64,000 nt of DNA from the NCBI GenBank assembly GCA_965285935.1, contig OZ260667.1, positions 20,770,001 to 20,834,000 of the forward strand. Reading direction: 5' to 3'. Origin of the DNA: Ophelia neglecta (taxonomy: Eukaryota). Shown here piece by piece: positions 1 through 64,000 of the stretch. The translations under genes and the position numbers were made by a program. The notes beneath the pieces were generated by a model that did not search any database, was not told the DNA's origin, and was given only the letters and a program-made list of their open reading frames with translations. Every line of letters starts with the position of its first letter. Within the stretch, counting starts at the first letter, position 1.

Positions 1-1
1 T

Positions 2-247
2 GGTTCCTTGTTGTCACCCGAGTCTTCAGCCATGGGAGTGATGCCCTTGTATTACCCGGGGCCTATGCCGGATCGCAGAGACGCTCCTTCATCGGGGATT
101 TCCGAGGAAAAACTGGTACGAGAGCGATCACGAGGGCGACAACAACACGAGAGGTGGGGGACCATAACGATTTGCTTGGTGCTAATATTGTCCACCCTTA
201 TTATAGCGGCAATGATAGCAGCGGTGATACTTTCTACCAATTTTTAA
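2..247 (+). CDS. 3' end (last coding exon, 5'-truncated by the window) of a protein with a single C-terminal transmembrane helix (tail-anchored type)
   Basis: Frame is open from the window start to TAA at 245-247. A basic stretch (RERSRGRQQHERW) precedes a ~25-aa hydrophobic segment (TITICLVLILSTLIIAAMIAAVIL) ending 4 aa before the stop. AT-rich 3' region with AATAAA near 530. Confidence 0.55.
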   Translation, partial: GSLLSPESSAMGVMPLYYPGPMPDRRDAPSSGISEEKLVRERSRGRQQHERWGTITICLVLILSTLIIAAMIAAVILSTNF

Positions 248-1298
248 ATTGATGGTGTGTAGCCTCAAGACTGATGGAAATAATGCTCATTCGTGCATGT
301 GATATGATATTTTCAAGACAACATTCCTTGTTTTTGGTAGACTGCCATGAAGAGGCGTATATGTGTGTGTGTGTAGGGGAGGAGTCTTTATGGTCAAGAC
401 GATTATAATTACAATGATTATGATTGTAGTTTAATAAATCATGTGTGTTTTCTATTGTTCTATACCACAATTCCCTATTAGTTTTAAAACTATTTAAGAT
501 ATTCCATTTAGCCATAGTTGCAACGATTTAATAAAGGTTGGTATCTGTGCAGGGTTGAAGAGGACAAAAACTGTTGAGGTACTATAGCTTATAAACTCAG
601 TATATCGAGCTCCTGATAATCATTACCTAGGCCAAACATCTTCTTACATTTTAGCCAACCATTCGCCTGCAATATACAAATGACACAGTGATCCTAAAGT
701 TTTGAAACCAAATGGTGTTTATCGAGCTTAGTCTGGAAACTGTATTCAACACTGCTCACTTTCGTTTATACCATAGTGTATATATGAGTGTGATTCAATT
801 GCTGTATACATATTTAAGCTATTTGAATATGATCATCGCTTTCTTACTTCCTTCTTATAATGTGTCGTTGTTTTTTGCAACCGTTTCTCCCGAAACTATG
901 TTGTCGATGTCGTAAATAATCTCTCATGCGGTACAAGAGCAATATTAGTCTACACTTTCATTCTTAACAGGTAATGTTCATAGACTTTCCTTTGTGTAGT
1001 TTGGAATTTAAGAGCCATACATAGGGCAATATATATCGTAAAAAAGCAAATATTAATATCATGGAGCTTTCTAATAAGCTACACAATGGACAACTAGGGC
1101 GGCAGAAAGGAAGAAGTATCTCCAACAGAAGCAGACTGTTGTGACCAAATTGATTTTTTTTAGCTTTAAGTTTCATAAGCTGTATAATCTTCAACGATAA
1201 TTTTGACATTTGGAACATCGCAGTGGGAATGTTCGAAAGCATGGATGATATCTTAATGATCCGAAAGTTTCTTCAAGTGCATTCTTTGTTCGGCTGTT

Positions 1299-4200
1299 TC
1301 AATTGAGTCTGGTATATTCTCCTTTGTGGTTTTGATGTCGGCGATACTCAAGTCCGTAAAATAAGGCCGCCACGCAGGACATAACTGATGAGAACCAGCC
1401 CAAATGAAAGGAATATTCCAGAGCTATTTCCGAGTCCGGTTTAATGTATTTCTTAGTGGCCTTGTAGCCATACAGGAAAGTGGAAAAACTGGTGAATATT
1501 GCTGAAAAACAATAAATACTTTAAATTTACTACTGTTATTGAGACTCATAGCTACATTTTAAATATTAAGTATATGTCTAGCTCGGGTTCGCAACAGACT
1601 AGATTCTATCATTGAATACAAACTTGGGAAAAACAGGAATACGAAATGAATTGGCCGCATGGTAGACTGTGTAGTTTATAGTTTCATATAATCATGTACT
1701 GTCTTGAATGAGTCCGACAGATCTGACGTTGACAAAATTCTCAACTATGTTATTCTAGAAGAGGGTATAACAACATAACCATGAATGTCTTACATACAAT
1801 TATATAATTATATTTTATGTCGACCAAATAATATAACCATGGTTAAGAAACAACTATTTATTCTCTATATGCCGAAAGGTAAAAACTACACCAAATATTG
1901 GTACTAGTTTAAAGGACTCGTGTTTTGTGTAATTCAACTAGTATGCAATAGTTTTTGCGATAAGACAGTAAAACCAAGTCAAAATAAAAAATGCCTACAA
2001 TATGAAATTGACCTTAGACCAGTGTCTTGTTTTTTATTTATAAAGAAACATTGCCCTTTTTTGATAATTTCTCGTTACTCCTGATTTGCAATATTTCAAA
2101 TGAACATTCATTTATATAGACTCCTATAATGTTAACGTTGAATTGACTTCTAGTAAATATAAAACGGGATGGAGTTGACTTAAATTTATGTTTCTATTAT
2201 CGAAAGAACCACGTAACACACGGACAATTATCAAATAATACAACTAGGAGATGTGTATTTTCATTTTAAAGTTCGCTAGTAGTGTCTGCTACAGGTACTG
2301 GATCATGTTAACCGTAACAACATTTCGGTAAAGCTAGAACCCGGAACTTTGTGTGGTTTTCTGGTACAATAGAGGTATATCAAATGTTGGTGCCCTGCTC
2401 GCAATTTAAGCCTTACAAAGGGGTATACTTATTTAAACACCGTACATTTGCAAGTATATGATTTTTTTTCACAAAATTCTAAGACCCGTTTTGTTAAAAT
2501 GTTTGATTAGCTTTTGATAAGTATACTAGTAGTCACTTATATCTTCATACATACTTATCTGTGATTTATACTTTCTTTGCTTGTAAATATTGTATACGAT
2601 TATATTGCCAAATAGACTATTTTACTGTATGGCATCATAAATACGCAGTTGGTAAACTGCTGAGCTAGAGAGTGGTATCGCAAAAGTAGTGGGTCCGAAG
2701 AAAGAAAAAGAACCAACTTGAGAAGCATATGCCAAGGAAGGATAATAATTAGAAGTTGAAAAATACATTTTATATTCAAGATATAAATAACCAGTCCTAG
2801 AAACGACTTACCAGCCACCAATATGATGGCGCTGGATAGCAATATGAAGCTGTCACAGGACAGTCGATTCTCTCGTGTGGCCCAAAACACCAGAGACAAC
2901 AGAAGATGAAAGGACATAAGCAGCAGACCAAGAACAGCAAACGCCTGGACTATGTGTAACCAGCCTATAACAGATACATACAATGTCTACTGAGCTTCAT
3001 CTGCGGAAGTAATCTCACTTTATTATTATTAATATTAATATTATTATTATTAATATTATTATTATTATTATTATAGTATTATCATTATTTCATTGCCATT
3101 ATTATCATTTTCATTAAGTACTTTTGTAAAAATAAAAAGGGGGGGGGTTAGGTATCGGCCTATGTCCGAGCCAAAACAAACATCGCCAGCGAAATTTGTT
3201 TTTGATATGTAGTGCCACCCTAGTGCCTATACTACTTCCTCTCAAGCAATATGGTGACATAAGCTTGTTAACACAATTGTGCAAAACGCTTCGGAGTAAC
3301 GGAGCAGAAATTGACTGGGAGGAAGCGTTTTTGGCCAATCATGAACTTACTAATTTTTGGTAGATAACCGAATATATTTATTCGCCACAGCAACGCAAAT
3401 AAAGAAAGGGATACTCAAAAAATGTCGAACTTTGTTTCAGCGTTTCATATTTCGTGTACTTGAACTGATTTGCAACGGTCTTTCAAGATGTCTATTAACC
3501 CAAAGCAATTTCTTGTTACGTTTTTCAAAGTACCCACCTTAGAAAAATTGTGTGGCCTAAGGAAATATCATCTTCTGGTTATCGCCTAACATTTGAAGCT
3601 TGAGCCAAAGCAGGCTAGGAATAAAGCCAAAATTCTTAAATACTTAGCTAGGCACTTCGTTGAATGTTTTAGACTTTAGTGTTCATGCAAATTTGGCTAT
3701 TGAAGGATTCTCTCAAAGGCCCAAATGTTTGAAGGGCGCAAAAAGAAATTAGAAAGTCGGGAGCGTGAACGCGAACGTGTAGAACGTGAGCGTGAAGAAC
3801 GTGAAAGTGCTCGCTAGAAAAAAGCTAGAGTAAGAAAATCGCACTTGTATTATCCCCTCTCAAATAAGAAACAAAGATAGTTATATCAGCAGAGCAATTC
3901 CTTTGATTCCACCTTTCAGAGAGAGAGAGAGAAGTTGATAAGAATTCATCCACTTTTTATCAAGACCAATTTTGCGAGATAAGGTTGCATCCCAGGCCTT
4001 GTTATTGGAGAGTTTATTGCCATTGTCTGAGGCTACTTCAATGGGTGCGAATGTATTCAAGGAGAAGGTGTGATTTCAAAAGTGTCCGTCTTAATAAGAT
4101 TATTTTGCAGTCAAACACAGTTACAAGCCCTGTGACTGTTGGAGTTGGACAAACATTCCCTGTTGAAGGATTAGGTCGAGTAAGTCAAGCAAGAGGTCCC

Positions 4201-6085
4201 TGGTATTTTTCTTGTTTGTGCTGTCACTCGAGCTATGGCCAGCCAACAACCTGATCTCTCATCCACTGATAGTGATTTTAACCTATCAGAATATTGTTTC
4301 TCTGACTGGGTAATTGAATCTGATTCAGGTAAACTGCTGAATCCAAATATTAGCAGGCAGTTGTTGATTGTTGAGCAGGAGGCAGATCCTCATTTGACCT
4401 ACTGCCATGCAGGCGCCCTACTAAGAGTGAGGTTCTTACTGTTACACTGATACTGATACTGATACTCATATGTTAATTTAAGCAGGATGGTGTTCTCATA
4501 AGGAGGTGGACTCCAACTAAAATTTCTTGGGAGAATGAATGGCAAATTGTATATCCCATTTTTGTGGTGTCACCTTTAGACAAGATATTTTGAAGTTGGC
4601 TTATGAAATCCCTATTTCAGGCCATTTCGGAACTAAAAAGCCACTTACCGGATTAGGCGTCATTTCTATTGACCTAAAATCAGGGTGTTGTCGGAGAGTT
4701 TTGTCGGTCGTGTTACATGTGCTAACTGGTAGGAAAGCCCAATCTGAAAATTCCAGTAGCAATCTGGCGGCCGAAGCATGCCTTTTTGAACCTTTTAGAA
4801 GGGTAATTATTGATGGTGTATGACCTCTCACCAAGAGCAAACCTGGTAGTTAATATTTGTTGACAATTATGTGTTCATCTTCTAGATTTTCAGAAGCTAT
4901 TCCTTTGAGAAGATTTTTTTACGCTAGTAGGTTTGCCTCGGGAGAAACATTCCGATCGAGATAGCAACGTCCTGTCAAGGATATTTCAGCAGGTCATGAA
5001 ACAGCTAGAGATTCAGCAGTTCAACTCTACTTTTTTATCCAGAAAGTCAGGGTGCCCTTGAGATATTCCACAAAACACTTAAAACCATGATTAAAACCTA
5101 TTGTTTTGATACGAGTAACGGTTAGGATGTGTCTTGTTTGTTGTACGGGGAGTAGTTCAGGAGTCTCGGGGATTTAGCCTATTTTAACTTGTTTTTAAAC
5201 TTGTGACATACCGTGAGGTGGCCCCGTAAGTTATTGAAGGAAAAAAGGTTGGATGAGGAAACCCAATCAATGAATTAAGTCTAAATATATCGTGACCGTG
5301 CTTTAAGACTTATGAAACTGCCAGCCAGAAGTTGCGAAAGTCTCAAAAAGACATAAAGGCATTGTATGATGTGAAGTGAAAGGAGCGCTTGTTTCGTCCA
5401 GGTTAGCAAGTTTAGGCGTTATTGACGGTCCCATGTAACTCTCTTCGAGCTTGTTATTAAGCAAAAGATACAAGGACACCGATGAAAGGTCGTCTAGATT
5501 TGATGCACTTTTCTTGATTGATGATTTTGGGGTGTCTGCCGGGTATCTACTCTGGTTGTATTTGTGTTTTTTTGGTAAATGTGCATATGATTTTGATAGG
5601 GACCCGTCACTCTGGATTCAAACTGGCTTTTCAGGGCACCGTATGGGAATTAAGTGTGTTTTTGCAAGTAACTCAGGTATATAGAAAAATATTGGTGAAA
5701 AAGCATAAATTGCATACAAAAAGGTGCTAATTATTTCTTTACAACCTATATGAGAATGCACTTAAATGATTAAATGCATAACTCATCGACGAAATATCAA
5801 CAAATTAATGAAAATTAATGTTAGTGAAACATTACCTCCGAGTTCATTTAGTATTTTGTCATTATCTTCGAACACAGATGCACATTTGTTGTCTAGACAA
5901 GCTGTCCACATCCCCACTTGCAGCCTCATTTCTCCCACAGAGCCTCCGAGCCAATGATAGGAGGAAAAGGCTATGACGTAAAACAACAGCGACACCACTT
6001 GGCAAAGCATAGAACTACCCCATCGCCATGTTAGTTTGTCCCTGGGATATTGTTGGCACTCCCAGTTGAAAAAATCTTCCTTCAT
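1299..6085 (-). CDS. Claudin/PMP22/EMP/MP20-family tetraspan membrane protein, 3 exons, ~201 aa
   Basis: Exons 6085-5836, 2964-2812, 1501-1299 joined by phase-1 GT-AG introns give an uninterrupted 606-nt frame. W...G(L/M)W..C....C first-loop motif (HWLGG...VGMWTACLDNKC), four hydrophobic segments, 'YSFHLGW' before TM4, ends EYTRLN*. Confidence 0.88.
3019..3115. repeat. Imperfect (ATT)n microsatellite in intron 1 of the claudin-like gene
   Basis: Directly visible tattattatt... run. Confidence 0.9.
3600..5455 (+). mobile_element. Degenerate Gypsy/Ty3 LTR retrotransposon fragment, Gmr1-like order (gag - protease - integrase), many stops and frameshifts
   Basis: Translated pieces: gag-like ERERERVEREREER and ISRAIPLIPPFRE (~3760-3950); protease C-terminal part QSNTVTSPVTVGVGQTFPVEG (~4110-4170); CAVTRAMA linker; integrase zinc-binding region FRQDILKLAYEIPISGHFG; rve core EPFRRVIIDGV*PL...YLLTIMC..SRFSEAIPL, YPESQGALEIFHKTLKTMI, QESRGFS. 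No LTR pair identified. Confidence 0.85.
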
Positions 6086-6719
6086 TTTGTATATTACCCA
6101 GCTAAATTCTCAGCGTACCTTCGTACTTTCTATCTATGTTGTATGTAGGCTACATATAGAACAATCCTGCATTTCCAAGTCCAAGAAAGAAGGTCACAAA
6201 TGAATTTAATGTTATAAAAGCAAGCCAATAGTACACGAGTTATAGTTCATATGTTCACACTTATAGGTTTAATGGTGCACTGATTTAACACCTCTAACCC
6301 ACAACCGTGTGTAAGCCGACTTATCAGTTAATATATTCATATACCTACCTCATCCATGTGTTACTGAAAAGACACATCTTGTACTTCGACCGTGTATCTC
6401 GGTGGTTCTTATCAAACCTCTTATGCCTGTCCAATCTAGTCACATAGAACCAGCCAATAATACATTGTCACCAGTAAGTGTAGTAACTCATGTTTAAAAA
6501 CATTTCAATCCAGATTTTCATCTATATATTGTTGGCTTAACCATGAGCGTTTGTACACCCATAAATGACAAAAATCCGCCGTAATATATCCGTGTATAGT
6601 ATTATGAAGAAATCTTTTCATGACCTGAACATAAAACGACACATTTTTATCATAAGTTAATCAAAGGTCAAGGTAACATTATCAAATTTATTCTTCTGGT
6701 CCTACCACCACGCATATAT

Positions 6720-6965
6720 AGGCAGCAGGTGAAAGTCATCTCTGACTATAACCCGTTAGAGGCAATCGCCAAGATGCCACTCTCAAAAGCACCAACGAAG
6801 CTGCAATCCATCATTCTATACGTACTCAAAGAGAACGATTTCAGCATGAACTACCTGCCAGGAACACCATTTCCCATTACAGTCACCGTCGTGTGTGCCC
6901 AACTAAAAGAAGAGCACAGGTCTGACATTATCAATGTTATTAAAATAACGTTCCTACCAATAACA
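6720..6965 (+). mobile_element. Short Gypsy-type RNase H fragment of an LTR retrotransposon (different family from the intronic one)
   Basis: KVISDYNPLEAIAKMPLSKAPTKLQSIIL...DFSMNYLPG resembles the RNase H motif TDHKPL..I.KKPL..AP.RLQR..L.L..YD....Y.PG. Confidence 0.7.
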
Positions 6966-7085
6966 AAGAAAAAGGGTGGCCCAAACTGAATGAAGAACCT
7001 CCTTCTCGAGTACAATTAAACTAGCGAAATACTCCAAATTAATCTTTTTAAACCAACACATTCTTTCTTAAGAAGGCATAACATA

Positions 7086-7300
7086 CTCCCGGAGGGGGGG
7101 GGGGGTACTTCCCCTGGACATTGGATGGTATGCTCCGCCCAAAGTCCCAATATGGTGGGCCCAAAAATAGCGGAATATGTAGACCCAAATATAGCTGAAA
7201 ATATCGGTAAAATAAGCTGAAACAAGGGTCAAAAAGAGCGATTTGCTCAAAAGCAAGTGTCTTAAATAGTGGACGACTAACTATAGCGGCGACTAAACCT
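7086..7300. mobile_element. Possible terminus of a non-autonomous DNA transposon/MITE (CCCGG-polyG-TACT end)
   Basis: cccggagggggggggggggtacttcccc resembles a common terminal motif of marine-invertebrate non-autonomous elements; matching opposite end not found. Confidence 0.3.
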
Positions 7301-8453
7301 CGGAGCATACATTTAAACATTAAGAACAAAAAACTTAATCAATCACGACTTTCTCAGGTTTATATGAGAGTCGCATTCACATTGAACATTTTAATTAGGA
7401 TGTTTGTAAGGCTTAATAGTTGTTTAGTATGCGCACGGCACATTTTTATTTTTGACAAATCTGACTAAACAAGGATTCAGTAGGGCTAGTCACCGGTCGA
7501 AGATAGAATGACATCGTCGCGACAAAAATAAAATCGTCTGTAGCAGAACGATAAATTGTGTTAGGAGATGAGAACACATTAAACTCCTTGCCTTTTATTA
7601 AAGATCATTTTATTTTTGGGATTTATTTCTTTCCTGTTCTATTATAATAATAAATTTCTTTTTTATTATCATTTATGCCATAATTTTGCTTCTTTACGTA
7701 TTTTATAGCTGTAGTTTTGTCAAAAGTCCAAATTTGTTTAATCTAAACCATCAATATGAGCCCCATGCTGCCTATTGCTCTACTAAACATATTATAGATA
7801 TTTGATTATGAACCAGATACGGAAACTAGGCCTATTACCCTTTAGCAAATTTGACCAAAACACACTGCTCATCGCAAAATTTGGTAAAATGAGTATATTG
7901 TATTCCCGGTTCCCAGCAACCACGTCGTCAACTTATCCTTTTAGGGATCAGTATTTCACGGACATGATCTTGAAAATTTAGTATTACACATTCATGACAC
8001 TTTTTACTGTTTTTTTTTTCATTCAATCGTACTTACCATAGCAAACAAGGTACATGCTATAGATTCCATCGTTGGTATTTATAATATATACAAACCGCCA
8101 TAACCCGGGCAGCCTAAACTGCGTAACTAATTAATCAAGTTAATGATCCAATAAGTTTGAAACTTTAAGTGTGACTGATTACATGAACAGATAATGCAAA
8201 CTAAAGAGCATTGTAAACCGAAGAAAAGCAGATTTCATTTATTCATTTATTTCAAATTTATACATGAGTTACGGGGATTTCAATGTTGCAACAAGATACT
8301 TTTTTATGGTGTCTTAATTGGAATAATAATGTTAATGCGAAAGGGCATGCCCAGGCGTTTTTTTTAGATTATATGGCGCCCTCCAATATCTGGCCTTGTA
8401 CTTAAGCTATCAATTCCCAATAATGATACTATTCTGATTTATGTTTGGGGCAA

Positions 8454-10346
8454 TTAGCCCTTGTATATGTTGGTGTATTGTCCACAGGAGACTGCTAATA
8501 TCCTGTTAGAATGGTCAAATGTCACGTGACTAGGACTGCCATCTAAATCTTTAGCAGTTAAAAGTACCTGCCACCTAGCAGTGTCATGTTCGCTCCAAAA
8601 AGCAACCAATCGTCCACGGTCACAAACGACCAGCCTCCCCGCCGGATCTGTGCTTAGCCCGGTCGATGAGTCCAGTTGGCCTTCACCTCCGCATATCTTC
8701 AGGAGCTGCCCCGTTATTGTGTAGAGAGAAACACTGTTTTTTTCGGTGTCAGAGACAGCAATGATGGAGTGACCAATGCCATGGACAGTCCCAGTATGAA
8801 GGCCACCGATGGCAGAAACCCCAAACTCAACGATCGGAATCTTCTTTAATGGATCTATAACTAAAATGCGATTAGCCTCCCTACTTCCTACTACATATAA
8901 GTGGTTATCTTTGCAATAGGAAACAGCAGAAAGTTGATGACCGCACTTAATCATATCACATGCGTACCCTTCCTTATCCATCCTCAATAATGTGTCCTTC
9001 ACAGCAACAAGATAAAGACATTTTTTGTCATCTAGTGCTATCCCTGAGCACGCTTTACCTTCTTCGCCATGCACAGAAAATTCGTGGTTTATTTTCCCAT
9101 TATACTTGAAGGATTTAACTCCTGGCCAATGAGGGCAAACTAGCAGTCGTTTATGACTAGAGTCAGTTGTGAGACCTGCTATATTCCCAGTGTTTATTGA
9201 TAATATATTCATTGGTTTGACAAATGGCGTGAACTTGAGGGTTACTCTCGCCCACTCTGTGTGATATTTTGTATCGATGGCAGCTAATTTTTTTTTTATG
9301 CCTCGGATGATTTCCATGTATGCGTCATCCATGATCGGGACCTTGTATTCAAAATCATTTGCTTCGTATTCAAACTTTCCAATGTACTGTTGTGATATTT
9401 CTTTATCTTTGAGAATTATTTCAAGGGCAGAGGGTGCACCTGCTAGGAGTGTATTGATGCCGAGGACAGTCTGCGCATGTGTGGCGTTGAACTCCTGTAC
9501 CTTGTTGTCTAGTGAGCGAAGTTTATCAATTCCGTCCGATATATTGCTTTTTATACTTAATTGAATATTTTGCATGCGAGCTTCCAATTTTTTTAACTCT
9601 GTTCGAGCGCTATCGACACTATCGAGTAGTTTATGTTGAGCACATTCTAATCCTTTCACCTTGCTTCTCAAAGATTCAAGTTCACTATTAGGAACAGTGT
9701 AACCAGCACACTTTTTGGCTAATCTGTTGAGATGCTCACGACTTTTTTTAGCCATTTCTTGGATGTCCTTGATTTCGTGTTCTTGATGCTTATCCATGAA
9801 ACAAACGGAACATATTCCATCCGAACAGGTGTCACAGAAAAGATTCTTGTGCTCGTTTGGGTGGGTTGAACAGAAGTCGTCAGGTATAATGGAAAGAGAA
9901 GTGTGGCCAATAAAGTGTTCTAGGCCTTTGTGCTTAGATTTTCCCACGTCACAATAGTATTTGTTACATTTCTGACAATACAAGGAAGCGACATGTTTAC
10001 TCCCTGTGCAGAGCTGACAATATTTGGATGCTCCTAAAAGTTCAGTACATTTCTTCGACTCTTTGATGAAGCTCGAAATATGAGACTGCAGTTGATTAGC
10101 CAGAATTGACATCGGCAAATCGCTGACACCGTTAGCCGTAAGCTCTGTAACATGCCTGCACGAAGGACAAGTCACATGACCCAAGGTATGATTACTCGCA
10201 ATGCCTATAAAGCATACTTTACAAAAAGTATGCCCACATTTAAGAATGTAAGGTCCCGACATTTTCTCGAGACACACCGGACAGTCCAATAGATTATATA
10301 TGTCGTTGGTATCGATGAATCCCCCATAAACATTAGAGGCTGCCAT
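8454..10346 (-). CDS. TRIM E3 ubiquitin ligase (RING, two B-boxes, coiled coil, degenerate NHL/beta-propeller), single coding exon, 630 aa
   Basis: RING CPVC...CGHTFCKVC...CPSCR; B-box1 CQLC...CQKCNKYYCD...H...H; B-box2 CSTH...CDTC...CSVC...HQEH; heptad-rich middle; NHL-like repeats (GQLDSSTGLSTDPAGRLVVCD, IAVSDTEKNSVSLY). ATG at 10346 lies just downstream of a splice acceptor (tgtatttgtag, 10370-10380), so the 5'UTR is probably spliced. Minus-strand AATAAA at ~8238-8251. Confidence 0.93.
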   Translation of the reverse strand: MAASNVYGGFIDTNDIYNLLDCPVCLEKMSGPYILKCGHTFCKVCFIGIASNHTLGHVTCPSCRHVTELTANGVSDLPMSILANQLQSHISSFIKESKKCTELLGASKYCQLCTGSKHVASLYCQKCNKYYCDVGKSKHKGLEHFIGHTSLSIIPDDFCSTHPNEHKNLFCDTCSDGICSVCFMDKHQEHEIKDIQEMAKKSREHLNRLAKKCAGYTVPNSELESLRSKVKGLECAQHKLLDSVDSARTELKKLEARMQNIQLSIKSNISDGIDKLRSLDNKVQEFNATHAQTVLGINTLLAGAPSALEIILKDKEISQQYIGKFEYEANDFEYKVPIMDDAYMEIIRGIKKKLAAIDTKYHTEWARVTLKFTPFVKPMNILSINTGNIAGLTTDSSHKRLLVCPHWPGVKSFKYNGKINHEFSVHGEEGKACSGIALDDKKCLYLVAVKDTLLRMDKEGYACDMIKCGHQLSAVSYCKDNHLYVVGSREANRILVIDPLKKIPIVEFGVSAIGGLHTGTVHGIGHSIIAVSDTEKNSVSLYTITGQLLKICGGEGQLDSSTGLSTDPAGRLVVCDRGRLVAFWSEHDTARWQVLLTAKDLDGSPSHVTFDHSNRILAVSCGQYTNIYKG

Positions 10347-11689
10347 TATCAACAACCAAGCATACGGACCTACAAATACATCAGTACTGTTATAGGGACA
10401 CTTCCTTCTTGATAACTCAAGGGCGATAAAGCGGGACGGAACTACTTAGGAGTGTTTACACACTGTCTGTCTAATACTGATCAGGGTCCCCTTTATCGGT
10501 ATGTATCGGCATGCAGTTTATTCATTGCATGACGGGTTCAAAAATTCTTCTCTCTACTTATTGAAAGTAGATTGGAAAACTGTGAATGTTGGCAGTCATG
10601 AACCAGCGGCCACACCTTTGGAGTGGTTTGCCCCTGTAATTATGAGTCATTGCTTCTTACCATAATTTTAAAACAACTTTGAATGCGTTTATCATATTGG
10701 GGTATAGTGTATTGTTAACGCTGTTGCACATAGGATTCATTATTAGCGTTAAAATTGGCCACTTAATGGGTGGTGATTGATTGTTGCATTAATCTTGTCT
10801 GTATATTTTTGTGATTTTTTGTCATCACGTTGTTTAATATTTGCCTGGGATTGATTTGACTATAGTTTTGTTCTCATTTTACTAATAATAAGGCTGGACC
10901 CCTCGAAAGAATAGCAGCGCTGAAAGGGTATCACAGGGTCAAGACTTTAGATAATTTAACAAATGTTTCAGTGTCGTTAAGGGGAACTGGTTTAATTGCA
11001 AACCATTGCATTCCGCCGATGTTTTAAGATTATACAAGACACATTCATATATAAATATGTATGGTCATCTATATTGCACACTGTGAAGTGAACGCGATAA
11101 AGTAAAATGAAGATTTACGTAGTGCAAAATAAATAGGTTAAAAGTTTTATCAAGTACGGCATAGTAATTGTTATAAACAAAGGTAACATTCATATAGTAG
11201 TCCAGAAACCTTTTCGGGTACTGCAAAATTTTGCGTGTCACATGTCTGAATTTGGCCTATCACGTGATAGTATACATTTAAACATAGAACAATCGGATGT
11301 TTCTGTCGGCTGAAAGGCCAAAAGAACTAATTAATGCAATTTGTAGTTTGTTTAATGAAAATGATATGCCGTAAACGTTGTTGTATTTATTGGTGTATAT
11401 GGTACAGCAAATTCTACGTTTGAGTTTCACTAATATAAGATATTTCAAAATGGTCTAAAAATCCACCCACGCTGTTGACTGTTGCAGCACGTAGGCAATG
11501 AATACTTTCTTGTATAATTAGCTTGTATAATACAGCGTATCAAATATTGCATTAAACTACTCAATAACCTAACCACGACAATAACCTAATTTCAGTAACA
11601 AATGATAGAATGGAAACCTAGGCACTAGACCCGAGGCACTAGAGGATTTAGCGTTGGGGTAATAAAGCTTCTTTGCCATTATATGTCTT

Positions 11690-14600
11690 TTAAAAGCCAT
11701 ATCCACCGTGTTTTTTGATAAGATGGTCATAGCACTCCTGGGAAGTTTTAAAGAACTCCATGCACACCCAGCAAATACTCTGATTGCAGGAACCACATGT
11801 GATACGATTACAACCGTCTATCTTCTCGATCCCGATCTTACACGAGGGACATTTCTTCCTTCTTTTCGGCTCTTCATTGATCCATTCATTTAACTTGAAT
11901 GTGTCTGCGGCCGCTTGTTCACATGTGAGGAATTTATGATAGCTATTCAGACACTTTGGACATAGTTTCTTGTTGCAGAAGCAACAGGCTAGGCAGTCGA
12001 CGAGCTGGGTCTGATGTCGACGACATACTCCTGGACAGTTTAGACGAGAACAGAATCGATATGTATCAGGGTTGCGCCCAACAAAATCTCGTACCAATGC
12101 ACTCAAAATTCTTTTGAAACTGACTAGCCGAAGTCTAGTGACAATGTTAAGTATGTCGAAAGCACACATCGGCTGATTGTCATGCGCACACAGAACCGGA
12201 AATGATGTATTATTGACAGCTTCTTCGATCTGCATTTTCAAACATTCTAAACAATAAACATGTCCACATCCTTCAAGTACATAGGAATCGTCATCGAGCG
12301 AGATATCTACAAAACATGATACGCATGTACAATCTGCCGGAGGGTTAGAAGGCTGGTAAATATCACAAGTTTGGTCTGGTTCTTTCATATGGGTATCGAT
12401 GAGTCCTTCAATTGCTTTACCTCGTGTCTTATATACTAAAGATGGTTGAAAATAAGTTTCATTTGGCCCTAGATATTGGCATTGAAGCTTCGTACCCATG
12501 GTTAATAAAAAGTCGTTAGGCAGACCGTCTCCTTTTGGATCAATCAAAAAGGCCGGTTGATCGTTCCCAGATAGCTTATTCTGCAGCTGTTCTACTGCAT
12601 TTGTTTTGTTCACCCTGTTTCCATAAATGAGCAGTTTGTTTGAGAGGGCACTGACCGTGATACAGGTATTGGTCTGGCGCTCGACGAGACGCCGAAATGC
12701 ATCTCCACTGCGAGACATCATTCGCTGTGCGTTCACACGAGAGACTTTTAGAATAACGGCAGCAACTGTTTCTTTGAGGCGAACCCGCATTTCTACACAT
12801 GCCTGCTGTGTATATCCGGTCACTTTTAGACCGACTCTGCCATTTTCCGATACTTTCAGCTCATACGCCGCTCGGTACTTATCAGATAAACGAAAATTCT
12901 CTAATCTAGCTATCACGGTGGATTGTATAACCAGATACAGACGTGGCTTGAAGTAAACAGTAAGCGACTTGAGTCTAGTATCGACCTCATTCTGGTTGTC
13001 TATCTGAACGGGTAGGCCACCGGATGCAAATTCCTTCAACATCTCAACGCCCCGATGCGCAGTGGTATGGTCAGCGAATGAGACATGCGCACGCACCAGT
13101 CCGCGTTTCTTGTCTTCCGGTCCTGCTATGACATTAACCGTGACCTTGTCCTCAGAAAGATCATCTAGAACACGACATATAGTTGCTCTGACCATGGCTT
13201 CGTCGCCATCAGTCACCCTGGGCTTGGAGTATCGGTCTGTGTGCACTCTCCACGTCAAAGTCAGGAAAAGATTGTCAGAAAAATGGCAAAGAGGATGTTC
13301 CAAAGTGTCGTTTGGTATGCTTTCTCTTATATAAAAAGGAAAGGATCGTTTCCGACTCTCTTCTAACAGCGTTCGCAAGGTATCTATTGATGTCGTCGAG
13401 ATGTACCCTAATATATCATCCTGGCTGTCGTCTGCAGCAGGGCCTGGTGTCCAAAGGGATTTAATACCTGTAAAGTTCTTCAGTATCGACAAGACGCCAG
13501 CCCACGTTATTTCAACTCCAGCGATGGCTTTTATTACTGCAGATTGAGATTCTCCTGGGAACAGAAACGTCTGGCATTGTATGCCAGAACTGACGCTGAT
13601 ACTAAGCTGGCTGAAGGTATCTGGATAAGGCAACTGAACGGTCTCCGAGGCCAAGGTCTGGCGAATGGCGGCAATCTCTGCCTCTAGGAGTGCTCTAATA
13701 TCAGCATGGTGAGATGCACGGCAGTACACCCGGAGACTGTCACTTATAGGATGCACCTCAACTACCAAACACGAGGCCTTCCCACATATTTGCAGAGCTT
13801 TGTTACTTAGACTGTCACTTTTCCGGGATCCCCAGCTCTTCACCAGTCTGCCGGTTGTAACATGACCTATATAATTTATCTCCATCCGTTGCAGAAATTC
13901 TTGTTCGGGTCGGTCGTTGCTCGCCTTGTCCATTGTGTCCAGCAGGACATCAGGCGCAAGTTGGAGAGGCACAACGAACAGTAGAGAAGCCTCCACTGAA
14001 ACTTTAGGATGAGAAAATACCTCATTCTTCTCATTTATAACATTCGGCTCGGTGGTTTCGAGTAGAGGAACTACGTACTGGGGACTCTTGGCATAGAATC
14101 GTAAGACAGACGTTTCAGTTGCTCTGACCAGTGTCCCAGTCGATAACTTTCGATAGCCAATAATGTCGTGGCCCATGTAAGCGCACATATTCTTCGCAAA
14201 ATTACGCAACAAAATATCTATCAATGAGTTTTTCATCGTTACTAAATTGGCACGGAAGTTCAGATCAGGTAGATTGCTGCTCCTCTCTTTGAGTAGGTTA
14301 TAACTCCTCTGTACTTCTTCCTCGATTGTTGCCAGCAGCTTTCCATCTAAGCTATTGTCGCAGAGCCACGCTGTTATGTCTCCATTCGTGGCACGAAGTT
14401 CGTTCACCCAGGCACGCATCGCGTTCAGAAGAACAAAAACGTCACCGTCGACATCGGCAAACTTAGCAATAGCGACAAAGTCGTGTTTGTCCTTTCGCCG
14501 GAGGACTGATCCTATGTTATGTGTACGAGCCGCATAAATTATCAGACCCTCGAGAAGAACATTTTGTCCAGCGCATTCCAGAAGGAAATTTGAGTCGTCA

Positions 14601-14806
14601 TCTTTCAAATCTTCACTATCCACAGGAATGGAAGCAGGGTGAGATTTATGACGTCCTCGTGATAATGTGTCCTGTCGCCGCCATTTGGAGCTGTCTTGTG
14701 ATTTCCGGTTCCAAAATTTAATTTCAGGACCACTTTCTATCATGTGAGACCTTTTAGGACGAGCTCCTTCCCCACTGCCGAAAGTTCCAGTTTTGATGCT
14801 AGCCAT
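11690..14806 (-). CDS. RBR (RING1-IBR-RING2) E3 ubiquitin ligase related to the C-terminal two thirds of DEAH11/DEAH12-type helicase-RBR proteins; HA2/OB-like, RRM/KH-like and RBR domains; single coding exon, ~1038 aa
   Basis: RING1 CVSC...CGHVYCLEC...FPVLC (~12325-12160); IBR FCSRLNC...CCFCNKKLCPKC...H...C; RING2 CPSCKIGIEKIDGCNRITCGSCNQSICWVC with the DEAH12-type tail ECYDHL...HGG. N-terminal part resembles HA2 (EGLIIYAA...GSVLRR, F...DGDVFVLLNAMRAW, WLCDNSL) and the OB-like NMCAYMGHDIIGY region. First ATG at 14806; minus-strand AATAAA at ~11386. Confidence 0.9.
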   Translation of the reverse strand: MASIKTGTFGSGEGARPKRSHMIESGPEIKFWNRKSQDSSKWRRQDTLSRGRHKSHPASIPVDSEDLKDDDSNFLLECAGQNVLLEGLIIYAARTHNIGSVLRRKDKHDFVAIAKFADVDGDVFVLLNAMRAWVNELRATNGDITAWLCDNSLDGKLLATIEEEVQRSYNLLKERSSNLPDLNFRANLVTMKNSLIDILLRNFAKNMCAYMGHDIIGYRKLSTGTLVRATETSVLRFYAKSPQYVVPLLETTEPNVINEKNEVFSHPKVSVEASLLFVVPLQLAPDVLLDTMDKASNDRPEQEFLQRMEINYIGHVTTGRLVKSWGSRKSDSLSNKALQICGKASCLVVEVHPISDSLRVYCRASHHADIRALLEAEIAAIRQTLASETVQLPYPDTFSQLSISVSSGIQCQTFLFPGESQSAVIKAIAGVEITWAGVLSILKNFTGIKSLWTPGPAADDSQDDILGYISTTSIDTLRTLLEESRKRSFPFYIRESIPNDTLEHPLCHFSDNLFLTLTWRVHTDRYSKPRVTDGDEAMVRATICRVLDDLSEDKVTVNVIAGPEDKKRGLVRAHVSFADHTTAHRGVEMLKEFASGGLPVQIDNQNEVDTRLKSLTVYFKPRLYLVIQSTVIARLENFRLSDKYRAAYELKVSENGRVGLKVTGYTQQACVEMRVRLKETVAAVILKVSRVNAQRMMSRSGDAFRRLVERQTNTCITVSALSNKLLIYGNRVNKTNAVEQLQNKLSGNDQPAFLIDPKGDGLPNDFLLTMGTKLQCQYLGPNETYFQPSLVYKTRGKAIEGLIDTHMKEPDQTCDIYQPSNPPADCTCVSCFVDISLDDDSYVLEGCGHVYCLECLKMQIEEAVNNTSFPVLCAHDNQPMCAFDILNIVTRLRLVSFKRILSALVRDFVGRNPDTYRFCSRLNCPGVCRRHQTQLVDCLACCFCNKKLCPKCLNSYHKFLTCEQAAADTFKLNEWINEEPKRRKKCPSCKIGIEKIDGCNRITCGSCNQSICWVCMEFFKTSQECYDHLIKKHGGYGF

Positions 14807-16606
14807 TTCTAATGGATATGTTCGCCTGGATGAAGTCTTTTGAAAGACAAGAGGTGACACCCATTAAATAAGAATATAATACCATTTGTTCTGAGGAAAG
14901 TAACCATTAAGAGATTTTACATGTCTCTCCTAAGATGGTATGGCAGAAGCACTTTCCATATACTTACTTGAATATATTTTTCTTATTCTCATTCTCATAT
15001 TACAAAGTTAGGCAATTGGTAAGACACTAAATTAAGTTCATTTATGTTTGATGGTTCTTTGATGGTGGCAATGAAATTTCTATAGCAATTATATCCCTTT
15101 TATCTTTTTTAAAGTATAATGTATAAAAGCGAATTGACAATCATTGGAATGAGTGAAGGAGCTGGGTTCACGTTGTTCAGGCGCTGTAAACAGTAATCAT
15201 GTAAAATGGCAGGTTTGAAAGTGTGCAGACTTGATCTGCATTCTAGCAAAAGGGAGAAATAAAAATGACCTCCAATAGTCTATTATTGGTTGATCTAGAA
15301 AGTTCCTCATATAGGCTAGTGATCAAACGAAAAGTTCTGTACTGCAAACTACTTCAAATAAGTCGTCAGACACTCACAACTGAACCGTATATCAGCGGTG
15401 TACAGTTACCCTGAGAGCGCTGATTGATTAAAGTAAATTGCCCTTCACTTTACACTTTGTTCTACCATTGAGTATTTTTCAACGGCTACCTTAGCGGAAT
15501 CTCAGTATCCCTGCCAAATTACAAAATACATGTATATACATTTCACTTCATGTACATACATGTAAATTATTAAAATTATCATTTACCTTTTTAATAGAGG
15601 CCAACTCCACTATATGAATTCAGTATTTCTTAACGTGCCACTGATGTCGGCTTTCCTTGGCCGCTGCAATTCTTTAAAATACATTTCACAAGAAATTGTT
15701 ATTTATATTGGTGATCCCGTCTAGCCAGATGGAGGCTGACGGTGCAATACACTGGTTTTTCGTAAGCTTGTGCAATGCCCATGGAGCCATTGCTGGGAAT
15801 TCCCCTTTGACGTCATACTATAGAAATCACAATTAAAGTAGCATATTGAAATATATACAGTCAGTCGTGGACCTATCAATCTCCTAATTCTCTCCAGAGT
15901 AGAGTAGTATTGCATATTGTACAGCTATGTAGTAGGCCCGTAAAAATGCATCGAAAAAGCAAAACGGGAAACTGAGACAGCAGTATAAATGAAAGAACGT
16001 GTGAGTGTCGACATGTGCAGACACTAGGCGTACAATGGTGGTATTAGCATAAAAATAAATTGTTTTTTATTTCTTTATCCTGTGTAACCCTGTCCGTTTC
16101 CAAACACACAAGTACAGTCGGAACAGACTTTAAGTAAATATATAAGCCTATCTATACTCAGTTATTAAGTTTACAATTTTAAAATGGTATATGAATAAAG
16201 TCATGCGTGGAGGAAAAACCTCATATTAGGCCCATAAAGTAATGCAAACATTGATAGTAAGTTTATGCAGTAAACCTATGGTTGTTCTTTTCGACATTTC
16301 GCGTATCGATCGGAATCACGCGCGAAACTAAACTCATTTCTATTGACTTAAGAATGAAATATATTATGATAAGAAAAGCTGTGGACTTAAAGTTTATCAG
16401 ATAAGTTACCTAGACCTGTGTATAGGCCTGTAACCTTTTTTCAGTACATGAACAGGCAATTTAGACTCAGGTGAACAAGCTAAAACTAAAATAAACCGAT
16501 CATATAAGATGGAACGTCTAGCTGCGGGAGATCATTGTCCTTATAGGTAATAGCTCCAAGAAGGAAATGATTAAAACTCCCTGCGACACAAACACATCAC
16601 GTAGCA

Positions 16607-16612
16607 TATAAA
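16607..16612 (+). promoter_or_regulatory. Candidate TATA box of the second claudin-like gene
   Basis: TATAAA ~225 nt upstream of the ATG at 16833. Confidence 0.3.
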
Positions 16613-16832
16613 GTCAATAAAGTCAGGTAGTATATGGCGATTGCTTTCTCGATGACACAGTCGGAGCGCTGCAGTCGACCAGACAAAGGTGCCATCTGTC
16701 GGCAGCCAATCGCATCACTGCTTGTAGTTCCAATACCTATTCGAATCCATACACAAGCGAAGAGGAGAATATCTTCGCTGTCTGTGTTATAATTCGCTCA
16801 GTTTCGCGACAATTCTCTGTTTCACGTTGGGA

Positions 16833-19800
16833 ATGGCTTCGTGTGTAGGATTAACCGCTCTTCTCTTTTTGCTTTTAGCATTCGTGGGTCTTGCTATCAG
16901 CTTTTTGGCACCTTTTTGGACTCATGATGAAAACTCTAAAGCCGACGAGGGGCTTTGGGGCCGTTGTCAGCCCGCCCTTGAAGGAACCAGTGAACTAGGG
17001 TTGGACCATTTGCAGGGCTGCACCTGGTTCTTCCAGAAAGATTTCGCTTGGGAAAATAGTCTCCCAGGTAAGTTATATTTATTCAATTGTGTCTCTTGGT
17101 AATTTGTCAACAGATATGCTATAAAAGACCGCAAGGTTATTAATTTTCGACAACAGGTAGCAGGTCCATTGGTTGTTATTGTCTAGGTAGGCGAAGCCAG
17201 TGCATTATGTAGCTCAGCATACGGTCGCACTGCCTGTAAGCTTGAAGGTAGTAAATATTTGAATGTCGGCCGATATGTACAGGTGGCTAAACACAGCCAT
17301 AGCTAGTTATGCCAAACCAGCCAAGCACATCAGAAAGGTAGCTTTTACAATCGATTTACCGCCTAGGTCTTTGATCAGGAAACTAGATCAACACCTGTAT
17401 TGCTGCATCGTTTTATCCCCCATTTCTATTGACAATAAGTACATACACCTAAACCTGAAGTTGAAGTTCATCTGTCGTAACATTCCACGGTAATTGTGTT
17501 TGTAACACACTAGTCTGGTGGATACCGAGCTATTTAAATAACTTCCTATTATATCGAAATTTAGCTGAAAGCTTTTGTCACTAAGCTTTGCACTTGGACG
17601 AACGGTTCATTTTGCCTGGACAAAAGCTGTCCATTGTTACGTATACAGAGACTGGTGACTCTCAAAAGAAAACTACAAAGTCGTGACTTTCCTTAGTCGT
17701 TATGTTAAATAATTAGTTGATAGTAGATCGCTCACTGTTGATATTGTGCAAAGTACTTTCTGTTTTATTATTTCCTCCTGACAATATTGTATTAATCTAC
17801 ATCAAAGGCCATGTCCATTGTCATTAATAATGGTGACTATTTGACTGCTCCAGTCCACTTCCCTCTTGAAATAATTCATTGAATAAAAGTTTGGAATAAT
17901 ATTGCATCATCGTGAACATGAGCAGATTGGGAGTCTTTATTGTGTCTAATATTTTATATTCATAATCACTATCATTCTGGAATATTTACAATTCTTAACA
18001 AATCATTTAGTTATTCATAAATATAATTTACTGAGTTCCGGTCATGAGGATTTATTGTACTACAACTTGCATAAAGATTGAACTAATGTCCAGTCGTTTG
18101 TAGTGAGGACAGGAATTCGGAAGCGCGTGGCAGCAGACCCGAACGGTGCTCATATATTCGGAATGTTAGCCACATCCAAATATGAATCAGACCAATATCC
18201 TGTATACTGTACTAGTTTTTAAGCTGCTTTGCATCCGGATATAGCAATTAGGTTTCATTCTGTTCATATATTAGCCTATCATTTTAAAATACTGATCACT
18301 TCCGCAGCATTAATATCGATGATCTTTGCCCTACTTCATGCACACAATCGCTCTGCAGATCGTGCTCAGTTATTGTAAACATGAATGTTGTACCAGCGGC
18401 TGTAGTCCAAAAGTGGAGCCAGTACCCTGCACCAACATTCTGTGTTCAGATCACAGTAACTGGGCGGATATTGCAACCAGTAAATAGGTGAAATAGTTGA
18501 GTAGCCTAATCATACGAATGTGCTGTCGTGCAAATCAGACTGTGATTAATTGATTTAGTGCTCCAGTTTTGACCCAGTATCTACATCTCTCACAGATGCT
18601 CCTATTAGTTGTGCAGCCCAATTATGTTCATGCTTTCACTGTCTCCTTATAGAAGAACACAGTTCATTATTTGATCCCTTGAAGTTGACCCACCTTACCT
18701 CCACCCGAGCTGCCTTCTTTGCTCCGTGAGGGACCTTGGTCACTCGTGGATATGTAGGTCGACTATAAGGGACTCTGTCAGATTCCGTTTTATTGCGACT
18801 CCTTATCGAATGTCATTTTTGACATAATCTGTTTCTATTACAACCTTGTATTGTTTACATAATTGTATAAATAATAACAGTTTTTAGAGGGTTATAAACA
18901 TTAAGCGCGCTGGTACTTGACTTATACCTTGCAAGCCCTTGACATTTTTTATTATTGTTCTTGACACAAGCCCTTGAGGTAATGTTTGCCCTGCTTGCGG
19001 CTGCTGGGATATTACTAGTAACACTATACAGTACTGCAGATGAAAGTGTCGACTGGTCAGGAAGCTAGTCTCGGAACAAATGGCAGATATTACTTTTCGC
19101 AAATTTGCTTTTTATTTATACATCATACTACAGACTTCAGTAGTTTAATTATGTATTATTGGTTTATGGTTTTCGGAGAGCAAGCATAGCTGGCGAGGTG
19201 CTTGTCTTAATTATTGAGATAAGGGCGACCACGGTTAAACAATATTATTGTGGTTTAACTTTCGGCTCATCGGTTGTCTATATGTTATTGTTCTAAGCGA
19301 TGTGCTTGATGATCCCGTCAATGTGCCCTTTCCCTTGCTTTGGTAGAATCTCTGAAATTGGCAGAAACAGTCCAATTGTCATATCCCTCGACAGGAGGCA
19401 CAAAACAGCTTCTAAACCGTAGAATGCAGATCAATACAATCGACCTGTCGTGTCCTGTTGAGTATAAACCTTGCCAGGCCCGTGCCCTTCCTTTCACGGT
19501 CTGAGCCAACCTATCTCCATGGCTCCCCGAGATCGATTAAACTCCGGTGTTGTTTTTGCGCGATTAACGTGTCATGCGAATTTGTATCGAACTCAAAGAA
19601 CGTCGCCGAATTGGTGGGTAGAAATAGCGATTGTTATATCGATCAACCACATCAGGTAGCGCCTACCCAGGTTAGCACGTTAGCACGTGTGACTGATGAG
19701 TAGTAAAATCATGTTCTGGTCGAACGAGTTGTAGGACTAAAACATATCTTTAATTAACTGGGGATGTAAGTTTTCATTCGAAAAATACATTTCGTTAATT

Positions 19801-22800
19801 ACATAATATTCTATTAAACGCTATCTACTCATGTCTGTATGCATTACATTTAAGTGTTTAATACTGCGTGATGTAATTAAGCCTTTGTTGCTTGTGGAAT
19901 CGAGGGCATATGCAAGTTGCCATGCATTATTCATTGGTATTGAAATAAAATAACCCTTTGTTCTATTTCTGTCTCTCTGCCAGATGATAGACAATATGGC
20001 TGCCCTAACCTTCATATACCTGAGCTTTAATTCCCATCGGTCTGTCTACTGATTGGTCTAAAAACGCACTGAACAGCAGACGGCCCGCATCAATTATTGC
20101 TGAAGTCTGCTACTAAAACTGCTCCAAGTATAAATGTTAGGGCAGGGAAATGTTCGCCGCCAGTCGGTGCGTGGCCGTTGACCGAGATGAATATGTTATA
20201 GGTCTAATCACGGGCTGTCATACCTGAGTGGCCTGGCTTGAACGCCGACATGGCCTTTTTATTTATGTGGCCATCTTGATTCGTTTGGTGCAAAAAGCCA
20301 GGTTGAAAGCTCGCCTGATAATGGGCCGTTTCACAGCGTGAATTACTGGTCGGAAATAATGATTTTTACCTTCCTTGGTAGATCTTTGCTGATCTCGCCT
20401 GCGTTCTCCTCATTAAGCTTTTGTAAACTTTTAAATGTGTCCGAAAACTATTGTAGCATTATGAATATAAAAGCTGTATACGTCGTTTGACATGGTCATA
20501 CCCATTGGAATTATATTCCCTCAACTTGTGCACAAAGATGACTCGCCTTCCCGTTCTGACTTAATTATTCATAGATTTATTCTTTATTTCTTCCGCAACT
20601 GAAGAGTGTTATACAAGATAAAATGGATATTGTAAATGTAGTTGTTAATAAAGTAAGACTGCATAGCAATATATTAATGAAAAATAATGTTTTTTCATTG
20701 CCCTCAAGTATTCCCATTGCACAAACGAGTGGGTGGAGTGTTTATTTCAACGCCAAATTTGTAAACGCATATAGAAAATGCAAATTAACTTCCTTAGTCT
20801 GTATTAAAGCCATGCGCTTGTCAAGTTTTTTGGTGCCACGTAGCAGATGTAACAACCATAATTTTGACCTATATACAATGTTTGCCAAAGCTTTAGTCAT
20901 GTTCGTTGAAGTATGCTGAATATCCTTAAAAGTTACAGCGTTAAGCATGCAGGTAAGCAGGTAAGGCCTTGGGTGCATGCTTCCTGTGCTGTCATGAAAC
21001 TGTCACTTAACAGAATAGGTACATATTATATATGCCTAATAAATTATGAAGTTTTGAAGTTTTCTTTCACAACTGATTTTTTCTGTACATTTATGATGGA
21101 GAAGTCAATCAATTTATGAATGAAACATGATTTCCTTGTCTTGCATGACACGGGCGGCCTTTTCATCTCAGAACGAGGCAATGCCCCCTATATGGACGTC
21201 GTCAATCTGTTTGCATTCAAGGCATGCCTGTGTTGTCATAACAACGGCTAAGAGAAAGACGCGCTCACGACACCTGATTGTGTCCTGGGGAGTATTGATT
21301 TTTTCCCCCACGGCCCTACATGCATTTCGGTTTACAAGAATCTGCCTGCTTGTGGTCAGCTGTTGATCAGGCGGGAACCGACTTCACTGAGGCGTCTGAC
21401 TCATCTGTCCAATCTGTCTGAAGGCGATTTCTATTCTTCAGGCCCAACAATCAGGTCAATAAGACCAGCTTTCCCTTTGACATGTAATTATGTGGTAGTT
21501 AGGCTTAATGTTAAGGCCTATAGAATTAAATGGCGCAGTTGCTCTTTTAAATAGCAAGTGCATCAGTCGACGCATAACAAATATGAGTCTTGTATAAAGA
21601 CAACATACCAGATTATGTGGCTTGGGCAATGGTATGAATATATATATATATATATATACAGCAAGCCAGCCTACATGAAATGTTTGAGAACGGATGTATT
21701 CTTTTTGGGCTAAAACTTCTGCACCCACACTCTCCGTTTGACAATATGGTGGCTTTCTTTCTTAATTTTAAAAACGATTTACTATAGCTACTAGCTAAGA
21801 TCATAGCGGAAGGCTATAATAGTATAGACATTGGTGGGTGGGTGAAATTTAATATTGGCAGAAAATTAGATCCATAGGTCTTATGTCATGTATGTCAGAA
21901 AACTCCACCAATAGCTGTTTAGACTACCATGAATGTAAAGTTTTATTACTAGCAGAGGTCTATTAGATATCTCTAGAGGTTAGCTGGTTTCATATGGACA
22001 TCTGGTACTAGAATATGCAGGTATGCTTACTGGGATGATTTTATACAACACCGGCAGTGACCCACTATAATGCCCTCTGTAACGCAATGTGTTTTCCATG
22101 GTCTCACAGCACAATGTATCTGGTTTAAGTCTATGTGGTTATTTTTTGAATTTTCAAAACAAAAGGAAAGCCCACTATCCGGTCAAGGGAGTTGGGCGTG
22201 GACCCTACCCCTCTGGTGTGTGTTGCGTGAACCCTACACCTCTGGGAGGTAACACCGCTACCCCAACATACTCTTAACACTCAGCATGCTCGGTGGAGCA
22301 ACCCGAGGATAGCGAAGAGGGCGACATCCTAGCTGCGCCTAATTACGACATTACCCACCTTGGGACTATAGTGCAGATGCCATTAAAGAACCATCAAACA
22401 CTTGTTGAAAGGACGTTTGTTTTTCGACTGTAAACAGAATACCATAGTCGTGCCTAAATAAACAAGGTTTCAGATATCAGACTGCGTGGTACTTTCATCC
22501 GTTTAATACCGGAAGAAACTAATTTGAAATGGAAGCCCTGTGACATCAATTAGACACTGTGCATTTGTTCCATTTTTGTGCACGTGTAAACAGACCCTTT
22601 ATTCGTCTACAGAAACCCCTAATTACAAATTTTCCGCAGGGAAAGCATTTGATCCGCTGTTGCTCATGTACGAGAAATTCCTCCTATTGAAGTTGATTGT
22701 GAAATGAAACATCCTGCTCACAAAGCAAATCACTTTACATGTCATAGATAAAAAACACTTAGAATGTAAAAATGGTTGTATCTCCTCCTTGTCACCTCAG

Positions 22801-25800
22801 TGAATTGCTTTTCTCCTATTGTAGTGAATTATGTCAGCTAACGCTTAGTATCAGACCAAATAAATAAGTCGATCGGACCAAACAAGGGCCGGTAGTCAAT
22901 AAAGTCATCTGACGCTGCTCAGCTCCCATTGTATGTTTGCTAAATGCCTTAAACGTCCTTTTTTACCACAGCATTGTAGATCTGACTTTATAATGTAATC
23001 ATCTCCATTGGGGCGTCTATGGTATACTTCCAGCATATTTAGTGGGGCGCAAGTGTAGGAAGCTGTGGCAGAATATCGTTGGCAGGTACCTCATTTCCTG
23101 TAGAGCAGAATACGATTCTTGAAGCTATTTCCCTTTTTACTCATTCCCCGCCTCGGCGAAATGTACATGCACAAACCATTAAAAAAAGCAGTATGTATGC
23201 TACATCTATATCATTGTCCAACCTTGAACCTATACGCATATCTATGAATATAATAGGCGCCTTATCCTGGTGTAGCGAGTTACTAAGTATCGGTTTCTAG
23301 TAGTTGGAGGACTCCCCAACTTAATACATTTTTGTACTTGTATGTCCATATTTTTTGCTGGTGCCTTTTCGGGTTATGCTTTCCCTTATTTAGTCTTCGC
23401 TGGTGGATTAGCCGAAGGAGACTTCATCCTTTTAAATAACCCTTGTCCATGTTCCCTAATTGTTATGGCAGAAGGTTTGGCTTGTCATGAGCAATGCTTG
23501 ACCTATATTGACTTAACATGACATATGCTATGACCTATATTTGCTAACGGGTGCCTCTGTCGCGGCGTATCTCAAAAGAAAAACACCATTGATTCCCTAC
23601 GCATCTCCACGAGCCTTCCATGCAGCCTGTTGCATGCCACAAAACCCAGTCCCACAGCTATTGGGCCTATAGATAATCTCGTTAATTGCCACCTATGCTT
23701 TGGAATGCTTGGATTTCGAGACCTACACACTAATGTCCCCAGGCAGCCGCCTGCCTCTCCATGGCTCCGCAGTCAGAATGAGATGAACCGGAGCCAATTA
23801 GCTACTTCGGCAGCAGGAAGAACAAAAACGAAACACGTGGCATTTCGGAATCTTCTTCTCCTGGCGATGTAATGGCTGATGACAAGCGTCAGTGATTTAT
23901 AGATGGGATGCCCATTAAATAAGATTACCTATTACCAAAGCCTGGCAGATCTTTAGCCGAAAACGGCAGGCATTTTTTCTGATTTTACATCTTGTAATCT
24001 AAAAAGGGAGCTTACCATAAATCTTCAACCTTATGGCGGGTTTGTAAAATCCTTCAAGAGTTTGAATGGAAAGAATTAAATGATGTTAAACCCATTTTTA
24101 CCTTCCATTTTAGTGATAATGTGGCTACGTCTACAAAAGAGGCTGTCTTCTTTTGGAACTGAATCTTACATTGATTTGGACTGAGCTGTGTTAACATTGT
24201 TTCCTCCATTTCATCCACGAGAGTCTTGTATACAATTACTATTAATACACACCAAGATTGCCTCGCATGCCTGCATTTATTGATGGCAGCCATTGTAGAA
24301 AAGAGCCCATGGGCTAGTATCGAATCCGTCACATCCAAGAATGAGAATTAAAAAAGAATGATGTGCTTTAAAGATGCCTTCATGAATAACCGAATTGTAC
24401 GAGCCATCGAATGCTTAAAGCAATTATCTGATGTGTGATTTCCAAATACATCAATCATCGACAGCTTCTGTGTGCCCGGGATGCTTTAAACTCATTGCTC
24501 AAGTATCGAAATATTACAAACGTCGGCCGGCCTTGGGGCTAGTAATCGATGAAAATCTTAAATAAAATGGAATCCGCCAAGCGAGCGATAATGGCAGTGG
24601 AGCGTTCGGTTTGTTTCTGTGTATTTATTGACCGCCTCCGAGCCCTTTGTCCAGTCGATCCACTCAGATGAGATGGATGATTGATCAGTAAGGGATAGGG
24701 TCTAATCTGGCATTCTGATCACAGCGGATTAAGAATATCGAATGCTCATTTAAGGGCCTGTTAAATAATGAGAGGCTTCAACATGAACTGTGAAGTTCAT
24801 TGATGTTGTCATGAACTGGATAGTTTTCTTCATTTTCTTGTCTGAGCTTAATTGATTAATTAACTTAACTGACTTGATCATCACTTTGTCATGAAGATAG
24901 ATCATACGTATAATGCATCACAATTATACAATTTTATGATTTTTAAAGACATGTACCTCTATGCAGGGCACGAAATTGCCGCTATCCCGTTGGCCCGGGA
25001 CAAGCTATTTTCGCGCAGGGCAAGCTGATCAATTACTTAATTTGTCCGCCGGGCTAATACAGCAGCGGGGTCAGTTACTGGGTTAAATTTCGGGCAAGTT
25101 ATGGTTTTCCGAGGCAAGCATTTACCGCTGGACGCCATTTTTTGACTGGGTGAAAGTTAGGCAGGTCGCTGCATGTATGACAGTATCGCAGCAAAAGCGT
25201 TGCAACTGAAGCCTAGTCACCGGCGCCTTCCCGCGCCTTGCTACACTACGAAAGTAGGTCCGGCAGAGGGCAGACGCCATACTTCTCCGTGCCTCCCAGC
25301 ACACATCACCACTTCGGTCAAGCCCTCGAGAGGAACGGCATGCAGAGTGACAAGTTGGAGGGGGAGTGGAAAAAGTTAAAGAAAGAGATGTACGAAAGGC
25401 AAGCAAAGATACATTTAAAATTAACTAGGCACTGCCATACACTAGCTGATCATGCCACATGAAGATCTATTTATGGCAAATTAATTTTTATTATTAATGT
25501 GATTGACATTTATTATTAATTAAGTTAAGATTTTCAAATCAAATTAGTTTATTGCCATTATTTTTGTGAAACATATTTATAGTATGAAACAGATATTATA
25601 GATCTATAATTAAATAATGGAAGGTTATATCAGGTTATAATATAATAAAGATAATATAGGTAATCATGTTTTCCATATTTCACATGTACAGGAATGTGCA
25701 CCAATCCAGTTGAGTGGATATTAACCTACATTTTGGCACCAATGCCAAAAATGTGCTAGCAATGGTGGATCTCATATTGGCAATACCCTCTTCATCGGCA

Positions 25801-28800
25801 GAAGCAGAGAGGGGTTCAATTTTATGAAAATTGTCAAAAATGACTTTAGAAGTTGTCTGGCGGACTCTACATTAACAGACATAATGCATATTGTGTTGAA
25901 ATCCCTGGAAGTAAACTCATTCGATCCTGCCCCAGCAGTGCACTTATGGAACAGCAGCAGCAGGGGCAGATCTAGGAGAGTGTTTGAAGTTGTCAGTAAG
26001 AACTCTAGGGCTGATCTTGCTCCTATAAGTATTCCTGGACCCATGGGAGCCCCTGCTGCTGCTGTTCCTGTTGCCACTGCTGGGAAGGAGGAGATGCAAA
26101 CAGATTCTCAATCTGATGATGAAGATTATTATTCTGAAATCTCTGACTTTGAGGGGGAGGAAGTGGCCTTCACCCAATTTACTTCCTGTCATGTAAACTT
26201 CGAAAAATAAATAAATTTGAATGTGATTGTAGTTTTTAAACTTTTATATTATATGCCTTATTTATGAATTAGAATATTAAAGATATCTAGCATATTTGGG
26301 TCAAATTAATTTAGGGCAACTAGATTTTCAGTTGGGCAAGTTTATTTTACATGTAACTAGCCCCTGGGCAAGCAAATTTGGGGGAAGTCAAGTTAAAAAG
26401 TTTATTTACTTGCCCAGAGGGCAAGTTGTAAATTTCAATTAGCTTCATGCCCTGCTATGGATTTAAAATAAGCCACTACCAAGCTTGTCGTACATCAACC
26501 AGTGGTGGACTAACACAATGCAAGACAAACAATAAACTTTATTTGCCTTAAAATTTTCTTTTTTTCCTAGTTTCGAAAGGCTTGCATGCATTTAAAATGA
26601 GGTTTTTGTTACTTGCTCTGCTTTTAATCTTGTCATAACAATCTTTAAACGCTGTTTGACCCTTTCTTGTGATCGACTAGGCTGGCTATGTTGGATTACC
26701 CTTAGTACGTTAGAATACTGCCCAGGTGTACTCCGGGTGAAGGCGTCCATATTGGTGGATATCCTAAGAATGTCACAAGCAATTACCTATATTTTACGCG
26801 GCATGCCTGCGTACGAAGGGGTCGTCTGCAAGACAGCGACAAGCCATGGCCTCCACTTCCGGTAACCATAGACCAATGGCTGTATAGGCCCCTAGTATCA
26901 TTTTAATATTACACTAACGTCAAAAAAAGTAACGTTACCTAGAAAATGTGGGAAGATATGAAGCATGCACATAATATTATGAGCATGTGGGAAAGCCAAA
27001 AAAACTATTATTAACCGTTGGCCGGTAGCTGTACTATACAAGGGTGCTGTTCTCCTTTCTTACAGAAAGGGCCCTTTATTTACTATCATTGTGAGTCTAC
27101 GAGACGCAAGGATGTACATTCAACTTAATGTAATTATCGCTTATTAGCATATACGCTATAAACAAATAATTTAATATGGCTACAAGAAGGCCAGATCGAC
27201 CAAGGAAGGTTCTGCTGTAGGATTTCTTACTTGATTCTGAAGCAAGTTGAGATGCCATGAGCAGGCGTGTAGCTGATTCTCGGCTTACCTTAGAAGGTCA
27301 CGCGCTCAATAATTAATGATAAGGCACAATAGAACCTCCGAGAAGCTGCTAGATCAATTATGTAACCTTGGTCTTAAACTGTCCATTTTTACGAGGTTAA
27401 GATAAAGCAGAAACTGAGCAGGTCTGTTTAAAACCAGGAAGGTTGGGAATCATTGAGGATGGCATTCAAGGACACCAAATGACCATGATTAGGGTCAGTA
27501 TGGTAATATATACACGGAAAAGCCAAATTTACGAGTCAGCTTTTCTTATATTGTAGGTAACAATTTGATACAGATATATACAACTGTACGTGTGTTCTCA
27601 TGAGATAAATTTGCCAACTTTTAACAAGTAGCATCAGAATGGATATTCGCCAGAAGAGATAATTATGTAACAATAAATTAATAATAATAACCTTTGGTTG
27701 CTCCCGGTTGTTTCTAATGTACAACCGCTGTGTACATGTGTATAGGTAGGCGACAAACAACATCCATTTCGCAGGGAGTTTGTAACTTTGCCTATTCGTG
27801 TCATGCCAATTTAGATGCTGATGACCTACCAAGGGCACTCCACATGAGAGGCAATTCCTCGCGAGAATAGACTCGACCGGACCCCTCTACTGTCAAGACT
27901 ACTACAGGAAACCTCTCAGTGTTCCATAATCACTGCTGTGTGGAAAATGGTCTCAGCGGACTCGGAGCAGCATATTTAGTCTTCTTTCATCAACTGCATT
28001 AATATGCCTACATCTGGTTGGGTCCAAATATACCTGTCAATTCGCAGTGTTCGTATGGCAGATAACTGCAATACTGTAATAGATACCTGAATTCCGCTTC
28101 TGAAATCAAGACCTTTCTGCTTGCCTCTTTTAGGCATTGCAACTTGCACTAGAATACCAAGTCGTTATCGCTCGTGTGAGCTGCGGTCGTTATCCCTCGT
28201 GTGAGTTGCAGTCGTTATCGCCCGTGTTAGCTGCGGTCGTTATCGCCCGTGTTAGCTGCGGCCGTTATCGGCCGTGTGAGCTGCGGTCGTTATCGGCCGT
28301 GTGAGCTGCGGTCGTTATCGCCCGTGTTAGCTGCGGTCGTTATCGCCCGTGTACGCAGCGGCCGTTATCGCCCGGGTGAACTGCAGCCTTCAAGTTGAGT
28401 CATGCACCTGCCTCTGACAGGTATGCTGTCATATTGTTGCCTTCCCTGCATACACCATTTCATTTCACATAGCCTATTAACATGACCAAGACACCTGTAT
28501 TTTTCTTTACATAATCAAAGTACGTGTTTGCATTCCGTGTAGTCTTTAGGCCGGTGTCGATTTGGCGATATTGCTGAATTTCAACTGTCTGGGGGAAGAT
28601 GGATTATCTCTCCTCATAGGCAAAAACAATTAGGAGTTATCCCGGACACCAGCAACCGATTAAATCACTCATTATCAGCTAAACCGGGGATAGCGTCTAC
28701 CAAACACCAACTGACATCAATGGTGGCTGAAAGGCAAAGTGGGAAAAACTTGTAAAACGTGTTGACAACCTGCGGCAAGCCAATGTAACAATACATTAAA

Positions 28801-31800
28801 AAAAACTATGGATAGGATCGCTTTGGTGCAATGCAATTATCAGGTCATGGTATTAACGACATTTTGTATGGGTTGTATGTGGTCGTGCTAGTTTTCTAGT
28901 ATCGATTGATTAAAAGTAACAGATAAGGTTAGTAATATTACATGCAACACTACAAAAGACATTAGAATAATGTTTAAAGACATGCCGTGCGAACAAAAAC
29001 AAGTAAATTCGCATAGATTGCATAAAATGGTCAGTGTAAGTCGTCTGCACATTGCTGTCAGTGCAAACGGTCAATACATTGACGCTCATCTGACCAGGCC
29101 TCGCTCATCTGACTAGGACATTGTCTGGTGTTATCCCTCGCTCATCTGACCAGGCCTCGCTTATCTGACCAGGACATTGTCTGGTGTTATCCCTCGCTCA
29201 TCTGACCAGGCCTCGCTTATCTAACCATGACATTGTCTGGTGTTATCCCTCGCTCATCTGACCAGGCCTCGCTCATCTGACTAGGACATTCTCTGGTGTT
29301 ATCCCTCGCTTATCTGACTAGGACATTCTCTGGTGTTATCCCTCGCTCATCTGACCAGGCCTCGCTCATCTGACCAGGACATTGTCTGGTGTTATCCCTC
29401 TCTCATCTGACCAGGCCTCGCTCATCTGACTAGGACATTGTCTGGTGTTATCACTCGCTTATCTGGCTAGGACATTCTCCGGTGTTATCCCTCGCTCATC
29501 TGACCAGGCCTCGCTCATCTGACTAGGACATTGTCTGGTGTTATCCCTCGCTCATCTGACCAGGCCTCGCTCATCTGACTAGGACATTGTCTGGTGTTAT
29601 CCCTCGCTCATCTGACCAGGACATTGTCTGGTGTTATCCCTCTCTCATCTGACCAGGCCTCGCTCATCTGACCAGGACATTTTCTGGTGTTATCACTCGC
29701 TTATCTGGCTAGGACATTCTCCGGTGTTATCCCTCGCTCATCTGACCAGGCCTCGCTCATCTGACTAGGACATTGTCTGGTGTTATCCCTCGCTTATCTG
29801 GCTAGGACATTCTCCGGTGTTATCCCTCGCTCATCTGACTAGGACATTCTCTGGGGTTATCCCTCGGTCATCAGACTAGGACATTCTCCGGTGTTATCCC
29901 TCGCTCATCTGACCAGGCTTCGCTCATCTGACTGGGAAATACTCCTGTGTTATGCCTCGCTTATCGGACCAAGCCTCGCTCATATGATCAGGCCTCGCTT
30001 ATCTGACTAGGATAAATTCTGGTGTTAACTCTCGCTTATATGACCAGGCTAAATTGGGTCTGACTTTCCAGTGCAGCTGGCATGCAGTTGCCATTAAGAA
30101 TTCAAAACTTGCCCTTCTTCCTTCTCGTTTGTCCAGTAATGAAGTTATATGCTGCCATGGCGGGCAGTCTCGAGCAGCTTGCGTGAGTATTAATGTAATA
30201 TTTATGGCAAGTTGGTTCTTTGGTTTCACTTTGAGGATGGACAATACTGCTAAATACAGCGTTCTCACACATAATTTTGGCTTCACCAGGATTCTCAAGG
30301 AGATGAAGGCCAAGTCTGTTTATAATGAGATTCTTCCAGGTCGAGTCCGCCTCTCACACTGTAGCTGTCGCAGTGGAACACAAGACGGTTTTTGGTGTGA
30401 TGTATTGGGCGAAAACAACCTATATCTGTTAAAGTTGAGGTCTGCTGATTGCCCAGGACGCTGGCTACCCAACACCTGTCGGGCAATCTGCTGTAATATG
30501 CAGTGCATGTCCACAACTTAGACATATGACATTATGAACAAACACCAAATAATAGAAAAAATAACTTGGGAGTAGATGAAAATCATGCTCAATTCTAAGT
30601 GCACTTGAAAAACTTGGTGCCCTTGAGAGCTATTTGTATATGACTAATCATAATGGCTCATCACTGGATAAGGACAAACACCCTATGTAACAACATATTT
30701 CATCTCAAGGAAAGATTATCAGGTTCGGCTGCCATTTCGATACAGCATGTCTCAGCCCATACCTGTTTTGATCATGCAGTTAGCTTTGCCATCACGTTCC
30801 TGCATAAGGATCTTAAAAAATATGTACATTGTGATGTAGAGGCGGCCGACGACTTTTATTTGGCTTAATGTTGCCTCTAGAGGATCTATTTTCTATCGCT
30901 ACCCCTTCATTGGTTATGTGGCCTCGGCTGGCAAGGAGACATGATGATGTTGTGAATTACTACGGCGAGAGATTACACCTGCGACGTACAGGTAGAAGAC
31001 CCCTCCGATCACCGGAGAACCCTCGGCCTCTTACGCTCCTACGGGCGCCAATTCAAGGTTGGGTAGAATACACGACTTCCACAAACACCTGAATACAATA
31101 GAATAAATACCGTGTCTGATACTAATTGGAAATGAACTGAACAATTTAATTTGAAGAGCCCCAATCCTTTGTTTCATTCTTTCAGTTTTTCATCTTTATC
31201 TTATTTCCTTCTTTTTTACTACCTATTTAGTAATGATAACAATAATCATTACAAGTTACATTTGTATGTACAGCATAAGTAAATATATGCTTATGGGTGA
31301 ATTCCACAGTAGGCTATATAAATATGATATTATGCCGCGCATAAATATATTAGTCCATGGCTTTATGCATGCGTTGTTTTCACAAATGTGTTCTCAGAAG
31401 TATAAAACAGACATTTGTATAGTTGCAACGAAGATGGTTGGCTTTGATTTTTAGGGCACGATGCCCAATTCCTCTGTCCTATAGACGATAATTTACAATT
31501 CAGTTCAGTCAATTCTCAACTGAAATAAACCTAGTCTTGATATACATGTATGTTTGTCCCCACGCCAGTTTTCTTTTTTACACAAGTATATCTCTGGCTT
31601 CTCGTGCACAGATTTTACCTGAACCAACTGCAGGTGAAAATAATTACTTGCCTGTCGATTTAGGGTTTTTTTTGTAACTATCGATTTTCGGCCGGTTGTT
31701 CAAAGGTGCAATTCGCGCACGGTGGTCATAAATATACTTTTAATAAGCCTCCCTCGAAAAAAAGCCGAGCGAGTTCCTACAAAGAAAAGTGCCAGAGGAG

Positions 31801-34800
31801 GAAGGTGTCTTATTTCTGAATTTAAAAAATCCACTTTCTTATATTATCCTAGTCACCAATATAAAAGTTCGTTTTCTAGTTCTAAAACATCAACATTCAG
31901 TCATTTGCTTGCTCCTTTTGAAGGCATTTCCTATTTTTTAAACCTGAAGAAACAGAGTATACTGTCGGTTTTCCCGACCTTTGATTCCCCGTCTGCCATC
32001 TGTGAAGAGGAATGCGGCCTCCGTATTGTCCGAGAACGTCAAAAACAGAAAATTGGCGTAGATCTCTCAAAGTCTGGCTCGAATTCCAGTAAAACATTCA
32101 CTGGTTTACCATGGACAATGAAGATAAATAAACGGGCCGTGGGCAACGATCACCCACACCTGGATATCACCTCTCACCGGCTGCCGATGGCCTCTTTGCA
32201 ATTATAGCCACGTACATTTTATCAGGTTCGTGGGTAGGTTTTGGTCATCACAATATCAGTGGAGCATTAAACACTGTCAAAGACGGTATACAAGCTCGCG
32301 GAGTAAACACGATTGACTCCCCATCGAACCAAGGCTAGTTACAATATGAGTTAACCAGATTGGAAAGACCGTAACGATTTATGAGTACAGAAATAAGCGA
32401 GTCAATTTGACTCAGCTGCAAACTGTCTAGGGTAACTTGTGGGGGAAAGGGGGGTTCTGACTTCCGCATCCCTCCCTCATTGTGCCCTCTACGTCGGACT
32501 GGGCTTTTATGTACTCCTTGAAGTAAATCACTGCCTCATAACCGCTATAGTTAGGCCTATTGATACATTATATATCAGTGAGCCAAACTTGGGGGGGGTA
32601 GGTTTTGGATTGTAGAAGTGTGTTTTGTTAAACTGAAGAATACAGAGGAAGGCTTAACGGCAGACGACGATGCTATGACAAGGTTGGGGTCAACTGATAC
32701 CCTCCCGGGTCAAGTGGCTCTCCCATCCCACTTCAAATCATCTAGGTCCTAAAGTAGCTCAGGCCAAGGAGCATTCCGCCTTAACAGCTCAAACTTCACT
32801 GCCTCATTTATTTGATCCATTCAAGCGCTCTTGAATTCATTTGAGTACCGTTAATTATTTTCAGTGACGCACAACCTAGTATTGAACAATTAAAGATCAT
32901 GGCAAATTAAAACATTTAGGCACCGTACCACGGGGGTAAGAAAAACATGGTTATTATTCTAAGTGTAATCGAAGATATCTCCTACAGCTAGTTGAAAGAC
33001 AGAAACAATCGACTTCAGGTGAAAACAGGTCAATTGCAAGTAAGACCAGGGGGCAAGCATTAAGACTACAAGCATTGTTGAATATTGACGAATATATATA
33101 TATATATATATTAGTTTATTACCTCCATTATATGAAGAGTACTTAGATGCCAAAATATGTAAATGTCAGGTTCGTGTCTATAAATCAAGTGAACATATAT
33201 ATAATTGCAATTACGGCCATATTCCCGCATTACACCCTTCGGAATTAATAAGTTTCTTCATTATTCATCTAAATGTTCTGTTGATTCCAATTCTGTCAGG
33301 CGTGTACTCCACAAGACACGGAGTATTGAAGGGTATATCCGTTACATTAGAGCCAGATTGACTGGTCTGCTGCTGACAGATCTTGTTAGTTATTGAGTAT
33401 GACAGGTGTACGTGTGGCCCCTGTGAAGGAGCTCCTCCAGGTACTGGAGGACTGCCTCCATTGGACACGTATTTATCTATATAATTGATGACAGACTTAT
33501 TACACCGAGGGGGTCGACGAAACGAACAGAAAAATTATCTATATGTATAAATGTGTGTGTGTAACATGGTATTCCGTTTAATTTGTTAAATTTTCTAAAG
33601 GTTTCTTAGCAACAGCCTGTCGAATATTTGACTTGGATCACAAGTCTGATAGGATATGTTTTGTAGGAGTGTAATTGCAAAACTGTCATTACTGGAATAT
33701 TTCAAGAAGATAATAATATATCTCTGCCCAGTAAAGACCCCCCCCCCCCCCCTCTCTCTCTCTCCCTAGATCCCTGATTCTCCGAAATGGCTCTGGAAAC
33801 ATACAGTTTTTATTTTTATGGTGATTTATATGACACCTTAACCACAGAATGTGTCCAAAATGCAAATGCGTAAATAAATCTGCCGTTAAGTATGGATGAA
33901 CAGAAATTGTTGCGTGCCTGTTTTGTGGAAACCCTTCCTTTGCTTCTAGTATTATTTGAGGTAATTGGATAAAGGTATAATTTTAGTCACATTTGTGACT
34001 GTCATTGACTTATTAATGCCCCTTTAGAAAAAAAATTCAGTATTTAAAATACTCTATAATGTATAGGACTGTCTCAGGGGTGTCTGGGATTGCTTGAAGT
34101 CTATGACGTATAGATAGGTACAAAGTTAAAGCCATGCTTAAATTGTTCCTGGACAAATTTCCATTAATACAGGGCAGTCTTCGTCATTACCAGCAAACTA
34201 CAAATTGTCCCTTTAACGTTGGATATTATGGACTGAGCCTTGCTCGTACTAAGAAAAAGAACCCTTTTGTTGTTCTTTATTTTTATCTCCGTGTTGTCGC
34301 GATAAAAATAAAGAACAACCATCTAATTCTTCTTTTTAGTACGAGCAAGGTCCAGTCGAGAATAGCCAAAGTTAAGGAGACAGTTTATATGGCCTTTCGT
34401 GGTGATTCATCGCCAAAAAACCGGAAGCGGCTGAAAGTAGGTCACGGCAACCATTAATGCCGCCATAAGGTGTCCAGGAGGACCAGGCATGTGGAGACAA
34501 GGCAAGGATCAGTGTCAGTCATCGACCACAGGAACAAATGTGGCCATTGAAACTGGATAATTAGATCTCTTGTTAAATGTAAACTGTACCGTGTCAGAGT
34601 GGCTCTCTGGTGGTCAATAAAAGGCAACGGCTAAAATGGCTTGTAGAAGCTTTCTTTGTTAGAATATGTTCCGTTTTATTTCTTTTCGTCTTCTTAAATG
34701 TCTAGACCTTAAATGTCACCATTGACGGTTTGGACGGGTATTATCGTCTCAGAGATTTCGGTTCCATAACTGCGGTTATTTTATAAAGAGGAGAGAGGTT

Positions 34801-37800
34801 TCAGCAAAGAATATTGGAACACCGCTGAACTCATTTCCCGTTTTTACAAAGAGCACCAAGACGACTGGTCCTGCCGTGGGTGTATGCCGGAAGCCAGCAA
34901 CAAGGACCCACAACGGCCGACCTGACCTGCCCCTGGAAAGACGTCATTTGCCATCTTAGTCTTGATCTATTAGGTCTAATAATAATATCACCGTGAGGTT
35001 TCACTTCGGCAAGATGAGGTTATTATATTTGCAAATCTACTTTCTCCTTGTTCATTACTATCTTCACTTTTTTTAATCATCTTGAGCTACTCTTAATTGC
35101 CGCATATATTTGTGCAGGCTAAGCCTATAAATTTAACCAATTGAAAGAAGATTCCACAGAGAACGCTAGGAACTGTGGGACTATTGAAACTGGTTAACGA
35201 TTGTAAAATCAGTTGAATGGACTCCTATGTCTATAGCCATGCTAATCTAGAGGAATCTTAGGTACAAGTATGGCACTCGTCTACCTTTGAGTAATGTATA
35301 TTTTTTCTTAGACTTTTAAAAGTAGAAAATATAAACCAGGGCCTATATAATTATACAAGTTTCGTCATATTTAGGCCAGGTTGCCATAGTTTCATATTAT
35401 ATGGATGAGCGCCTGGCTTAATAGATAAATAGTGGCCGTGTGCGTGTGACGAACATGTGCTTGTGATGAGAGATGCTCAAATCAGATTGATGGATGTTCT
35501 ATCCACACCCGAGGCACTGACTTCACGCAAGACACTTCTTACATCGAATAGATGCACGCATAAAGAAGATTTGCCTCCACATTACTGTCGATGTGGAGTC
35601 GCTGACACCTAAGATGTGTTACAAAAATCCAAGGAACACCTCTTGTTGGCCATTACAACAGGTCGACGTTTGATATATGGAATGAGCGGACTAATCTAGT
35701 GGTATTGCTTTTATGAGTAGCTGGTTTCGTTTAGTATTCTCTTCTAGAGTGGGGCCTGCCTGGCACGATTCTGTGTTAATCACCCCGTTATAGCCATGTT
35801 CAGGAACATGGACCTGGGAGTTTATACCGTGCTCTGACCGTCAAATGATATATATGCGTATCAAGAATGAAATCGGAGAAGGGCCATTGCTGACATTTTG
35901 AACCCGAAGCTGGAAGCAAGGCTTTCCATTACCAGTAATCTGATTGTCAATCTGGACACATCTCACAGTTTGCTGTACGGACATGGCTCTGTTAGGTAGG
36001 AGCTGCGGGGCTCTGAACAGTACATCTACTCCCCGGGACATGACCTACCCGTATTAAGTAGGCATGCCCACGCACCACTTTTCCTATAATCTCCCATGAG
36101 CCATTGTCTTCAAGTAAGCATTAACAAGATTCTTTAATGCAAAAAATTTATTACTTTCTTCGGGCGACGTCTATGTAAGCATGTGATAATGATGTTATTG
36201 GCTCGTAGATGTATACATGAATTAGTTACATGTAAAAAGTACTGTAAGTCTTCAGCATGATGTTTACGAGAGTGGTGAAAATTCCATGCTTACCTACGTG
36301 TTAGTTACATTAACATATCAGTGGCTATATGTTTCTTGTTTATGCATGGGAAAAACGGAAAAAAAAATAAAAATAAAGACTTAAGTGCATGTGGTTTAGA
36401 TGGCAGGATAAGGCATGGTTTGACAAATCAGTCGAGAGACAGTTAAAGCAGGTTTGGGCTTAAAAAGAGCACTAGCTAAAAATTGGAAAGCTAAATCAAC
36501 TGACAAAATATGGAAAATATGTAAAAGGTTATTATGACGTCATAGAGTATAAAAACCGTAAATTATTTATATTAATTTTGTATAATAACATTGACCTAGA
36601 TGTGACTCACTGGTCCCTATCACGTTTCTCTTTAAATTCCGTTGGTTAGACATTGTCCACCCTGATTAATGTATAATACATTGTCAGTGTACTCCCTTGC
36701 GACGGTCCAGAAGTCTTTTCCGTATGTCATGTCGAGTATGTTTACACGGCCCATCAGTAGCCCGCCTTCTGTGCCATTGAACTCCTATGTAGAAGCGGTT
36801 GTTACATAATGATATCCTTAAAGGATGGCAACGGGTGTTGTGGCAGCTGATTTAGATGTTTAAAACATCAGTCTTATCATGGATAGGCCTATCAGCCGAA
36901 TGAAAAAGACTGTAGTCGCGTTATGTTAGTCAGTGACGGTTGTCCTGGTTCATATTACAATTATGCGAATGCATGGACCGACCCTAGCTTGTTGACGGAA
37001 TAAACATTTGATCTGTATCATGAACATTCAATTTTATAAGAACGAATGTGTTTGTTAAGTAGAACAGTTCAGGTGAATCCTGCACACTACACTAATGTTT
37101 TCACCGTTATTTCGTAGCTATACACATTCTATCATTTTAGCTTCTATTTGTCAGTCTACCTGTCATTTTACAATGACACACTTTTATGTTCATGAAGTGA
37201 AGTGGAATGCTTTATGAACCACTCGATTGTTCATCTGTTCAGTTCAGGTTCACAAGCAACGCAGTTCATTACAAAAAAGTTCGTGGGCATTCTCATATAT
37301 AAATCAATACATGACATTTGCTATGTGAAAAGGTAATACTCTGTTTGTTAAAAACAAATAGCTTCTATTATATAATTTTAGTCCTTTTGTTAACTTTGTA
37401 TGAAATCTTAGAATGTCTTTGAGCAAAAATCTAATGAACTGTGCTGTTTTGGCTTTAAAATTATAGATAAATTACATTTATATAATGAATAAAACTTTAA
37501 GTATTTGATAATCTCAATATAGTGCAAAACTTTGTTACAAATATAATTAATCTTTGGATGGCTGACGTCTATTTCTAACTAGCTTTAGGCATTTTAACTT
37601 GTTATTTAAATCATGGAGCTAACGTTCGCCAGTGTAGGACATCAGCAAATCAAAACTTAGGCGGTTTTATGTTGAATGTCTGTGCCTTTGTCTGTTTTCT
37701 ATTGGACACAATCCTATCCCTCTGGAGGCGATAGTTAATTGACCCACATTTCAGACGCATACTCCTGCCTCGGAGGAGGATATTTTGCCGCAGGTAGTAT

Positions 37801-40800
37801 TTAGTCAAACGAGTGCTGTCGTATACCATCTGTAGCTCTCTACATGAGTGTAGGTGACTAATCTGTTAATGGGTCGGGCAAGTTCCGGGTACCATAGCAG
37901 AGCTTAGTGTAATTAATAGAGTGTAAAGTGCGATGCTGCTCACTTGCTCAAATCCTTCTATAGGTCAAGTCAGGCGAACCACCCTGAAGTATAAATGCGG
38001 ATAGGTGGAAAGCTGACTGCACTTTAGATCAAACTGTGAAACTGACTAAATTGTTGTTACTAGCCCATAGTTGGGATTGTGAAAACAAGTCTTTAAAGAT
38101 TGTCTTCTATTTTGCAAAAGGCTATTCGTGCAATCTCCCCTCGCATGCCTGATGCCCCTTTAAAATAAAACTAGGTACTTGGTTGTTTGTAATTATTGAT
38201 GATAATGTCGGATAAACTTTTTACCACTGGACCTCTGTTTCATTTTTAATTATGTTCTGGGTTTTTTTGCGATCAATCTTGGAGATTTGTAGTTGGCTGC
38301 GTACGGATACTTTTATATTTGCATACATAGGTGTATTTGTTAATTTCGTCAGACGAGCCCAGAATGCCATGTTTTAATTAAAGCCGCTATTGTTTTCATG
38401 TTAAGCAGCCTCTGTCTCAGATAACCTGCCTCACACATGCCACGCACAGTGCCAGGTGGCCATGATTTAAATGTCAGTTACCAGTATTTAATGTAAGAAG
38501 GCAAGGACAGATTTGGAGGGTGAGGGTCTTCAAAATCAGAGGTTAGCCTCCCCCTCCCCCCTCCCCCGAGCTCCCTTTGGATAATTCCATGTATATTTAC
38601 ATGTATATATGGACTTGTATCCTCCCACGCGCTCCTTGATAACCGACTATTCGTCTCGAACACCACACCCCATCTGCTGGTAGTATTCACACAACGAGTT
38701 AACCATGATTCCGGACAGTATACCTATAGCCACAGGTTAAGGATGCCAGGGCAATTCCTGATATACTCTATAGAAAATCCAATGACTCATTGTCTTCTAC
38801 TTTTTAAATCACCAAAGCTGCTTTATATAAAAAGTAATAACGCTGAGATACGTCATAAAATCATAATACTTAGGATACAAATCGACGAAAAATCTGTTTC
38901 ATTTTGGGTTCGATCTGATGGTAAGACTTTTCATGATTTCACCCACCAAAAAATGACGTCTAACATGATGATCTCACATGCACTTTATACACCGAGTGAT
39001 GATAGCTTTGGACATTAGGTCATTTGTATCAGGCAGAGAAGAATCAACGGCATTTAAGTAGCTAGTACCGAACAAGTGTATTTAATTACTTATATACATA
39101 TTACCAGAACCGTAATACACCCCCCCCCCCCAAACACACACACACACACACGCAAATACCCAAAGCATCCCCCTAATAAGTTTTATCGATAAGTTTTTGT
39201 CACGTTCATTGAGGCCATATTGTGACATTCATGCTTAGTCGACAAAATATTTGTTATAAGGAAAACCACTTTCGTCCTTCCTCGTGGGAATTTTTTTTAG
39301 ACGCTTCGCCAATTTCCCTCAAATGATATCTATGAAATACGAGCGGCATTTATCCGTATTAAAAGTGTATGTAGATAGTTTGCAGAGGTCGTGTGATGCA
39401 CCGGCTTGACAAAATAATCTTAAATCATTTCTGATAAACATTCATCAGAGGTGGTATAATAAACCACGCACCATTAGGTAACTGTGAGGATGGGTAGGTA
39501 ATGCTGAATGATTTTGAGAGACAAAATTAAAGTTTATTTTTTATAGTGTGAAAGAAAAAGTAAATTTCCCTACCGCAGAAGAAAAAGAACGATGGGATTG
39601 CACTTTGGGTAAAAAGTTTAAGCCTGGCATGAATCAGATATCACAAAGGCAAACGTGAACTTCTAATAACTTGCAATTCTTATAGTTGATAACCATGCAG
39701 AGATATAATGGGTTTGGCCCTCGGTCGTTGGGCATTTAATATCACGCTGTCTTCCGTTTCGAACCCGGAACGTAAGGTTCCATTAATGTCTTGACGACAT
39801 CATCTGTTGCTGGGAGGATAGGCAGTGCTCACATCACGATAATCCAATTTTCTTCGCTATGTGGCTGCAATTCAATATATAGTTTATTAAGTGTGATATT
39901 ATGAAACCCTTGTGGCGCGACCCAGAAGTCGTGCTCGAGTCCGAGGCGTCTACTGGCCGGAAGGGCCCCCGGGGAGCCAGTACACGGGCACTTAAAGAGC
40001 ATTATCCCCAAACAGTCGAGGGAGTAGAGGTGGAAAATATGCCAAGAACCTGTTACTGATGGGCGTCTGGCCGTAAAGGAAATAATAACAGCTCGTTTTA
40101 TGTACAGTCTCAGGGGCCGGGCACACATGAAATACAGAACGAATATGCCTTGTACAACAGACCCCTCTAAATGAAAAGCTTTTGAATATTAGCAACTAGC
40201 AGATACACGTAGATATCACAAGTTCTAAGGTTAATTTGCCTACCCCCTTCCCGCCATACTAAATTAACCGAACGTATTAGATAATATTATATGTCATGTA
40301 CGGTCGTATTCCTAGTTATAACAGAACACCATAGGACTTGATCCTTATTTGTTTTATTTGTTCACTACATTATCCGACATGCTATTTTTTTTACATTGCC
40401 TGCTGATTTTGGCAATCATCGTAAAGCATGGACGAGTCTCTGAGTGTAGTCTCACCACGGTACCTTACCTTTAACCCCATTACATGCATGCAAACAAAGA
40501 GAACATTTGCCATGTGTTCGCCTACTCTCATTCTTTTTATTGTTAAAACAACTCTTTTTTGCATAATATACATAGATAAAAGTACTGCTTTCTGTTCTCA
40601 TATATATATATAACCCTGACATCATTGGTTCGAATTGATATATACAACATTTTGGGACCTTTCCTATTTTAGTTGTGCTATTTCCTCGCATATTATTCAT
40701 CATACCCAAAAAATGCCAAGAAAGGGGAGAATTGATAAATATCAAAAATAGAGAGTCTTAAAAATGTGTTTTGCATACACCAAACAAGTGAATATTTTTT

Positions 40801-43800
40801 TATGTGCGTGTATATTGGCAGAGGTTACTAGGTCTTTATTTATAACCTTAGGCCAGTTTTGTCAACCCCTGTACCGTCGTTAGGGCTTTGTCGTTTCTCG
40901 TTTGATCGATCGCTTTACATTTTTAAAAACGGGTGAATGTCAATGTTAATGTTGGTGTCAAAATATTTTCAGCTCTTCTTCCACTTCTGGGAAATTTGTT
41001 TTCTTTTTATCCTGTGCTAACATTGGGTCATCACCCAATGACACTTTTTTCCGGCAATTTCTGTGCGAGCAGTCCTGCTTTAGACATTCTGCACGCCCTC
41101 TGTGATCAGATAGAGGTTTCATAGCTCTGTAGACACCTGTCCTCTCGTGCCCTATGGGCGTATCGCCATGTGTCTTGTGTGGTATCCCTCCAGCGAGTGG
41201 CTCTGGGAGTCAGTCCTCAAGGGGCTAGTTACGAATTGGGCCTATCTACTCACTAAGAACGAGGATGTCACGTGGGTATTGTGTGCTCCAGGAGATAAGA
41301 CCAACACTCAATCATAATAAAGGGCACTTATTACGTAGCAACACATAATAATGCATTTCGCGCAGACGATCAGTATTATTTAGTCAGATATGACACTATG
41401 ATTTTCAACATTGATGTAGGCTAATGTAATTGCTAAGGTTCACGAAGACAATATAACCAGCACCCTTATAGTTAAATATAGGCTGTACAAGAGTTGTAAT
41501 GTATATTACCCCGCTGATGTATATGTTCAAAAGAGTAAATAGCCGATAATGTGTTTTCGTTTTCAAAGGATACATATTCGCTTTTGTGTCCATAAATATC
41601 GAGGGAATCTTTACTAACACTTACATCCTCCATAAACACAGTTGAAAACGACATTTACCGAAGGTTGCAGCCTCGGGCACAATAATTGCACGACATGAAC
41701 ATAGCTCTCTAATTTGTTTGAGAACTAATATCCTGTCTACTTTGTATAAAGCTACATCGGAGCAAATCAATCAATCATACCAATGTGATTTGTGAAGGCT
41801 TATTATCGTACTGGTCTCGGGTCGGACCATCTCATTGTGGACAGCCTCTTGGGGGACTCCTGGCCTGAAGAAACCCATCTCCACTCACCCCGCCGACCCC
41901 GACCTGCTTCGCTCCATCAGGGAAGCACGCGGTCTTATGTTGTAGGGATATTGGTCAAAGCCCATCAAATGTGTGATTCTAACAATTTGCTTATAACTAC
42001 CATAATTATTATATTATGTTGCTCCAAATTCATCCCATTAATCAGTATATAGAGATAACACAAAATAATCTACTGTAATAATGACAAGCACTTGCGTAAA
42101 CTTTGCTAATATTTTAAGCCGATTAAGTTTCTCTGCCAATTATAACAACATTCACATGTATGATTTGGAATTGGTCAAGTTTGGAAATAGTTTAGTATGA
42201 AGGACGTTCTTAAATACTCAGCTCATACGGATTGGAACCAAAATGTCGTACCAAATTCACATAGGTTGAATTAAGCCTAAACACATTTATATTGTATAAT
42301 GGATCTTTGATAACGCCCCTGTACTTAACTGTATAGCCACGCAAAACGTTGCTTTTGGGTGTAATGTGCTCGTTTGCGTTTTTTTGGATAGAATTGTTAA
42401 ACCCGAACTACAATTTAATCGCAGACATATTCCATCTGAAACATGATTAACACAATTGGTTAAAACAACAACTGTGTTACTATAAGACTATACACATTGA
42501 GTGTACTGAGTCTAGAATTAAACTGAGCTTTTTAGTAAATCGTTTTTGATGTACAGCACGTTCCTTAATGCATTACTCGTCCATAGCTCTACCTAACAGA
42601 GGGCCAAAGATTCGGGCTCGTTTATCGGTTGTTTCTGGAAATATGATGCTTTCTTTTATTACAAATAGTGGGACAGGTTAGTCTTAAACGTGGATATCGC
42701 CATGGTGGGGCGGAGTGTGTCTTAGACTAGTGATAGGCAGTTCTCAAACTGGCATGCGTTATAAACCGTTAGACAACATGTCATGCATTTTGGAGGGAAG
42801 GAGATTGTTTATGCCAAAGTTTGCTATTTTTTTTAACTTATTTGTAATATTGTCACTTCAAAATAATCTTGAAGGACCCCCCTCCCCCACCCACAGTTTT
42901 CTAATGGTGCGTCCCTAATACTTAGTGCGGAATACCAACAAGACATATTGGTTTACATTTGAAAAAAATAAGGAAAGCTTGACTTTCACTTTCCCCACAA
43001 TGCACGGGGTTATTTGTGGGAGAGATAAACAAACAGTTTTATCCTGGTACATGCATGATGAACTTTGCAAAATTGATTCATAGTAAACACAACAAATATG
43101 AACAGTCTATCAGCTATTATCTGACAGTGCCCTTGACCTAAATTAACGATATGCATATGTTCCTCTTCATTCTTTATGGTCGCATAATTCCTCATTGGAA
43201 ATTATGGTTCTGGCTCCTTAGCGTAATGGGGGTGAATGGGTCTTTAACCGCTGTGCCTTTCAGTATACAATTGATATATATCAATTTGATATATAAATCA
43301 AGTTAAGTTTTTGTATTTCTTATACGGATCCTAAGTACTAATCATTTATTATTTATAGAATATATATAACTCGTTGCCAAGGTATTGTCTGTAGTCTACT
43401 CTCAAAGACATAAATTTGTCAGAGCTGGCCATTGTGTGACATTATATTCCTGACAAAAGCACTAAAATATTATCCCAAGTGGCGACCCAATCCACTTACT
43501 GCCTTTTGACATTATCTTTCTCACATTTCTAAAGCTACCCGCAGTTCAACCACCCTTGATTCATCTACCTTGATTTCTGTGACAGGTGCATTTTGTGGAG
43601 ATCCAAGTTGAAAAGCCCACAGAGCCCATTAAAGACTAGTTGATGACCACCGCCTGGGTCTTTATGTGTGATAACCTGCAGAGGCATTGTTCAATACAAC
43701 CATTCTATGGGAATTACCCTACTCCCTGTGTTTCTAATACATTGGCGGGATGTTGGCTATTTAGTTAGTTGCTTGGCTTGGGTATCTCAGTGATGCAGTG

Positions 43801-44747
43801 ATGCCATCTTGCGAATAAAGAGGACGAAATGAGCAGTTCTAAATGGAATCTCGAAGGTCCATTGTTGGAAGTTTATGTTCAAAATTTACTTCGAATCTTC
43901 ACGTAGAAAGCTGAAATCTTCTTTAATAAACCTCGATATATTTGTTTACCTGCTTCCCCATTCACCGCCAGGGTAAACAACAGTATAAACAGGCATTTGT
44001 CTAATATTGTGTTTCAAGAGGCTCTATAATAGCGCCTTCCTGTTCATGATAAGTATTTACAATGGCACTGCATGCTGTAACATTTTGGTCAAACAATGTT
44101 TATTTAAATGCTTTAGAAACCGCATACTAAATCGTTTTCTTCTGTTACAGTTTGGAAGAAGTCATGCCAGGGATTGTTTGCTTTCGGAATCGTGATCATT
44201 TTGGCCGCATTGCCTATCGGATGTGCTAACCTGTGCTGCGGGTCCTTCACTATTACCAGAGTCATCGGAGTCCTTCTCCTCATCTCATGTACGTCAGGAA
44301 AAACAACCTTTATATCCCAATCGGCATGTCCAAATTAACTATATATAAGTTTTAATGAATTCATTTTCATTCTACTTTTGATTTTCAATAATAACCCTTA
44401 TTGTTACATTTTCAATCCATCTTATTTAGACGATAGGCCTTGTTCAGAATTCCTGCGTACAGTTAAAGTTGTTGTGGTTTTGGCCTGTCGACGATGTGGC
44501 CCATGTTTTCTCATATTATCTCCCGTCTTTTACAGTCGTTCTGGTCGGCACGGCTATAGGTCTGTTTGGTGGGATGTCTCATGAGAAGCAAGGCGTGTCG
44601 GTGAACAGCGCTCACATGTCCTTTAACTGGGGTTATTACGTGGGAATAGCCGGTGTCTGTTTGGAGCTGCTCGCTGCCATCTTTTATCTGTTCGAGGGAT
44701 GCCGAGATCGCAGTCATGATGGCTACTCCAGGGGTGACGTGGTTTGA
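16833..44747 (+). CDS. Claudin/PMP22-family tetraspan membrane protein, 3 exons, 194 aa, with a 27-kb first intron
   Basis: Exons 16833-17067 (donor CAG|GTAAGT), 44151-44288 (acceptor tctgttacag), 44536-44747 (acceptor ttttacag) give a clean 585-nt frame. PFW...EGLWGRC...GC motif, four TM segments, FNWGYYVG before TM4. Same intron positions and phases (1,1) as the claudin-like gene at 1299-6085. Confidence 0.85.
24964..26454 (+). mobile_element. Internally deleted hAT-superfamily DNA transposon (ZNF862-like transposase C-terminus) with TIRs and 5-bp TSD
   Basis: Left end CAGGGCACGAA (24964), right end TTCATGCCCTG (to 26454), both flanked by CTATG; repeated subterminal GGGCAAG motifs. hAT dimerisation motif NVLAMVDLILAIPSSSAEAERG/FNFMKIVKNDFRSCL...FDPAPAVHLW carries one stop and one frameshift. 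Confidence 0.88.
28161..28385. repeat. Minisatellite, 9 copies of a 25-bp unit GTCGTTATCGCCCGTGTTAGCTGCG
   Basis: Direct tandem copies with an exact 25-nt period. Confidence 0.95.
29083..30050. repeat. Composite minisatellite of a 19-bp unit (CCTCGCTCATCTGACYAGG) and an 18-bp unit (ACATTGTCTGGTGTTATC), periods 56 and 37 bp
   Basis: About 19 copies of the 18-mer, each preceded by one or two 19-mers; degenerates toward the right end. Confidence 0.95.
34224..34363. repeat. Fold-back inverted repeat (~57-bp arms, ~13-nt loop), probable palindromic MITE
   Basis: gactgagccttgctcgtactaagaaaaagaa...gttgttctttatttttatc pairs with gataaaaataaagaacaac...ttcttctttttagtacgagcaaggtccagtc. Confidence 0.75.
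39900..40095 (+). mobile_element. Possible SINE core/3' fragment with stem-loops
   Basis: GC-rich island with hairpins and the motifs gggcacttaaagagc and gggcgtctggccgtaaa, reminiscent of invertebrate SINE cores/tails, followed by a short aataataa tail; recognised from memory only. Confidence 0.3.
42870..42920. mobile_element. Possible Harbinger-type MITE terminus
   Basis: ccccctcccccacccacagttttctaatggtgcgtccctaa resembles the (t)tagggacgcaccattagaaaa TIR type followed by TAA; partner end not seen. Confidence 0.3.
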
Positions 44748-47700
44748 AAGGCGCATACGTCATAAAAGGGGCGTCTAATGACCAATCAACATCGGAGCTG
44801 AGGAATTAACAAATTGAAAAGACGAAAAAAACAAAGAATTAACAAAAAAAGCCACGCTAAGCAAGCCTATGTTCCAACATGAGAAGAATTTGAAACGTTT
44901 AGAATAATAATTATGGACAGTCAGAATTTGTAGAAAAGAAACCGGATTGATTTAATAGATATAGGCCATTTGGATAAAAGCGACTAGAAAACGCGACGGC
45001 TTGTTTAACTTTTTTTTTTAATCTGGAAGAGACGTTTGTGTTGTTATAAGAGTTATTTAACTTAAAATGCCCGACGCTACCTTGCGTGATTTGGAGCTGA
45101 CGCAGTGTGGTTGTTTTGACATTGTATGCCATTTTTTCTGAAGTGAGATTATTTTCGCTAGTTATATTAGTGTGCGAGGTTGAATCTTTATTCACCGGTC
45201 TGACCTCTTAGTTTGTGTCCTGGACACATGTGCCAAGATCCACACCCCTGCTTTTATATGACCGCCCGCGAGTTTTTTTCATCATATTAATCCGTCGAAC
45301 GTGGACCACCCCTAGGAAGGCATTTGACCGCGGTTTGACATTCCAGGACTATAATTCCTGTCAGCATCTCCCAGCGTTTGAGAGAAGTCAACGGAGTCTG
45401 GGCAATTATATATATCACTGTACGGCAGCACCATCTGGCGAGGGCAAGAAAATCATGTCTTGCCCAATGAGTCTTTCAAGAACATTGGCGTCGAAAAGAA
45501 ATCCCAGTTTAAAGTGACCCCATCAGCTTGTTAGGCATGCCTTTGGGGTCTCTTTTCAAGTGGGATTGCAATGCCGATCCTCAGACTCTAGATTCATTTC
45601 CTGTGCGATCAGATGGGACAGAGAGCCCGAATTAAGTGGCTTTTTCATGTAATCGAAATGTGTTAATTGTCATGTTTTTACAATGTTGTTCTTCTTAGCA
45701 TAAAACACCTGCCTTCGGCTCTCTCACGCATCTTTGTATACAACTTCCTTTCTGGTCCCCTTAAAATAGTATTTTAAATCAAATAGACTGAATAGATAAA
45801 ATATATTACGGTTGTATTAGTATACGGTGTGCCTTAGCAGATATTCTGATAACTAAGGGCAGCACCCAAGACTGTGGTTCTCCTTATTGAATTCGCCTTT
45901 GTAGCCGACCACGTTGTAGACAGGTGATGGCATATAATTCCCCCTTAATGGATAAGGAAGTGGTCACGCGTCACGTGGTTGTGCCAACATACGTAATGCC
46001 ACCCCTGGTTAATAATAACACAACGATGCGTGGTATTGTTGTTTAAATGTAAAACAACATACACAAAAGCCCAACAGCACATTTCCCATTTAATGTCAAC
46101 TATGCAATTGGAGGTGACATTTTGGAGTTTTCAGCAGATAGAGAATTAGTGTAAAATCATTTAGCGGACACAAACCAGTCTAAAGAAATTTGTCTGCTAA
46201 GTAGGTTGACTCAGTCTTTCCACCTCAGGATTCGTAGTAGAGATACTAGTTCATCTCGCATGTCATTTCAGATTACATAAGGCTGAAACCAAATCCATAA
46301 ACTTCATGAAAAGCATTTATGACCGAACAACTACATATATATTAACATTGACGTACCTTGTTTGGCTTGCTAGAGGAATAATAGATCACTCTCTTTTGTC
46401 CTCAATAAAAAGAGAAATAGTTCCTCTATTAACCATAATGTCATTATAACGATTTGTTGATGTTGTACATTAAGTAGATTGTATATGTTAAAATGATATC
46501 ATTGAGAATCGCATACACGCGTTTGATAAACGTACATATATCGTCACCAGTTTTGTAAATGCTTCGTGTGCAAGGTTTATTGATGAACCGCGTGGTAAAA
46601 GTTGATTAGTTTGAATTGAGAATAATCATTTTGATTCAAACAATTTGGTATCTATGTGGTTCTCGGGCGCCAGAGCTCCCCTGTGTTCTTTTGAGAGACT
46701 GGTTGTTTCCTCTATTAAGAGCAAGGTGCGTGTTTTTAAACCTTTCTCGTAAGAACATGCCCGCGGAGGAGAGAAACAGCTTGGGACCAAAATATAGGTG
46801 CATTGTCGAATATAACGTAGATAAGAGCTAGCCCAAAATGCATCTAAATCCGAGAAGCCATTCTAAAACACCCGTGATTGTTCTTCGCGCGTTTCTATAC
46901 ATGACCGTGTATAAAAAATATTCATATTTGGTAAAGTGAAAACTGCCTTGACTTTGTCGGTTTGCTTCTGTTTGTTGTATACTGCCTTCAGAATTGGAGA
47001 TCCTTAACATTATTCATAGGCACTAAAGTTATTTTAAAAACCAGGTACTCCACAACTGTCTTTTCGCCATAAACGAACGTTATAACCGGAAGTTGATTAA
47101 GTCGGAATTTGAGGCTTCCGGCCCTTCAAAGAACGGACGGACCAATTGACATCTTCTAGACCAAGACACTTATGGTGGCCGCATCTTTAAAATAATTAAA
47201 ACTATGTTAAAATCTAACATTTCTACACACCAACAATAATATTCATATTTGATAATAATAATAATGATAATATTTTATTTGAATTTGTAACCATATATTT
47301 CAGACAGATATTACATATGAAACATTTGTATACCAAGTTACCTCTCCTTCATTCCATTCTCCTTTTACATACACTAACACTGATAAACAGGTGGATCAAT
47401 ATATTAAACTTCATCTCATATACACATGTTGACATAATGGGTAAATGCTTTTTTATATTAATGTTGTGATGTGTGTACATTTTCTCTGGTTGTGCATTCG
47501 TTGAGTGATGTTTTGTTTAGTGGTATATTAACTGACTGCTGCTTAATAAATGTTTACACAGGCAACGTTTTTGAAGGCATGTAACTTTCGGTGTTCATAT
47601 TTAAATGCGGTATAAATTTATTTTGAACATTTGATATTAGAGAGGTTGTAAAATTGTTATATACTGTATGTTTGCATATTTTTAACCGTCTCTGACGATT

Positions 47701-49106
47701 TCTGCCTATTTTTTATAAATAGTTTTTGAGTAATAGCAAGGATTAATATTATTTTGTTTGATTACTGATATACTTGTAACAAATTTAGCCCAAAACAAAC
47801 CGGTAATACACTACTTCGCTACGTGCACAGTGTGCGTTTACTGCGGAATAGGTATATTATATATAGCCGAATAGAAACTACTACAGAAATTTAAAGGTTG
47901 TGATAATGTTAATGTTAATTTATAGAGATGAAATAACAGTTCTCACATACCTGCTAGTTATTTTCATGTGTATACAATTTTTTAAGCAGCTTTTAAAATC
48001 ATGGACAATGGACCGACATATACTTGATTTCCAATTGATCACCGACCATTGGGCATTTCTATGAGTTTCTGTTATCACTTCAAATAATTAGAAGTACTTT
48101 ATGGGTATAATTAGAATGATATTAAGCTATTTAGATCTTTTGTGCTGAAAAATCTCTGCAGCTTACCCATGTATGATACTTGAGTTATACTTCTCACCTC
48201 GACGTGCTGAATTCAGTGTTTAACGCACGGTTTTTGTATTTACCTGTAGATTTGCTCTTGTAATAAATGTGTGGCATATAAACATTCAGCGCTAGTTTGT
48301 TTTTAAATATAAGTTTAACTAGTCTTCTTCTTCTACTTACTACTAGAGCAAAGTCAATACAGCGGACGGAATTATTGTCAACAGCTTAATCCTGATTGAT
48401 AGACCACCTCAGGAGGAAACAGTCCAGAAGATGAGCATAAATATATATTGTCAAATAACAGTTCATTTTTATCCCAAGAAACTAGTATAAGTTCAGACGT
48501 TATTGTTGATGGTTAACCTCCATTGCTTTTGACAGAAGTGATCTTTGGATTTCGATATATTTACTGAATTATGAAAGTAGGAGACACCAACATAATTATC
48601 GACAAAGAAACAAAAGCTACATTTGCATAATAAGTACACTTTTATATTTAAATACAGCAAACATGTTGATTCTTAAGGGACCCACCCACCTTATGTGTTT
48701 TAATCAAAGTGGTGAAATTAGATGTTACTCGGTAAATTGTTACTTCTCATGTTGATTTTTGAAACACATTTATCTTCAGCCTTGAGAATACAAATAGGCC
48801 TACATCTTGCAATAAGTTGGTTATAAATTGACACTTGTCGTAAAATATAGCGTTTCATTGCTTAGTCGTGTGCACCAATTGTGCACTAAATTATCTGATG
48901 CCTCGCAATAGTAACTACAAACGTCAAAACCAAAAATCACAAGTCAGATGACAACCATTCATAAAACAATTATTAATTCAATTCAATTTATTTGTAAATG
49001 AATAGGCTAGTTACTTTTCTTGTTGATAAAAGGCCTTTAAATGTTTTATTTTAAAGAGATAGATAAGGCACGACTCTATAGATTTTTATGCTTCCTATAA
49101 GCTGTA

Positions 49107-54020
<4,914 letters not shown>

Positions 54021-55127
54021 AGCTGATCACTTTCTTTCAGATAAGGTCATGAACATAGAGCCACCACTGACATACGAAACGCTTGAAAATACAAACCAGC
54101 ATAAAAATAAAATACCGGCACTCGATTCACCTTTTAGTACGCAAATGTGTGTCAGGTGTCTTCAATTATAAATACTACTCAAGGCGGTGTATATCCAATA
54201 ACTAATTTGGCGATGTGATGGCACATTGGAAAGTTTCATGTGTTCTTGGGTACTTTTCGCCAATCCTAATTATTTCATTTCAATCTCAACAAACGACAAA
54301 TCCTATATACAGGATATATCGCGTAAATTCCCACAACATCAACCGTGAATTGGATATCAATTTAACAGCTCACCTCGGTTCCCGCCCTCCGCACAACAGA
54401 AACGTAACAAGAAAATGTGACAGGCCTGATTGCAGTTTTAAGTTTATAAACCTAATTGTATTAACCAAACAAGAAGATAGTCCCTGTTGACTTAAACGTT
54501 TATGAATAATTGAAGTGCAGCTTGCCACTCATTTGACGAGCACTGGTACCCACCTGTATGTGCGCACTGTAAGTTATCTCTGTTCTCCTTCGTACCTGGG
54601 CAAAGCTTAAACCACATATCTCGTTGACCTAATATTAATTAGTGAACATGTTTTACAACTTTTTGCGTAGCCTACTCTTAGAAGTACATAGTTACTGTGC
54701 AAACATACCAAATAAGTCGCTTAGCTGTTTGCCACAAGGTCCTGTATATTAAGACGTTGCATACAGGGAACAAACAGAAAAATACGAATATAATTTATCA
54801 TGTACAAGTTCTGCTTGTGTTTTTTTTTAGTCCCTGGATACATTGCACGGTCTTAAATATCGGTTACCGGTGGCTTTCAAGTTTTATTGATAAACATGAC
54901 TGGCTGAGAACAAACATATTTAACAAGAGGACAAGAGATAGTATTTGATATGTGATTATAAACATCCCGATTATGATGAATTATCATGTGTTCTTGGGTA
55001 CTGCATAGCTGTGTAAGTTTTTATGTGCTGTTTTGTCCCGCTGAAGTTTTCACACCTACTAAGGCTGTGGCAAAGAAACAATTGACTTATTTGGTCAAGC
55101 ATGTGTCCTCCTTATAATCTTATTATC

Positions 55128-58100
55128 TTATTTTATTTCCTTCATATAGAGTTTAATTCCATGGGCAGCCTTCATTGTCAGCTCCGCTTTGTATTCCACC
55201 TCGTGAGAGGAATCAACAGTCAGAATAAATCTGTAATCAAAGGTCATTATATTCAAACGTATTCAAATATAAACCAGTCAAATATTTAGACGTTATTTAT
55301 GGGGAAATTTGACTTTATGAACTCGTTACCTGTGGAGTAGTCTTGAAACCACCACTTTGATCTCATTCATCGCAAAGTGTTGTCCAATACAATTTCTACA
55401 TAAAACATTAACACGAAATCAAGACCAGGATATATCGTTTAACTTTTAGCAAACACCCAACTGAAATATTCTTGTGACAGTATAATATATACCATTCTCT
55501 GTCAGTTCGATCCGAAAAATTTGTAGTTTACCTTGGCCCTGCAGAGAATGGACAAAATGCATGAGAATCCATGTTTTTCATTTTGTCAGGCTCAAATCTC
55601 TCCGGTTTAAACTCCTAACCAAAAAAAAAACACAAAATGTATTGTTGAAACAAACTGATAATAGCCTAATACATGTAATTTAAGGAACATTTGAAGACTC
55701 CTTCAAAATTGCCAAGTGTTTTCGACTATAAACCCAACCGATCAAAAGTTGTTATTGCGTTTTCGCCATGCCACAATTTGGTCACAATTTGGCCAACATT
55801 TCTCAGATGTTGGACTAGGCAAGCTGCAAATAATCGGTCCAGTTCCAAATATTCCGAACATTCCACAGCATTACACCCTACATCATAATGGCGTTCCTTC
55901 GCCTCCGAAAATCTGCTTAAATTATAACAAACCATGTGGTCTTCCCCCCAGACGTGGGGGTTGTGGTGCATAGCGTGGAGGTTGATGTCTATTAAGGCCC
56001 CGGGTGGGATGGTTACTCCGTCTAGGGTCAGGGGCTCCAGGTTTTCACGTGCCAAGAACCCCACCGGGCTGTGCATCCTCAACGCTTCCTTGATACACAA
56101 GGTCAGGTGGGTCATCTGATTTAGGTCATCCCTGAAATATCACTTGACAAAATTATATAAAAAATACCACAATTGGTTACTTCCATTAGCGTAAAGGGTT
56201 TGGCTCCTCAGATAAAACCTTGCAAACCGACCACTGTATGTAAGGAGAATCTTTGTCAGCTATTATTTGCTCAATTTCTTCTCGGCATTTTGATTGGTGT
56301 TCCGGTTCCCCCGCGATTGAATACAGGCACCACGAGATGGCGCTTGCCGTCGTGTCATGGCCTGTTTTCGAAAAAAGGAGAAAGTTGACAGGTTCAGTGT
56401 GGGACAGTCAGAAGAAAGACAATTCATATATGTTAAAACATATTGAAATATACCCAGAACTGAATGGAAATAGAGAGCGTTATTTCGAAATCGTATTATT
56501 TAAGGGACTTCTCAAAATAATGCTTATATGTATACTTACAAAAAAAAAAAAAAAAAAAAAAAAAAAACAGGATTAAGTATTATTTTTAATGATTACAGCT
56601 TTTAATTTTGTATATTTAATGATTTATTTATGGTTTCAGGAGTTGCAATCCAAACCTAGTGAGAAAACCAATTACCTGCCACAAGAAATGTGTTCACTTC
56701 GTTCCTGATTTCAAGATCCGAGAGACCATTTCCTTCATCATCGCGTGCTAACAACAAGATGTCCAGAAAGTCTCTACACTTCCTCTTCTGACCTGAAGTT
56801 TCTTCCACCTTTTCGTCACAAGCAGGTCACTATCATTTATTCATTGGACAAACTTGTAAAAACAATTTCGTGTGTTAGAATAAAAACGATGGAAAATATT
56901 ATTATAACTCCCTCCCTAGATTTAATATAAACAAATATCTTGCTGTCTTTTATTACCAAAGCCTGTTTCCGATTTGAAATTACGTCATCCGCCACCTTGT
57001 GGACAAAATTAACAAGACGTTTGTACTCTCGCCCCTCTGATGTTAGGTAGTAGAGGCTATCTATCTGCTGGTGCGGCTTGCTAGTGAGAACAGTAAATGG
57101 TCACAGAAGTACTTAATACTAAAAATATACTCAAAAGTTTTAAGTAGTCGTGCTATGAATTGCGAATCGAACAAGCATTTTGAAAAAGTCTCAATAGAAA
57201 GGAATATCTGCGAAATTCCAAAATATCGATAATTCAAACTTACAAATAACGTGCAATCATCTTATCGCCAAGGAATTGCACCGCGCTTACAAAAGGATGG
57301 CTTTCTCTGGAACGGGATAGCTTTATTGAAAAACAAACTTAAATAACATTTTGCGTAAGTAATACCAAAATCGCCTTTTACCCCCATTAATATAGTACCT
57401 TATTATCTATAATGCTGTATTGAATTATTTAATTTCTCGCATTTCCTATACTATGCGACAAACAATTTTAACGGTATTGCTCCTGTTTAGGACAGTCTGC
57501 CCTACCCCATGCGCTGCACATCGTCCGAATAGGAGAAAGCACAACGTAATATGACATTAAATGTGGCCAAACTGATTGGCTGAGTAATCTCCACACTGCC
57601 TTCACCAGAATTAGACGAAGCGAATTTTTCCTATTAAAAAGAACATTTTAGTACATTGTTTGGAAAGAAAGATTTGAACATATTGAGATGTACAATACCA
57701 GCAAATCAAAAGCATTGGAAAGTTTGTGAAGGTAAATATTGAAGCACTAATTGATTGTTTGTCCAATTCCGGCTATTTATAAATTATTTTTTTCTTCAAA
57801 ATTTAGTCACAGTATTAAACTCTACTAATAATATGTAGACGGTCTTGTATGGGATGCTCTTTGTTTATAATAAGTGTGTGTATTTGATTGGTCTCACCAG
57901 TAAGATATCCGTTGCTTCATTGTAAACGTCGAAGTACTGCTTCAGAACTTCGAAGTGAAAGGCGGGAGTTAGCAGTTTACGATTTCTGAACCATCGAGGT
58001 CCTTGGCTGATGAGCAACCCTTCCCCTATTGAACGGAGAGAACATAAACGATCAAATCACTTGAACAAAATATTTTGCAAGGAATTGCTGCTCATTATAC

Positions 58101-59800
58101 ATCATTATTATTTAAGCCTGAATTTAAGATAAGAACAGGGCGGCATTGGCCTTAATTGTCCATCAGTGAGAAGACTGACCGAGCCAGTCTTTGAGAAGGG
58201 CGTAACCGCCTATACCATCTACCATTCCCGCCTTGGGCTCTGTTGTCTTCAAGATTGCCTTGATTGGCTCTGGGTGGAACAACAGCATACCTGGCGACAT
58301 CAGACGGAGAAACTGCTAATAATTGTGTAGCCTTAAAACGGTCTGATTTTAATGCAGTGTTTGAACTGTTGCTGCAATATTATGTCGATAAAGCCGATCC
58401 CATTCGATCGTTAAAGGCATAAAAAGTATAGCATTAGAAAGCTCTCTACTTCGCGGAGTGATACCTGATTTAAAAGGTCCGAAGTAGAACTTCATCACTG
58501 TATTGAATTGAGCGGCCCAACGTACCACTGCCTTGATACCCTCGGCATTTGGGCCTGGATGCTAATGGAAGGAAAGAGCAATGTGTTTTCCAACAAATTA
58601 AACAGATAAATAACTCGTCGTTAATGTCTCATGGGAAAAAAAAACACTTATTATGTGTTATATTATTACAGTGAAAAGTGCCCCTGCGCGGTATAGAAAT
58701 CAAACTTATAAATATGGTTTTAATAAATAAGGGTTCAAAGGTTCTGGGGTAAAAACCGTGTTTGTTACTGATAATTCGCGCGATAGGATTGTTTAAATTC
58801 GTACACAGGAAGTTAAAACAGCTTTAAAAAAAGGTGCACGAATTCCTTGCATCCGGGCATTATTTACATGGTATGAAGATCAGCAGAAGCCACCAACCTC
58901 ACAATAAAAATGCTTACTATTATAAATAAATGCATGTTATCGAATATTTTATAAATGGTCAAAAGTCATGCACAAACTAACAACTAGGCCTATAGGTGCA
59001 CGCACTTACACCACATTAATGCTGAAAACTAAAACGCTCGTCTGCTATTGAGCGATTAATCCAAATTTTACCTTATCGTAAAGAAAATAACATTACGCAA
59101 AGAATAGGTAGCACATAATATTCATACTACTGATAACTTTTAAGTGTGGAATCATGCAATGTTTCATTTTTACCAACATGATACCTCAAACATTAGTCTT
59201 TTATCTTCAGTTGCACCCAATCTCCCTACAATAACGAAATCTAATAAGTACTTTATAATTAACTACAGGTAATCACAAATCGAGCGCGAACTTACCCGGG
59301 TGCGCGAACTTACACGGATTATCCCTACCAAAGAGGCGGAAGAAATAAAACTGAATGGCGTGGGCGGTTACTGAAATTTCCACCCTCCGCTCGACATTTT
59401 TAGGTGGAATAACCTTAATAAGGTTCCCCAAATTGAATTGTTATACACAACAATTCAAAGAATATGTATAGTTCCTGCATGCGTGCAGCCATTTCCTTAG
59501 ATATTGGATTCTTTTAATATAATATTGAAATCATACGTGATGTAACGATCCCTTCAACCAATGGGAAGGTAGGCCAGGTAGTTTCTCCAATTCTCTGTTT
59601 AGCATTTTTCGTTTGTGGATCCATCCTGCAATCCTATAAAAGTAGTAAACAGCTGGTATTGATACTACTCCTACGACTAACACCAATTTGGTGTTGTGTT
59701 CAAGCCAGCCCAGGCAATGTGACTTCAGGTCAGTGAGATCAGTGTGTCTTATGTGTTCAATAACATCCACGATTGTCGAAAATAAGCTGCGGAAATCCAT
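55128..59800 (-). CDS. Cytochrome P450, CYP4 clan, copy B, 13 exons, 541 aa, intact, I-helix variant
   Basis: Exons 59800-59537, 58561-58465, 58290-58180, 58025-57898, 57630-57506, 57306-57244, 57080-56957, 56808-56676, 56361-56232, 56131-55933, 55614-55532, 55395-55330, 55230-55128; exons 2-13 equal copy A in length. Motifs [46 protein letters not shown]. Confidence 0.95.
56540..56567. repeat. Poly(A) homopolymer in an intron of CYP copy B
   Basis: Directly visible A run. Confidence 0.9.
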
Positions 59801-60843
59801 ACCGCCTTTCGTGATGCAACCACCGATCGTTTTATTCCTCTTTGTTGTGAAATATATTATTTGTGAAGCTTTCCCCCTCTCTATAATGTGGATCTAAATT
59901 TCCATGTTGGACTTGGTCGCAATATAGAGGTCGTTCTGATTAAACATTTGTTCAAAAATTGACTAATATCACGTTGAATAAATGATTAGACTTGATAATA
60001 GTATTATTTTATCGATGTGGTTCAGTGTTATTAATATTTGTCATTCACGAGTTACCCTTTGTACTTTAACATACTCGAACAGTGCTACAGATATGGAGTA
60101 TAGTGTTAATATGTATAACACAAAACTGTTCACATCTGTACCACCATTGAGGAGACAGATAACGCCTATCTAATATATTATGAGTGCCTCGTGTCTGAGT
60201 ACAAGGCAATATATCGTCACACAAATGCATACATGTCCTTTAACATTTTCATAGTCTGGAGATGATTAAGAAATCTTTAATTAAATCAATGAATTTATCT
60301 AATTCAACTGATAAGCATGCTAGTTTGACACAGCAGGTCAGGCTTTTAAAATTATTTTTAATAAAAAAAAAAGCCTTCCTGTTGAGATCAAAATAATTAT
60401 AAGAATCCTTTTACTAGGAATTATCTATGATTTTGGTAATCAGTCCACAATTTAAAATGGAATATTAGGGCCTAAGTGACATATGATTTTAAGCCAAGTG
60501 CTTACAGTCAATATGAAAATTGCATATATATATATATATATCTTTATTTCCTCCGTTTTCGAAGAGTACAATTACTTGAGATTAATCTGACCTATATACA
60601 GAGATAAATTTACTAACAAATGGCGCCTTTACTGGACTTAAACACTTATTATTACATACAGCGAAAAGAATATTACAAAAATTATGTGTCAATAATGCTA
60701 ACTTGATATTTGACATTTGGTTGGACGTTAAGGTGCCATTTAGGATTTATGCTATCTTGACAGAAATGAAAATTGTAACCATTGTAACCAAGTGGTTTTT
60801 TAAAATATGAATAGTGTATGAGATTATAGGGTTTGCTATCTAT

Positions 60844-63470
60844 CTAAGCTTTATCTTTAAACATCAATTTTATTCCGTTTTCGGCTCTCATCACAAGTTC
60901 TGGTTTGTAGGCAACTTTGTGGTCAGGATCAACCGATATGTCAAATCTGAAAGAAATAATATTTCTAGGATAACATACTAATGTGACAACTTAAAGCCGC
61001 TTATATTATCAAAAAAGTCTTACAATTATAGATTATTTAACGAATAAATGGATCAGTATATAGTCAATATATTGTACGTGCCTATGAAGAACCCTCGCTA
61101 CCGCCACCTTAATTTCGTTCATGGCGAAGTTCTGGCCAATGCAGTTTCTTAAAAATAACAAGTTATAACCGGGTAAGGATAATATTATACGTGTTAATGT
61201 AATGTCTTTTTTACTGCTAGTATTATGATAGACTTTTGTAAATCTCTATTAAAAGATTGCCACTATTTCTCCTATTTCTCACTTACCGTGGACCAGCTGA
61301 AAATGGGCAGAAGGCATAAGAGTCCATCTTCTTCATGTTGTCAATGTCAAAACGCTCCGGTTTGAATTCCTATCATATATGTGATAAAATTCGTCGTTTA
61401 TTGGAAACCTTGATACAATCAGCTTATCAGTAGAAATTGCTTTTGGTTTTGCTGACTTTATAATTCGCTCGATATTCACTTACACACCCTTTGATTGCTT
61501 TACAAAGTTTAACACAATTCGTTGTATAATGTATGGAACTACTCTCATTTTCGACCACTAAGGAAGTTCAGAAGTATATATTTTTTCGGTATATTAACTT
61601 TTTAAACACTGAACAGAACGCACTGTAAGATGATTACATATCTAAGCTCGTAGGTAGTGTATTTTAAGGTTTTATGTCATACGACACACCCTGTGGTCCT
61701 CCCCCCAGACGTAGGGGTTGTGGTGGAGGGCGTAGAAGTTGATGTCGATGTGGGCCCCGGGTGGGATAGTCACGCCCTCTACCGTCAAAGGCTGTGTGTT
61801 TTCCCTTCCCACAAACGGCACAGGGCTGTGAATTCTCATAGCCTCTTTTATACACTGGGTGGTGAACGGCATCGCGTTCATATCATCCCTGGAAAAATGG
61901 GCAATTTTTGTCGTTTTTATTTCCTTTTATTAATACAGAGTGACCTTGAATTACTTGTTATTAAACTAGTAACAACCTTAGGTTTGGGTCATGAAGTATT
62001 TCTTTTAAGCTGAGAAAAATAACAAAGTTATTTACATAAATAGGGTCTATCAATGTTGAGCCTATATTTTACTTACCATTGGAGGTGGGGAGGGTCTCTA
62101 TCAGCTACTAACTGGTCGATCTCATGTCGACACCGAGCCTGATGTTCTGGGTGACATGCAAGTGTGTATAAACACCACGACACAGCACTAGCTGTCGTGT
62201 CGTGGCCTGAAGAAAGCCAAAACATTTTATATGTTAAATATGTTGCTACTGGTAATTCAAATGGTTGTTTTTCCCCCATTTATAAGCTGATCATTATCAA
62301 ATCAACATAAAGCAAGAGTTGCGAGAAAGCACGCTATCGTGCGCGCATAATGCCATATAATCATATTACATTTAATTGTACGGGTGGTTGTTCAACCACA
62401 CTTTCCGTATAAATGCTTGCTACATAAAAAGTTTGCGTTCACCCTCGAAAAGGAAGGTGTCTACTTCCTGTCTGATTTCCAGGTCAGTTAATCCATTTCC
62501 CTCCTCGTCACGTGCTAATAAAAGGATATCTAAAAAGTCAAGATATCGCTTGTCCTGGTTGTTTGTTCCTTCCGACTGCAAAAAAAACCCACAGTAGCTT
62601 CAGCATCAAATTAATTCCTGTGCGTTCTTAAACCGCCCTTTTATTCCCACTGCTTGCCGTTTGTCTGCCACACAAAGATAATACGAATAAAGCAAAATGA
62701 TTGTTCCAAATTTTGTTTATATTCGCATTAAAATATTCCAACAGTTGTGTTAAAAAGTCTACCATAATACTAAGCATAAACTTGTTCCATACAAATATTG
62801 TGAAATGTAAAACAGTATATAGCTCATATTTTGTAGATTTTGTCATACACGCCTACCAGGGCTTTTCTTCTATTGGCGATGATGTCGTCTGCTATTTTAT
62901 GGACATATTTGAGGTGTCGTCTGTATTCCCGGCCTGTTGATGTCATATAGAACAACCAATGAATCCACATGATGGGTTGACTATAAGTTAAAATCAAATT
63001 CCATCATAAGAACTTTATGTAACACTGTCAAGTTAAAGTTAACACATTGAAACTGACATAATATTGATAAAGTGTGCAGAGAAATGAGCTTTTTCCATTT
63101 TAATGGCAGATAAATGACCATGCGAAAGCTCAATGTGCAATTACTTAATATTTGGGGAAAATTGATACCTCATTCAGGAGGCAAAACACGGCCAAAAAAG
63201 CGCTTAGAATCACGGTATTGTGTTTTATATACAATCCTACTCTCAACATACTCAGATATTGAGTTTGTCATAATTTGGATAACCATTGCCATCGGGAATT
63301 GCGTTGAAAGCAAATAATTACTATGCCATATAATAAATATAATAGCATAATATATCTAAATATCAAAAGTTCCCTACAGAAAATGAAAAATTAACATATT
63401 TACTTACAAAAATCTGTACATTGTGATTTTGGCTAGAGACATAACAGCATTGACGTACGGGTGGTCATCA
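60844..63470 (-). CDS. Cytochrome P450, CYP4 clan, copy C, exons 6-13 (5' part lies beyond the window)
   Basis: Exons 63470-63408, 62980-62857, 62575-62443, 62206-62077, 61888-61690, 61369-61287, 61147-61082, 60946-60844; same lengths as copies A and B. Motifs [32 protein letters not shown]. The last intron has a GC donor. Confidence 0.93.
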
Positions 63471-64000
63471 CTGAAAAGAAATACGGACGAGTATAGTTTT
63501 CTATCCGTAAGACATATTGTGAATTTATCTATCATACTACAATGTGGACTGGCGTTAGGACAAACACTTTGATGCAAAATGTGCTTTGAATATGCATCAT
63601 TGTGAAACCTTCATATCGTAATTTTTATATCAACACCTGCTGTTATGATTTTTTATTGTTGTTTTTTGCCTTTGTGGGTCTTTCCAAAGATACGCATTTT
63701 CTATGCAAATTAGTTTGGATCTAGGTTGAACCAACACAGTAGGAATGGTTGCAAAACATTTATTATATATGGTTCAAAATAGCTCTCAACCAAAAGCTCC
63801 TCCAAATGCTCCTATAGGACTATAAATGCTCACAGATGATGATATTTTGTGCCTAATTTCTTTAACATTTGAAAGGTATATATCTAAAATGTAGATATTT
63901 TTATTCAAAGCATGGTTTTTATTGCTTTATGTATAATTTAAGACAGTTTTTGTTAAAATTATCCAAATTAGTTCAATCATGCACAAAGGAGGTTTTGACA

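Follow-up and report, generated by a model that had tools for sequence, protein, structure and literature searches.

The 'Helicase' (Plant I) subfamily of RBR ubiquitin ligases includes Arabidopsis DEAH11 and DEAH12 and the animal 'DEAH12-like' genes (Marin 2010, PMC2904391), together with soybean GmHELRP1/2 (PMC3904995), and, along with just two other RBR subfamilies, its helicase–RBR fusion is common to very distant eukaryotes (PMC2904391). Members are described as helicase-bearing and longer than 1700 aa, with no mention of a motor-less animal branch (PMC2904391, PMC3904995). Functional literature on the helicase–RBR fusion is nearly absent. Here we describe a gene that we read, with a probability of about 0.8, as a functional single-coding-exon RBR ligase from a side branch of this 'Helicase'/DEAH11-12 group, in which the motor and winged helix have been lost and the other domains kept in order.

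An RBR ligase gene and its domain order

The gene lies on the minus strand of the window (the whole 64-kb stretch of DNA analysed here). An uninterrupted ORF spans 11690..14860 (-), and its first ATG, at 14806, yields the 1038-aa frame reported by the first-pass annotation, with the carboxy terminus ...ECYDHLIKKHGGYGF. The DNA has a GC content of ~40% and contains just two ORFs of at least 180 aa in the whole 64 kb, so a 3.1-kb frame is far beyond chance. AlphaFold2 models the 1038-aa protein with a mean pLDDT of 83.8 and a pTM of 0.78. From N to C terminus the domain order is disordered leader, ratchet, OB, RRM-like, KH-like and RING1-IBR-RING2, within the following features.

14807..16826 (no strand): interval to the divergent claudin-like exon, 2.0 kb, without helicase-like coding sequence
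11690..14806 (-): complete single-exon CDS, 1038 codons plus stop at 11690-11692
14618..14806 (-): disordered leader, aa 1-63, poorly conserved, pLDDT 31-38
14198..14617 (-): ratchet-like helical bundle, the C-terminal half of HA2, aa ~64-203, from fold and profile
13895..14197 (-): OB-fold of DEAH helicases, aa ~204-304, with 'ATETSVL' replacing 'HPSS'
13622..13894 (-): alpha/beta domain, aa ~305-395, colinear with helicase forms
13307..13621 (-): RRM-like domain 1, aa ~396-500, from VIA and paralogue mapping
12998..13294 (-): RRM-like domain 2, aa ~505-603, carrying 'RAHVSFADHTTAHRG'
12563..12994 (-): two type-I KH-like domains, aa ~605-748, from weak Pfam matches and VIA
12377..12553 (-): third KH_DEAH11-type domain, aa ~752-810, partly of low confidence
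11702..12331 (-): RING1-IBR-RING2, aa 826-1035, from Pfam, ARIH2 alignment and zinc ligands
11386..11391 (-): candidate poly(A) signal AATAAA, weak, ~300 nt past the stop codon

The protein ends, as first proposed, in RING1-IBR-RING2: Pfam matches IBR, IBR_1 and RING (IBR and IBR_1 above their cut-offs), and aa 818-1024 can be aligned to ARIH2 (E 2.5e-10). All zinc ligands of the three domains are invariant in sets of 26 and 69 relatives. Cys999, encoded at 11810-11812 and invariant within the family, lies in '...DGCNRITC' and aligns with the cysteine of ARIH2 'GGCNHMQC'; the residue two positions after it is Arg, not His, and several helicase forms likewise have Lys or Arg. The predicted protein thereby has the ordered zinc domains and RING2 catalytic Cys of an RBR E3 ligase.

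Searches for the motor

The first-pass annotation had seen no Walker A, DEAH box or motif VI, and this withstands profile searching. Pfam finds no DEAD or Helicase_C match in the 1038-aa protein even at E<=1, and the feature of DEAH/RHA helicases (ATPase motifs I, II and VI in two RecA domains) is absent. A helicase-core HMM built from 67 family members scores 704 bits on its positive control, the 1948-aa paralogue from the same genome, and has no match in any frame of the 64-kb window, the ORF included. Searching by tblastn with the full-length paralogue reveals no RecA-coding sequence over the whole window, including 49 kb upstream, and both methods are blank at the loci of four relatives (L005-L008). 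From the ATG to the divergent claudin-like ORF at 16827 is 2,020 bp; the ~2 kb first estimated, free of helicase-like sequence, is therefore right, but Pfam does not recognize claudin in the neighbouring exon, whose name comes from a motif only.

The helicase might instead be encoded on upstream exons that splice to an acceptor immediately ahead of the ATG, which would make the truncation a single-exon artefact. An acceptor near 14830-14840, as first suggested, is plausible: AGs at 14837-14838 and 14826-14827 lie downstream of an in-frame TAA at 14864-14866 (a further AG is at 14891-14892), and relatives carry similar sites shortly ahead of their ATGs. In the relatives, however, these sites lie 3-28 nt from the ATG, in phases 0 and 1, and both distance and phase vary even among paralogous copies, which fits an intron in the 5'UTR and not a coding junction; a short intron of this kind probably precedes the CDS, ending just before the ATG. 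Further against hidden helicase exons are the blank core-HMM and tblastn searches, the divergent gene, which starts at a distance of 2.0 kb upstream (3.5 kb in an orthologue), the tandem copies of that orthologue (spaced at 3-5 kb, with no helicase in the intervals) and the full-length family members found, which are single ORFs. We regard such exons as highly improbable.

A short upstream coding exon with non-helicase content may exist, and is conceivable given the acceptor-like sites between stop and ATG. Comparing upstream regions between copies and species by tblastx and blastn gave no common upstream coding exon; apart from the claudin-like exon, the sole match was a nucleotide-level repeat of 0.25-0.9 kb between two spacers. 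Phase-1 acceptors in several relatives raised the idea of a conserved coding intron just ahead of the ATG, which was rejected because P0014 and, in the orthologue array, copy 3 have phase 0 and because the distances range over 3-28 nt. Also rejected, as a transcript, was L011, a short Logan contig: it matches a genomic contig colinearly along its full length and runs out into simple repeats, and so is DNA.

Ratchet-OB module and RRM/KH array

The leader, first described as low-complexity, is predicted to be disordered over aa 1-63 (its length among clade members is 20-107 aa), and the match to the DEAH ratchet and OB starts at residue 63. Comparison of the AlphaFold2 model by Foldseek (E 1e-7 for ratchet and OB against DEAH helicases) and VIA reveals this fold over aa 63-304, aligned to Prp43 527-746 (Z 20.6), DHX15 566-779 and the DHX8 C-terminal domain (3i4u). 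Against Prp16, Prp43, Prp2 and DHX15 the two domains reach Z 20-21 (rmsd 2.6-3.6 over 195-218 residues), and the matching structures include G-patch complexes. The match to Prp43, DHX15 and Prp22 begins exactly at the ratchet domain (Prp43 residue 527). Of the HA2-like and OB-like sequence first proposed to follow the leader, the ratchet half and the OB are thus present, but the winged-helix half (HA2_N) is missing, apart from aa 45-69, over which hhalign extends weakly onto the last stretch of the winged-helix domain and which may be its vestige, though this is doubtful.

Sequence comparisons give the same assignment. The ratchet bears the motif 'GD..(T)LLN..R.W....W(C)'; a ratchet-OB profile made from helicase-bearing relatives only finds the protein at E 8.8e-19 (aa 74-246), pairwise comparison of the region with the own-genome paralogue gives E 5e-7, and the Pfam OB_NTP_bind stretch of that paralogue corresponds by hhalign to aa 196-289. 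The altered OB consensus was correctly noticed: 'ATETSVL' occupies the position where helicase forms have 'HPSS'.

In the middle region, VIA matches RRM-like domain 1 to RRMs with Z 8-8.6 (model residues 114-198), and hhalign places the RRM_1 domain of the paralogue at aa 423-482. RRM-like domain 2 has beta-alpha-beta-beta-alpha-beta order in predicted models, and the Foldseek list is headed by multi-RRM proteins, for example Prp24 and raver1. The KH-like pair yields Pfam matches that are weak and below cut-off (KH_DEAH11_1st, E 0.042; KH_DEAH11_2nd, E 0.0042) and VIA scores of Z 9-11 against KH domains of MEX-3C, KSRP, PCBP2 and Krr1. The third domain, aa 754-808, corresponds to the Pfam KH_DEAH11 stretch of the paralogue (E 1.5e-16).

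This lineage has weak nucleic-acid-binding motifs: other residues take the place of 'HPSS'; the family RNP1-like 'WG.VTF' of RRM-like domain 1 is degenerate ('LGYIST', degenerate also in the two nearest relatives); and the KH loops have one Gly instead of GXXG, a trait of the whole family.

Relatives, selection and proposed function

A full-length paralogue, which the first-pass annotation had suggested seeking by tblastn, is present in the same genome (1948 aa, contig C2, G000:C2:79230489-79236334), and its CDS is intronless. Alignment by hhalign with the C-terminal 1,060 residues of the helicase forms is colinear (probability 100, E 5e-124, 919 columns), mapping the breakpoint as firm homology from the ratchet onward and weak homology at aa 45-69; with the core HMM and tblastn blank, this bears out the suggestion that the two RecA domains were lost while the remainder stayed open. 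Identity between the two lineages is low, at about 20-30%. An HMMER search returned, as nearest 150 representatives, solely RBR proteins of the 'Helicase'/DEAH11-12 kind. Among long relatives 67/68 have a GxGKS/T motif, and all 67 also carry DExH. Of the features of this subfamily, the 1038-aa protein has the RBR and KH_DEAH11-type domains; its accessory region comprises the OB but, of HA2, just the ratchet half, with no winged-helix half beyond the doubtful vestige; the RecA1/RecA2 core is absent.

A word-index search with the whole protein gave a single match (P0001, a fragment of a broken copy), and the family was seen by exhaustive HMMER, its members being ORF-type gene calls. In 26 short relatives the Pfam domains RRM_1, KH_DEAH11, RBD_DEAH11, RRM_DEAH11 and OB_NTP_bind occur, and DEAD or Helicase_C is found in none (0/26). 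The gene falls in an all-short clade of 29 rows (SH support 99, tree 1), and one branch (SH-aLRT 100, tree 2) parts short from helicase forms; the trees are FastTree and quick IQ-TREE runs with SH-like support only and a midpoint root. Because the gene sits in an all-short clade one branch from all helicase forms, the motor loss is, on this sequence evidence, old and defining of the whole clade, rather than a recent event in its own genome. The short group is apparently an undescribed, old branch of motor-less ligases.

An intronless CDS and degenerate consensus motifs (HPSS, RRM1 RNP1-like) could also mark a decaying truncated duplicate without function, for example a retrocopy cut short at its 5' end. 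Since the full-length relatives lack introns as well, intronlessness is no sign of retroposition. The 3.1-kb frame is intact, the AlphaFold2 model is confidently folded and the clade has diversified into 25-29 clusters at 50% identity or less. In another assembly an orthologue (1047 aa, 40% identical, with homology beginning at the same residue) retains synteny, its divergent upstream neighbour being the same claudin-like exon 3.5 kb away; it is in tandem triplicate, with spacers of 3-5 kb that hold no helicase. Copies 2 and 3 of this array have a dN/dS of 0.23; between the gene itself and the orthologues dN/dS is saturated and gives no value. In three DNA runs of one sample, the only sequencing runs found to contain the stretch, the CDS carries 7 synonymous and 5 non-synonymous SNPs, the latter in disordered or loop parts save one conservative I474L, and its sole indel is an in-frame 3-bp deletion; a 69-bp indel polymorphism lies in the upstream interval at 14978-15046. 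Selection on the gene looks purifying, and decay is scarcely credible.

The motor-less protein might alternatively regulate or act as a decoy of the 1948-aa paralogue, competing or pairing for RNA, cofactors or substrates and having no targets of its own. Short and full-length forms coexist in one genome, their accessory domains are all colinear, and DEAH helicases use OB and ratchet as surfaces for binding partners. Against this, a long, fully supported branch separates lineages of such low identity that shared partners are not expected, and a pure decoy would need neither the catalytic Cys nor the zinc ligands, all of which are retained. We consider this unlikely.

On the preferred reading, a functional motor-less ligase, Cys999 would transfer ubiquitin as in other RBR ligases, without ATP-driven RNA translocation, and ratchet-OB plus the RRM/KH array would act as a static recognition or regulatory platform; this platform may bind RNA, RNP or a protein partner and, given that accessory domains autoinhibit known RBR ligases, might also gate the RBR. 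Both RNA binding and ligase activity are properties we infer. In DEAH/RHA helicases the ratchet-OB module closes the RNA tunnel over the RecA domains and is not known to work on its own. Its very long retention throughout a motor-less ligase clade would imply an ATP-independent job, and we tentatively suggest, as a possibility some way short of even odds, a sensor or dock for RNA, RNP or G-patch-type partners that frees the RBR from autoinhibition, which would make these proteins an undescribed invertebrate class of RBR ligases gated by nucleic acids or cofactors. Tandem expansion in one species and a neighbouring TRIM-NHL-like gene make a link to immunity conceivable.

The conserved branch would be a natural dissection, in which ratchet-OB and RRM/KH are useful to a ligase without ATP-driven RNA translocation, and its smaller, tractable proteins suit the question of what helicase–RBR ligases recognize. 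For genome annotation, ~1000-aa 'DEAH12-like' invertebrate models are not necessarily truncated predictions.

Comparison with known systems

Known RBR ligases are autoinhibited through their accessory domains. With ARIH1/ARIH2, HOIL-1 and RNF216 the protein shares the Cys/His spacing of RING1-IBR-RING2 and a catalytic Cys in the RING2 'GC' motif (Foldseek match 8eaz); it differs in lacking an Ariadne, UBL or other known autoinhibitory domain and in having Arg for His. The MEX-3 family (KH-KH-RING) likewise joins KH domains to a ubiquitin ligase, and the KH domains of MEX-3C rank first among structural neighbours of aa ~610-750 (Z 9.9-11.1), but its ligase is a RING rather than an RBR, the KH loops here lack GXXG and there is no whole-protein common descent. 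The auxiliary domains of Prp43/DHX15, Prp22/DHX8, Prp2, Prp16, DHX9 and DHX36 superpose on aa 63-304 with Z 19-21, whereas this protein has no motor to close over and has lost 'HPSS'. Closest is the DEAH11/DEAH12 subfamily: unlike its members, the protein is without RecA1, RecA2 and winged helix and belongs to a fully supported short-only clade; like them, it has ratchet, OB, RRM, KH_DEAH11 and RBR in the same order, homologous throughout and encoded, in both, by an intronless CDS.

The ligase and its helicase ancestry

The RBR ligase gene is intronless, with an open frame at 11690–14860 (−) whose first ATG, at 14806, gives a protein of 1,038 residues ending ...ECYDHLIKKHGGYGF. Only this ORF and an adjacent TRIM-like ORF reach at least 180 residues in the whole 64-kb window of intron-rich eukaryotic DNA (~40% GC), so the frame is not a chance one. 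Pfam places IBR/IBR_1 over threshold, also matches RING models and finds KH_DEAH11_1st and KH_DEAH11_2nd weakly; DEAD and Helicase_C give no match in the ORF, even at E ≤ 1. By sequence comparison, residues 818–1024 align with the ARIH2 RBR module (E 2.5e-10), and the C terminus also aligns with the RBR of HOIL-1, RNF216 and ARIH1. The first-pass annotation, which had read an open frame of this length ending in an RBR and free of helicase domains, is thus borne out. In the clade of short (motor-less) relatives, the His two positions past the catalytic cysteine is replaced by Arg, Lys, Asn or Gln, and this position varies in helicase-bearing forms too.

A full-length paralogue, whose existence in the same genome had been proposed as a check, is present on a different contig as an uninterrupted 1,948-aa ORF (G000:C2:79230489–79236334 (−), equivalent to L004:992–6835 (−)) with Pfam DEAD, Helicase_C, HA2_N, OB_NTP_bind, RRM_1, KH_DEAH11 and RBR domains. 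It carries ~480 residues of unassigned sequence ahead of the helicase core, with Walker A at residue 513. Residues 114–288 of the ligase pair with paralogue residues 953–1136, and the two RBR modules share 32% identity. A ratchet+OB profile built from 16 helicase-bearing relatives only matches residues 74–246 (E 8.8e-19). With 69 relatives as input, AlphaFold2 gives a confident model (pLDDT 83.8, pTM 0.78; residues 1–63 disordered) whose best Foldseek matches are Prp22, DHX8, Prp2, DHX15 and Prp43 (E ~1e-7), and VIA-align superimposes model residues 63–304 with Z 20–21 and rmsd 2.6–3.6 over 195–218 residues. The partner ranges, taken where the reported chain range spans C-terminal domains only, begin at the ratchet (Prp43 527–746, DHX15 566–779, DHX8 981–1194). 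When the profile of the short relatives is compared with that of the C-terminal portions of helicase forms, 919 columns align colinearly (probability 100, E 5e-124). Paralogue alignment, helicase-only profile, fold matches and colinearity establish that the N-terminal part is helicase-derived and that the protein lacks the RecA domains and the winged-helix half of HA2. Of the HA2-like and OB-like sequence previously proposed to follow the leader, the ratchet half and the OB therefore stand, the modelled fold included, and the winged-helix half does not. Leader residues 45–69 align weakly to the winged-helix end and may be a vestige, a reading to which we give little weight.

A second model, of residues 305–815 (pLDDT 86), has multi-RRM proteins as best Foldseek matches (Prp24, raver1, HuD, Sxl). 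VIA-align matches RRMs at residues ~418–502 (Z ~8–8.6) and type-I KH domains, single and tandem, at ~609–752 (Z 8.7–11.1; MEX-3C, KSRP, PCBP2, Krr1); the paralogue's Pfam domains map by alignment to 423–482 (RRM_1) and 754–808 (KH_DEAH11). These predicted fold matches, of moderate Z, are consistent with the Pfam families of the short relatives.

Upstream region and neighbouring genes

A claudin-like gene lies divergently upstream of the ligase, at a spacing of 2.0 kb in the window and ~3.5 kb at the orthologue locus (L005, on contig ERZ25069296 of another assembly).

Claudin-like first exons
16827–17102, (+), window: 'GLW..C...C' motif, small membrane protein, conserved between the two species
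L005 6286–6645, (−): same exon at the orthologue locus, divergent

Pfam gives this exon no claudin call. Its presence upstream, divergent, in both species bounds the RBR gene. A tblastn search of the window with the paralogue returned the ligase ORF as sole match, and a helicase-core HMM (from 67 family members; 704 bits on a control) yielded best matches at the level of noise (E > 2) when run on six-frame translations of the window and of four relatives' loci. No helicase similarity was found between or upstream of the three orthologue copies on ERZ25069296. The ~2-kb spacing free of helicase-like sequence noted at first pass is thus upheld, and the genomic evidence argues strongly against hidden upstream helicase exons. 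Acceptor-like sites do precede the ATG (14837–14838, 14826–14827), as does a stronger one (14891–14892) followed by an in-frame TAA. Relatives also have such sites just before the ATG, 3–28 nt away in phase 0 or 1, and since distance and phase vary even among paralogous copies, we read them as a putative 5'UTR intron.

By eye, 14806–14863 (−) contains a further ATG in another frame, at about −58; it opens a ~21-codon uORF whose TAG overlaps the main start and which is relevant only if this stretch lies within the mRNA. A 69-bp indel polymorphism occupies upstream non-coding positions 14978–15046, in contigs of all three DNA runs of one sample, the only sequencing runs found to contain the stretch. 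Immediately downstream of the RBR gene lies a second E3 ligase gene.

Neighbouring E3 ligase
8454–10355, (−), window: TRIM-NHL-like ORF, 633 aa, intronless; RING, two B-box matches, coiled coil, weak NHL repeat match

Motor-less relatives and the orthologue array

An exhaustive search found 4,184 relatives, the nearest being proteins of ~1,000 residues. Both Walker A and DEAH occur in 67 of 68 long relatives checked (1,500–2,600 aa) and in none of 83 matches below 1,250 aa; no Pfam helicase domain appears in the 26 short forms scanned. FastTree on the C-terminal 470 residues places the ligase in a 29-row clade of short forms only (support 99), with all 69 helicase forms on the opposite side, and in a quick IQ-TREE covering all of the shared region a single branch (SH-aLRT 100) divides 25 short rows from 16 helicase rows; the root is midpoint only, and faster evolution after motor loss could exaggerate the short clade's depth. 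The paralogue is nested deep among helicase forms and so is not the ligase's recent parent. Clade members share a homology onset at the ratchet start behind leaders of 20–107 residues. A few other short groups also open with ratchet-OB (P0091, P0112, P0115, P0124, P0144), one short group is entirely without it, and short rows nested beside helicase forms look like ORF fragments. Judged from sequence, motor-less ligases are a family and not a one-off. Reverse-transcriptase and GIY-YIG/HTH_animal ORFs, which look like Penelope-type retroelements, flank the locus of one relative, P0007 (L008 15851–22943).

ERZ25069296 carries three copies in tandem, 3–5 kb apart.

Tandem motor-less ligase copies, one contig
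L005 9965–13238
L005 18100–21243
L006 10001–13078

Two are 1,047 and 1,025 aa as called, the former 40% identical to the window's ligase from residue 68 to the end. Copy 1 is interrupted, leaving three ORFs (626, 94 and 355 aa); its contig bears the label 3x, so the copy is either decaying or hit by sequencing errors. Copy 3 probably starts 37–38 codons upstream of its called start, given an in-frame 'MATFN...' ATG there. The spacers that precede copies 2 and 3 have in common a block of 80–87% nucleotide identity (L005 ~15863–16753, L006 ~7352–7875), not present upstream of copy 1 or of the window's gene. This block may be a repeat, part of a transposon or a non-coding exon common to both copies. 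An ASC-channel fragment comes after the array.

Constraint, proposed function and known systems

On the dN/dS comparison suggested at first pass, copies 2 and 3 of the orthologue array give 0.23. Reads of the one sample show, within the CDS of the window's own gene, SNPs of which 7 are synonymous and 5 non-synonymous, and a 3-bp deletion that keeps the frame. Save for the conservative I474L, the amino-acid replacements fall in the leader or a low-confidence loop. The altered OB consensus was correctly noted: 'HPSS' has become 'TETS', with 'HPSS' retained in the orthologue. In RRM1, 'WG.VTF' has become 'LGYIST', and several clade members have lost RRM1 wholly. Some motifs have thus relaxed in this lineage.

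The protein joins a complete RBR and its catalytic cysteine to folded helicase-derived and RNA-binding-type domains, without an ATPase. As predicted from sequence it would be an active RBR ligase, its static ratchet-OB/RRM/KH platform recognizing a target or regulating the ligase. That the platform's ligand is RNA is a real possibility, at somewhat under even odds. Among rival readings, a decoy role is unlikely, and hidden helicase exons or a pseudogene very unlikely.

The literature searched, which left out Marin 2009, the key animal paper, gave no account of an animal branch lacking the motor. In Atlas, where three families are listed for each cluster, there are unnamed clusters from other eukaryotes whose listed families pair IBR with KH_DEAH11, OB_NTP_bind or both and include no helicase family. 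The 'Helicase' RBR subfamily itself is already known (PMC2904391, PMC3904995), Pfam includes domain models specific to DEAH11, and annotated single-copy markers in clams include DEAH12 (PMC8765752).
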